In this document: in pieces, positions 1 to 64,000 of the stretch | Position numbering within the stretch: the first letter of the stretch is position 1 | How the letters are laid out: each line of letters opens with the position of its first letter | Origin: Octopus vulgaris | Lineage: Eukaryota | Reading direction: 5' to 3' | Assembly: GCA_951406725.2 (NCBI GenBank) | Contig: OX597825.1 | Span: 38,378,001 to 38,442,000 of the forward strand | Length of the DNA stretch: 64,000 bases | Program-made: the position numbers and the translations under genes | The notes under the pieces: model-generated | The model's input: the letters and a program-made list of their open reading frames with translations, nothing else | The model's database searches: none | Told to the model about the DNA's origin: nothing

Positions 1-1330
1 AAAGACAACGCCACTATCACAACTTATATTTATTACAAAGGCACAGATGCACAGATATGCCTAAATTTCAAATCATGTCACCCAAGACATCCCGTACTGA
101 CTAGCCAGGAAAATCAGTTCTATAGTAGAAGATCCAAATACCAAGAACATACAACTTATAGAACTCAACGTGTTCCTATTCAAGCAAAAGTACTCTCACC
201 TGCTTCTAGAGAATAACATATTACGATTAAAATAGTTACCTATAGAACAACTTAGGGCAACACGAGAAATACGAACCCATCCACGGAACGCAATGACATT
301 TCTAGTAACACAAATATACATCACCAAAACATTTTAACATAATTAAAACAAATTTGCCAATAATGAAACAAAGTGAAAAAACTTTAAAAAGGCTTAATGA
401 CTCATTAAACACTTATCTTAAACAAAAGGCAACCGCATAACCTAAAGAAACTAGCAACTAAGGCCAAATGCAACATGGAAAAACAGAATAAAGCATTCAC
501 AGTATAAAGCGTAATGATAACGGGTTTATAACGTGTCACTACATGCATGTTAGTAGATCCATTAGAACAAAAAAGTGGACAGATTTTTGCAAATGCAGAT
601 ATGAACTGCAAAAGCAGAAATTTGGCCTACTGCATTTAGTGACCTAATTGCGAGGAACTATACACTGGCAAGACGGGGAAAGCATTACCGGAACGCTCGC
701 AAGTCCACAGACAACAAATTCGGAACACTAATGTTCGCGAAATCCCATTGAGCGAACATAGAAGCATGTGGTCAAAAATTGTTTCTAGTGTTTGCTTTCC
801 ACAATCTACGTAACAGAATTAAGTTTGTAAGAAAGATAAAAGAAAAACCTTTTATTAATATGTTCAACCCTGTTCTGAACGGAAATAACAACAATAATAT
901 AACAGCCAATTAATGATGTGGATTGAAAAATAGCTTTAACATATGAATATAAACAAATTACTGAAAACTCCCACCAACTGAAATAAAAACGATCGAAACC
1001 AACTAAGTTTGCTCACTCATAAAATCATTACAAGTAAACCGTAAGATAATAAAGGCGGGATCTATGCCAGTATTATCGGTGCATCAGGAATGACGTATAA
1101 GCTGCATGCGGATTGGTCAAAACTGTATTTAAAAAATTCAGCTTCTTGAAACTTTCTCAGATGTACAAAAAGGAAGAAGTCAGTCATTTTACTATAGTTG
1201 TCATAAACGCAACTGTCAGTTAAATACGTTTTGAAATTTGATGATTACCACGAACGTATGAAAGCTCTAATTGATCTTTAGGTACCTTACAAGACATTTT
1301 TTATATAATACTTAACACACATCATACGTT
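1..1330 (+). mobile_element. Degenerate Penelope-like retroelement, 3' part (RT thumb, GIY-YIG endonuclease, 3' UTR); runs off the window start
   Basis: Broken + strand translation gives YYKGTDA..LNFKSCHPRH, YCI..PNCEELYTGKTG, VHRQQIR, IPLSEH and KEKPFINMFNPVLN, collinear with the intact PLE protein at 10-12 kb. It contains many stops and frameshifts. Confidence 0.85.
1235..1272 (+). ncRNA. Decayed minimal type I hammerhead-like motif in the PLE 3' UTR
   Basis: aat-TTGATGA-t-tac(cacgaac)gta-t-GAAA-gctc-TA-att. The core order is right and it sits where a PLE 3' hammerhead is expected, but stems are short and the core has U3/G8. Confidence 0.4.
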
Positions 1331-4300
1331 CATTAAAAAACTTGTAAACCAGACCATATCATAACTTTATTCAACTGATGTATTATTCTATAGACATGTA
1401 CACAGATTCGGAAAATATATATATATACATATATACATACACATATATACTTGGAATAAGTATAATTATTATTTCTGTGATATGCTATATTTGATTGATT
1501 GAACATTACTCCATTATCGAGATATATTTTTCTGGATGCATTGTCACACACATTATATATAATAGTGATATATAAAACGTTGGGATTCCTAGATACTGCA
1601 TTTCATGCGCTCCCATACGGATTAAGCGTAATTTCAGCTTCAAAATTATTATCAAACAAACAGTTTTATTTGGTTGTGTGTGCATGTTTGTGCATGTGCG
1701 CGTTGATATGTTTTGAAATTATTTTTCCAGAAAAAAATTGTCAAAGGAATAAGATATCAAATAGTGAATCCCGCCTGTTTTCTTGATTTATGTATCAAAT
1801 AATAACAAACGGCAAGTTTATGAACCATTATTTTACTTGAGATGAATTATTGGTGAAAAGCTGAATATTTCAAGTTAAATACCAATATCAACTCTTCAAA
1901 AGTAAAAACGATTTAATCTTCATTTGAAGATATTTCAAAAGGTAAATGTGTTATTTATTTGGATAAGTTTTAATGCTAAGAATAGATGATGGTCATTTAT
2001 GATATTACTCCTTTAAGAATGAAAAACCGGTTTGAAATACCATCCCATTACGCCCTATAGTATATACCATTTTATTGGAGACCAACAGATTAAACTTTGG
2101 CATATTGTGATTAGACACAATAAAATAATTACAAAGACCACTATTATACTGTTGTTTTAACTCACGAGTCTAAACACGCGAGTCCATTTTCTTATTAATA
2201 ATTACAAAAGATATATATATATATATATATAAATGTTTCAGTCCGTCCATATGATGTTTATATTACGTATTTATTTATTCACAGGAAATATTTTCTCACA
2301 CCGATATACAATTTGCAATATCGGATAAGGGCATTTGATATCTGGCGTCAATAATCCTGTATCTAGAAATTTATGTGTAATTCTAAAGTCATTGTGTGTA
2401 AATTATCTTTAGGAATTCTCGCTGGAAAACAAATTACTCGACGTATATGATGTGTAGCTTAAAAAAAGTCACTGGATCTCCCTTGGAGTCGTCCAGTTGA
2501 TAGAAATGTCTCCGTGCAGTCTATACTATTATAGGAAAATATGTATCAGGTACAAGCGAGATAACAAGTGATTTCTTACTTGAGAATGCCGATGTTCAGC
2601 AATATAGCTACAGAATAATCAGTTCCATACAGTTATACGTAATTGTATAGTCAACGATTGTTAATAAATCATGTTCAATATTTCTATGATGATGTCCCTT
2701 GCTGCGATACACAAGAGGAGATTCACAACATAGAGGTGTACACGAAACCTAACTTAACAGATGGATTTCGAAAACCTATGTTACATTGAATACTGAGGAA
2801 TTACAGACCGACAGACACTAATGCGCACGCAAGCTGACACACAAACACATACACACCACTGTACACATATATTCACACGTTACGTACATACTTATATATA
2901 TACCAAAGTGTGTATATATATATATATATATAAATATATATATATGTATAAATATAGATGTATGTATATATATATATATGTGTGTGTGTGTTTGTGTGTG
3001 TTTGTGTGTGCGTGTGTGTGTGTGTGCGTGTGTATGCATCGTCATCGGCCCATCCGTATTGCTGAGTATCAGTTTTCGTATGACGGTGCCACTAAAGGCT
3101 TACAAGACAGATTTGTGACTGAAACAATACTCAACAGAGGCTAAATTTTATGGTCGGTAGTCACCTTAGTTGGAGTTAGCAGATTCAACTGTTAATTTTC
3201 ATTTCTTCGACTGCTTTTGCAAAATGTATTACGCCAGAATCGATGGTGGGACGTTACGCCGATCTGTCTACTACATTGCTCCCAGAATTTAGAATAAATA
3301 TTGTTGCGCTTGATCTTTTGTTTCAATTGGTCTTTGTTGGGTCACAGTGGAAACTAGTATGGTATCTTGCCTGTAATTAGTTCGCTGCAGAAAATTTGAA
3401 TTTGCATTTTCGTACTCTTTAATGTCCAAGGTTTTGAATGTTCCGGCGCCACAAATTTTACATCTCATACCCCTAGAGTATGGTGGAAACAAATATGGCC
3501 TTATGCATCATGAGCTTTGTTTGTAGGTTGAGCTTCATATAACCAATGACAAGCAGAAAAATTATCCAAAGCGGCATGGGCAGCTCGGATAATCTCAACA
3601 ACTTTCTCGATATTACATAATATGCAGACAATGCTTCCGAAGTGAAGAGACTGATGAATTTGTTCCAGTGCTGTGTTGAAAAAGAAAATGTTTAAATCTG
3701 GAAGGACGGAGTTTGAATCAAGCTGTGCAAGTTGCTTGTTGTTGAGTGTCAGATCGAAGCGATCATATGTATTTTTGATTTTGTTAACAGATTCCTACAG
3801 TTTTGGGTGGGAGATTGAGCTGGTAGCGCGTTGTTGTCGGCATGCTGCAGTGTAGCACGAATTTGGGTACGTTCTAGAGTAACCATGGAAGTGTTACTTT
3901 TTTCTACTCTAGTGATTCGAGAAGTATGGCTAGAAAGTTAAGATGGAACAAGGTATGGGCATATATGCAAACTTGCTTTGAGCCGTTGGGGATCAAAAAT
4001 CGTTCCAGAATATGTTTCTTTATGACATCTGCCTGTCATGCCATTGTGTAATTTCAGGCTGGGTGCAACAAAAGAATCTGGGCACCGAACCTCGTCAGAA
4101 CCTTCCGAAGAACTATGCATTTTAGGCTGTTCGAGATGATAAAAACACTCCAGAGTTTCGATATTTAATGACCTCGCACAGTTCAGTACAGACAAAGGTA
4201 CACTCATATTAGAGTAAGGTAATGCTAACCTTTTGTGATAGTGAAATTCAACTATTCTTTTTATATATCAAGTTAACATACACAAGTTAACATATATCAA

Positions 4301-5112
4301 GTTAACATACTCAACAAGACGAGGGAGCTATGGTAAAACTGCTTACATAATAATAATAGATGTACATTCGAACACTTGCGTGTTATGTAATATGGATATA
4401 CACCTTAAGTATTCCCTGTGCATGATTATTTCCTCTCGTGTTGTTGTGTATAAATCTGTTAGAACTGGAAATTATTACCACGTGTTTTATAATTCTCAGT
4501 TAGAAATTCATTATATTATTATCTCATTAGTACGTAATCTTACGTATAACTTCATACGTATAGTTTCCATCTTCTTTATTATCTTCTCTGTCTTATTTTA
4601 TCTTATTCAACATCTGTTATTTGTTTATAACCATTTATTATTTATTACATCGCCTTTCTTCTATCATCGCTGATCGATGCATTTCATTCTATTTTATTTT
4701 ATTCAACTTTCATTTTTCCGATTATATCTGAACTTTATATAGCCCTATAATGTATAAGCTATGCATATATGATTTACAATGTGTGCATGCACAGGGAATA
4801 TGTAAATATATCAGGGTGTGTATGTATAAGTGAACGTGGATTTGCATGTGTAATCGTATATGGCTATATGGAAGTATTTGCCTGTGTTTGTGACTATGTA
4901 TGTTTGTGTAAACATATATATATATATATATATATAGATAAGAAAGTTTGTTTGGTAAAGCACGTGGGTGAATATATAAGAAAATAGTAAAGTGTGAAAA
5001 AACGACAGAAGGCTTAAATGTTAAAAGATATATATATTTGTGTCAAAATGTCTGGAGAATATTGGAAAAATTTTTTTCCTTTCCTTAAAATGACATAATT
5101 TTTAAATTTTTA

Positions 5113-5152
5113 AAGAAATTACCGGTTTCGCGTGTAGCTTTTCAAATTTCTT
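5113..5152 (-). ncRNA. Minimal type I hammerhead ribozyme, U3:A8 core variant (copy in the inverted unit)
   Basis: Reverse complement reads AAGAAAU-UUGAAAA-GC(UACAC)GC-GAAA-CCG-GUA-AUUUCUU, identical to 8454-8493. Confidence 0.75.
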
Positions 5153-5288
5153 GTGACGTTATGTTTATATTGCATGGATTTATCGTTGTTTTTATTTCCA
5201 GGAGATTTCTAAATAAGGGGAGGTAGTGAGTGATTTTTTCCGGTGTAGGGGAGATAATCGCTTAAAAATTTTTTTTCCCATTTCCTTG

Positions 5289-7612
5289 TTAATTTCTCTG
5301 TGTCAGTATGTTCGGATGGTTGAGTCTGGGTTTGTACTTTTCAATGAAGAATGTTTCCTTGTTCAGTCTCATTTGTGTTGATGATCCGAAAGCACATTGG
5401 TAAAATGGGAAGATTAAAAATTGTGGCAGTAGTTGCTTTGCGCATTTCTCAATGTGCTCACTAAAAGGTATCATTCTATATTCTGGGAATGCAATCTGTT
5501 GTCGATGCAGTGTGCATCTGCGCCTGAGTGATAGTCCCGTGGAACCCACGTAGTCTTGGTGGCAGCCCGAGCATTTAATAACATAAATTATGTTTTCAGA
5601 GGCACAAGTAAAGTTAGATTTGATCTTAAATTTCTGTCCTTCTTTAAAGAAGAATTCTGATCCTTCCAATAGGTTAGGACATGTTGCACAGTTCGATCTA
5701 CCACATTTTTTTACTTTTGCATCCGTAATTTTAGAAGACAATTTTGCCTTTGTGAGAATCTTTTTAAGTGATTTAGGCTGTTTGTAGCTTTTAATGATTT
5801 GGTGTATGTTTAGAATTTCCCTTAATTTTGGGTTTTTATGAAGTATTGGTAAATTCTGGGTGATGATGGTGAAGGCTTCTTTGTTTCTGGGGTTGTATGT
5901 AGATATGTAAGGTAGTATTTTCGGGGAAGGTGTGTTGTTGTGTTGAACTTTTCTTAAAGTTTCTATGTTGATTTCTGTTGCACGTCTGATCCCATCCTCT
6001 ATGAGTTGAGCTGGGTAATGTCTGTCAATTAGGGTGTTTTTGAGTTCTTGCAGTCTAAAGTTCCTGGTATTTTGTTCTGACACTATTGTGCATATCCTTC
6101 TTGCAAGGTTGAAGGGTATGTTTGTTTTAGTGTGTCTTGGGTGGCATGAATTAAAAGAAGGTATTGTTTGGCGTCTGTGGCTTTGTAAAAAATGTCTGTT
6201 TCTATTTTAAGGTTAATTTTTTTAATTAGTATATCCAAGAACGGGAGCTCCTTTTGGTTGTATTCCATTGTGAACTGTATATTTGGGTTTATGCTGTTCA
6301 ATAGGTTTTTAAATTTTAGGAGTTTATCTATGTTTTCATTCCAGAGAATGAAACAATCGTCTAGGAATCGTTTCCAATTCTCTTTTATGTATTGAGAGAG
6401 GGAGTTTCCAAAGATTGATAGAGATTCCTGGTAAATGATTATTTCCATGTATCCCATTGTTAAGTTCGCAATGACTGGTGCTGCCCTTGTACCCATAGCA
6501 ATTCCGGATTTTTGACGGTAAAATGTATTGTCAAACATGAAGTGGTTATTGTGTAGGATGAATTCAATTGATTTAGTAATGAATTCCTTACTGATCCTTT
6601 TTGGTATTTCTTCCGGAAATTGGTCTAACCAGAATTGTATTGCCTCCAGTCCATAATTATGAGGTATACTGGTATACAAGTTGACTACATCAAATGAAAC
6701 CAGGATTGTTTCTTCCTTGGTTTTTTTTGGAAGGTGGTTTAACATATCTAAGTCATCTCTGATATGGCTATCGATATGTTTAAGGAAGGGTTTCAAGAGG
6801 ATGTCCATAAGTAGACTTAGTCTGTGTGTTTCACAGGTTGGGCCAGCTACAATGGGTCGTAGTTTTAGGTCCCCCGGATTAGCTGTGTGTATGTATGTCT
6901 TTGGTGATTTTTTAATGGTTTCATTTATAATTTGACTTTTATGAATTTTTGGCAGACCATAGAAAAGGCTAGGTTTGCATTTAAAGTTTGTTAGGAAATC
7001 AATCTCTTTGGTTGTCAGTTCCTTTTCATGGGTTTTAATTAGTGAAGATAGAGTTTTCATTATTTTTTGTGGGGTGTAGTTGGTAATTTTTTCATAATGT
7101 AGGTCTTCATCAAGCAAGGAAATTACAAGATTTCTGTAGTATGATGTATCCATTATTACAACTGCATTTCCCTTGTCCGCTTCCTTAATGGTTATATCTT
7201 CATCATTTTGGAGTTCTATCAGTTCTTTCCATTGTGTATTGTTAAAATTTGGGTTAGCTTTCTGTTTATGTATAGTATGGTAGGGGAAGTTCTCAATGTG
7301 GTTACAGAATTCGTCAAGATCTTTATTTCTTCCTCTGTGTGGGATGTGTTCACTTTTGTTCTTGACAAGTGATTCATCTTCAGTATTGAAACTGTTTGAT
7401 GCTTCTGCTAGTCTTAATTTTCTGCAAAATTCTGTTATATTATCCTTGAGTTCATTTAGGTTTGCTCTGCGTGGAGTTGGTGTAAATTTGAGCCCTTTTG
7501 CGAGGATGTCAATTTTTATGTTAGAAAGAGGTTTGGTTGAAAGATTGATTATCTTCGGTTTTTCCTTATTACTAGGTTCCAGCCTGTGTCCTGGTGTCCC
7601 TGGTCCCTGGCT
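5289..7612 (-). CDS. PLE ORF2 (reverse transcriptase + GIY-YIG endonuclease), inverted copy; one 1-nt homopolymer indel near 6153
   Basis: Motifs IINLS..KGLKFTPTP, ADKG, YGLPKIHK, LRPIVA, SFDVVNLYTSIP, GIAMG, RFLDDCF, FLDI, CGRSNCATC and IIYVIKCSGC..YVGST. Confidence 0.93.
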
Positions 7613-8102
7613 AAAAAATGTTGGGTGTAATTTTGTTTGTATGAGTTGTCTGTGAGGTTGTGTGGTATTTGGTCGGGGGAGTGGTGGTATTGTTGCCTCC
7701 GATCGTTGTGTGTGTGTGGGAATCTATGGTTGTTAATGCTTGTGGTGTGTGTAAAATTTCTGTATGGGGAATATTTTTGTTTCGAACTTCTTGTATGTGG
7801 GATGTTGCTTGACATTCTGTTTCTTTGCGTTTGTCTTGTGTTTAGTGGGGACCAGTAGTTTTGGTTCATGGGGTAGTAGTGATTTGTGTGTGGTGTATTT
7901 CTTATCCTAGTGTCGTATTGTGCTGTATGGTGGTTGGGTCTGGTATTAGGATGTTGTTGGTTTGTTCTGTTTTTGGTGTAATTTCTTTCATAGACGCGTC
8001 CTCTTTCAGCTAGTTCCCTGTTAGGTCTAGCGTGGTTTGTATAGGTTGGTTGTGGGTGATTTCTGTTTTTAGTGTATGGAGGATAGTTGGGGGTTGTTCG
8101 TG
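7549..8102 (-). pseudogene. C-terminal half of PLE ORF1 in the inverted copy (5'-truncated)
   Basis: RTTPNYPPY...NLVIRKNRR* is identical to the C-terminus of 8684..10051. The N-terminal residues of the listed ORF are antisense pLTR sequence. Confidence 0.9.
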
Positions 8103-8680
8103 ACAACAGATTGCATTCCCAGAATATAGAATGATACCTTTTAGTGAGCACATTGAGAAATGCGCAAAGCAACTACTGCCACAATTTTTAATCTTCCCAT
8201 TTTACCAATGTGCTTTCGGATCATCAACACAAATGAGACTGAACAAGGAAACATTCTTCATTGAAAAGTACAAACCCAGACTCAACCATCCGAACATACT
8301 GACACAGAGAAATTAACAAGGAAATGGGAAAAAAAATTTTTTAAGCGATTATCTCCCCTACACCGGAAAAAATCACTCACTACCTCCCCTTATTTAGAAA
8401 TCTCCTGGAAATAAAAACAACGATAAATCCATGCAATATAAACATAACGTCACAAGAAATTTGAAAAGCTACACGCGAAACCGGTAATTTCTTTAAAAAT
8501 TTAAAAATTATGTCATTTTAAGGAAAGGAAAAAAAATTTTCCAATATTCTCCAGACATTTTGACACAAATATATATATCTTTTAACATTTAAGCCTTCTG
8601 TCGTTTTTTCACACTTTACTATTTTCTTATATATTCACCCACGTGCTTTACCAAACAAACTTTCTTATCTATATATTAAA
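8102..8680 (+). repeat. Pseudo-LTR (pLTR): duplicated EN C-terminus + 3' UTR placed upstream of ORF1, acting as the 5' leader
   Basis: Direct repeat of 12096-12625 plus an extension of about 50 nt also present at 4929-4980. It contains the 61-aa EN fragment 8131..8316. Partial-tandem pLTRs are an established PLE feature. Confidence 0.93.
8454..8493 (+). ncRNA. Minimal type I hammerhead ribozyme, U3:A8 core variant (5' pLTR copy)
   Basis: Stem I AAGAAAU/AUUUCUU (7 bp). Core UUGAAAA replaces CUGANGA. Stem II is GC/GC, followed by GAAA and stem III with the palindrome ACCGGU. Predicted cleavage is after GUA (8486). Confidence 0.78.
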
Positions 8681-8695
8681 CACGTGAGAACGAAA

Positions 8696-10051
8696 ATGCC
8701 ACAGAAGTCAAACACCTCGGACAAAACCTTAAATGAGGACATACTCAAAGAACTGAAAAATATTAATTCACAGCTTCTTAACCTGAACAACAAAATCGAG
8801 GAATCAAACTTACTCGCCCGGGAAAGTAAAAGCAATGAAGATGCAACCCGTTACACTAACCAGGTGAGTAAGGATCTACAACTGTTATATACAACACTGA
8901 ACTCAATTTTTATCAACAAATCCGAAAATAATACACAGGCACCTAATGAAACACAGCAGGACACCATACGCACCCAAACCAACCCAACAAAAAGAAAAAT
9001 AGGAAACGTTTGGAATACAAACCTGCACAACAGAAAACTCACCTTCTGGAACATGATAAAAAATTCCAACAAAGCAGATATCTACGAGGGATGGATAAAC
9101 TCAACACCAATTATCCTCCCACGCAAATTCCAGATAAAATTAATTCCTAACGAGCCTGACGGACAGAGATCTATTAGAGAAAAGTCAGCTCTGTTCAATT
9201 TTAAATCAGAAATAGAGCTTCTAAGACTCAGGGCCTCCACAAATGAAGAAAAACTTAAAAGCATAGACGAGGAGATGCACAATCAAATACTTAAATATAC
9301 CGAGGGACAACCCCTCGATAATACATTGGATCACTGGAAGGATTCCTGTGAGAGAGAAGAGAGAAATTCTCTCCTACGCTGGGAGAAAAACATAGACTTC
9401 TTCCAAAAATATAGTGAAACCTTCAAAAATGAATTGGGTACAAATAATCCCTTCCTTAAGAAAATTACAATAAATAAAAAAGAAAAACCTAACAACCCAC
9501 GAACAACCCCCAACTATCCTCCATACACTAAAAACAGAAATCACCCACAACCAACCTATACAAACCACGCTAGACCTAACAGGGAACTAGCTGAAAGAGG
9601 ACGCGTCTATGAAAGAAATTACACCAAAAACAGAACAAACCAACAACATCCTAATACCAGACCCAACCACCATACAGCACAATACGACACTAGGATAAGA
9701 AATACACCACACACAAATCACTACTACCCCATGAACCAAAACTACTGGTCCCCACTAAACACAAGACAAACGCAAAGAAACAGAATGTCAAGCAACATCC
9801 CACATACAAGAAGTTCGAAACAAAAATATTCCCCATACAGAAATTTTACACACACCACAAGCATTAACAACCATAGATTCCCACACACACACAACGATCG
9901 GAGGCAACAATACCACCACTCCCCCGACCAAATACCACACAACCTCACAGACAACTCATACAAACAAAATTACACCCAACATTTTTTAGCCAGGGACCAG
10001 GGACACCAGGACACAGGCTGGAACCTAGTAATAAGGAAAAACCGAAGATAA
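8696..10051 (+). CDS. PLE ORF1: 451-aa protein with predicted coiled-coil N-terminal half and N/Q/H/R/P/T-rich low-complexity C-terminus
   Basis: Uninterrupted ORF with first ATG at 8696 (aaaATGc), directly after the pLTR. It has heptad-like segments ILKELKNINSQLLNLNNKIEESNLL and EIELLRLRASTNEEKLKSIDEEM. No catalytic motif was recognised. Confidence 0.88.
   Translation: MPQKSNTSDKTLNEDILKELKNINSQLLNLNNKIEESNLLARESKSNEDATRYTNQVSKDLQLLYTTLNSIFINKSENNTQAPNETQQDTIRTQTNPTKRKIGNVWNTNLHNRKLTFWNMIKNSNKADIYEGWINSTPIILPRKFQIKLIPNEPDGQRSIREKSALFNFKSEIELLRLRASTNEEKLKSIDEEMHNQILKYTEGQPLDNTLDHWKDSCEREERNSLLRWEKNIDFFQKYSETFKNELGTNNPFLKKITINKKEKPNNPRTTPNYPPYTKNRNHPQPTYTNHARPNRELAERGRVYERNYTKNRTNQQHPNTRPNHHTAQYDTRIRNTPHTNHYYPMNQNYWSPLNTRQTQRNRMSSNIPHTRSSKQKYSPYRNFTHTTSINNHRFPHTHNDRRQQYHHSPDQIPHNLTDNSYKQNYTQHFLARDQGHQDTGWNLVIRKNRR
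9982..9988 (+). promoter_or_regulatory. Candidate -1 programmed ribosomal frameshift slippery site U_UUU_UUA joining ORF1 to ORF2
   Basis: ORF1 codons CAT TTT TTA place the X_XXY_YYZ heptamer in the correct phase. The -1 frame is open from 9868 into RT with no ATG until 10447. The site is identical in the inverted copy (7612-7618). Confidence 0.65.
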
Positions 10052-12310
10052 TCAATCTTTCAACCAAACCTCTTTCTAACATAAAAATTGACATCCTCGC
10101 AAAAGGGCTCAAATTTACACCAACTCCACGCAGAGCAAACCTAAATGAACTCAAGGATAATATAACAGAATTTTGCAGAAAATTAAGACTAGCAGAAGCA
10201 TCAAACAGTTTCAATACTGAAGATGAATCACTTGTCAAGAACAAAAGTGAACACATCCCACACAGAGGAAGAAATAAAGATCTTGACGAATTCTGTAACC
10301 ACATTGAGAACTTCCCCTACCATACTATACATAAACAGAAAGCTAACCCAAATTTTAACAATACACAATGGAAAGAACTGATAGAACTCCAAAATGATGA
10401 AGATATAACCATTAAGGAAGCGGACAAGGGAAATGCAGTTGTAATAATGGATACATCATACTACAGAAATCTTGTAATTTCCTTGCTTGATGAAGACCTA
10501 CATTATGAAAAAATTACCAACTACACCCCACAAAAAATAATGAAAACTCTATCTTCACTAATTAAAACCCATGAAAAGGAACTGACAACCAAAGAGATTG
10601 ATTTCCTAACAAACTTTAAATGCAAACCTAGCCTTTTCTATGGTCTGCCAAAAATTCATAAAAGTCAAATTATAAATGAAACCATTAAAAAATCACCAAA
10701 GACATACATACACACAGCTAATCCGGGGGACCTAAAACTACGACCCATTGTAGCTGGCCCAACCTGTGAAACACACAGACTAAGTCTACTTATGGACATC
10801 CTCTTGAAACCCTTCCTTAAACATATCGATAGCCATATCAGAGATGACTTAGATATGTTAAACCACCTTCCAAAAAAACCAAGGAAGAAACAATCCTGGT
10901 TTCATTTGATGTAGTCAACTTGTATACCAGTATACCTCATAATTATGGACTGGAGGCAATACAATTCTGGTTAGACCAATTTCCGGAAGAAATACCAAAA
11001 AGGATCAGTAAGGAATTCATTACTAAATCAATTGAATTCATCCTACACAATAACCACTTCATGTTTGACAATACATTTTACCGTCAAAAATCCGGAATTG
11101 CTATGGGTACAAGGGCAGCACCAGTCATTGCGAACTTAACAATGGGATACATGGAAATAATCATTTACCAGGAATCTCTATCAATCTTTGGAAACTCCCT
11201 CTCTCAATACATAAAAGAGAATTGGAAACGATTCCTAGACGATTGTTTCATTCTCTGGAATGAAAACATAGATAAACTCCTAAAATTTAAAAACCTATTG
11301 AACAGCATAAACCCAAATATACAGTTCACAATGGAATACAACCAAAAGGAGCTCCCGTTCTTGGATATACTAATTAAAAAAATTAACCTTAAAATAGAAA
11401 CAGACATTTTTTACAAAGCCACAGACGCCAAACAATACCTTCTTTTTAATTCATGCCACCCAAGACACACTAAAACAAACATACCCTTCAACCTTGCAAG
11501 AAGGATATGCACAATAGTGTCAGAACAAAATACCAGGAACTTTAGACTGCAAGAACTCAAAAACACCCTAATTGACAGACATTACCCAGCTCAACTCATA
11601 GAGGATGGGATCAGACGTGCAACAGAAATCAACATAGAAACTTTAAGAAAAGTTCAACACAACAACACACCTTCCCCGAAAATACTACCTTACATATCTA
11701 CATACAACCCCAGAAACAAAGAAGCCTTCACCATCATCACCCAGAATTTACCAATACTTCATAAAAACCCAAAATTAAGGGAAATTCTAAACATACACCA
11801 AATCATTAAAAGCTACAAACAGCCTAAATCACTTAAAAGATTCTCACAAAGGCAAAATTGTCTTCTAAAATTACGGATGCAAAAGTAAAAAAATGTGGTA
11901 GATCGAACTGTGCAACATGTCCTAACCTATTGGAAGGATCAGAATTCTTCTTTAAAGAAGGACAGAAATTTAAGATCAAATCTAACTTTACTTGTGCCTC
12001 TGAAAACATAATTTATGTTATTAAATGCTCGGGCTGCCACCAAGACTACGTGGGTTCCACGGGACTATCACTCAGGCGCAGATGCACACTGCATCGACAA
12101 CAGATTGCATTCCCAGAATATAGAATGATACCTTTTAGTGAGCACATTGAGAAATGCGCAAAGCAACTACTGCCACAATTTTTAATCTTCCCATTTTACC
12201 AATGTGCTTTCGGATCATCAACACAAATGAGACTGAACAAGGAAACATTCTTCATTGAAAAGTACAAACCCAGACTCAACCATCCGAACATACTGACACA
12301 GAGAAATTAA
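9988..12310 (+). CDS. PLE ORF2: reverse transcriptase + Cys linker + GIY-YIG endonuclease (about 775 aa once two 1-nt homopolymer deletions near 10875 and 11837 are corrected)
   Basis: ORF pieces 10447..10914, 10920..11888 and 11858..12310 plus the open upstream frame (KIINLSTKPLS..LAKGLKFTPTP..IKEADKG). RT motifs FDV..LYTSI, MG..AP and FLDD. CX4CX2C linker and a GIY-YIG-like IIY..CxxC..YVG motif. Confidence 0.95.
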
Positions 12311-12444
12311 CAAGGAAATGGGAAAAAAATTTTTAAGCGATTATCTCCCCTACACCGGAAAAAATCACTCACTACCTCCCCTTATTTAGAAATCTCCTGA
12401 AATAAAAACAACGATAAATCCATGCAATATAAACATAACGTCAC

Positions 12445-12484
12445 AAGAAATTTGAAAAGCTACACGCGAAACCGGTAATTTCTT
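12445..12484 (+). ncRNA. Minimal type I hammerhead ribozyme, U3:A8 core variant (3' copy)
   Basis: Identical to 8454-8493. Confidence 0.78.
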
Positions 12485-12616
12485 TAAAAATTTAAAAATT
12501 ATGTCATTTTAAGGAAAGGAAAAAAATTTTTCCAATATTCTCCAGACATTTTGACACAAATATATATATCTTTTAACATTTAAGCCTTCTGTCGTTTTTT
12601 CACACTTTACTATTTT

Positions 12617-12618
<2 letters not shown>

Positions 12619-12673
<55 letters not shown>
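12619..12673. repeat. (TA)n microsatellite at the PLE right boundary (target site)
   Basis: Pure TA run, with a matching (TA)n at about 4914-4935 on the left boundary. Confidence 0.95.
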
Positions 12674-12676
<3 letters not shown>

Positions 12677-13308
12677 TATGCATGTGAGTATGTATGTATA
12701 TATATGTATTTATATACACACATACGTGCTATCATGTGCATATGGCGGTAATTTTCGTGCGACATCTCAGAATCCATAAAATAGACCACAAGACTTTCTG
12801 CCCTATCTAGAACGCATGAAATTGCATATTCCGTGTGGCTGAGAACAGTCGGAGCACTTCGAAGACAAAAATAATAGAAGAATTATATGAACCGAATCAA
12901 TATAAGACTTACCAACGTTACTAAATAATTTTAAGGTGGAAAGTGATCAAACAAATACGCTAGTAATACTCTCACACTTATCGATCAAAATTTAGCGCAT
13001 ATATTGGACAAATGAGAACAACATCGAGGTGAAGTTTTAAGCATTACGCGTAAGCATTATATTTCATTTTCGTTTGAATATTCAAGTCTTTATACCGTCG
13101 GATACTTCTCCTATGATATTTAGTTACAATACATTATTTGTAAATTCTAAATCAAGCGGATGTCTTTATTCCTCTTCATGAACACACAGTCACTATTATA
13201 AATGCAAATGATGTGTTCGGGTCGATGTAATCGACTGATCTATAGACTCATATCTGAGTCATTTCCCTTATGTAAGAATTCATTGCCATATCACTAACGT
13301 TCTTTCAA

Positions 13309-13428
13309 ATAATAATAATAATAATAATAATAATGATAATAATAATAATAATAAAAATAACAACAACAACAACAACAACAACAACAAAAACAACAACAAC
13401 AACAACAACAATAACAATAATAATAATA
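13309..13428. repeat. (AAT)n/(AAC)n compound microsatellite
   Basis: Direct reading. Confidence 0.95.
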
Positions 13429-13550
13429 GCTTCAAATTTTGGCACAAACCAGGGAGATCGGGGGAGAGATTAATCGATTACATCGGTCACAGTCTTAACT
13501 GGTAGTCTTAACAGTCTTAACGACTCCGAAATGATGAAAGGCAGAACAGT

Positions 13551-14330
13551 TTGAAAGGAAGGCACAAGACGTTAAGGACAATACAGCATCCTGGTCAGAT
13601 GCTTAAGCGAGGTGATTTGAAGCGTGCTACCAAAAGCCTGATTATTGCTGCAGAACATCAGGCTCTCTCTCCCAAGTCGATAAAAATTCTGACACCTAGA
13701 AATGCAGACTTTGTGGAAAGAGTATGGGAAATTTGAGCCACTTGGTAAGTTGATGTGAGGGCCTTGCACACACACACACAAAATACGATTAATAATGTGT
13801 GTATCTTCATCGGCTCTTATGCCGTAAACACCAATATGAAGTAATGGAGAACTACTATGCGCATGTACCAAGTAAAGTTATGCAGGAAGATGGAAAAGTA
13901 ACGATACGCTGGAACTATGATTTTGAGACGGATCGTATAATCGAATACCATCGGCCGGTTATTGTCATATTGAATAAGAAAGGCAAATAATATAAGATCA
14001 TTGATGGAGCCATACCAAATGATGTGAATAGTTTGAGTAAAGAGGTTGAAAAATCCCCAAGTATTCTGAATTCAAAGTGGAAATGGCAAGACTGTATGAG
14101 ACGAGAGAGGGTAATGTAAAAGTGATACCAGTGGTGATCGGAGCGTTTGGCTCAATCCCATTGAAACTTCAAGACTTCCTAAAGCAACTGGAAATCCCCT
14201 GCAAGATTGATGTCCTTTAAAAAGCAGCCTTATTGGGCACAACACGCACCTTGAGTAAAGTATTATCTGTCTGCGGTCCTTGTGACTTGGCAGATGATTA
14301 AAGACACGGTGTTACGGTGGAATAATAATA
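13551..14330 (+). mobile_element. Degenerate 3' fragment of an R4/Dong-like non-LTR retrotransposon (zinc knuckle + restriction-like endonuclease)
   Basis: LKRGDLKRATKSLIIAAEHQAL, CRLCG, WNYDFETDRIIEYHRPVIVI (RPD-type motif), IIDGAIP, VIPVVIGAFGSIP and KAALLGTTRTLSKVL. It ends in an AAT repeat. Confidence 0.8.
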
Positions 14331-14340
14331 TTAATCATCA

Positions 14341-14551
14341 TTTCTACTCTAGATGCAAGGCCTGAAATTTTGGGGGAGGGATCAAGTCTATTAAATTGAC
14401 CCCGGTGTTTCACTGGTGCTCAATTTATTGACCGCGAAAGGGTGAAAGGCAAAGTCGACCTAGGTGGAATTTGAACTAAGAACGCGCAAACAGACGAAAT
14501 ACCACTAAGCATTTTGCCAGGTGTAATACTGATTCTGTCAGCTCGCCGCTT
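14341..14551 (-). mobile_element. tRNA-derived SINE (family A; Nin/Deu-like central domain)
   Basis: Minus strand: GGCGAGCTGACAGAATC (A box-like) ... GTTCAAATTCC (B box) ... GTCGACTTTGCCTTTCACCC. More than ten related copies occur in the window. Confidence 0.8.
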
Positions 14552-14553
14552 TA

Positions 14554-14554
<1 letters not shown>

Positions 14555-14630
<76 letters not shown>
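14555..14630. repeat. (AAT)n microsatellite
   Basis: Direct reading. Confidence 0.95.
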
Positions 14631-14631
<1 letters not shown>

Positions 14632-14740
14632 CCGAACGTGACCTAGATTAAACAGAACAGATATTTAGTGGGGGTATCGCAATAGAATTTGGGACTAAAA
14701 AGTGCGGTTTCTATACTATAAAAGAGAAAGTTGCTTATTA
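14631..14740 (+). mobile_element. Small R4/Dong-like RT fragment
   Basis: TEQIFSGGIAIEFGTKKCG parallels TLQMFNKDIGREYGISKCV in the 60 kb relic. Confidence 0.45.
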
Positions 14741-16693
14741 ATTAGGTACGTCACAATTCTTAAAAGTCCTAAAAGAAAGCAATTATTAATGGGTTGACCG
14801 TCTGGAAATAGTTTTATAAATTCTTGTTTCCAATAATTTCGATTTCTCAAGTTTCTTGAATATTTTAAACTCCATTTTCTCGAAAATTTAAATATTCAAT
14901 GCATTCACTGCGAAGTATTCCATTCCCATTTGCAACGTCTCTCCCTTTCTCTTTTAAGTTTTTATTCGCTATTTGGAAAAAATGACAGTTTATTCTATTA
15001 GTGCATACGTAATTTATTATTTCTTGAATGAAAATTATTTTATATAATCATATAATTTTTGAACGCGGGATACCTGTGAGAGGAGCCTAGAAAGTTCCCA
15101 AACATTGTGAACCACTGAGCCGATATATATATATATATATATATATACAAAAAAGTTGCACGAGCGACTTCAACCGTGACACACTCCCGCGAACATATAG
15201 ACAAAACATACACACAAAACAAAGGCAATGAATGTATGTGCGTGCGCGCCCACGTGTGTGTGTGTGTATGTGTGTGTGCGTGCGCTTGTGTGTGTGTGCT
15301 TGCTGTTCAGTGACAAACCTTCGGGCTGATTTACTTTTGCGAAGTTTTGTCAGTGAACAGGTCGTTGTTTCAAAGCGAAGAAAATATTTTGAGATATGAA
15401 ATTTTAATGTTGACGTGAAATTGGTAGTACTTAAATACAAAGTATTTTAAATGCTCGTTGTTTAGACGTGCTATGGCACCATAACCCTAACCCTAACTAA
15501 TCCTAAAACTAACGCTTCCGTTCGTATTGTAAGTTAGGTGCATCAGGATCTCTGTATTTAAGGAATGCTGTGAAACTAACGCTTTCTGGGTTCTTGAATG
15601 GCTCACAAACATCTACTCTGCAATTGTTTTTCTTTCAGCACACAATCTTAGATTGAATCTCTTGCTATAGAACTACATCGTAATTTTATAAAATCACTGT
15701 GAATAAATGCCAGCAATGACATTCTCTGGCTCTCTCATATTTTAATTTTTAAACAGAAACAATTTGGGGCAGGGAATGGTGTTGCAAAACATTCATAATT
15801 TCTTAAATTTTCTTTTTTATAGTATATAAATGTATTTATGGAGAAAAATATTAAAAACACCAATACATGCGAATGTGATAAAGAAAGAAGGGGGGTGGTC
15901 TTTGGATAAAGTAATACAAAAGCCAAATCGCTCTTAAATCACACAGTTTTCCCTCTGAAACTATTAACAATTTAAAAAAAATTGTACCGAAAATGCTCTT
16001 TCCATTGTTTTAAAGTGCAAAAAAGAAAAAAAAGAAAAAGAATTGGCTAAAATAGCTTCGGAATGGGATGATGAGGGAGGGGCGTTAAAAATGAGTTTAC
16101 AATACTTTTTTGATACAAAGATGCACCCCAAATTCATTATTTCGGAGGCTCTGGTTTAAAACATTGCGAAAAATTGCCTACAAATTTCTTTATAATCGTA
16201 ATGCCGTTCGAAAGGGATCCGTATACATTTTCATTAAAACATACCTATCTTCCTGATAGTTATGAGCGACAAAATCGTGTGAATTTTGCTAAACTCCTCT
16301 CTCCAGCACCTCGAAAAAAATCTTTCTCAAAAATCCCTATATACTCCGATGCCACAACAATGAAAAATACACACTAAGTAAGTGAGCAATATTATACAAA
16401 GAAATAATTAGACGTAAAATATAAAATTACAAGAATTGAGAATCAAATGTGAAAATATTATCAAGTACGCCTAGCTTAAACATTTAATCTAGGCGTACGT
16501 GTTGTTGAAGACATCGCCTAGCAAATTATCTTATTTTGTAAAAAGTCAGAAACCATGGTCCATGAGATAGATGGCAACTGTTTTTATTTTTCATTCCCTT
16601 CAAAATGTTTATCCCTAATAGTGGTTTTGAATTTGGCTGTTCCTTCTAGCGTCCCAGAATTCCTATGACGGATGCCTCTTGTGTTTAGATGTA

Positions 16694-16762
<69 letters not shown>

Positions 16763-16764
<2 letters not shown>

Positions 16765-18840
16765 AAGTATGAGAATTTACTTCACAGGTGATCTAAACGA
16801 TTAGGTACGCTAGGTAAGTTCTGTGTAAAGGCTTGTGTAATTTCGCATTGGTCAGTAAGGTCTTTAGAGATTTGGGTTGTCTGTTGCTTTTTTATTATTT
16901 TATGGGTTTCGAGTGCTTTTTTAACCGTGGGTCTTGATTCAACAGTTGGATGTTCTTGTATATAATCGTGGAAGCTTCTCTATTTCTTGGATGGTGTTTG
17001 AGAGATATGGGAGACTATTTAATGTAGTTTGAGTGTGTTTCTGTTTTTGTTAATATTGGATAAAAATTGTTTTGTCCCGTTCTATTCCTTTGTCAATTAT
17101 TGATGTTGGGTACCGTCTTTCAAGAAGAATTTCTGATACTTCTTGGAGTCTTTTATTTCGGATTTCATAATTTGAGACAATTGTACAGATTCTTCTCGCT
17201 AGATAGAAGGGGATGGTTGTATTCGTGCGCTTTGGGTGATTGGAGGTGAACAAGGGGTATTGTTTTAAATCATTCGGTTTGTATTGAATATCAGTTTCTT
17301 GTTGATGCCTTTTTATTAATAAGCATGTCTAGAAATGGGAGTTGGGCTTGACTATATTCCATTGTAAATTGGACATGTTTGTTGACATTATTAATTAAAT
17401 TTTTGAATCCATTGAGTTGGTCGAAGTGTGTGAGACCATAGAATAAAGCAGTCGTCCAAGTAGCGTTTCCAATTCTCCAACAGATATTGGTCGAAACACA
17501 GGCCGTATTTTAATTTGGATTGTTCATATATTTATGTGTCCACGTAGGCCGTCAACAGATTGGCATAATTTGGGGAAACTTTAGTACCCATTGTTGTCCC
17601 TGATACATGTTTGTGGGTATTATTATTAAAATTTAAAATGTTATTTTGGAGGATAAACTTAAGGCCCTCAATGATAAATTCATTTTTGATTCTTTCCAGA
17701 AACTCATTGGTGTATTTTTCTAGCCGAAAGTTAATGATTTCCACGCTGTATTGACGTGGAATCGTGGAATAAAGTTTTATCACATAAAAAATGACTATGA
17801 AAATGTTTTCATTAGCTTGTTTGAGGAGATAGTTTAGGAGAGGCAGGTCATCTCTTGCAATACTTGGTATGTGTTTAAGCATTGGTTTTAAGAGTATATC
17901 AATGAAGTTGCTACATTTGTGTGTTTCGAACTTTGGACCTGTCACATTTGATTTCAGCTTGAGATCGGTGGGGGTGTCGAGTAGAATTTGAGCAAATGTC
18001 TCAAATCATGAAAAAACAAAACTCCAAGAATGAAAGGAAATTCTACTCGAAATTCGGTACCCAGCATCATTAGTTGACAATAGAATAGAACAGGACAAGA
18101 CAATCGATATCCAAGACTTACGAAAACCGAAACACACTCAAGGTACAGTGATCTACGGAGGCCCGTAGAGGTTGCTGATTTTGCAATCAAAATTTGTTAA
18201 GTATTCACATTCTTTTTTCGTTAGGTTATTATGATGTTGGCAAATGAGTGTGTTTAGTTTCGACATCATTTTGAGTATTGTTAGTTGACTACTCTTTCAT
18301 GGTGGGTAGCTTCTTCTAAGTGGTGAGATACAGAATTTTTGTATTGTTCTGTGTCCATAATTACGATAGTACTACCCTTATCTGCTTCCTTAATTGTGAT
18401 GTTATGATTGTTTTGTAATTCGTGGATGATTTCCCATTCCCTTTTACTGGTATTGGCTTTGGGTTTAGATTGTGGTAGATCACTATAAGGGACGTTTGAT
18501 ACGTAATCACAATATTTGCCCAACGTTTTATTACTGCCTTTTGTATGATTGCAATTACTTTTATTGCATACCATTGATTCGTACTTATTATTTTCTTTGT
18601 CAAAAAATTCTTCTGTGAATCGTAATTTTCTACAGAAGTGTGGGACATAGTCATGTATTTCATTGAGGTCAGGGTATCGTGTGTCGGAGTAAATTTCAAT
18701 CCTTTTGAGAGAATTTTGTTTTTTGGGGGATTGACAGGTTGGCAGATTCACTATTTCTGGATTTCAGGGTTGGTATACACCATCTGGTGTTGTAGATTCT
18801 ATTGTGTTGAACTATAAACTGATTTCTGGACATTCTTATG
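16763..18840 (-). mobile_element. Degenerate Penelope-like element (RT region), related to the 5-12 kb family
   Basis: FCRKLRFTEEF, ITIKEADKGSTIVIMD, GPKFETHKCSNFIDILLKP, GTTMGTKVSPNYANL and SNHPKRTNTTIPFYLARRICTIVS, with many frameshifts and stops. Confidence 0.9.
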
Positions 18841-19849
18841 TTTATTAAGGATCAGCGACATAATTTTGCAATTTTCTGTGTCATACGCGTTTTGGTTAAA
18901 TGTACAATATGTAAAAATTTTAGTCATATAGTTCATATAAATTTACCTACTCATATAAAACAAAAGTAGTTTGGGCACTGTCATTTCATATTTTCAACAG
19001 ACATGATGTATAATGTTTGATATTATCCGATAATTCTGATCATATATAACAGAATAAAAATCGAAGGAAGTTATTGATAATAGACTTTTGGTTTAAGTTC
19101 AGGCATTTTGTTGGACGACACCTATATTATAATTATGCAACTTGGTTAGAGAATAGTAAGTAATATTGATTATTGGTAAAATATTTCACAGTTATACTAT
19201 GTTTTCCCTAACTGCTATAAAATAAAACTTTACTACATTCAAACCAGATCGGTTTACTTTTGAGAGCGGGACTCAGTATAGATTATAGTGCATTTTAAAT
19301 AATATGGTGGTTTTATTTTACATATAATGTATTTTGTGCAAAAATAATTTTGTTTTTTTTAATGAATTTCTAATTAGAAAATAACATCACTGTGTATTCG
19401 CTATCAGGTGAGAAGAAATAACTTAGATTGAATATATGCCACAATGTATGCGCATTAGAGTTATGATTAACAAAATATTTGCTGGCGTGTATATATGTAT
19501 GTGTATATATATGTGTGTGTATGTGTGTGTTCGTGTGTGCATTCGTGTCTGCACGCACGTGCATGAGTAATTACACCCACCTGCCAAATTTTCTGTCGAA
19601 GGCATTTCACGCAAAATATGTTGCACAACCGTGACTAGAGGAGAAACCAGTTGCCCAGGCTGCTGCAGAGTAAGATGGAATGCGGATCCACATTGTGGCA
19701 AAAGAAACTTCTAAATAAAAACATACTATAATTTGTCTTTTCACTCCAAGCACTTGGTTCAATTCACACACATATTGACGTCTCTATTCATTCTCACAGT
19801 GTAGATAAAATCACCATCAGAAATATAGCGTAGATGATTTAATAACCAA

Positions 19850-20820
19850 AGTCGTGCTTAACTGAAAATGAATATTATTTATGGAAGTAAAGCAGATTAC
19901 ATTCTTTAATAGTAAGTTAGCGGCGCATGAAGTAAATTTTGATAATTTTGAATGAGAATAAATTCAATGTAGTAATAGTAAGAAAGTTTATGTAAACTTT
20001 CTTGAACAATAAAGAGTGGGAGAAAATGACACAGTGAGGAGTAAATGTGTGATGAAGTGTAAATTATATGAGACGTATTCTGGTGTTAGTTTATACAATG
20101 TGAATGCTTGGTAAAACATTAAGGAAAAGAATTACTTTAGGAAGCTATAAACACCGTTGACAGTAAAATATGGTAACAGTATTTTAGTGAAGATAAGGAT
20201 AGTGAATATAGTAGAGATAATGATGATGATGTGAGGAAGAATAGAAGGGAAAGAAATGATGGTTAAGCTATTTTTGCACTGATGATGCTGCTTGTGAAAA
20301 AATTCTTTATGGTTTGTAATAAAGACAACGAAATTTTCTATAGCGTATAGAGGAATGCATTATTGATATTTTTATTTAAGCAATCGCGGTTTACCTCCAG
20401 AGATAGTGGTATCAGTGGCTGTTTTAGTAAGAGTTTTAGCAATATTCGGCACTATAGGTTTGTCACTAGTCATAGTAATGTTGCTTGGAAGATGTGAATA
20501 ACTTGATAAATATACATTATTTTTGTAACGAACAATGTTATGAAAAAGGTAAGGAAAATAAGATAAGAAACAAAAAATATTATACACTAAGAAATTTGGG
20601 ACATTAAACTTATTAGTTTTATGTGATTCAAAAAAGAAGACAATATGTTGGGTGGACAAAATTGTTGAAACAGTGGGGATGCTCTAAATTTCAGTAACAA
20701 TAGACAATAACCTATCTTCATTGAATATGACCCAGCTTTGAAAAAGAAAAAAATCTATAAAGCCGCTGCAAGTAGTTAAGAAATTTCCTGTAAGTTCTAT
20801 TGTCAATTTTTCCTAAATGT
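19850..20820 (-). pseudogene. Possible decayed intronless 7TM (class A GPCR-like) sequence
   Basis: Successive hydrophobic segments in broken minus-strand frames, e.g. STILSTQHIVFFFES, FLVYNIFCFLSYFPYLF, IISFPSILPHIIIIISTIFTILIF and FTPHCVIF. No intact signature motif. Confidence 0.25.
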
Positions 20821-21784
20821 TCTCAGGAGAAAATAGACAAAAAGTGACAAGATGAAAGCAATACAATCGATAAAGAAAATGTTTATCTGTTTTAATATTA
20901 TTCGAGATGAAGATTGTATTTGAAATTCCCAATATTTTTCTATTTTGATGTATCTATACATAATTGCGTTATTTTTTTAAATGCCCGGCGTATTCAGTTT
21001 TGAATTTGGTTACATATTGCTAGGTTATATTTCGCTCAGAGAGACAAGCACGAATCAGTTACAACTGGGTCAGTCTAATGTATGACTAATCGCCATTTCG
21101 TTCTGAATTATTGGCAGAGTTTTCCTGGCCTTCTAATAGAATTAATTTTCGTCGCTTTAGTTGACTTTGAAGTAAATATCTAATGCATCTGCTATACTTA
21201 AACGTTGGTGGTACTGTAATGTTGACAAGATTTTTCTCCAATATAATTACATACATCAACGCTTTCCTTTGAAATGTACTCACTTTTATAGCTTCTTGAA
21301 TGTTCTTTTTTATGTGAACAATGCCAATCACCAAACATGTGGTGACATAAATAATTTTTTAAACTGTTGTAATACGAAGGAAGAAAGTGCACAAAGCGGT
21401 TTAGTGCACTGAAATTAATGCAGAATTCTGACTGGGGCTGATGGTGGTTGTAGTGTTTGTAAAATGAAATGGTTCTGATTAGGAGTCTTATGATGAAGAA
21501 AATAACAAAATTCTTGATAAGACCATCATTTTTTTAATCACAAGTACTACATTATTCATACGCTTTCGTAGAATGGACATTATTTAACGCAAGTTTGATT
21601 CGTATATGGGTTTAGAGCCTTTGCTGTAAATGGCATAATATTGATAAAAGTAACATTTTTGTATTCCCAATAATTCTGCTTCAATGATAATGTGTTGATG
21701 TGTTTTTAAATACAGCTAATATGAAGTGAAAAGTATTCTGAGATGGGCATACCTTGAATTGTCGAATCTTTTGTTACATGTTGA

Positions 21785-21993
21785 TTTCAAATTTTGGCAT
21801 AAGCCCAACGATTGTCGGACAGGGGCATAGTCGACTACATCTACCCCAGTGCGTAATTGATATTTCTTTTTTCGACCTCGAAATGATGAAAGGCAAAGAC
21901 CACTCAGCGGAATTTGAACTCAGAACGTAAAAGCAAACGAAATACCGCTAAGCAGTTTGTCTGCTTGCTAAAGATTCTGCCAGCCTCCACCTT
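21785..21993 (-). mobile_element. tRNA-derived SINE (family A)
   Basis: Similar to 14341-14551 (gatgaaaggcaaag...ggaatttgaactcagaacg...gaaataccgctaagca...ttctgccagc). Confidence 0.8.
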
Positions 21994-23099
21994 AACCCCT
22001 TGTTAGATATTCGACTCAACCTTTATAAATGTAGATTTGTGAACTTGAATTCTAGAAGTATGAGCATATTTTTTGCAGGATTATATAGTCAAATCAGGCA
22101 ATTGACGGCCAGAACAAAATAGCTATTCAGAAGATTATGAGATCCCACTAAAAATTCCATTGTTGATTTCATTAACATAATAACTTTTCAGAAAGATTTA
22201 TATATATAAGAATGCGGACAAAATCCCATGTAAAAGGAAAATGTCTTTAGATTCTGAATCATAATCGATCTTTCTAGGAAAATTTTCAAGCTTAAAGTAT
22301 ATCAATGTTTCTAAAACTATGGCTCATTGTTATGCTTTAGTTAAACACTTTTAATAACATACAATTAACCAATCACAATTTAATGCATTCCGTACGAAAA
22401 TATCACGTACATTTTAAAATCCTTTCAAAGTTAGTGAAAAAACACTGAAAAAATATTTAAAAAAACATTTTTTAACAGAACTTAAAATTTCTGATTCTCT
22501 TACGTCTAATTTTCATAAATTAATTCTCATTAATACGTTTATGGCATAGAAATTGTAACGGAATGATAAGGAAATTATGCGTTGATTACACTCTGGTATA
22601 ACCAAGCAAGCTAAACTCACAAATAACCCTACAATTTTTTTTCGGAGTTAATGTAATTATGTTTTCTATTATCATATCACATGTTATCCTGAGGTAAAAA
22701 GTAAACAAGAATATATTTATTCTTGGTTGTATGCCAGGAAATTTCACATATAATCTGAGAAATGACTATAAAACTAGTTTAGTATAGTCATTGACAAACA
22801 AGCATCAACTCAGTCAAGAAACACATGCATGCACGCACACATATACATACACACACAAGCACAAACTCTTCTTTAGGTATATAGACACATGTTTTAGATA
22901 CATAGATAGTATATATGTAGATTTACACACAGCCAAATAAACTCATATATAAATATATACATGTTTAAATGTGTATATGTGCATGTGTGCATGTGGGAAA
23001 ATGAATGTAACAATACATGAATATACGGATATGTAAATGTATAATATGTGCACCGGTGTAAATATCATATATACGTATATATTTGTTTATGTCTGTATA

Positions 23100-23214
<115 letters not shown>

Positions 23215-24140
23215 GAGTGGGAGAAAGAGGGAGAGAATGTATTAGGTGAGTTATACTGAGTCTCAAAAACATCTGAACTCGAACATATATATGCATACAC
23301 TCGTGCATATACAAGGACGTGGACATATATGTTCACATATGATTACATGAGTCTTTACGGAGCAAGTTTGTCTGTGCGTTTGTGAGTGTACGTCGTTCGT
23401 TTATGTGTATGTAAGCATATATCAATATAAAAGTGTTTTCATATTCACGTAAATACAGTTTCGTATCTATTCTTTTGAAACTTATGTTTATCGAATTTTC
23501 TTTCAAAATCCATTTCCTGCAGAGACGAAAAAATCTATTTCGTGGTTTAAAAGATAAAGACTTAATACTGAAATAAAATAAAAAAATATTAAAAACTGAA
23601 TATTAGAAATGTACAATGGTTAAGACATTTTTACCTAAAGAAAAGAATTGAAAACGAACAAGAAAGAAGCGATCGGATTTACTTCTAAGATTTAAAAAAA
23701 ATAATTTTCTTAAAATAAATACATTTGTATTAATTCTCGAAAAGCAATGCACATATTCTTATTGAAATGAGTGTTGTTATGTTTTTAATTTAACCTACAT
23801 GGTTGCAGCTATGACTTTACTTGCTTTTTCAATGTAAGGACATATGCTGGGGAAATGCAAGTGGTAGATTTCTAAAACTAATTTATTTATCTTTTCTTTT
23901 AACTATGAAATATGATATTCTGTGTTTGTGGAGGTATGTTTCATAATTGATAAAAAGGAATAAATTAATCGTAAATAACTATATACACATATATGTGTAT
24001 ATTATATATGTATGTATATATATATATATATACACACATATATATATATATATATATATACATACATATATAATATACACATATATGTGTATATAGTTAT
24101 TTACGATTAATTTATTCCTTTTTATCAATTATGTGTATAA

Positions 24141-24173
<33 letters not shown>

Positions 24174-25795
24174 AATATATATATGCATATGTATGTGTAT
24201 GCATTTTTATATATAAGTATATATATATGTGTGTGTATGTATATACATATATTATTATATATAGAAATATTCAGTACATGATTTATATTATTAAACACAG
24301 TTTAATAATCCATTCATATTTATGTAATGTATGGGATTAGATGACAAAATGAATTATGTCTTTTATTTACCATGTAGCTATACAATTTGTGTCATCCAAA
24401 ACTCCTCTGATATTCATAATAGACAATCGTAATAGTCATATCTGTACTCGTCGGTAGCTGGTATAAAAACTAAAAAAAAGAGTTAGAAGTTAGCCTACTT
24501 GAATCAAAACTAAACAATATATAAGTGAGTAACTGACATTCTCTCTATGAATTCCTATATGTGTCTGTTAAAAAGTCTTTAAATGAGTTATATAACTGGA
24601 CAGGCTGTAATTGCATGTACTTTGAAAATCTAAATACAAATTTAGTCCGTACTTAACCGTCAATTATCTTTCGAATTAATAAATTTGTAGAAAAAAATCT
24701 TGTTTAATAGTATTCAATAATAATTAGAGGTTTATAAAATTTATAATTTGAGTATTTATTGCAAATAATAGGTATAATATCCATAGAGAAAAACAAGTGT
24801 TTTATGTCGTAATTAACCATCTAGTCATAAAATTTGTATGTTTTTAAGAAAATTTAGAAATATATACTATACAAGTGATAAGGTCTAAATAAAGTCGAAA
24901 TAAAGGGGATTACTTAAGTTATAAACTTATAAACTTATGTAATCCGATATAGAGCCAAATAGTATATAAGAAAGCTTTTGTGCGATAGTGTATATCGAAA
25001 AATTGTTTATATTATTGTTGATTAAATTTTCATAGAAAGGAGAAAAACGAACGAAAAACAGAGTTGTGGGAATTTGTTGTAGTGTTATATCCTAGGATAT
25101 ATACAGGCGTACATAGATCTTTTCATATGCAAAAATAAATAGACTAACAACACATATATAAAAATATGTGCACTCAGATTCATTTGTATCTATACACCAA
25201 TACACATATACTTATGCGGATAATACTCACACAGTCATAAATGCTTATACACACATTTATACACATATAGACACGTATATATATATATATATATAGGCCT
25301 GCATACATATACAAATACATCTATACATACGTGTACATTCCCATATACTTATACTAACATACATATACACACATATGCACACGTATACTCGATCATTAGG
25401 TACTTATACACTGTCATAAGTGCATATATCCACATATACATGTACATGCATATACATTAACATATACGTATAAACTTACACACACACATATATATATATT
25501 CATAAATATACATACAAATATAGATCGATTGACATGTATACACATATACATATACACTCACACACATACATATATATACATCCATATAGTATAATTAAAA
25601 AGATGTGCCTACACTTAATCAAAAATAAATAAATATTTATATGCATATAAGAACACAGGCCTACTCCTATAAGTAAAAGTGCAAATATTCTAACGTGCGT
25701 GTATATTGCCAGACACAGCCATACTCCATATACTGGCGTTAGAGAGACCCAGCCAATAGAGACACACATATATACATACATACATACATACATAC

Positions 25796-25887
<92 letters not shown>

Positions 25888-25979
25888 TACATATTATATA
25901 TATACTTTTATCTTTTTTTTTATCTAGTTTCAGCTCACGAGCTGTGGCCATACTGTGGCCATATATATATTTATATATA

Positions 25980-26322
25980 CACTAGCAGCTACGCCCGGTT
26001 ATCGTTTTCGGTTAGGCATAATCTATGACAGCGTTTCTCAAACTTATTTCGGGTCTCCTGCTTCGATTGGAGCCTCCTGCTGTATGAAAATTTCATGATT
26101 TCCCCCACTTTCAGAAAACAGCTTCATGAGTTTTCAAGAACGAATTTGTACATAGACTGTTTCTGAGAGCTATTGTATTGGACATCTGTCTAATCATTAA
26201 AACATTGATTTAATTATGAACATAGAAAGAAATTATACATTAATCCCTATTTTTGTAAGCAGTTGTATCTGTAAAAATTTCATTTGCAGAGAGCAGAAAT
26301 TGAAAGATATGGGAAATGGATA

Positions 26323-26360
<38 letters not shown>

Positions 26361-26935
26361 CGTACATGTATGCTTGCGCGTGTGTATGTATTTACGATAG
26401 TTGATTTAGGGAAAAGATTATGTTAAGTTTTTGATATTCAAATATGTGGAAGAAAATTAAGCACAGACCTCTACATAGTAGCTAGAGCTGGAAGAAATAG
26501 CAACCAAATCTCCCTCAAAACTCACTACTGTTTTAATCCGACAATTCTGCCTATTATGCAGTTTGAATGAGAAACTTAACTAAAGATTAAGATTATTAAC
26601 CTCACAAAAAGGTGAACATAAGTGACACAGCATAGCAAAAGTTTTGGCTGACTGTCATCCTGTACTCCCCTTGTTGCTAGCGAAATTGTATATGCCAGCT
26701 GTGTGAGTAACTGGTTGTTTTAATGGAGGTCAAATAGGGGAATTCCATTAGAAAAAAGTTTTAACTGATTTTCACGGTAACTATCGGAGCTAGGAAAAAA
26801 TACTAACTGCATTCCAGTCTATGCATCCGTCTCCATTAGTGTGCTATTTTTTCATGCAAATCCACCAAGCCATTTGGCTGTGAACCTCCAGAAAAGAAAG
26901 AATGCAACGATCGTCCATGTCCAATTTATATTATA
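25980..26935 (+). mobile_element. Possible non-autonomous Helitron-like element with a nested hAT-like MITE (about 26029-26175)
   Basis: Starts ACTAGCAG..CCCGG in TA context and ends ...tttcatgcaaatcc...tttatattatata. The nested CAGCGTTTCTCAAAC resembles a hAT TIR. The call rests on motif resemblance only. Confidence 0.35.
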
Positions 26936-27055
26936 TATATATATACATATATATTAAAAGATACACATAGAGATACACACACATATAAATACGTACACTC
27001 TTATGCATATATAAGCATATATGTATGCATTCACACTCATACATACTCTTTACAC

Positions 27056-27460
27056 TTTACTCTTTTACTTGTTTCAATCGTTTGACTGGGGACATGTTTG
27101 AGCACCGCCTTTAGTCGAGGAAATCGGACTCATTCTTTGTAAGCCTAGTACGTATTCTATCGGTCACTTTTGCCAAACCGATAAGGTACAGGGACGTAAA
27201 CACACCAGCATCGGTTGTCAAGCGATGTTGGGGTGTGGGGAGCAAACAGAGACACACACACATATACACACACATACATATATAGATATACATATATATG
27301 ACAGGCTCCTTTCAGTTTCCGTCTTTCAAATCCTCTCACAATAATTTGGTCGGCCGGAGGCTATAGCAGAAGACACTTGCCTAATGTGCAACGCAGTCGG
27401 ACTGAACCCTGAACCATGTGGTTGGTAAGCAAGCCACTTACAACATAGCCACTCCTGTGC
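27056..27460 (-). mobile_element. tRNA-derived SINE (family B, CORE-like, internal CA/TA tract)
   Basis: Reverse complement matches 44483-44831: GGCACAGGAGTGGCTATGT...GGTTCAGTCC...GGCAAGTGTCTTCT...GACGGAAACTGAAGGAG. Confidence 0.8.
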
Positions 27461-27627
27461 CACAGGCATTATGTCAGTACATCAGTACATATAGACATAG
27501 TATACACACATACATATATATATATACATATTATTAATATATACATATATATTTAATTAATATGTGCATATATATCTACACGTGTGTTTACTATGTTTAT
27601 ATGTACTGATGCATGAATGTGAATATG

Positions 27628-27702
<75 letters not shown>

Positions 27703-29930
27703 TTGTATATACATCAGAATTAGAGACGTATCATACAAATTATACTTCTTCACGAAGTATAATTCACGATGAGAGTGTTGACCTCGAATGGATATACTAT
27801 TAGAAAGAAATATACATACACAGACCTTGAGAATTGAGTCGAATCCTATACACGAAACTATATGTATTTCCTATTTGAAAGACGATATCTCTAGGTATTT
27901 CATATACATATGAAACGTCATATACATATGGAATATCTATAGATATACAAATAATATATTAATCAAATCCGTATACACACACAAAGCGCATACAAAGCAC
28001 CTAAACACGCGCACACACACGCACACACACATACACACACGCACACCGAGTCAGATATATAGACAAAAACTCATGCGCAGGTATGGATACACATAATAAG
28101 GAGGCAGAATAGATTAAACAGAACAGGGGAGAGCACGTGGATGGATGAGAGACTGAAGAGATCTCAGATGTCTGAGAAAAGATTTCCAAACAATGGACAT
28201 TATATGAAATAAGGACAATAATAAACGAGTGAAGAACGAATATATAATGCGTGTTTATTTGGGACGAGAACAATGTTCATGCTTAAATATAACAATATAT
28301 TTTTGCGCACACTGTTTCAAATATTGTAAAATAAATTCATAAATATATGTGTGTATTTATGTATATATGTATATTTGTGTATATACATAAATATATACAT
28401 AAACACCCCACACCCATACCTGCAGAAAGTTATATCATGCAAAAACGATGTGATAAGGAATTCTTCAATAATATTTTTCAAAGTAATATTATTGAAGTTC
28501 AGTAAATAAAATTTAGGGAAAATATACTTAAATGATTAACGTTCGAAACAATTTATGTGCACTATAAAGTGAACAATTGCCATTAAAATAAGAGGCTTAT
28601 TATATAATGTGTTACAATACGTATTCTTCTCTGTTATCACTGACTTCAAAACTTGCCAAAATCAATTCCACCCTGTTTTTTTCGAGAGTTCAGTCTTGGT
28701 GCAACCAACTGTCGTTCACTTTATTGCTATCATGGATACTTCGTGGATACTTCTCCGGATAATGGATGCTTCTCCGGGTCAGAAGAGAGCTAGCCGTGGC
28801 TGTATATATATCTGAACGCATTTACAAAGTCACCTGACATAATTCGTGAAAGCATGAGGCATGCTACCAAGCTATGCAAATGACAGGTGGACATGTTTAC
28901 GTGTATGTGTGCATTAATGTGTATATGTACCAATTTTTGCTTGTCTGTCTGTATCTGTGTGTGTGTGTGCGTGTATGTGTATGTGTGTGTGTATGTATGT
29001 GTGTTTGTGTGTATGTGTGTGTGTGTGCGTGTATGGCAATTTTTATTGATGCATGGTCGGTCTGCCTGTTCAGCAAAGTAGCATCAACCGACAAGTAGAG
29101 AAACAGGTATATGATTTTATTAGAATGAAATTGCCTCGGGACACCTCATGAGGAAAGATGCATCCTATGAAACCAAACAGAGAAGAATCTGAAACCTCAC
29201 ACAACTAGTATATGTGTGTAAGAGAAAACAAAAAAAAAATTATTATACATGCAAAAACTTAGATAGAATGGGGAGAGATAAAGTGAAGTAGAATGCCTTC
29301 CATTTGACGCCGGAGGTTTTCTTGAATTTAATGATATAACATAATTTGATACACATACGTTAATGGAAAATAACAACAAGAAACAGAATATGAATCAATT
29401 GACACCAAAGGCGCTCATACATACTGTAACATTATAATGCTTGAGATTATAACCCTCAAAATATTCCTAGAAAATATTTCGTTTGATAATATCAAACTAG
29501 TCATTTGTAGTAGCCATAAATAAAAGGAATAATGAGGAAGTTGCAGTCAAAGCAATGTATAAGCTCAAACGTTGTTACCGAATAGCAAACACAATTATCG
29601 GCAGATAGAAATTAAAACGTAGAGTTAAGCTAATTAAGGAAAAAATGCATGAAGTGATTAAGAGATTACAGCTTGAACCAATGACACACAAACACACACA
29701 TACACACATGCATACATACAATCAGACAGACACACACACGCGCACACACAAAACACACACTCGCCCATACACACAGTATTTATGCATATATATACGAAAC
29801 AGAATATGTGAATATGGATATATAATATATTCATTCATATAAATATAAACACAGGTCAATACACATTCTTCCACAACTGTGTAAGTATCTAAGAGTATAT
29901 GTATGTACACATATATATGTGTGTGTGTAT

Positions 29931-30247
29931 ATTGCGGAGACCCCCTTCGGTCATGACTGACCATGGGATTGCACCTAGGAAGTTACCCTCCTGGGCACAA
30001 GTCCAGTCAAAGTTGTTTATGGAAGACCAGCAGTTGCCCATGCATACCGGCCTCCCCTCTCGAGGGCACGAGTGTTATTCAAAGGAAAGGCAAAAGCAGA
30101 TACAGCTTGGCACCTGGGATGTCGCAACTCATTTCTACCGTCTGAGTTAACTGGAGCAACGTGAAATAAAGTGTCTTGCTCAAGAACGCAACACGCAACC
30201 AAAACGATGGTAAGCTCGACGCTCTAACCACTGATCTATGCGCCTTC
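29931..30247 (-). mobile_element. tRNA-derived SINE (family C, CORE-like)
   Basis: Minus strand: GAAGGCGCATAGATCAGTGGTTAGAGCG (A box) ... TTCTTGAGCAAGACACTTTATTTCACGTTGCTCCAG. It is internally deleted. Confidence 0.65.
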
Positions 30248-30255
30248 ATATATAT

Positions 30256-30363
30256 ATAAATGAAAGAATGGAGTCGAACAAAGATGTTAACAAAATTCGA
30301 AACATGTGTCGAGAGTAAAGGAATTTTGTTAACATCTTCGTTCGACTCCATTCTTTCATTTAT
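30256..30363. repeat. 43-bp inverted repeat (1 mismatch) with a 22-nt loop; inverted 3' end of a PLE related to the 46-48 kb element
   Basis: Arms are 30256-30298 and 30321-30363. The loop GAAACATGTGTCGAGAGTAAAG matches the 3' half of the hammerhead at 46117-46202. Confidence 0.85.
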
Positions 30364-30519
30364 TCATATACAGCACACACATTTCTACACATGAACCCGG
30401 AGTTTCTACCCTTGACAGGTCGCTTCAACCGTGTTTTCTGACGTGAATTTGCTACCCAGGTTTCGGTTAAGCGAATTTTCCATGCTGACGATAAACATAG
30501 GATAATTCATTCACCTACT

Positions 30520-30596
<77 letters not shown>

Positions 30597-30819
30597 GTAT
30601 GTATCTCTCTAACGCGCTCTCTCTTTCTCCCTCCCTTTCTGTATGTATTTCTGTCTCTCTCTCTTTCTCTCTCTCTCTTTACACATATATAAGGTAGGAA
30701 AATATTTTAGGAGAGAAACACGTTGTCAATATATAAAGAGATAAGATGAAAAAACAAGATTTCATTTACAGGATTTAAAGGTATGTTAGAGCGTTGATAA
30801 TAAAGATAACATACAATTT

Positions 30820-31320
30820 TGTAGAAAAGATACGCTGATGGAATGTGACCAAATAAGGTTTGTATTTAATATAGTCTCCCTTGCGGTTGGCACAATTCTT
30901 CATTGGTGAAGAAGCTTCCTTCCTGTTGGTCATAAAATATCGTTAATAGGTCACAGGAGATCATCATCACTGTGATACTGGTTCCTTGAGAAGCGAGTGT
31001 TTTTTACACGCTGGAGAAGTGATTAAAGTCACATAGGGGTCAAATAACGAGAACAATGAGGGTGAAAACCAACTGAAAGCCACAATCGCGTACAGTTGCC
31101 ATTGAATTTAAGGACATCTATGCTGGTGCATTGTCATGACGAAAGAAGACCTCTTTCGTCAGTTTACCTGAGCGTATGTTAGTGACAGCTTTCCGTAACT
31201 GTCATATTATGTTGGTATAGTTTTCTCCATTAGTGGCATGGCCCTTCTGATTATAGTCATTAAACGCAACGCCTTCTGCATTCCAAATATTTGGGGCCAT
31301 CATTTTCCGCGTAGATGAAT
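30820..31320 (-). mobile_element. Mariner-like transposase relic
   Basis: Minus strand FRHDNAPA (about 31121-31144), followed by HPHCSRYLTP (decayed HPPYSPDLAP). A related short piece lies at about 33275-33340. Confidence 0.65.
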
Positions 31321-31875
31321 TATATAACTATAATGTTCGCAGATGGAGTGTGGAAACTTCAAGAATATGCAACCAGAAGAAGGTGCATGTATACATTACT
31401 GTATATCCGGCCTCCCTTTATAGAGTGGAGAGTAGCTCACGTCCTACAGGAACAGCAGCCGGTTCTTAAATACCATACCTTCTCCCCTTAGAATTTTGTA
31501 ACTTTTGTACCCATGTTCATTTGTTCTAGAAATATCTAAATATCTGTTTCTACATGAATGATCATTTCAATATTTTCAGTTTTCGTTTCATATATATATG
31601 CACGTATATTTTATATATCAAGTCCAAACGGGTTTATTTGCCTCATTCTTTCCATATCAGTCCACCAGTATTTCTCTAATAACCATTTTTTTTATATCGC
31701 GTGCGTACGGCTTCCTCTATGAAGTATCCAGTGTGTAATATCAGATTATTTGGGCACTACTAAGTGTTTCTCTATTGATTATATCTGGATCTCATCTGTT
31801 GATTTACACTGTCTTCATCTCTCTTACTATGTCTCTCTCTCTCTCTAAATATCTATATGCATATATATATTAATT

Positions 31876-31939
<64 letters not shown>

Positions 31940-33959
31940 GTATCTGTGTGTACATTTACACACACACATAAGCACACATATGGGCATACGTACACGCACA
32001 CTCACTCACACATAGTCATGTATGTATATGTATATAATAATTACATTATATCAAAAAATCCAGCATTAAGCATATTATAGACCCGAAAACAATATCGATT
32101 ATATATCGATGGACAATTGTTAATCAACTACACAAATATCTCATTAAATTTAAATTGAGTTAATGCCTAAGAGTGGTTACAAAGCGATTGCAAAGAAGAT
32201 GAAAGGAGAGAAATGAAATATAAAAATATAATCATATTGCATAAAATATGAAACAAATATTTGCATGAATCTTCATCCAACAATGACTTCATTCTATTTA
32301 CTCAATTAGTAATTAATTCATTCAGTTTTACTGTGTATAAAACTATTTCGCTAAACTTCATTTGGTTGCATAGTCATTTGCTGTTTTGAAAACTTTATTT
32401 GTTTATTTTGTTTGTTTTGTTAATGCATAATTTTCAAATATTCTCAGAGAACTTTGGCTGAAATTGAGAAACAACTTGCGGATTTTATGATAAATTTTTG
32501 GTTTTACTAAACATGAATTACGAAATACGATGAAAAAATAAAACAACGAGTAATAAAATAAGCAAATTAATTAAAAATAACTACAATAAATGTAGCAACA
32601 GTTTTAGAAGTGAGACAGCTTGTAGCCAAAACAACACTATTGGTTTCTAACAAGTAAAGAAGAATAATCCTCGTAATTTAGTTGTTCATATATTAACCTC
32701 TAGCAAGAAGAATGATCAGGAGGCCATTGATTGAAAATCGTTAGTCGTACTCCCAGCTACCCACATACGATGCATACGATATACAAACATTACTATCAAC
32801 TTAATAGAGGACCTAGATCACATATTACGTAAACAAAAGACGAAACATTGAAATTAAATTGGAAGCAGCACAATGAACTGGAAAACTAAAATATATTATA
32901 TGCAACATATAAAATCAATGTTACACACCATAGACACAAGTTTGCATCCGTTTCGCGATACCAGATTTGCACCAATTGGTGCAATAGAATGTGTAATTGA
33001 ACAGTTGCAACTATGTTAGTACATATATGCTAATTGTCCTGGCATCTCCATTGTTAACAAAAATAAATCTACTACACTGCGATAAAAGAGAAAACTACCT
33101 AGGTTTTTTTACCAACCAAACAACCGCAAAAATTTACCAGGATTTGGCGAAATATCAGCCAACTTAGGCTTCATAATTTCGGAAAAAAACTCAACTATGA
33201 TATAATAAAGAAAAGCTCAGACATGGAGAATATATGATACAGACTGACTATAAACAACAAATTCTATTTGTGCTATTGCCCTTCTGAATATAGTCAATAA
33301 GCACAATGCATCTGCATTCCAACTGTCTGGGGCCATCACCGTGACATGTAGTGTTTCTATAAGGGATAATTATGCAGTGAGAAAGTATTGAAGGCGTGTG
33401 TATAGATTCAGGCCAAATTATAACCAATTGTGGAAGTTACAATAATGTATGAATATTAAATTCGTCATGGATATTGAAATCGGAGAATTAGATCCAATTT
33501 CTTCACACAGTTGCTGAGGAGTTGACGGCAATGATTGACATAAAAAATGGTAACCACTTCTTGCCGAAAGATCTAACTAGATCAAAATATCAGCTATATA
33601 TGAATATTAAAACCTTATGATTGAATGAAGAATTAATAAAGACATTTTAATCAAATAGATGTATGAATATATGCCCCATTCCTTTCATTAACGAGAGAAA
33701 AAATAAACATTTATTGTTTTACGATGAGCTCCTATCTCCTTATATATTGAAACAATGTATCTAGCAACAAAAATATAAAACTGTAAAAGACGTTTTGCAG
33801 GTATGAGTTGTTGACAGTCAGTGAAAGGAGGAGTTTGATTCGATTCTGGCCAATATATGTACACACGGATATCATCGATTCGGCTGCAAAACCTACGCGT
33901 AAATATGCCTAAACATTCGCGGTGATAATGTATAACCATGGCACTATGATGATGATGAT

Positions 33960-34091
33960 TTATGATTTATGCTGAGTGGGAGATGCTAAGCTCCCATGTT
34001 CGAAAAAAATAAGGACAGAAATAATGTAACCAGCTGCAAGCGATGTTTCCTGGGGCTAAAGAGCAGTATCATTCGTCCCAACAGGGACTGC

Positions 34092-34125
<34 letters not shown>

Positions 34126-34198
34126 CGGGCCGAATAACAAGGAAAGTATTAGATAGCAGGGAGCAAGCCCGTCGCGCATGCAAGTTTCCAGGAGTTCC

Positions 34199-34263
<65 letters not shown>

Positions 34264-34275
34264 TAGTAATAATAA
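33960..34275 (+). mobile_element. 3' terminus of an R4/Dong-like LINE followed by (TAA)n
   Basis: TGRITRKVLD resembles the GTTRTLSKVL C-terminus at 14.2 kb. A short 3' UTR is followed by about 20 TAA units. Confidence 0.45.
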
Positions 34276-37101
34276 CTGTTAACTGCAAACGTAAACAGAC
34301 TGTATATGAAAAGAAGGAATGATGGCAGAGGACTGATTAGTAAAGACCAAAGGTTCTCAACGGCAGCCGTTTGGAGCTCGGTGGGGGAGTTTGAGAGCAA
34401 AAGGGCATTAGGGAGCGTTAAAAACTCGGGAGGCGCTAAGGAGGCGCTGGACGACCCTCAACTTTAGTAAGTTAACTTGAAATTAACGAATATCAGCCAT
34501 ATTTTCACATCTCTGTAGCAGTTAAGAAAAGCCATATCTTTTTGTTTTAAATTTTCAAAAATTGAAAATTCTTAAAGAACATAAGCTTTAAAACAGTAGT
34601 ACCTGCTAGTCTGATACATGAATTAGAATCCTACAAGTCCCGGCTAGCCTGAGGAAGCTCCAGCTTTAATTTTATTATCTTGTGGAACCTTGAGAATTCT
34701 ACATCTCATTCTTTCTAAGACCATCTTTTTCTGACCATATTATGTATACAAAACTTTAGTACTAGCTTACAGTCTTTTATGTTATACAAAAACAGAGCTT
34801 CTAGCTCTCATATACTTTATTAATCGTTATTATATTCTTTGAAAATCACTACCAAATATTCGTTTGTGCACATGTGTCAAAATGTAGGGATGTTGTGGAT
34901 ATTTGTTGTGGATATATAAAAGCGGGATGATTACAAGGGAATTGTTTTGAGGTTCTACTTCACAAGGAAATGTATATCAAAGGGTTTACCCAAGCTCTGT
35001 ACTTACAATATTCCTGTAAGCTATAGATATATATCTAAAGGCCACAGTTGTGTTATAACACGTCCATTCTATATGGTATAACATTATGTTTAGAAAGACA
35101 ATATACCATCACCAGCATTGTTGAGAACTAGGCGGATTTAATAGTGGTTCATGGAAACGTGTCGTAACCTACATCAGCTAGATTCTCCTGCATCTGCTGA
35201 AGGCCTGTGCAACCATTCTCCTCGATTAATAATACAACGGTATATTAATTTGCTTTTTCATAAGTTATGTAAATGTTGATTCTAAACTACAACTCCGAAA
35301 TATTTATCTTTTAGCTGACTGAATTCCAATCGTTTTCTAAACCTCGCAATTCAGGTAAAATATCACCGTTCCGTATAAAATTTCATTATTTTTCTCCGTT
35401 TCTAATGTTTGCTTTAACATCTAGTCCGAATTCCAGTTTTTCTTTAGTAATTCTATAGCGCTTGGTATGGAATGTGCCTATCCGTTCAAGTTAACGCTAC
35501 AATAAATATACTAAACAGCTTTTCGCTGCTGTGTTACATATAAAGTTTTCTCTGTCTTATATATATATATATATATGTATAAAATACTGAAAATACAGTC
35601 ATATGATTTTTCAACCAAACATCAAAGGATGGGACATAAAAATGTTATGAAGTATTCTTCTAGTTATAGCATGTTCCAATTTTTAGCTCGGTGTAAAGTA
35701 TCCAAAGTAACTCGGTTTGTATTCAATAGTATTAAGGTAAATCTAACAGAGGGAAAAGAAAATCGTCGCGCACAATTGCACAAAAGCAAACATAAAATAA
35801 TGCTTTCTAATTTTGCCACAATTCTTACGCTAGATGTAAAGTTGACTACAACTGGTATTTATATTGGTTACAAAAGAATGGAAGGCAAATTTGGTACGTT
35901 GTGAAATAAACTCAGTATGTAAGGAGTGAGAGCATAGGCTGACATATTTTTCTGTCTCTATAACAAATTCGAACCTTTTATATTTTAGAACCTTTTATAT
36001 TTCGTAATTTGTGCTCCAAGCGAGTTATTTGGAGGAGGAGAGTTTAGTTAATTCCATCAACAAAGTTTCAGTGATATTTTATGTTATAGATCATATCCCG
36101 AAATGATGAAAGATAAATTTGAAGTGGGAGGCAATTGATCAAATAAAGTGATTAAGCAGTAAATATCACAAGACAAGCTTCGCAGGCATTAGTAATTATG
36201 CCAATAAACCTCGAAAGTAATAATAGAAACAGCAACGACGAAGACGAAAACAACAACAACAACGGAGACCTTTATGATGATATTTCGGAATATGTGTCCA
36301 ACAGATGAAAATATATCAAAGGGTAAAATTATCGGAAATTTGAAGCATGAGATTAATATCAAAATAAAGGAAATTCAAATAATTCTATATTTTAATTTAC
36401 ATATTATAATAGGCTTGTATGTGAAGGAGTAACTCTATAGGTTAATGATATTTCTGCGTTAAGACTCCTTTTCCAAATATTATTGCCTGCTTTACAGATG
36501 TAAGCTGGAAGCATTAACACACTATAGCATTCTAAATCTTATTCAACTACTGTTGTTTAATTTGTCAAGAGGGCTTAGTCGTGAACGAAACAAACTATTA
36601 CCAGGACGAACAACTTAACGCCAAACAACTTCCAAAATAGTCACATAAATGTGGAAATTATATCTCCCTTGTGTTTCTCAAAATCGGATCGTTCCTATAC
36701 TTCATCACATTTCGACAAAACATCCTTAAGTGAGCAATGTTTCAACACTGAAACATTCTGTGAAACTGTTTCGTAAGTACTGCTTAAATGTGGATATCTT
36801 TGTCCATGACGCTTCCAAAAGTCACCACCTGATTTATTGCCACACAAATGATATAGACAGTCAACACAGGCAAACATCTCATAATTTATCAGGAAGTAGG
36901 ATTATTGTTCTGATTTCAAATACATACCATCTCCAATGTTCTGTTTTGAAGTTTGCATGTAAAGATTGTTGACAACCTCACACAACCAGCTATGCTTAAC
37001 CAACGTTTAATATTTACCTACGAAATGTTCTACACAACGTAAGAGTATGGTAAGATAAATACCTCATGACTAGACAATCTAAGGCTGAATCGTAAGAATA
37101 A

Positions 37102-37156
<55 letters not shown>

Positions 37157-37158
37157 CA

Positions 37159-37192
<34 letters not shown>

Positions 37193-37519
37193 CATACATA
37201 CATAAATATATACACACATACATACATATATACATACATATATACATATATATGTGTATATATATATATATATATATGTTGTGAGATATAAATAGGGCAA
37301 TAATTTATTTTCAGACGCACAAATGCCGATAGATAATATTAATAACAGGATGATATATCTATACAAAGCGGAGAAATATGTCAGCAACAAGGTGGGGCAA
37401 TTTATTCTACCAAGACCTTTAAAGGTGTTGCCCCAGAATAGCCAAAATCAGATGACGGAAAAACGCAAAGAATAGAAGAACATATACTCACGATTTGGAC
37501 TTAAAATGTTCCTGCCTTT

Positions 37520-37700
37520 GGATAAAGTAATATACTGGAGGATCAGTTAATTATGACTTTATTCAACATATTCGCGTCTCAGATGCACGCACTTATTACA
37601 GCGGTTCTACAGACTTCCAGAGTCCTGTAAAATTACTCGGAAATTTGGGCCTCCAGCCAGACCCTTCGCGTTACGCATAAAGCCAGCAACTTTTCAGCAG
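37520..37700. mobile_element. Possible mariner-derived non-autonomous fragment
   Basis: ttattcaacatattc..ctcagatgcacgcacttattacagcgg resembles mariner subterminal sequence and the start of the 30.8 kb relic. Confidence 0.3.
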
Positions 37701-37719
37701 CCAACGTGTGCATATCTTA

Positions 37720-37774
<55 letters not shown>

Positions 37775-38062
37775 TATATATACATACATATTTATATACA
37801 TACATACACACATTCATATATGTATGAGTGTGTGTGTGTGGTGTCTGTTACATTTGCCCTGTATATACAAACCAAATTCAATGGCAGAATATTTTGTTCA
37901 TGTCACTTTTTGATAAATGTCATGCGTATAACTTTGGCTATCGATTCATTTATGGAGATTTAAGCCATTAAAGAAATATATGTGCTTTATTTTGCCTATT
38001 GAATTAGGTTCTGCATCTAACACAAATGTATAAGTTAGAATGTATATACGTATCTATATATT

Positions 38063-38129
<67 letters not shown>

Positions 38130-38256
38130 GAACACACACACACATATATACATATCTTTATACACAATAAGACATATGTATCTAAGTAATTCACATGTCC
38201 ATGTGTATTATGTATACACAAATACATATGTATATATATATATATGTATACATATG

Positions 38257-38308
<52 letters not shown>

Positions 38309-38615
38309 TGTATCTCTCTCTCTACATATATGTATATAAATATGTATATATGTATGTGTGTGTGTTTGTGTAAGTATGTATGAGGTATATCAATATGAGT
38401 TTCGAAGAGAAAGAAAGTTTATCTGGCCTCTTAGAATACAGAATTCAAAGATGAGTCTGAGAAAGAATATGTATTCAATACATAAGCGTGAGTTTAACAA
38501 AATATAGTTTGTTTTCTTTGTCACGCCAATGGCTCTTCGGAGAATAAAGAAGGGAATATAGAGAAGATAACGTATAAGATACATATGCCATGGAAGTAAG
38601 AAGAGGTATATATAT

Positions 38616-38690
<75 letters not shown>

Positions 38691-38800
38691 ATTATAGATA
38701 CACAAAGAAACAGCCTAACACACGGACATATGCATATAGACAAATATACACACACGTGCACGGTGCTACACATATTGCAAATACGCACAAACATGTACAC

Positions 38801-38832
<32 letters not shown>

Positions 38833-40139
38833 ATATCTATCTATCTATCTATCTATATGCTTCTCTATATGTGTATATACATATGTGTGTGCTTGCGGTA
38901 TATACAAATATAACCTCATACATACACGTATACTCAAATTTACATGTATAGACACGAACAAGACTACACATCCTCTTAATGTACACCTAAACAAACAGTA
39001 CAGCAATATGCCTAGTATATGTACAACATAGTCACACCAATACAGAAAAGGCGCCTATAATATATGTTGGGACATTAAGTTATAAAATACACTTTTATAA
39101 GCATACATGTGTATGCATGTAATCATGGGAGTTCACTAATTATATATGGGTATATACATATGCAAAACACACACATACACGCACAAGCACGTACAAGCAC
39201 ACGCCCATGCAAAGAAACACATATACACTCACTTGCACACGCATTCACATAAGCCATCCACGATTGTGCAACTACATGTTTACGCACACATATAAATACA
39301 CAATGATGTAATACTTAAGATTGTTATAAATATCATTGCTGGGAGGTTTTGTAAAAGTATATTCACAAAAATTTGTATTAGCAAAAAGTGGGTAATATGG
39401 TGTCATAACTATTATAGATTAGCGTGTATATATAATGCAGGCATAAACATCTTATCACTTGGACATAGATAGGGGCTGAGTCACATTAAATGTCTAGCAC
39501 AAAAATAACTACCTGTATATAGATGTGTATATGTTACTCTCTGTGTGAGTGTATATGTGTGTATCGGTAAACACACACACATATAGATATGTGTGGAAAT
39601 AGAAGTATTTCTAGATTATAAATATCACACACACACACGCACACGCACACACACACACATAACGTGTCATTCGGAGTTTTCTTTCGAGTTCCAGATTATC
39701 TTTGAAATTTCGGTTGGTTATACTCGAGATTGCACCAATCTGGTTAGTTCCAAGGAAAATCTAAGCTAAGAGCACTAGCTTCCTTGGACGAAAACAGCGA
39801 ATGTATACGAAAGGAAGGACGACAAAACAGAGAAATGGTTCACAAATACAAATGCAAATAATAGGACTAACCACAGGTGTCTTTCGACTAAGGACGAATT
39901 AAATTAAGCTGGAGTGTGTGGAGAGAGGGGAGAGATGTAGAGGCAGAAGGATAGAAGAATTAAGGAGAGACGAGAAAAAAGGAAAGGAACAGAGTAACGT
40001 AAAAGAAGGGAGAAAGTGAGAAAGAAGAGAAAGCCAGGAAAGGTGAGAGAGGGGGTGCATGCTTTGTATGTTTCCCGCCATTAGTAATAAATACAGTGTG
40101 GGGTTGAGGGAGAGCTCACGTTTTCTTTTTTACGTGTTT

Positions 40140-41640
40140 CCATTTTCCTCGAAAGAAGTCCTACCAATTTTTCTCATGCTAATTAACCCATAATTAAGGA
40201 CCCAAATGTGGGCATGTGGTGGTATCATATTCCTCCGAAATCTTGGAGCACTATTGCTGGGTCTTCCATGCTGTTTATGGCTTTCTGGAGTTTGCAATCA
40301 TCTGCAAATGTTTTCAATGTAGAAGTTTGATGACGTCTACAATGTCGTTCATGTAAATAATGAAGAGGAGTGGCCTCAACACAGTAGCTTGTGCAAGAGC
40401 ACTACTGTCTCTTGCAGAGTTGGATCGTATTCCTTCAAGCAGATCATGTTAGATTCTGTTCGTCAGGAAACACTTTATCCACTGCAGCAGCTTTCCACCG
40501 ACTCCAATGTTGGACGTTTTCTTCAGCAGGATTCTGTGGTCCACTCTGTCAAAAGACTTGCTAAAATCAAGGTATATGACGTCAGTGTTGGAGCCTTTTT
40601 CTAACGATTTTAAGAAGTCATCAAAATGGTGCAGAAGTTGCGACAGGCATTCCTTGCCATCACGGAAAACCATGCTGGTTAGGGTTCAGCAGTTTGTTGT
40701 CTTCGAGGAAGTGAGTTATTCGTGATCTCACCACCCTCTCAAATATTTAAATAATATAAGTGAGTGAAATCGGATGGTAGTTCGCTGCAAGAAATTTGTT
40801 TCCATGTTTGGAGACTAGACTTGTAAAGAAAATGATTAGGAATGTAGCCTACATCAAGTGAGTTTCTTCAGAGTTCAATTAGAGGGGTTGCTATTTGATG
40901 TCACCACATCTTCAGGACAGTGGATGGGAACTTATCGAGACCTACTGCCGAGTTGTGCTTGATGTTATCTATTTCTGGGAGGATATCATGAGCATCAAAA
41001 TTTATGTCAGATATGGTTAGTTGAGGGTTTGCATTACTGATACTAGCCAGATCAACTGCATTAATGAAGGCAGAGCAGTATTGTCTCTGCAGTAACTCGC
41101 ACATGGATTTGGCATCATCATGTAGAATGTTGTTCTCATCAACCAGAGGACGAACAGTGAAATCAGCGTCTTTGTTTTTTGCAAATGAACAGAACATTTT
41201 GGTGTTGAGTTTTATTTTCTCAATGGCCCAACTCTCCTCGGCTTCTCTTTGTCTGTTAACGATGATCATCATGTTTTGTTGGAGGTTGTGTTTTTTCGAT
41301 CCGTGTAATACAATATCAGTCGAATGGGTGCATTGCTGCTGGCAGTATTTAAGTTGGCTGATTTCTTTGTTCTTTTTTATTTTTTTGATAATTGCTCTTC
41401 TATTTCTAGGGTTTCTGCAATTACATATGTATACTGTTCTTAACGGAGTATGTTTTGCGCATATATTTTTTACAGTATCAACAAATGTATGCCATGATGT
41501 ATGATGGTGGGGTGTGTGCGTGTGTGAAGACCCAATCAACTTGTGAAAGACAATGGTTGATCGCATCCCAGTCTGCATTATGAACATCCGTAGTGTCAAA
41601 TGGATGGAATGGTGAGATGTCACTGGATTTTATCTTTTGA
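40140..41640 (-). mobile_element. Degenerate CR1/L2-like LINE ORF2 (RT) fragment
   Basis: DVIYLDFSKSFDRVDHRILLKK, GVGGKLLQWIKCFLTNR, PLLFIIYMND, FADDCKL, and upstream SAVGLDKFPSTVLK. Confidence 0.85.
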
Positions 41641-43286
41641 TGGTAGATTCTCAGATCGCAGATAACTATGTGATGATATGAGAGTAGTGGTGTGTTGAGG
41701 CGATAGTGGTGACTGATTTTGATCTATCCATTTCAGCATTTCAGTGAAATCGGGCATTTTAAAAGTTCAATTCTATTTATGTTTATCATGGTTCATATGT
41801 GTCAAAAGTGGAGGAATCTTTAGTTTCGTTTGCAATTTTATAATTTCTATAGTGTATATAATTTCATTTCATCCCTGCTGGATTCCATTTATCTGTCCAC
41901 GACAGCGTTTTCCTTTTTTTTTTTTTTTTTTGGTTTCAAATCATTTTGGCTGCAATCATGCTCTTTAACTCCATTTCTAGGATGGAGCAATAATTTAGTT
42001 GTACTTTAGCAACAATAATTTTGTTTGCAGAACAGGAGATATTTCCTGAAATGCTTGAAAATATGTTTTGCAATGCTAATAATAGATCTGAAATTTGCTG
42101 GGATACAGACGGAGTACATATTGAAATTTTTCAATGAAATTTTGATTTTAAGATTTATATATTTATTTGTTTTGGTATCATATTTAAGTAATGGAAAATA
42201 TTTTGTCTGTTTGATTTCGAAATCTACCCTATTTCATAGAAATAAATAGTTAATTCTAGGACATGCTTTATTTTATAGACTCACACAGAACGTCATATGC
42301 ACAGTAACACGTATATCGTGAGCATGATAATTATCTAAAAAGAATTGCCAAATTAAGGTATAGGAACCATTTTAACAGACAAATGTACATGGAAATTAAC
42401 AAAATTCAAATACACAAAATACACAAGCTAGAATCCATAATTAGTGGTGGCGGCAAGAAATCTGTGATAGTGTTAATGAGAGTAACCGGGAGATTTACAT
42501 TATAAATTTTAACCATATAACCATAAATATAACTAATTTAATTAAATTGACTTAAAAATAATTAATAATTGTGAGACCCAGACACACACATGCTCACATA
42601 TACTGGTACGTACATGCATAGCTATATTAGACCCATACGCATTTGATATACCACAAATAATTTTATATAAGCATACACATAAATACATACGTTTATACAT
42701 AATTACCTATATATTTAGGTATTAACAAATAGTAATGGTATTACACAAATAATTACAAAAAAAGGAAAAAACAGAAATTGGTAATAAAATGTAATTATCC
42801 ATTAATAGTCAAAAGAGAATAAAATAGAAGTATTAATAACAATAGAAATAGTAGTAATATAAGTAAAAAATTATGATATTTATAGTAATAATGATGAAGA
42901 TTATTTCTTTAATATAAGTATAAATAGTGAAAGTAAGAAAATAATTTTATCAATTGGAAATGTCATAGGAAAAGGTAATAATACAAACAAAATATATAAA
43001 AAATAATGATACAAATATTAATCATAAAGTATGATTCTTTAGCATGTATATGTATAGAGACATAAACACATAATCTGTTCTGTTTGCGTAAAAGCACAAT
43101 CACAAATATAACAAAGCGGGAATCTGTGATTATATGCATACCTTTACAATTCTGTGATAGTATCAGTGCTGGAAAGATTTGTATATATGTATGTGTATGT
43201 ATATATCGGCGTGTGTGTGTTTTGCAAACACGTATGTACATTTATAGACAAGTAAATATACATATATACAAATGTACATACACCCA

Positions 43287-43335
<49 letters not shown>

Positions 43336-43363
43336 TCGCATATGTGACTATATATATTTATGC

Positions 43364-43430
<67 letters not shown>

Positions 43431-43718
43431 ATTTTGTTTGATTATGTAAAGAATAATGCATCATTTAAATTCAGCCTGCTGGAACACATCGGAGTGTATT
43501 TGGAACACAAATCATTCCACTATATTTGTCAACATGACGCTTACTACATAAACATGACGATTGTGTTACGCATGAAAGTACTAGCTTTATTAATATCGAA
43601 AAGTTGTAACACTGTAAAACTGTAAAATTTGCAGATAATAACGCGGGAATATCAGACTAAGTTGGAATTTCATTGGTTACTATAGATATAGATAGTTAGA
43701 AAGATAAATAAATACATA

Positions 43719-43773
<55 letters not shown>

Positions 43774-44010
43774 CATATATATCTATTTATCTACCTATCT
43801 CTGTGTGTGTGTGTGTTTTATCTTCTACATCTCTCAATCATCGAATAGATTGAACCCAATATTCACATTTGTTTGGCCCATATTGTATCGATAGCTTTTG
43901 ACAAACCGGTGTATTGCGTGAACAATAGAATTCTACACCGAATTCTAATCTTACACCGAGCGGTGTAGGATTATAATGATAGTCAAAGGCATACAAAAAG
44001 AAATATATAT

Positions 44011-44063
<53 letters not shown>

Positions 44064-44482
44064 CTTCCACCGCCACAAAATTCACTCAAATGGCATTGAA
44101 TGGGCCCGGAATATTTTAGAGTTAATTTTCCCAAGGTGACACAAGATAGGAAGGAACAAGACATCTCTTGATTGAAAAGCAATCTCCTGAACCACATGGC
44201 CATGCATTGACGAAAACACCTGCCTATATATATACACGTCTTTTTTCCATTCGATATGCATGTTTATGTGTATTTATGTGTGTATGTATGTACGTATGCG
44301 TGTCTGGGTGTATATAGCTTTTTATGGATATACTCATCGCTGGGTATGTGAGTGTGTATATCTTTATACACACGCGCACACATATATATATTTATACAAA
44401 TACACATGTTTAATTTACATATTTTTATGTATATGTATATATATATAATTTATGTATATTTATGTATATGTATATTTATGTA

Positions 44483-44831
44483 TAGGCGCAGGAGTGGCTG
44501 TGCGGTAAGTAGATTGCGTGGCACTTTGGGCAAGTGTCTTCTACTATAGCCTCGGACCGACCAAAACCTTGTGAGTGGATTTGGTAGACGGAAACTGAAA
44601 GAAGCCCGTCGTATATATGTATATATATATATACGTGTGTGTGTTTGTGTGAATGTGTTTGTCCCCCTAGCATTGCTGGTGGGTTTATGTCCCTGTTACT
44701 TAGCGGTTCGGCAAAAGAGCCCGATAGAGTAAGTACTGAGCTTACAAAAGGCCCGGGGTCGAGCTGCTCGATTAAAGGCGGTGCTCCAGCATGGCCGCAC
44801 TCAAATGACTGAAACAAGTAAAAGAGTAAAA
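44483..44831 (+). mobile_element. tRNA-derived SINE (family B), internally deleted
   Basis: AGGCGCAGGAGTGGCTGTGCGGTAAG...GGCACTTTGGGCAAGTGTCTTCTACTATAGCC...GACTGAAACAAGTAAAAGAGTAAAAGA tail. Confidence 0.8.
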
Positions 44832-45234
44832 GATATATATATATAACCGTATGTATATATACATCATTGTGTGTATGTACTTGTGTGTGTATATATATAA
44901 TATATATGTGTGTGTATGTGGGTCTGTTTTTCTTCTTGTGTTGCTCTTGTCCCCTGACACTGCTTCACAACGTCTTGCTTTAGAATAAGTAGCATACTTA
45001 ATAAAGTAGTAATTAGGTAGATTTGTTCGACTAAGATCTTAAATATGTTACCCCTGTATGACCTGATTTCATCGAATAGAAGTCGTGAAACATTAACCTT
45101 ATGACATGCAAAGGCACGAGTATGTCAAATCAATGTTCCAGTCCACTATGGACACCTCTCTCATTTATTCACTTGTAACGAAAGAAATAGGAATAAAGAT
45201 GTGTGTGTTCATATATATATATATATATATACAC

Positions 45235-45352
45235 TATTTGTCCTCATCTTGTTTGATTTTAACACAATGTTTCGCTTGATATACTCCCCAACCTCATCTC
45301 AGGTGTCTTGGGGAAATTTCGAAACTGGGTTCTCATCCCTAAGGTATTTTTC
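45235..45352 (-). mobile_element. Short hammerhead-bearing repeat (solo pLTR or retrozyme-like), decayed, inverted relative to 45652-45830
   Basis: Reverse complement aligns with 45652-45770. The core has decayed to CTGAGATGA...GAAACATT. Confidence 0.7.
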
Positions 45353-45361
45353 AATGTTGTT

Positions 45362-45651
<290 letters not shown>

Positions 45652-45696
45652 GAAGAATACTTTAGGAATGACAACCAGGTTCGAAATTTCCTGAAG

Positions 45697-45740
45697 GCAC
45701 CTGATGAAGGCCGGTGGGTATATCAGCCGAAACGTTGTGT
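45697..45740 (+). ncRNA. Minimal type I hammerhead ribozyme within short repeat 45652-45830
   Basis: GCAC-CUGAUGA-A-GGCCGG(UGGGUAUA)UCAGCC-GAAA-C-GUU-GUGU. Canonical core with palindromic AACGUU in stem III. Confidence 0.8.
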
Positions 45741-45887
45741 TAACAAGAAAGAAGATGAGGACAAATACCTGTCAATTGTAAATTATGTAAATAAAGTACA
45801 TAATTCCTCTTCTCTTAAATATAGAACTGGATTATGGATGTATATCCACAGACACACACACACACACACACACAAACACAGACACAG

Positions 45888-45920
<33 letters not shown>

Positions 45921-46116
45921 AATAGATAAGTGTATTTTTACCTTGTTAACAATTAACACGGAAAAATAAATAAATAGTTACCAGGGCAGCAACAATCTCA
46001 CAAGTAAAGGTGTTGTAACTCCTTGTTTATATAGGTAGAAACTTCATATTTACGTTGAATATTTTGAATAATATGAATAAAAAATGGAGTTAACGCAGGT
46101 GTAATCAAATATTTTT

Positions 46117-46202
46117 ACTTTCGACACATGTTTCGAAAATTCCACTGAAACTATTCAAAAGAATAAATGGTATAAACAATGCAATCTTCTCCTCAGGAAA
46201 GT
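46117..46202 (-). ncRNA. Type I hammerhead ribozyme with long stem II insertion
   Basis: Minus strand: ACUUUC-CUGAGGA-GAAGAUU(about 41 nt)AAUUUUC-GAAA-CAUGU-GUC-GAAAGU. Canonical core, GUC cleavage triplet and palindrome ACAUGU. Confidence 0.85.
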
Positions 46203-46402
46203 GAAAAAAACGAAACTCGTCCATAAGACATTTTAGCAAAAAATGATGGATTTGTATTGCGATAGACAGAACGCTATTAATATTGTTTAAAAAACGTTAT
46301 ATGATATAACGTCATAAGTAGCTAACAGAAAGAGTAAGGATATTAATAGTGAATGTTAAATATAAAGGAAATTAAGGTTTAAATTATATATATTGATAGA
46401 GA

Positions 46403-48170
46403 CTACTTATATGCACTAAATGTATGTTTTTTTCCAATGCTTACATCTGTATGCTCGCTCTATAACCGTGTTTACTAGAGTATTTTTAGGAAAAATAATG
46501 AAAAATAGCTCAGAATTACAGAGAAGACAGAATTTCTTGCCTTTGTCATATGGTATCAAAATTGAGAGGATCGACCATTCTGAATGAAATTGTTCATTGT
46601 GGTCTTTTAAATCCCAAATCAGTTTGCTGAGACCGGTACTATTCCGTTTATTTCTACCCTAAATGTTGAGTAATCGATAGAAATTTTTTTAAAATAACTC
46701 TAACGATGTGCTTCCAATGTAAAATCGTACTTTATTACGAGTAGTGATTATACACTGGTATATAGAATTTTTAATCTTAGAGTTACTTGACTTAAACTTA
46801 ATTCTATTGTAATTGACTTCAGATACAATAACCTTGTTATTAATATTTCTAGAGGGTTGGATGGTATAAACTAAATTAATGTTAGTATTAGTAAATGTAT
46901 TAATATTTAACAGTTTGTTATTATGAGAAGATATGATTTGCAAAAGATTTTTTGTGTTTGAAAAACCTATCCTAACCTTATGTGAATTGATTATAGAGTA
47001 ATATCTAGACATTTTTGGAAAATTCCTAGCAATAGCTTGACGAAACAGCAGTAGGAGATTAGATTTAATTTGTCTCCCGTAAGGAATTATTAACCAAATA
47101 TTTTTACTAGTAATCATAGCGTAATTACTTTTGAAGGTGTTATATTTACTCTTAGATCGATAATAGGGAATTAAATAAGGGTTATCTGCCTTCATTCGCT
47201 TTGTATCGGTGCGTAAGTTATGTTTGTTATCAATAATTCTTTTACGACTAGAAATCTTATCTCCATTATTGAATTTACAATTAGACTGAGCAGAATCAAT
47301 GTAGAAATTTTTTTCTGTATAACCTGCTTTGATTAAGGCAGAGTTATAGAATTCAGCGTTATTATTGAAAATATCAACATTAGCAGATAATTTAGATAAT
47401 CTAAATGAAATATTCTTAACTAAGTTCTTAGTAATTGCTCCAGGATGATTACTAAATTTGCTAATGTACTTAAGATTGGTCAACGGTTTATGATATGGGA
47501 AGTAAGAGTCACTGTGTAAATTAAGCGTAATATCTAAAAAGTTGGCCTTCGTCAGATCGTCATCAAAAACGATTTTTAAGCCCATTCTACTGAAAAAATT
47601 AACTAAACTATTCTTAAGTTTTTGTACCTTTTGGTTGGAAACATTTTGGAGGTAAAGTAAACAATCATCACGATATAGACCTCCATAAATGTTAGGGAAC
47701 TCTTCAGCCATTTCAAAAAGAATATATATACAGACCAAATCAGCTATCTGTGCTGAATCAGAACTTCCCATTGGTATATCGAAACTATCTGGTGTGTCTT
47801 TACGGACCCACAACTTATCATCAAATTTAATAATAGATCTTCTAGCTGCCAATACAACATTAATTTCTTCTCGGGTGAGACCAGCTTTGTTATGAGCAAG
47901 CCAAAGTGCCTTATTAAGTACTATTGGATTAATAGATGAATAAAAATTGGAAATATCAAACTGGATAAACTTTGTACTCACCTTATTGTTAATAGAACTA
48001 AACCAGTCAACTACTTCAAATGAATTAGTCCATAAACTAAGTTTTAATGTTTTGATTAAATTAGGAATATATTTATCTAGTATATTTTTACTAAGGATAC
48101 CGATGTCAGAGCTAGAAGGGCAGATAAGCCTTAATTTGGTTTGTGATCCTTCAAAATGTAAGTAAGGTTG
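46403..48170 (-). pseudogene. PLE RT-GIY-YIG coding remnant (includes the 430-aa ORF 46689..47981)
   Basis: LKDHKPN, RLICP, QFDISNFYSSI, MGSSDSAQIADLV, LYRDDCL, NFLDITLNL, SNHP and SIYQC..FYIGST. After a frameshift it continues STGLSKLIWDLK..EWSIL..CLLCNSE..CKHWKK. Confidence 0.9.
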
Positions 48171-49920
48171 CTATATCGATTGACAGTTTTCTTTATAATG
48201 TATACTTACTTTCAAACAGCAATACAAACACAGAACTCTCATAGACAGTAACATACAAGTGAAACATGTATGTCTAACAAAATTGTTTAGTCCTTGGAAA
48301 CACAAATGCCAATAAACGTAAAGAGAGCTCACACTCACCCCAACGCATACATGCAACCACACACATATTTACGCAGTAATATGACAGAAAAAAACGCTCT
48401 ACGTTAACCTAGATCAATATACGTCTTTTAGATTTTAAATTGTATCGTCACACTAACAGAATGTTGAATGTGTAAGTGTGCGAAATTATCCATACGTTTA
48501 TCGAGATAGACGTGTCTACTGTGCACAGTAAACGGGCATGTGTGTATGTACATATATATACATTATTAATATTATGATATATAATAATGTAGTTATTATG
48601 GTATAAAATACTTTCATAATCGCTTTTTTTCGTATCTCATAAAGACTTTGGGTTTGTTTACAAATAATATATATGTACAATTTTATACATCACATATATA
48701 TCGTGTATACACACACATATATGCATAATTGAGAACATATATGATAACGTGTTAAGACGTATAAAGATGTATAATAATGAATAAATTTACAATTATGCAC
48801 ATTTTAGTTACGTGTTTTTGTATACTTGAGAACATATACATGTGTGTCTATTTTTATGTATATATACATATATATATATTTTATATATGTCTGTATATAT
48901 TATATATTTGTAAAAATATACATATACATATATATGTATATGTATGTATGTGTGTGTGTTTGTGTATGTGTGTATGTGTGTGTATATACTTATATTTGTT
49001 CATAGAATCTGGATTAACATTCATGTGTGATGAACTGAATTTTTTTTTTCATAGAGAGTTATATTTTAATGTTAATACCTGACTTGTGTCTGTATACTTC
49101 CGCCATTGTTTCTACTCATGATATATGACTTCCTTTATAATTCACTTACCTGAAATGACAGAAAAGGAAGAGATATTAGACAAATGAATACAAAAAGAAA
49201 GTGAACAGTTAGCATTTATAGTCTCCTCACGAGAAAAGTTGTACTAATCACTAAAGAATTCTTATGATTTAATTCGTGGATGAAACCTAATAGCAATTCG
49301 CGTAATATCATAGACAGCTTACTGGAAATTCGATCTATATTGTGATTAACGTTCCGGAGCTAGAACACGATTTTGCTAAATTGCTGTTATTTATAAGCGT
49401 ATATATGTTACTAATAATGTTACAAATAATTCTATCGTATGCGTGTTACATATGCTTAATTATATCTCTCTGCGTACATTACATCTGTAATTTGCTGTTA
49501 ATCTAACCTCCGTATTCAATATTATGGACCAGTGGTGTTTAATTTTTAGAGAAGCAATATTTAAAAAAAATTAATATTTGCAATACATTTTGACTGATCA
49601 TAATCACATATGATTTTTGTTTTATTACAAGTCAGTGTTTTGAATGATACAGTATTTTTAACCCTATCAGGAAATTACTTTTATCTTATTTTAAGGAACA
49701 ATTGACTTGAAGACAATTCAACAGAAAACAAATTGACAGCCATATTCCTTTATGAAACTAAAGCAATTGTAAGCAAACAATCCATAATTTACTTGTATTT
49801 GTCAACAACCTATACATATTTTGGTGTAAATGGTTGACAAATTAGAAGGTTATACGCAATAAGACATTCTTAGACATCCTCCAAAACGATTTGAACATAT
49901 GTAATGAAGTTATAGGGATT

Positions 49921-50724
49921 TTAAATTTAGCAAGGGGTAGCAATTTACATAGAACTCAACACTCAGCTAGTGCTTATTGTGTTGAACCCCAAAAGTCGAA
50001 CTTAGCAGAACTTGGCCTCTAAGATGTAACTACGGACGAAATGCCACTGAGCATTCTGCTTCAGGCGTGTTAACCGTTCTGCCAGCTCGCCGACTAATAT
50101 ATTTGGGATATAATAAACAACAGAGCATGTTTGATTTGCAATAGTTTTATCACCATTTCTCTGCTTTCATATTCCCATACCAAGTATAAAATGACTTACC
50201 GTTTAACAAAGCATCTACTTTTAAAGAACATCAAACTATTATCTTTAAACGTTGTTATTAGTTTTATTGGTTTATATTGATATTGTTACAACGGAAATAT
50301 ATTACGATAACTGAGTTTTTTACTTTTATTTTTGGCACAGCAATAGTGAAAAATATTCGCTCATATATAAAGGAGGAAATCGAGAATAAAACCACTATAG
50401 CTAACGACAGATTCGATGACACTAAAGTATAAACTCTTGTGAAGTATAAACGTTAGTAATGATGATAATAAGAATAACAATATATACATTAATAATCCTT
50501 TCTAAAACTGATACAAGATCAGCAATTATGAGGGAAGAGGAAGTTCGATTCTATTGAGAGCAGTCGATTACATTGACACCCAAGTGATACTTATTTTAAC
50601 AACCACGAAAGGATTAAAGGAAAACCTAATTGGTCGTAACTGGAACTCCGAGCAAAAGGGGTCAGAAAAAATAATAGCTAAGCATTTCGCTCTTTTTGGT
50701 AACGATTCTAGTATCTCGCCGCAT

Positions 50725-50764
<40 letters not shown>

Positions 50765-50791
50765 TAATAATAATAATAATAATAATAATAT

Positions 50792-50824
<33 letters not shown>

Positions 50825-51726
50825 GAAGAAGAAGAAGAAGAAGAACAAGAAGAACAAGAAGAACAAGAACAAGAAGAACAAGAAGAAGAACAAGAAGAAC
50901 AAGAAGAACAAGAAGAAGAACAAGAAGAACAAGAAGAACAAGAACAAGAACAAGAACAAGAGAAGATGTAGGAGAATTTTCTCTCATATAGGAACGTAAC
51001 GAGACGTGAATTAACGTGAAGGTGGTCTAGTCGAGTTGATCGACCCAAGTGCTCATCTGGTACATATTTCCTACACCCTGAAATGATGAAAGGCTAATTC
51101 GACCTCGGCGACAGATGAACTAGGAACTTGAAGGCGGACGTAACGCCCTTAGGCATTTGATACGGTATGCTGGCGACTTTGCTATGCCACATATCTTTAA
51201 TAATAAGAATAAAAATCCCTTCTACAAGAAGCACAATGACTGAAATTTGGGGGAGAGGACTAGTGTGTTACCTCGACTCCAGTGCTCAACTGGTACTTAT
51301 TTTGTGGACCGCGAAAGGATAAAAAACAAAGTCAACTTCAGCGGATTTTGAAATCGGAAAGTAAAGACAAACAATATGCCTCTTTGCATTTTAACCGGCG
51401 TACAATTATTCTATCAGCTCAGTGTTGTAATAATAATAATGAAGACGACAGCAACAACAATAATCATAATAGTGATTTCAAGAGTATAAGTCTAATTACA
51501 TTGTCACTAGTGTTAGACTAGTACTCATTTTATCAACAGGTAGATGACAGGTAGATGACAAGCAGAATTAGAAGTCGGAACGTATGACGGACGAAATATC
51601 GCTAAGAATTTCGGCGGCGTATTAACTATTCTGCTAGCATGCTGTTGTAATAATAATAACAACGGAAGCAACAACAACAATAATTATAATGATGATGATG
51701 ACGAGGATGATGATGATGAAGATGAA

Positions 51727-51771
<45 letters not shown>

Positions 51772-52785
51772 ATTTTTTCTCTAGCATGGATCATATGGGA
51801 ACGAAAATAGTGATTCTTGATTTTTCTGGATTGTATTAAACCCAGTAATTAACTGCTACTTTATTTGATTGTCCTTAAAATAGAATATACTTTGCAGTCG
51901 TCGTTTGTAACATGTGAACGAGTCACTTGTGGGGAGACACCAATGATTGTAGCCATAATGTTTCTGTGTAGTAAGAGTTCAAACACTATACAATTAGCGA
52001 TGTGTTCACCCATCATTATTGATTGGTAATCTGCTAATATGTGTATGATGAATATGCAAATATCACCCGAACCTAAATAACGAAATGCTGAAACTCGTAT
52101 AACGAAATCTGAATGTAATCTATAAAGGCAATTAATTCTCAAAAACAGAACAAGCTTTTCATTTAGCCTGTAAAGTCGTTTACATACTCGTAAATATGTC
52201 CCATTAACTTGTCTCAGTCATTTGACTCCGGCCATGCTGGGGCACCACCTTCAAGGATTTCTAGTAGAAGAAATGGCTTATTTTTTAAAACTCGGTGTTT
52301 TGTTGCATGGAGATAAAAACCCCAGCAATCATTGTAAAGCGGTGGTGAGGGCATGCACAAAGATACTCACATTTATATACATAAACGTATCCGAAAAGAT
52401 TCTTTCAGTTTCTGTCTATCAAATACGCACACAATACTGTGGTCGGCCGGAGGCTAGTGTAGAAAACATTTGCTCAAAGGACTGAACCCGGAACCATGTC
52501 GTTGGGAAGCAAGCTTCTTCCAACATAGAAACGCCTGCGCCTGTGTATAAACCGGTATATACTAATTTCAAACTTAGCCAGAAGGACAGAAATTTCGGGA
52601 TAGACAATTAGTTGATAACATCGACCTGCAGTACTAAACTAGTACTTATTTTATCGATGCCAAAAAGGATGGGAATAAACAGAACAGTCGACATCGGTTC
52701 AATATGAACTCAGAACATAGAGACAGGCGAATTTTTACCGAGCATTTTGCCCGGCGTGATAACGATCCTGGCAGTTCGCCGCCCT
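49921..52785 (-). mobile_element. Cluster of decayed SINEs: family A at about 49921-50094, 50494-50724, 51020-51198, 51217-51425, 51478-51645 and 52563-52785; family B at about 52200-52543
   Basis: Repeated gatgaaagg..gtcgac..gaact..gacgaaat..ctaagcattt..ttctgccagctcgcc segments separated by AAT/AAG/GAT tracts. Confidence 0.7.
50727..50965. repeat. (AAT)n-(AAG)n-(AAGAAC) compound microsatellite
   Basis: Direct reading. Confidence 0.95.
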
Positions 52786-52957
52786 ATATTCCTATATAAA
52801 TATGTGGATAGAAGAGTTGTAATTATATATACTTTTACACACACACACAGACACAACCATACGCACACACACACACACACGTGTGTGTGTATATATAAAT
52901 ACATATACAGATGCATAAATACATATATATGTATACGCATAAATATACATACATACA

Positions 52958-53063
<106 letters not shown>

Positions 53064-56000
53064 GATGCATACACATACACATATATTTTTCTGTATATAT
53101 GTCTACAATTCAATTAGTTCTTTACAACGAATTAGAATTGTAAGTTTTGCATTCCATCGTAAACAATTCAATCTTAAAATATCAGCTGCATCAGTATTAC
53201 GAAGTGAAATACCAGCAACACATCATATACAGCAACAATGACAACAAAAGAACATTTTAAAGAATATTATTTAAGCAGATGTTTAGAAACTGTATATGAA
53301 TATTGGATTAAGAAATGAAGTGAATAAATTGGAAAAAAAATGTAGTTGAATGAAAAGAGTTGCTTTGAAATAAGTAACTGAAATATTCCGGATATTAAAT
53401 TATATAAAAATAGAACAAACATTAAAATAATTTAATCTGAAACATTCACGTTTCATTAATAGCAGAAACAAATTAAAACTAATTTTAAGAAATAGCTCCA
53501 TCATATATAAAATTTCAATGCAATTAAAAAGTGATTATCATTTAGTTAACTAAAATAAATTTCAAAGCAATAATGATGATGATGTTTAATTTTTTGGTGG
53601 TTTATTATTGTGTTTATAATATGATGGTAATCATAATTATATTCCCCCTACATCCTGCTCCTCATTATCTTCACTGATATACATCAAACCGACTTCCTCT
53701 TCCACCATCTTCTTTTCCTCTTCATGAATTCAACAAATTGAGCTTCTAAGCTGTTGCTTGTGCTACGTGAAATAGCACTCCAGTGTTATTGGAATGAACT
53801 GAGCGTTCTTAAAAATAGAGAAATACCTTGTCTAATACAATCCCAGATATATGTAAAAATGTGAGGAATAAGATTGCAATGCATTTTTCAGATGTAAACT
53901 ATATAACAAGAATCAGCGTTAATATCTACATGATCACCGTCCATGTTGATATCTCCCTCACTGTGTGAAGCATGAACCTGTTTTTTAATGTTAGATACAA
54001 TCAAATATGTAGCTGTAGTAATGATGCTGCAAGTAACGGCCGTGATTCGATGGCGGTGAGGAAGAAGGCACGTTTCTGATTAAGAGAATTCGTTTTAGAG
54101 TTATTTACTGTGACGATATTAATATTGATGACGTCGCGATGATGACGTCAACGATGACACGAGCGACAAAAATAAGATAATGATGATGATGATGACGACG
54201 ATGAGGTCCATGACAATAATGCTGGTGATTGTTTTATCGGTGATGAGCAGGAGGAAGAAGTCTCCACTGATGAGAACGTAGAACAACAACACCGATGGTG
54301 GTAATGTGAAAGAATATGACCGTGATGATTTTTTTTATAATGATGTCAATGATGACAGATAAATGTAATTGAAGATAATGTGGCAAACTGTGTATCAGTG
54401 AAACATTATTTAATATGATTGTAATGTTGGAGAGAAATGTATATGAAACATAAAGATAAAACTAAGATGTAAATATATATTATTTTAAGACGGAAATGTC
54501 ATTTCATTTAAGAGCATTTGGGTTGTCTTTGAGAAGTTATAAGCACAAGTTAACTATGCCAATAAATACGTTATCGATTGCTCACAATATCCTAGGCATT
54601 CTAGTACACTAGTTGACTGATGTTTCATTGGCGAAGACGGATAAAATTAATGTATCTATGCCGCATTGTGAAAACAGAAATAACTAAAAATCTATAGATT
54701 CTCCTGTTTTCCATTTCAACATAAAAGACTATGATGTACGTTAATATGTTTGCATTTTGTTTAGAATTGTATGAGTACAATTTTGATACTTAATTTGGTT
54801 TACTGTACACAATTTTTTATTATTTATGAACTTAAGATTGCCGATCACTATGATATTCAATGTGTGTAATGGAATCCTAGATTGTTATGTATTTGCAAAT
54901 GCTTCTACATACGCCGCTCTTTTGTACGCCACTCGCTCTTTCCTTTTCGCAAAGTATTTTCTGTGGGTTACTTAATTGCTGAATACATGCTGATTAATCA
55001 CTTCATGTAACGCTCACTGTCAAAGGTATTCGAGCTATAGTGACAGCTTGGTTGATAATGTGTCGAAAATCATAGCGAATTTGGATATTTCTGCAGCAGC
55101 GATTTTTAGTTTTCAAAACATACATCTCTAAGAAATAGAGATAATATATCTTTAGATCAAATATATAAGATATATATGTACAAACATATAATAGAGATGA
55201 TGTATAATATTTTATTGTATTAATTTATCTGTCAACATTTATGCTTCTTCCGTTTTGGAGGTGGTTGATTTTCTATAGTAATTTACCACGTATATTCCTG
55301 TCACCCTACATACACAATATCTAGTGTCACAAAAGAGATGTGTTATTTTATCATTTCTTTTTCAAAGTAACCAATGGGGTATATGGCAGTGAACAAACTC
55401 ACGCGAATACACATGCCTCTGAGTAACTATTTAAACGTTTTCTTACCAAGTACAGCTTGTTAATGATATTGTACAAACATTTGCAACGTTTTCTAAGCAA
55501 GTCCAAGTGTAACTTAGAGACGCTATTATGCAAATACATGGACATTCTGTAAAATAATATAGGTCTAATTTATATTGACGTTTAATCGTGCAAGGGATAA
55601 CTATCTGTATAAATGTTCTATTACAATTTTAAACCAAATGTCTTTGGAGGATTCAATAAACATTAAAATATTGGCTGATTAAGCTTAGTACTTTAGTACA
55701 ATATGAACGTAAACATCTCTAACATTGTTAGTTCATCTATAAAATACTGTTTTTTTTAAAAATTTGCTTGTGTATTTACAGAAATTTTCGTCAATTTCGA
55801 ATTTGAATGGGCAATAAATATTTTACTATTCGTGCCAGCGATAATCTTGTCAGTTCAGCCTTGTATTTAGCACTCGTTAACCGAATAGTTAACTGTGATT
55901 TAATGCTTTACTCTATTGCGTGCAAAGAGGATATTTTCACTGTAAATAATTACAGAGATATTGAGAAAAAGTGAAAATGGAACCACATGCTGTCATTTGC

Positions 56001-56642
56001 ACAGTTATGCACTACGCAAAGATTTACAGCATCATGCATTACACAGACTTATGTCATCAAATTATCTGTATTCATTAAAATACAGTTAATCAGCATTTAA
56101 AATCGATTGTCTTAAAATGACTTTGTTATAGCTGAAATTGGAAATAACGTTAATTTAGTTGTAGCAAAGAATACAATATAGATGAACAAATGGTGCTAAA
56201 ATAAAGAATTCTAGAAATCTTTAGCCATTTCTCTGGAGAATCAAATTATGCATGTTTCTGCTTGAGTAGATTATCAGAGATAAGGATATGCTATAATTAA
56301 GAATATTTGCAAATATATCAACGCACATATAACAACAAACGCAGAAGAGGGGAACATCCCGGAATAAGAATCCCATACAGCAATTGAGACCGGGGCTAGT
56401 TGTCTTGTGTTAGAATTCAAAGCAACCAAAGAACCTAATGACGACGTTGAGTGTAACATTCATGAATTGCACCTGAGATCTAAGTCACAATTAAACATAC
56501 ACACACACATACACACACACACATATATATATATATACATACAAAAGTACATACACGTGCACGGATATAACCATATATATATATATAAATATGTATATGT
56601 TTGTATATATGTAGTATAAATATATATATATAAACACACACA

Positions 56643-56706
<64 letters not shown>

Positions 56707-57976
56707 AATATATATATACTGACAACGGTGGTTTACTCTATACAAGTATATTTTGAGAATAGGAGGAGGAGAGAAATCAGGTTTATTACTAATAATCATT
56801 ATTTCAAATGTAATGATCATTGTTAAGTAGTTCTATCTAACTAGAGATATACTATGATGTGGTAAATTGAGCGATACATAAAATGTGGATAGGCCATCTA
56901 TAGCTAAGCACCAAAAATAAAATGAAAATAAAACGATTGAGCACTTATGATATTACTATATATGTGTTTGAAAATTTCACGTAGAAGTTTGCAAGTTAAT
57001 AAAAAATGCGTATTGTCCATTTAATCGCATCCATTATGATACTGGCAGCATTTTTCTTAGTCCAGTCAAAATTTGAAAACATTGAGCGTAAAGGGGCGTA
57101 ACCCATTACCAGTTGAATGAAGTCTAGAGCATTATTGTTTCTTTTCAGTCGAAGCTGAACAAATGGAAAATAGGTAATATATGAAGGGGAGAATAATACA
57201 ATGATTTATAAACGTTATACGCTTGCTGGTTGGTATAGCTTTCAGAAACTTGTTTATCGACTAAGGCTATCAATATTTCCAAGAATTCCTGTTAACAGAG
57301 TAAGTAGATTTATTCTTTTGATCACAGTTAAATTCCAATGGCTAAGCTACGAAATGGAAATTTCAGTGCGATAAGAGTAACCTTACGATTGAATGCTCTA
57401 GTCGATTTCGTGAAGCATTTCTTTGAAAACGGAGAAAAAAAGCATATCGAGGGATATTTAATCATATCTGCTGTAACGAAGGTTTTGGTTTGAATCTCCC
57501 AAGTGCAGTGATAAGTCAGACAGAATTATGCTACGTGTAGTTACATGGTTCGAGTTAATAGTGCTATACTGAAAGGAATATATTATTTATGAAATGAATC
57601 AAAGGTTAGGAAATAAAACTATACATTTATATTCTTTGTTATAGGATATCAGCTAACATTGTTGATATATTGTTAGCTATTGCTCTGATGTTCTATTGGA
57701 TTACATTAAGTAGAGGTGCAGGACGTGTTCAGTAGTTAGCCCAAGTCAAATAATAGTTTTATTAATAATACAGAATGCTCATAATTCTACACACATGAAA
57801 CAGATTCATTACTCACCCAATTATTTTCACCCGCCAAATCAGTAAACGATCACAACCGATAAATTATTAATTCTGTATCCCTGCTACGATTTTAGTTACT
57901 ATATATGTGTGTGTGAGTATGTATGTCTCTCTCTATATACACACACATATGCATACATACATAATACATACATATA

Positions 57977-58007
<31 letters not shown>

Positions 58008-58199
58008 GTATGTATGTATATATGTCATATCGCTCGTTCGGATAGCGTGCCTTCGCCAGTAACGTACCTCCACTCAACTACCAAACTCTCACTTCCGATG
58101 ACTCGGCTCAATAGGACTTGACGTCTAGTCTACCGACGGCTGCGGCTCGCTATACTTGCCGTCTATTTTCTTCTTTCCTTTATTATAGGCATGCCTGAA

Positions 58200-58860
58200 C
58201 AAAGAGTAGACAGCACGAGGATAGACAACATAAAACAACAATAACATATAGGAGGTTATAAATCCACCACGGCTCTCAACCGGGTCTCATTGGGGAGCAC
58301 AAGCTCCGCTACTATTTTATACAACTCTAGTAGAGTTATATGAATCACAACTTCTAACCCATATCCCCATCTGTTTATCTCATTAAACTTCTCCACCTTA
58401 ATCACCTCCGCTTCCTTTTCACAGTTATAGAGGATGGCTGCCACTAGCCATACCGCATCTATTTCCGGGGGCACTCTCCCTATCCTAACTCTTCGGCTCG
58501 TTTTCCGCAGTAGGTTGGTTAGTAGTTGGCCCCGCTTCAATGGCTTCAATTTCTGCTACTTCCACATGTTTAGTTTCAGCATTCAACTTACGATAAACTA
58601 TAATTTTTTTCTCGGCTTTTTCTAAAGCGTCGACATGTGGCGTTAACCGGAGGCAGTCCATTAAACTTTAAAAAAATTTTATCTTTCAACATCACTTCTA
58701 GCAGTTGCAACATGTCGGCTGATAGCCTTTTGCCTGCTACTGAAGCGTAACAAAATTCCGACAATATAACAGTTTCAAAAATCTGAGGAACAATAACACA
58801 CCGCTCGCAACAACACTTGCGTCCAACCAGATCAACAACTCAACTCAAAAATTTACGTTA
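58200..58860 (-). mobile_element. Possible decayed LINE ORF1 (gag-like, upstream of a zinc knuckle)
   Basis: RVRIGRVPPEI...LVLPNETRLRAVVDL*PPICYCC resembles the RNA-binding region plus the PxxCxxC knuckle start of L1/Tx1-type ORF1. Confidence 0.4.
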
Positions 58861-58959
58861 CCCTTCACGACTAGCTATCACGTCGACTATCAATACGCAT
58901 TGGATTAGCCTACTTATCGTCTGGGGGCGTCCATACAACAATATATATTCTAAAATGTA

Positions 58960-59145
58960 ACTACATGTGGATTGTTGGCGATTTTCTTCCTCCGTATTCT
59001 TTCTTTTTGGGGGGACTTTTCTCTGACCACTGTTTCTAAAGAAGAGCTTTGCTCGAAACATAAGACCACCTGTCTTTCCGTCACTTAGCGTCTTATTGAT
59101 ACTTTGCATGCACCACGTCCTCGCGTTGTTGCGTTCTTTATTATT
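58960..59145 (+). mobile_element. Short hammerhead-bearing repeat (solo pLTR-like); decayed hammerhead at 59032-59066
   Basis: GTTT-CTAAAGA-A-GAGC(TTT)GCTC-GAAA-CATA-AGAC, then CCACGTCCTCGCGTTGTTG. Confidence 0.6.
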
Positions 59146-59239
59146 AATTATATATATGAATGTGTGTAGTTAGAGTGTGCATATATTTGTATATATGTGA
59201 GTGTGTGTATATATCTTGGAATTACATATATATATATAT

Positions 59240-59450
59240 AAAGTTAATCCAAACATGAAAACACAAAGAGAAAACACAACAACGCGAGGACGTGGAACAA
59301 ATATAGTATTATTGGATGCTCAGGAAGGAAGGAAAGAAGGAGGGTTTAACGTTCCGAGTGGAGCTCTTCGTCGGAAACATAGGAGAAGGAAAGATCCAGA
59401 GAAGGGAAGACAGAGGAAAACAATTGCCAACGGTACACACGCGGTCACAT
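59240..59450 (-). mobile_element. Second, inverted copy of a related hammerhead-bearing repeat; decayed hammerhead at 59344-59378
   Basis: Minus strand: GTTT-CCGACGA-A-GAGC(TCC)ACTC-GGAA-CGTT-AAAC. It shares the exact 19-mer CCACGTCCTCGCGTTGTTG with 59113-59131. Confidence 0.65.
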
Positions 59451-59924
59451 TTATATATACACGTATATGTATATATATGTATATATATATATATGTGTGT
59501 ATGCATGTATGTATATACGTATGTAGATAAATATTTGTATCTATAGAAACCTACTATGTATATGTACGAACGCGCTACTTTTATCTATTTCTCCGTATAT
59601 TAAGTAAAATTATGACCAGCTTTAATTGATTTTCGAACTATATTCGTTTCTCAGAAGATATGTCTACATCACGTGACCAATCCCAGATGAACAAGTACCC
59701 TATCTGTATAGACACAACAAATCTTGTACACGAACAATATGTTACAGCGAACGTAGTGAGGTTTAAGTTAAGAAGTATGCTGACGAGTAAAACTAATGTA
59801 ACCTGTGCTATTCCACCAATCTTCTTAAATGCTGTATAATACAATCCTCCTCCTCCCCCTCCTCACAATTATCATCATCATCACCATCGTCATCACAAGC
59901 ACCAACACCATCACCACCAGTATT

Positions 59925-60945
59925 CTTTTTTAGGTCACTCTTCTGGAGCCACCTCTATGATGATCCCTGGCTTTTAATTTGTTTGTTTCACGGTTGAACT
60001 GCCCATGTAATTCCTTACGCAGTAAGGTTATTTTCTCCCTCATTGGCTGGTTTTGATCGGTAGTCATGAGCACTCTCAAGTTCATTTTTGTTAACTCCTT
60101 CTGCACTAGCAGCATATTGTAGTACGGCTTGTTTGCTGTTTACCAAATATTTTGCCATATTTCTTCTTTCACCGTTGATGCACTCCCGTACGCTGATCAG
60201 CCTCGTCCACCCTTACCTGTCTTCATGTAGAGTTTCGTAAATTGGTCTTACTGTGGAGTGCACTATGCATTGCTATTGTCTTTCGGGTAGTGAGATCGAG
60301 TTGGTCAATTTCCGCTTGTATCAATCTCAGGTGGGTGCACTATATCGTACTACTGCAACAGTCCATATGTTGATGGCAGTCACAAGGTTCCTTCAGTTGA
60401 GCGTTGATTTCAAGAGAGATTTGGGGCGCTTGAAATATACAGTGATAGCATTGTCTTTCATTTCTCTGTGCAGGAAACCAAGGTACTTGTACCCATCATC
60501 ATCCGGGTCTTCCATTCTCTCTGCGTTTGGCAATTCTGTACCATCACAATTTACTCTTTTCCTCCGCTTCACAGTAAGCACCACACACTTCGAAATACCG
60601 TATTCCCTCCCTATATCCTTATTGAACATTTGCAATGTCTCAGCAAGACTCTCCATTTCAGGCTTTGTTTTTGCGAACAGTTTTAAATCATCGATGAAGA
60701 GAAGGTAGTTGAGACGATGTCCGTTCTTTCTCAGCTCATAGTGTACGTTGGACTAAAGTAAAGTGGGATCACGGCTATAACAAATAACAGAGGTAAACAA
60801 GTGTCTCCTTGAAGATACCTCTTCTGATTATTACCCCGGCTAAGTGCTGCTTGTTATAGGAAAGACTCGTTTTCCAACTAGGCATGCTGTTCTTAATCAG
60901 TGCACACACTTTCTCATCTATTGCACAGATGTCGAGTCTTTCCAT
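59925..60945 (-). mobile_element. Degenerate R4/Dong-like LINE RT fragment
   Basis: IRRGI.QGD..LPLLFVIA, LNYLLFIDDLKLFAK, FNKDIGREYGISKC, GYKYLG, KELHGQF and WLQKSDLK. Confidence 0.85.
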
Positions 60946-60953
60946 AAACTACT

Positions 60954-61282
<329 letters not shown>

Positions 61283-64000
61283 AATCCATTTAACTTGACT
61301 AATTTGCATGTGTCCGAATTAACACTAAGGCATTCAGTGTTCACTTGAACAAAAAATATCTGAAGATAGGGGAAAAATAGATTAGAAACTTTAAGAAAAA
61401 AGATATTTAGATATTATATTAAAAGTAAAAGTATATGCATAAAATCTCCTTAAGTTATGCATCGTATTGACAGAAAAGACGTAGTTGAGCGTAGACAGGT
61501 TTCCTCATAACCTTGATGCAAGAAGATATAAACAAGTGAAAACATACATTGTCAATACTAAGAAAATGTGTTAAAAATCCAAAAGTTTTTTTTTTTCACG
61601 AAAGACATAGTAATGTTAAATTTTTGATTAACTCAGCTATTCACAAAATGGGATGCGAAGAATAAATTGTTCCTAATAGTGACATAAGTTCAAACAATAC
61701 CTCTAACTATCCATTTATTATACATATACCATTTTGATCCTAACCAGCTGCATGAAAATAAGATGCTAAAATCTGTAAATTGATTTTTGCTTGTTTATGA
61801 ACGGGAGTAGCTTTCATATGCATTATAGATAACATTATGACAAGATGTTATTTTCGTTACAGGTCGGCTGAGTTGTTTCACTGAACACTGTTCAAGGCTT
61901 ACTAAAAAGTGAATATGCCTTCCTATGTCAAGATTTGGAAATTGAAATTTAAAAAAGGGACAGTAATCTTTATTTTCAGAGATTCAACTCGCATTACTAG
62001 AAATCTTGTCCTTAGATTTCATATAAGTGATATCTAAATGTAGTTATTCAAAGTACTTTTATAATCTGGATGCCATATTACCCAATGACAAAACCCAAAA
62101 AATAAATGTTTCCCATATCTGTTATTTCAAACTAATTTCATGTAAAAAAAAATAAACATAAGATTAGGATTTAGAAATAACAATATAGAAATATGTATTT
62201 CCTAAATATTATTTTATGAAACCTTTCTTTCTAATTCGTATATAATATTTAATTCATATCTAATGTCCGAGAAAAGTTTCAAGTAGGACTTTGAAATCGC
62301 ATTTGTCTACATATCTATACAATGAACTCATATTAAGTAGACACTTTATTCATAACTCTACTGACGTAAGTCGATTGAATGAATTCGTATTAAACATTGA
62401 TCACAATGTTTAAAACGAATGTTATATCGTGTCCCAAAACAAATAGTAAATCTCTCCAAAATGCAAAGTAGATATGACACTTGCTGCTGAAATAATTGAT
62501 CAGTGGATATTTGAAAGTAAATGGGATTTTGCTCATCGGAGTTTACACAGTTTGAATAGAACTAATCCCCGTATAGGCAGTAAAATACGACAAAATACGG
62601 GGCGGGGGCTCAATTCCAGAAGAGTCTTTTTCATATGTTCGGCAACTTTCTCAATGAATGGCCTGAAAAGGTTACAAAACTTATATCATCAAGAAAATAG
62701 ACTATATTAGAATTTAGAAAATAACAGGTGGGACAACATGTCTTTAAAGAGACGTAACTGAATATGTACTTACATAGTATGGTAGTAAACAAAGAATCAG
62801 TTTGTGTAGGTGATGCAATTCCTTATACGCTTTAAACTATTTCATTGGCTGACCTATGCACAAATAGATTGTATGTCTATAGTATACAATGACCTAAAAG
62901 TCGCTGAATTTTGATGTCGCTGAATTTAAAAAGCATTGCTGAAAACTCTCTTATAATGTCTTTAATCATCCATATTGTTAACATTGCAGTATCAAATTTA
63001 CATATGCAGGCATTGATTCTCTTAGAGATACACATTCATAACGTTGACGTATTTTTTTTCATTTAAACTGTAACTTAAATAAACATGGAGAATTGAATGA
63101 TATTTATCGGCATTCATATATTTTCTAATAACATTAAGAAAATAAAAAGGTGACCTGATTTCTAATGTACAATCATATTTCATGGTCGAATTTTGACATA
63201 AAATGTCTGCATCTTCATTGCTTAGTTCATGGAAGTATTACAATGCTGGTTTCGTCTATTTGTACCAGTGATATGCCATTGTATTTCTATTATTATGAAT
63301 TTTATAGATGAGTGCATTGAAGTGTATTTACTCGTTAATCGAAAATGTATAAATTAGTTGTCTCCTAAGGAAACCTTCCTGTAACACTCCCTCACTAGAC
63401 AACGTATTTAGCAAGAACAGGATTGTAAAATAAAAAATAAAAGTAAAAAAATAATGACAAACAACAGTAGATACTAGTCATATAAGTGATGAAAAGAGCA
63501 AAACGAGTTTTCTGGAAGGGAATCCTACAAGATTAGATAAAAATTCTTTAATATGTCCGGGCTTGTGAAGAACTCATCGAAGAAAAGCACTAATTAAGTT
63601 GATTTAAATTGAGGGCAATATATTTATTTCGTTATACACATTTAATTTCTATATAAAGTAGTTTTAAATTTTAATGGAATTAATGATAAACGTGTTCCTC
63701 AATTTCCCTAAAAGTGTCATCTATCTCAGTTTTAGTAGATTAACTACCTCTCAATGCTACTGCATTTAGAATTACAGGTACTTAACAGAGGAAGCATATA
63801 TATAGCCATCGCTTTTTTCACGAAACACTTCAGACAATCGTGCAGTTCATTATAATTTACTGTGGCAAATTGAATAAACTGAATATCAACGAGCATTTCA
63901 TGAAATATATACACGTATATGACTGAGTGTGCGTTTGTGTGACTATGTTTTTGTGCGTGTATGTAAGTGAAGGAAAATGAAGATATACTATATAATGCAA

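Follow-up and report, generated by a model that had tools for sequence, protein, structure and literature searches.

An endonuclease-bearing Penelope-like element of Octopus vulgaris with two overlapping ORFs and a conserved candidate −1 frameshift site

Canonical endonuclease-bearing (EN+) Penelope-like elements (PLEs) are described, in the available text of Craig et al. 2021 (PMC8557442), as single-ORF elements. We analyzed a 64,000-nucleotide stretch of Octopus vulgaris contig OX597825.1 (hereafter, the window) that holds an EN+ PLE of a different layout: ORF1 (8696..10051, + strand; 451 aa from its ATG in the ORF translation) is overlapped by the RT-EN frame, which lies in −1 relative to it. 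Both assignments, made in an initial annotation of the locus, were confirmed. The annotation had proposed that a programmed −1 frameshift joins the two ORFs into a fusion of about 1200 aa.

The full-length copy belongs to family A and spans 8102..12625 (+ strand) in self-BLAST, which also revealed pseudo-LTR-like direct repeats of about 530 nt (5′, 8102–8634; 3′, 12096–12625; 99% alike). It is adjoined by an inverted, 5′-truncated copy (4930..8102, − strand), equivalent to 9498–12625 plus a short tail, and the outer ends of both enter (TA)n. This arrangement of pseudo-LTR and abutting inverted copy recurs in many genomic copies, and family copies are scattered across most large contigs. The element is a recently amplified, high-copy, endonuclease-bearing, Neptune-like Penelope element, “Neptune-like” being a working label, with a tree that covers the fetched loci alone. 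Two A-runs of the + copy have each lost a single base (10871 and 11834), which breaks its frame, and the loss of one base from a T-run does so in the inverted copy. Contigs from four of four public runs have the longer A-runs, so the deletions at 10871 and 11834 are either specific to this copy or errors of the assembly, in which homopolymer indels are frequent. An unbroken natural copy (L061) retains an ORF1 of 451 aa and an ORF2 of 811 codons.

The ORF2 frame (9877..12310, + strand; in unbroken copies such as L061, 811 codons between stops) encodes, in order, the N-terminal PLE motifs, the RT, a CX4CX2C linker (11894–11920), and a GIY-YIG endonuclease. Its translation contains KGLKFTPTP (the GxKF/Y motif) and DKG; an RVT_1 match (E 2e-6) falls just under the Pfam cut-off, and a GIY-YIG match (E 0.0036) is below it, with PF01541 carried by close homologues. 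The linker conforms to CX2-5CxxC, a trait of Neptune and Nematis, and is found in all full-length clade members. As in the Neptune clade, to the extent covered by the available text of PMC8557442, the element combines GxKF and DKG RT motifs, this linker, and a GIY-YIG domain at the C-terminus with pseudo-LTRs, tandem or inverted insertion, and (TA)n flanks. A search of Rfam to an E-value of 5 detected no hammerhead, and a pattern search, which variant forms would escape, found no canonical core in this copy. Core-like hammerhead patterns were seen in relatives L161 and L237. As initially annotated, the conserved motifs IINLS, KGLKFTPTP, and DKG all lie 5′ of the first ATG in the ORF2 frame (10447). 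Upstream of this position are 19 ATGs, and families A, C, D, F, G, and H have no in-frame ATG ahead of the conserved motifs.

ORF1 and the −1 frame overlap by 175 nt (9877..10051, + strand), the latter opening at 9877, rather than at 9868 as first reported, with a TAG at 9874–9876. The sole XXXYYY-type heptamer in the overlap is TTTTTTA (9982..9988, + strand), which, as the annotation had noted, is in ORF1 phase: it reads U_UUU_UUA over Phe430–Leu431 and is the predicted −1 frameshift site. A sequencing or assembly error was excluded as the source of the offset. Among 90 distinct copies spanning 9940–10080, 84 keep it, so the two ORFs do not share one frame in most copies; the junction sequence TTTTTTAG is intact in 78 of these 84. 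Indels occur in the remaining six, two of which have the frames fused. The many offset-keeping copies, together with the unbroken one, argue against an error, as do contigs of four runs from four studies that run across the junction with neither gap nor joint (none of the runs is registered as RNA, so they are guessed to be RNA, and in contigs rare forms drop out). The annotation had reached the same conclusion from the inverted copy, which is not independent evidence because it abuts the + copy and differs from it by five one-base indels, their sole differences.

We then asked how far the heptamer is conserved. All eight families of the octopus genome, whose ORF2 identity ranges from 41 to 71%, have a −1 overlap of 61–175 nt and an in-phase U6 heptamer (seven UUA, one UUU). 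The heptamer is likewise in phase at seven of seven foreign same-clade loci with enough upstream DNA (five UUA, two UUG). Shuffled overlaps, summed, predict about 1.8 of 15 by chance, against 15 of 15 clade loci observed, counts that are not independent events because the loci are related. These 15 loci are our basis for counting; a figure of 23 versus 2.3 was set aside, as it includes eight loci picked for the heptamer, and so was the depletion of stops (0 versus about 41 expected), because the loci had been selected for a heptamer within an open frame. The 12 clade loci of sufficient length group together as one clade in a quick tree (SH-aLRT 99). At the protein level, 58 of 70 full-length ORF1 homologues have Phe-Leu no more than 50 residues from their C-terminal end, versus 7.1 ± 2.4 in shuffles, 4/70 in neighbouring windows, and four for Leu-Phe. 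In 57 of the 58, the codon of the preceding residue can end in U (P about 1e-4). For P0001 and P0003, the heptamers were inferred from Phe-Leu at this level. In samples of families B–E, the junction is intact at 27 of 40 loci, the others showing copy-specific breaks or no ORF2 nearby, and at two loci, L233 and L254, the −1 overlap contains no canonical heptamer.

This conservation of heptamer and phase strongly supports the predicted two-ORF organization with a programmed frameshift. A −1 shift at U_UUU_UUA yielding a 1205-aa ORF1-RT-EN fusion is the best reading of the locus, and we consider it highly probable. Most ribosomes would end at the ORF1 stop and release a helical protein of 451 aa whose tail is basic and disordered; a minority, with tRNA-Phe/tRNA-Leu on the heptamer, would move back by one base and produce the fusion (431 + 774 = 1205 residues). 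The slip may occur at low efficiency on the bare heptamer or be aided by another factor, possibly a pause at a stop or Trp codon 10 codons ahead.

A GC-rich CCAG/CUGG pairing had been put forward as the stimulator, but it was no better than shuffles (z −0.6 for 9989–10040; z −1.1 for 9994–10060). A significant downstream fold is missing at 14 of the 15 clade loci, L165 being the sole exception, and the consensus fold is empty; of the features whose conservation the annotation suggested checking, the heptamer and its phase are universal in the clade loci and downstream structure is not. A simple pseudoknot search, which does not reach long-range pairing, found none in family A. In the best fold (z −1.8; equalled by 13/200 shuffles), the heptamer itself is paired to a block at +28–35, a structure that could not serve as a roadblock. 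A conserved spot lies 30–33 nt past the heptamer (10018..10021, + strand), reading UGG in the ORF1 frame and CUG in the ORF2 frame here. The ORF1 frame has a stop or UGG at this spot in 9/15 loci, and the ORF1 stop falls exactly 10 codons past Phe-Leu in 20 of the 58 homologues. Ten codons correspond to about one queued-ribosome length.

Related elements display other junctions. A separate Neptune-like clade carries an in-phase G_GGU_UUY at eight loci, most of which have, after a spacer of 8 nt, a hairpin (79% of cells paired; 2/7 pairs changed on both sides; 8/500 shuffles as high). At three related loci (L183, L194, and L204), AUGA stop-start overlaps couple the two ORFs, indicating that routes other than slippage exist. 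A broader proposal, which we offer tentatively and regard as unlikely, is that a large clade slips at U_UUU_UUA without an RNA stimulator, the roadblock being a ribosome that pauses 10 codons further on, at the stop or slow Trp codon. ORF1 would then be the ordinary PLE N-terminal domain, uncoupled from the RT several times by the U6 slip, by G_GGU_UUY with its hairpin, and by the AUGA stop-start.

What, then, is ORF1? Its AlphaFold2 model (65 homologues) comprises helices at residues 9–78, a confident helical core at 85–247, and a disordered N/R/Q/H-rich tail. The core (8948..9436, + strand), delineated by the model and profile comparison, consists of a helix, an IILPRKFQ loop, a helix, a turn, and a helix. 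It is probably a homologue of the N-terminal domain found in frame in single-ORF PLEs, to which hhalign aligned it with weak statistics (probability 5%, E 0.007). Given this probable identity, the slip would set the ratio of structural protein to enzyme without a new gene. The ORF1 protein is probably an oligomeric RNA-binding partner in a LINE ORF1p-like role. The retrovirus-like gag-pol layout that the annotation described holds as an analogy: U_UUU_UUA, the −1 frameshift heptamer of HIV-1 gag-pol, would likewise join a structural ORF to an RT ORF. Unlike HIV-1, the octopus element has no LTR, protease, RNase H, or integrase and no downstream stem-loop above chance, and ORF1 gave no match to a Gag-like family or fold in our searches. 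An assignment of ORF1 to Gag or to any known family is not supported: Pfam gave no family match for it and none common to its 65 homologues, Foldseek with the model gave none at E≤0.001, its best Atlas score (0.80) is within chance, and its VIA matches (best Z 8.9) are common helical bundles. There is no CCHC knuckle in its sequence, the model contains long helices only, and Gag capsid is absent from the fold-search lists, an absence that does not exclude Gag. Viral contigs contained no ORF1 relatives. The ORF1 profile retrieved 710 clusters (E≤0.001), and none of the best 150 exceeds 553 aa; three of these 150 continue in frame into ORF2 without reaching full length. A weak test for ORF1-RT fusions, among proteins of 829–2365 aa, found none.

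Other explanations of the junction have to be weighed against a frameshift. TTTTTTAG resembles a strong 3′ splice acceptor, and a spliced RNA could omit most of ORF1, with ORF2 translated from a start ~30 nt downstream or fused to ORF1 codons 1–56. Introns are known in PLEs (available text of PMC8557442), and a G-starting codon follows Phe-Leu in 41/58 homologues. A perfect, family-specific 5′ splice-donor consensus follows ORF1 codon 56 (8861..8869, + strand) and, joined to the second AG (9993), would give the ORF2 frame in family A; seven database proteins consist of ORF1 residues 1–56 plus unrelated sequence, so gene models, at least, make use of this donor. However, joined to the first AG it falls out of the ORF2 frame, it is present in family A alone of the eight, and the other strong donor (family D) is in phase 1. 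An acceptor needs no ORF1 phase, yet the phase is fixed throughout the clade loci, and no AG follows the U-run at L175, L237, and family H or is possible in 17/58 homologues. No such joint appeared in the contigs of the four runs guessed to be RNA, nor did the genome contain a spliced retrocopy: one match with a changed −3 base is a point mutant, against 146 exact, unspliced junction matches. We therefore consider splicing very improbable.

A separate start of ORF2 at the codon 30 nt past the U-run, by reinitiation or internal entry at an AUG or near-cognate codon with the U-run as part of the signal, would fit the codon found there in the ORF2 frame (families B and E carry ATG, family A has CTG, C and D have ATA, and L162 and L175 have CTG or ATA), often with G at +4. 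Many database ORF2 relatives have their first Met assigned at this spot, and the 10-codon spacing to the ORF1 stop and the AUGA overlaps of related loci point the same way. Against this, AUG is found at none of the five loci with a stop at +31 (DNA level), which have ATA or CTA instead; no AUG precedes the conserved motifs in families G and H or at L165, L168, and L237, and at these three loci no CUG does either; and in families A and E the stop comes 30 nt beyond the +30 codon. Such a start would also leave the in-phase X_XXY_YYZ, and its exchange for G_GGU_UUY in another clade, unaccounted for, and we deem it very improbable. A third possibility, in which a single-ORF element suffered a chance break in its master copy and retrotransposition in trans then spread the offset, is largely refuted and barely credible. 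The frequent homopolymer indels of the assembly would suit it, as would a few genomic copies (L063, L093, L119, L158, L300, and L327) that read through from ORF1 into ORF2, none at full length. Yet the offset and heptamer are shared by the eight families and seven foreign loci, and no full-length in-frame ORF occurs in 387 genome matches (150, 134, and 103; no open frame >984 aa) or in the best 150 ORF1 or 120 ORF2 homologues.

With a −1 frameshift as the preferred reading, the organization can be set beside those already in print. The separate, −1-overlapping ORF1 and conserved slippery site distinguish the octopus element from the canonical EN+ PLE of the available text of PMC8557442. An ORF1 upstream of RT-EN is shared with killifish Neptune, described in the accessible text as having two ORFs, with an ORF1 of 420 nt called non-overlapping (Roussel et al. 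2025, PMC12602865), and with the esterase-ORF1 PLEs, as far as their accessible texts go (Schneider et al. 2013, PMC3905857; PMC5408684). The octopus ORF1, unlike that of the latter, has no esterase match. The word “frameshift” does not occur in the accessible text of PMC12602865 or PMC3905857. A figure legend (Fig. 1 of PMC8557442 / bioRxiv 10.1101/2021.04.23.441226, as available) describes unnamed PLE types with an ORF1 set apart by a frameshift with a pseudoknot, and with a coiled-coil, and these resemble the octopus element in linking a helical ORF1 to the RT by a frameshift. Unlike Athena, Terminon, and Coprina, the octopus element has a GIY-YIG domain and dispersed copies, and no pseudoknot was found. 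The types in that legend are presumably Athena/Terminon, which are endonuclease-deficient and telomeric. Calling the organization under-described was fair, with the reservation that two-ORF PLEs, and ORF1s set off by a frameshift, have been published in outline; in the literature outside Repbase and subscription papers, we found no description of a −1 site in an EN+ PLE.

These results revise the single-ORF picture of EN+ PLEs for a clade of hundreds of ORF1 clusters. This clade appears to require recoding for enzyme production, so annotation that starts the RT at the first ATG drops conserved motifs, and reconstructed or engineered elements would require both products. By analogy with LINE ORF1p or Gag, the arrangement suggests an excess requirement for the PLE N-terminal domain, a poorly known part of these elements, and thereby opens a question about their transposition cycle to testing. 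A slippery site that is conserved, lacks a fold, and lies at a fixed distance from the stop would, in turn, provide a natural test of queuing-driven −1 frameshifting in eukaryotes.

The element, a full-length endonuclease-bearing (EN+), Neptune-like copy of family A, lies at 8102-12625 (+) of the window, in a host genome of 2.8 Gb. It spans 4.5 kb with a 530-nt direct terminal repeat and adjoins a 5'-truncated inverted copy (4930-8102, -), with (TA)n at both outer ends of the pair. ORF1 (8696-10051, +; 451 aa) is followed by ORF2, whose reverse transcriptase (RT) and GIY-YIG endonuclease score slightly short of the Pfam cut-offs and whose linker reads CX4CX2C. The initial annotation placed the RT frame at -1 relative to ORF1, with an in-phase heptamer TTTTTTA (9982-9988, +); the sequence bears this out, and the heptamer is the only one of its kind in the 175-nt overlap. 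The RT frame is indeed open upstream, but from 9877 and not 9868. As claimed, the conserved motifs IINLS, KGLKFTPTP and DKG all lie 5' of the first in-frame ORF2 ATG (10447), which 19 ATGs precede in the element. Two one-base A-run deletions in the window's + copy are absent from other copies and public contigs.

Searching the genome with the element's DNA turned up 677 candidates, of which the top 40 are 99-100% identical. The N-terminus of ORF2, which excludes the heptamer region, served as a protein query and gave 150 matches at 92-100%; an 811-codon frame is common among them, and no frame is longer than 984 codons. Such high identity and intact frames suggest that family A is young and probably still active. 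Fetching 120 loci yielded 90 distinct family A copies across the junction, of which 84 keep the -1 offset and 78 an intact TTTTTTAG; two fuse ORF1 and ORF2 in frame, via an indel. The offset is thus the normal state of family A. One natural copy (L061) has no breaks. Over window 11049-11950, a diverged subfamily (~7%) shows far greater contig depth in the 3' part than the window's subfamily in public sequencing runs X1 and X5.

Seven further octopus families were found through genome searches with two distant ORF1 proteins (80 loci fetched). Identity between the eight is 41-71% in ORF2 and 24-50% in ORF1. In every one of them the two frames overlap at -1 over 61-175 nt, and the overlap contains a U6 heptamer in phase (UUA in seven, UUU in one). 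The junction was intact in 27 of the first 40 fetched loci; in the remainder, ORF2 was missing from the vicinity or the breaks were specific to the copy. A search with an ORF2 alignment yielded 75 metagenome and 59 bin-contaminant loci; among the matches listed, all seven of the closest foreign loci with sufficient upstream DNA share the layout (five UUA, two UUG). The 59 loci (L236-L294) are animal retroelements of this kind within bacterial genome bins of the species collection, most likely host contamination; the named members among the ORF1 homologues come from bivalve symbiont bins and are also most likely host DNA. Heptamer and phase, whose conservation the initial annotation proposed to test, are kept in 15/15 clade loci, where shuffled overlaps predict ~1.8. 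In a tree of 52 rows, each of 450 aa or more (quick search, midpoint root), the 12 of these loci long enough to be included group as a single clade with SH-aLRT 99.

The protein data are concordant. An ORF1 profile matched 710 protein clusters (clustering at 50% identity), the best 150 of which are all at most 553 aa. Phe-Leu, the pair encoded by the heptamer, occurs within the last 50 residues in 58 of the 70 homologues of 340-480 aa; the corresponding counts are 7.1 +/- 2.4 for shuffles and 4 for each upstream window. The residue ahead of Phe-Leu allows a codon with a final U in 57/58, as needed for U_UUU_UUA. In an ORF1 alignment of 17% mean identity, 13 columns reach 90% conservation or more; one of them is Phe430, which lies in the predicted disordered tail of ORF1. 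The conserved two-ORF layout of this Neptune-like element is real, and ORF2 is likely produced via the predicted -1 frameshift at the heptamer.

Two other routes to ORF2 were weighed. TTTTTTAG resembles a 3' splice acceptor and might serve as one, and in family A a perfect donor follows ORF1 codon 56 (window 8861-8869) and is apparently used in seven database proteins (P0004, P0005, P0261, P0268, P0272, P0273, P0275) that join ORF1 residues 1-56 to unrelated sequence. Two of these are host genes (a receptor tyrosine phosphatase and DGCR6). The element may be a source of promoter and first exon for host genes, or it may lead gene models astray. However, the donor is missing from the seven other octopus families, its joining to the first AG gives the wrong frame, and no AG follows the U-run in three loci and 17/58 proteins. 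A search of the genome gave 146 junctions in unspliced form and zero spliced retrocopies. The junction check in public data agreed: contigs from four runs of four studies bridge the site unspliced, although the runs are only presumed to be RNA (one carries what we take to be a cDNA adaptor) and contigs lose rare forms. Moreover, a related clade has a distinct canonical heptamer, G_GGU_UUY, at the same position, which favours slippage over a splice signal. Separate initiation of ORF2 at the codon 30 nt past the heptamer would suit families B and E, where this codon is ATG, but does not fit families G and H or loci L165, L168 and L237.

For the favoured frameshift, the downstream stimulator suggested initially fared poorly: the CCAG/CUGG pairing is no better than chance, and the consensus structure of the clade loci is empty. 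No significant fold was found 6-95 nt downstream of the heptamer in 14/15 clade loci, and three show zero folding within the first 45 nt; only L165 has a strong hairpin, and its stop is at +4. In 20/58 proteins the distance from Phe-Leu to the ORF1 stop is exactly 10 codons, and in just one it is shorter; in DNA, the +31 codon is a stop in 5/15 loci and UGG in 4/15. As queued ribosomes are spaced by about ten codons, a ribosome paused at this stop could form a roadblock for the slip at the heptamer. We regard this queuing idea as rather unlikely; shared ancestry, a conserved hydrophobic residue of ORF2 or a start codon would explain the spacing equally well. A passage in PMC8168617 reports that zero-frame stop position tunes -1 frameshifting, there through clearing of the leading ribosome.

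The gag-pol-style layout proposed initially stands as a two-ORF arrangement, but ORF1 is probably not a Gag: Pfam and structure/fold searches gave no family or fold match. The ORF1 structure model has long helices (9-78) and a confident core (85-247). Around an H...PxxL motif, the ORF1 core in the G_GGU_UUY clade can be aligned to the N-terminal domain found in frame in single-ORF elements; family A ORF1 gives a weak match to this alignment (probability 5%, E 0.007), located at the same loop. Helix-loop-helix-turn-helix lengths are similar in the two models (ORF1 33/19/45/5/43 versus 32/20/47/2/50), and both match identical helical-bundle chains in one register, such folds being common. Together, these similarities suggest that ORF1 is probably the usual N-terminal domain of Penelope-like elements plus a tail, rather than a Gag.

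Elsewhere in the window, a 5'-truncated copy from a related family, now decayed (16796-18763, -), begins just past the heptamer position, with no ORF1 remnant, and 1-910 (+) holds pieces of a further RT-GIY-YIG element of this kind, also decayed. A 493-codon frame (46689-48170, -) encodes a highly divergent, possibly Hydra-like Penelope-type RT (22% to ORF2) with a terminal YIG motif, no Pfam match and no CX2-5CxxC linker seen. A 242-codon frame (40901-41629, -) was judged by eye to resemble part of LINE ORF2.

Canonical EN+ elements are termed single-ORF by Craig et al. 2021 (PMC8557442), where the Fig. 1 legend refers to an ORF1 set apart by a frameshift and pseudoknot, clade unnamed; a search of the supplement gave no comparable note for Neptune. 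PMC12602865 gives a killifish Neptune two ORFs and mentions no frameshift, whereas the element here has a -1 overlap and heptamer. Penelope-like elements with an esterase ORF1 are known (passages in PMC3905857 and PMC5408684); the ORF1 here has no esterase match. The literature searched yielded no description of this -1 site in EN+ elements.

Other Neptune-like groups differ in their junctions. The G_GGU_UUY clade (L211, L213, L214, L227, L229, L232, L234, L242) has a -1 overlap with the in-phase heptamer in its eight loci, an ORF1 stop 1-7 nt past it in 7/8 and, in most, a hairpin after an 8-nt spacer with modest covariation; its elements carry the endonuclease (the sequence reaches the end in 7/8), and head-to-tail tandems are frequent. 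L233 and L254 have a -1 overlap without a canonical heptamer, L233 carrying a non-canonical G_UAU_UUU and retaining the hairpin start. In six loci of another clade (L181, L183, L194, L196, L201, L204), a long ORF1 ends at a stop overlapping the ORF2 ATG or shortly past it, with AUGA in L183, L194 and L204; the clade is a candidate for termination-reinitiation in Penelope-like elements. Further groups are single-ORF. Neptune-like groups meet the same ORF1/ORF2 problem by differing routes.

Follow-up and report, generated by a model that had tools for sequence, protein, structure and literature searches.

A Neptune-like Penelope element of Octopus vulgaris with an upstream ORF1 and a probable -1 frameshift into its RT-EN gene

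Main finding

The stretch of Octopus vulgaris DNA analysed in this study (64,000 nt, hereafter the window) contains what we read, with a probability of about 0.7, as a young, endonuclease (EN)-bearing, Neptune-like Penelope element (PLE) with two overlapping genes, expressed in the style of gag-pol and with the ORF1 protein (ORF1p) serving as a scaffold. ORF1 itself is a real and conserved gene, which probably resembles gag and LINE ORF1p in its way of working, is a member of neither family, and is joined to the reverse transcriptase (RT)-EN gene by a probable programmed -1 frameshift. The suggestion of a previous sequence-only reading, that a separate and selected ORF1 travels with a PLE RT, is supported by the relatives, as RT and EN lie downstream of ORF1 on the same strand in all eight relative contigs, a sample that was picked by an ORF1-core pattern and therefore covers ORF1 carriers and not RTs without ORF1.

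The element in the window

ORF1 occupies positions 8696..10051 of the + strand as an open frame of 451 aa ending in a TAA stop, by translation, and ORF2 is found at 9982..12310 (+) in the -1 frame relative to ORF1, this frame being open from 9877. The motifs located in ORF2, all on the + strand, are N1 (10048), DKG (10420), the RT catalytic motif (11229), a CX4CxxC linker (11894-11920) and GIY-YIG (from 12011). RVT_1 matches the frame of the twin copy described below (E 1.7e-7), and the GIY-YIG match is weak (E 0.003, short of the cut-off). An RT with N1 and DKG followed by GIY-YIG, together with pseudo-LTRs (pLTRs), a partial tandem and inverted layout and a variant hammerhead in the pLTR, place the element with the PLEs that carry a C-terminal EN, whereas in place of the single ORF of their canonical members there are two overlapping frames, both in the window and in the eight relative contigs.

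The 5' pLTR (8102..8676, +), recognised by its repeats, represents the 3' terminus of an upstream unit that is itself truncated: 8102-8634 recurs at 12096-12625, at a spacing of about 3.99 kb, and 8327-8676 recurs inverted at 4930-5279. The 3' pLTR (12096..12625, +) carries a hammerhead-like copy (12445-12484) followed by (TA)n. An inverted, 5'-truncated twin (4930..8102, - strand) comprises ORF1 aa 269-451, the RT and the EN and also ends in (TA)n, which stands at both outer ends of the paired copies. The twin and the + copy show no substitution up to the end of the 3' pLTR, and since they differ inside the unit by 1-nt indels in runs only, the insertion is recent. In the + copy, ORF2 is interrupted near 10872 and near 11835, in homopolymer runs in both cases; the twin is free of these two breaks, short-read contigs show indels there (10871, 11834), and the twin has a single break of its own near 6156.

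A descriptor scan of the window found a minimal type-I hammerhead-like motif three times, in each case in a pLTR copy, at 8454-8493 (+), 12445-12484 (+) and 5113-5152 (-). With its 7-bp stem I, 2-bp stem II and palindromic CCGG, and with a U3-A8 pair replacing C3-G8, the motif is predicted to be a hammerhead-like variant. The standard hammerhead core pattern misses this U3-A8 variant, and the Rfam search of the window left the motif unscored and returned only microsatellite miRNA noise. A standard core-like motif is present in all eight relative contigs, in seven of them about 130-210 nt 5' of the ORF1 ATG.

Predicted structure and composition of ORF1p

ORF1p is predicted to consist of three parts: a heptad hairpin at the N terminus, a three-helix core rich in Trp, and a basic tail rich in N, R, Q and P. 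The model of aa 1-260, built on an alignment of 104 sequences, is nearly all helix (pLDDT 90), with six helices at aa 7-43, 47-78, 85-101, 103-135, 155-201 and 204-247, which agrees with the helical N-terminal part of about 260 aa proposed by the sequence-only reading. The first part (aa 7-78; 8714..8929, +) consists of two long helices with heptad bias and poor sequence conservation, and the second (aa 85-247; 8948..9436, +) is a conserved helical core, which gave an AF2 pLDDT of 95.7 and a pTM of 0.86 when modelled by itself (aa 85-260). The two motifs that had been quoted for a W-rich middle were both located, one at aa 105 and the other at aa 130. Two heptad-like stretches had also been described and, with the best register picked by script, hydrophobic residues do occupy 6/10 a/d positions against 5/27 others in aa 7-43 and 8/14 against 6/33 in aa 155-201, although the bias is only moderate.

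The tail (aa 261-451; 9476..10048, +) is of low complexity, and disorder is predicted from its composition (N 14.7, R 12.0, T 11.5, P 9.4, H 8.9, Q 7.9 and Y 7.3%), the residues in which a tail of about 190 aa had been said to be rich. It had also been called nearly devoid of aliphatic residues; I, L, V and M are about threefold rarer than in the N-terminal part (7.3% vs 20.8%) but not absent. The description as prion-like is better replaced by "basic, disordered", as the tail is rich in R/K, P and H, low in G/S and carries a net charge of +22, with N+Q of about 0.22, K+R of 0.15-0.18 and G+S of 0.02-0.12 per 60-aa window. Part of this composition is explained by the coding DNA (45% A, 31% C), since DNA rich in A and C would on its own bias a protein towards N, T, H, Q and P. 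The tail cannot be aligned across the family, yet it is net positive in 71/71 full-length members (median +12).

Neither a zinc knuckle nor an RRM had been recognised by eye, and this can be extended to the family: no CCHC knuckle occurs in the 73 full-length ORF1 proteins (query included), no RRM or knuckle family is matched in Pfam among 104 family members, and the model is all-helical. Sequence searches of Pfam, PHROGs and the PDB with ORF1 gave nothing specific, the PDB matches to aa 10-105 being coiled-coil decoys, and Foldseek against the PDB and viral models gave no match at E<=0.001. The ESM Atlas search gave nothing at 0.9 or more, and the Atlas feature matches to Basidiomycota clusters score 0.80-0.83, below the 0.9 lead level. 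The fold neighbours of the core in VIA-align (best Z 8.9 and 8.8, the latter with an rmsd of 6.2 and 124 aligned) are generic helical bundles, among them the three-helix bundle of syntaxin Habc (Z 8.6, rmsd 6.1 over 118 residues); they name no function and prove no new fold.

ORF1 family and selection

The earlier term "orphan" is apt in that ORF1 belongs to no named family, but it is not without relatives: a phmmer search with aa 1-270 gave 567 clusters at E<=0.001, of which 225 reach 1e-10. The best 150 of the 567 are all 644 aa or shorter, about ten of them matching the first 57-68 aa only, and one further member carries the species name Pinctada imbricata. Word-index protein searches with ORF1 returned 5 and 3 proteins. 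Near-invariant residues of the core in the 71 full-length members are W106, R113, W118, W133, P142, E153, R161, D191, W214, E222 and S225.

Peptide-pattern scans of IMG/VR and JGI gave no relative. With a degenerate DNA pattern for the ORF1 core, JGI metagenomes yielded 77 loci, GTDB yielded 18 and IMG/VR none. The ORF1 HMM kept 9 of these 95 loci and 86 were dropped as chance; with L002 and L003 on one contig, eight distinct contigs were obtained. A CX2-5CxxC linker is found in the window and in seven of the eight contigs (the contig of the unmatched L010 does not include that stretch), and a GIY-YIG region in 9/9 elements.

In the five closest pairs, the core shows dN of 0.25-0.41 and pS of 0.75-0.95, and pN is lower than pS in 36/36 pairs; with the Nei-Gojobori method used, dS is mostly saturated, so that only an upper bound on dN/dS is obtained. 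This pattern shows that the ORF1 core is under purifying selection. Seven single-site ORF1 variants from contigs (2 synonymous, 5 not) represent a selected subset and were left out of the selection analysis. Trees of ORF1 and ORF2 from eight elements (L071 left out), which hold no reference PLE sequences, have both well-supported splits in common and differ in one split that is not among these.

These data bear on the explanation that ORF1 is a captured host gene or exon carried without function. Its named matches are indeed Octopus vulgaris gene models (a PTP receptor and DGCR6), but the similarity is confined to roughly the first 56-70 aa, and the models seem to have borrowed the donor of the element; ORF1 as such matches neither a known domain nor a host gene, with no hit in Pfam or the PDB, and the sequence collections covered contained no RT-free, single-copy host orthologue of the core in a syntenic position. 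Together with the RT downstream in 8/8 contigs, the purifying selection and the concordant trees, this makes a captured gene scarcely credible.

The ORF1/ORF2 junction

ORF1 and the RT frame overlap by 175 nt. Of in-phase slippery heptamers, this overlap contains a single one, U UUU UUA (9982..9988, +), which covers ORF1 Phe430-Leu431 and is the proposed site of the -1 frameshift. The first ATG of the RT frame in the window lies at 10447, well 3' of the conserved N1 motif. All nine junctions, that of the window and those of the eight relatives, place ORF2 in the -1 frame and carry a heptamer in phase with ORF1. Its sequence is U UUU UUA in six (window, L002, L010, L025, L030 and L037) and U UUU UUG in two (L024, L071), while L073 has C CCU UUU. 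A conserved in-phase X XXY YYZ, as known from programmed -1 frameshifting, is thus present in the overlap of all nine, with the reservations that the UUG ending of two is atypical for a slippery site and that an NN gap just upstream makes the ORF1 phase of L073 uncertain. In the six complete ORF1s (2,814 codons), an in-phase U6-purine occurs once per ORF1, 30-93 nt 5' of the stop, and at 8/8 U6 junctions there is no upstream Met in the -1 frame, the first Met lying 3' of N1. ORF2 is intact in L002, L030 and L037 (784, 796 and 800 aa); ORF1 of L071 is broken, and the contigs of L025 and L071 are circularly permuted.

The wider family shows the same feature at the protein level. FL or FF occurs within the last 45 aa in 63/73 proteins of 320-560 aa (query included), compared with 3/73 and 7/73 in control windows, and 10/73 proteins are without it; in 22 of the 63, the motif is exactly 12 aa from the end, with the stop 10 codons past FL. 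From these comparisons we infer that ribosomes probably shift -1 at the 9982 heptamer.

The two window copies differ internally by 1-nt run indels only, which would also suit one long ORF, consisting of an N-terminal extension and the RT, that was interrupted in the T run through a mutation or an error of sequencing. Against this, the heptamer is crossed with no gap by short-read contigs of 4/4 runs from four studies (X1, 9643-10878; X2, 8914-10419; X17, 9944-10136; X19, 9778-10203), and since the same runs do show indels at 10871/11834, the -1 offset is no error but a property of the family. The junction is identical in both window copies, the twin having the same heptamer at 7612-7618, and eight other elements with very divergent ORF1s have the same -1 offset. 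Further, none of the best 150 relatives exceeds the 644 aa given above, and a word-index search, itself weak, found no relative and no fused ORF1-RT protein among proteins of 791-2255 aa. A broken single ORF is therefore refuted for the family by the gap-free reads at 9982 and the offset in the relatives, and its probability is practically nil.

No stimulatory hairpin or pseudoknot was detected above shuffles within 55-70 nt at any of the nine junctions (z -1.2 to +1.3; the scanned window of L024 was displaced by 1 nt). This result would suit a route in which ORF2 is reached by polymerase slippage, with an extra U in some transcripts, or by a non-AUG start, and the U run is a possible substrate for slippage. 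However, the run has only six U, and only four in L073, where C CCU UUU keeps the pattern XXXYYYZ; moreover, the strict ORF1 phase matches tRNA re-pairing, and the -1 frame of L024 is open just one codon before the site. We consider slippage or a non-AUG start improbable.

The U run followed by AG might also be regarded as a 3' splice acceptor, so that RT-EN would be made from a spliced RNA skipping most of ORF1. UUUUUUAG is present in 6/8 U6 junctions, a consensus donor-like site occurs in the window at 8861..8869 (+; cut at 8863/8864, after ORF1 codon 56), and the available text of PMC4209133 describes introns retained by PLEs. On the other hand, L024 has no AG in the next 12 nt, L071 has none directly past the run, and the nearest acceptor-like AG in L073 sits in another phase. 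Donor-like sites vary in place and phase among the nine elements, L025 having none and the position of the window site being unconserved in the eight relatives. By coordinates, joining the phase-0 donor of the window to this AG does not give the ORF2 frame; another AG, 4 nt further on, would do so but is unconserved. At least 12 of the 63 FL/FF motifs precede a residue whose codon cannot complete AG, and splicing would not need the U run to be held in the ORF1 phase. The short-read contigs, weak evidence here because contigs drop rare forms, list no splice joint at 8863 or 9989. Splicing is thus very improbable as the source of RT-EN, and -1 frameshifting remains the preferred explanation.

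Two further observations were made around the site. In some families the ORF1 frame encodes a DxxW motif (DTGW, DTRW, DHNW) downstream of the slippery site, at variable spacing (L002:1330-1375, L010, L073 and window 9989-10051); the motif may act as a peptide signal at the C terminus or reflect an element in the RNA. A subgroup (L073:2860-2890; P0074, P0089 and P0013) ends in F-R or F-Q and not in F-L, and the heptamer of L073 is displaced one codon upstream (C CCU UUU); these shifts in position and ending suggest turnover of the shift site.

Proposed expression and function

On the preferred reading, ribosomes would initiate at the ORF1 AUG (8696), and most of them would terminate at 10051 and release ORF1p, while a minority would slip -1 at U UUU UUA (9982-9988) and produce a fusion of ORF1, RT and EN. 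Counted from the coordinates, 431 codons up to the site and about 776 beyond it would give this fusion a length of about 1,200 aa. ORF1p would most likely self-associate via the heptad helices at its N terminus and via the helical core, and bind the element RNA with its basic disordered tail, and the resulting RNP or condensate would recruit the rare fusion through its ORF1 part. That ORF1p is an oligomeric RNA scaffold of this kind is the role we favour, with somewhat less assurance than the frameshift. An analogy with gag and LINE ORF1p had been drawn from the sequence; the conserved gag-pol-type -1 slippery site is a strong argument for its gag side, whereas the family has no knuckle or RRM.

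The main alternative role for ORF1p is targeting or host interaction, in which the frameshift is real and ORF1p acts as a chromatin or membrane tether or a silencing antagonist, the tail serving localisation. The invariant Trp, Arg, Glu and Asp of the folded core, as in a specific binding surface, would be consistent with such a module, as would the missing RRM and knuckle and the generic three-helix bundles, such as syntaxin Habc, found as best fold neighbours. However, a -1 shift giving a high ORF1:RT ratio suits structural or packaging proteins, as is established for gag-pol and would apply here by extension, and a positive net charge is kept in 71/71 tails. Targeting is accordingly thought unlikely, and the scaffold role is preferred.

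ORF1 may bear on how PLE RNA is packaged and chaperoned, and the family provides a compact domain that is modelled with confidence and falls into no named family, together with a short recoding signal. Two overlapping frames also account for an annotation error, as such elements seem 5'-truncated or start-less. It is possible, though doubtful as yet, that a widespread EN-bearing PLE lineage assembles a particle or condensate of its own out of an undescribed all-helical protein and sets the ratio of structural protein to enzyme by -1 frameshifting without a pseudoknot; if true, a gag-pol strategy would have been arrived at without gag.

Comparison with known systems

The sequence-only reading assigned ORF1 to a class usually thought to lack one. 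This holds for canonical EN-bearing PLEs, which are described as single-ORF, the available text of the review PMC6431247 dividing PLEs into those with one ORF and EN and those with two ORFs without EN. It does not hold for PLEs at large: in the accessible parts of PMC8557442, PMC6431247 and PMC13159263, the two-ORF, EN-less Athena/Terminons and one Coprina family (Coprina-1_Alen) have an upstream coiled-coil ORF1, that of Coprina-1_Alen being coil plus disorder, and the legend of Fig. 1 in PMC8557442 already mentions an ORF1 set apart in some cases by a frameshift with a pseudoknot. In contrast to Athena and Coprina, which have no EN and attach to telomeres, the element in the window and its eight relatives carry GIY-YIG, with (TA)n flanks in the window, and no pseudoknot was detected at the nine junctions. 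The clade meant by the legend is, we assume, Athena, whose ORF1-RT junctions use T6A/T6G -1 sites. If the core is homologous to the ORF1s of Athena and Coprina, an ORF1-frameshift-RT cassette would be ancestral in the retroelements closest to telomerase.

Compared with canonical EN-bearing PLEs, the present family has an ORF1 of 350-550 aa that overlaps ORF2 at a conserved slippery site; it breaks the usual split between one ORF with EN and two ORFs without, and copies are intact in several relatives. As in the Neptune clade, the RT is followed by a CX2-5CxxC linker and GIY-YIG, and pLTRs, a partial tandem and inverted layout and a pLTR hammerhead are present. The Neptune likeness rests on linker and layout, the window linker resembling the Neptune1_Nv row in the accessible supplementary alignment of PMC8557442; Nematis likewise has a (reduced) linker, and a killifish Neptune carries an unassigned 420-nt ORF1 in the available text of PMC12602865. 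Chlamys-2/5_cBra, described in the available text of PMC8557442 as PLEs with an N-terminal EN, are also EN-bearing elements with an upstream ORF1, but their gag-like ORF1 has a CCHC knuckle and their EN is N-terminal, whereas here 0/73 proteins have a knuckle and the EN is C-terminal.

U_UUU_UUA is the shift site of HIV in the available text of PMC5009743. The element shares with HIV-1 gag-pol the heptamer, its phase and a structural-type gene 5' of the polymerase; in contrast to retroviral gag-pol, no convincing capsid fold and no knuckle or protease was found, and no stem-loop after the site. LINE-1 ORF1p is a trimeric coiled coil with an RRM and a CTD. The likeness to ORF1p consists of N-terminal heptad helices in the first ORF and, by analogy, a likely RNP role, while the present protein differs in having no RRM, an all-helical core and a long basic disordered tail; moreover, ORF1 and ORF2 are separate in L1 and overlap here.

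The design of an ORF1 with a frameshift is thus already known in PLEs. Its presence in Neptune-like elements with a C-terminal EN, and this ORF1 family, were not found described in the literature passages and listings searched, and an earlier description may exist elsewhere.

Host gene models and other features of the window

A first exon-like piece of such elements gets into host gene models. The matches of ORF1 to the Octopus vulgaris models P0004 (PTP receptor) and P0005 (DGCR6) end near 8861-8869, and in these two and in about ten short matches the first exon consists of ORF1 aa 1-56; P0006 joins the piece of aa 1-56 to the tail, with the core skipped. This use of aa 1-56 reflects either mis-annotation or real chimeric transcripts from a promoter of the element. 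The short-read contigs X1 and X2 are guessed to come from RNA-derived runs, and the loose ends of X2 are presumably template-switch adaptor; contigs cannot show transcription.

The window contains other PLE remains. A decayed second PLE of another family (about 16840-18800, - strand) has 38% identity to the RT and is frameshifted, and the ORF1 HMM found no match upstream of it. An open frame of 493 aa (46692-48170, - strand) encodes, by eye, a short PLE-type RT (YRDD) that ends at the start of a GIY-YIG motif with no linker; Pfam gave no match for this frame, which is possibly Hydra-like. A PLE thumb/EN-like fragment was recognised by similarity at 74-759 (+). Hammerhead-core-like motifs were found with the core pattern at 45701-45732 (+), 4052-4098 (-) and 20279-20299 (+), and the pattern has 8 matches in the window in total compared with 3.3 expected.
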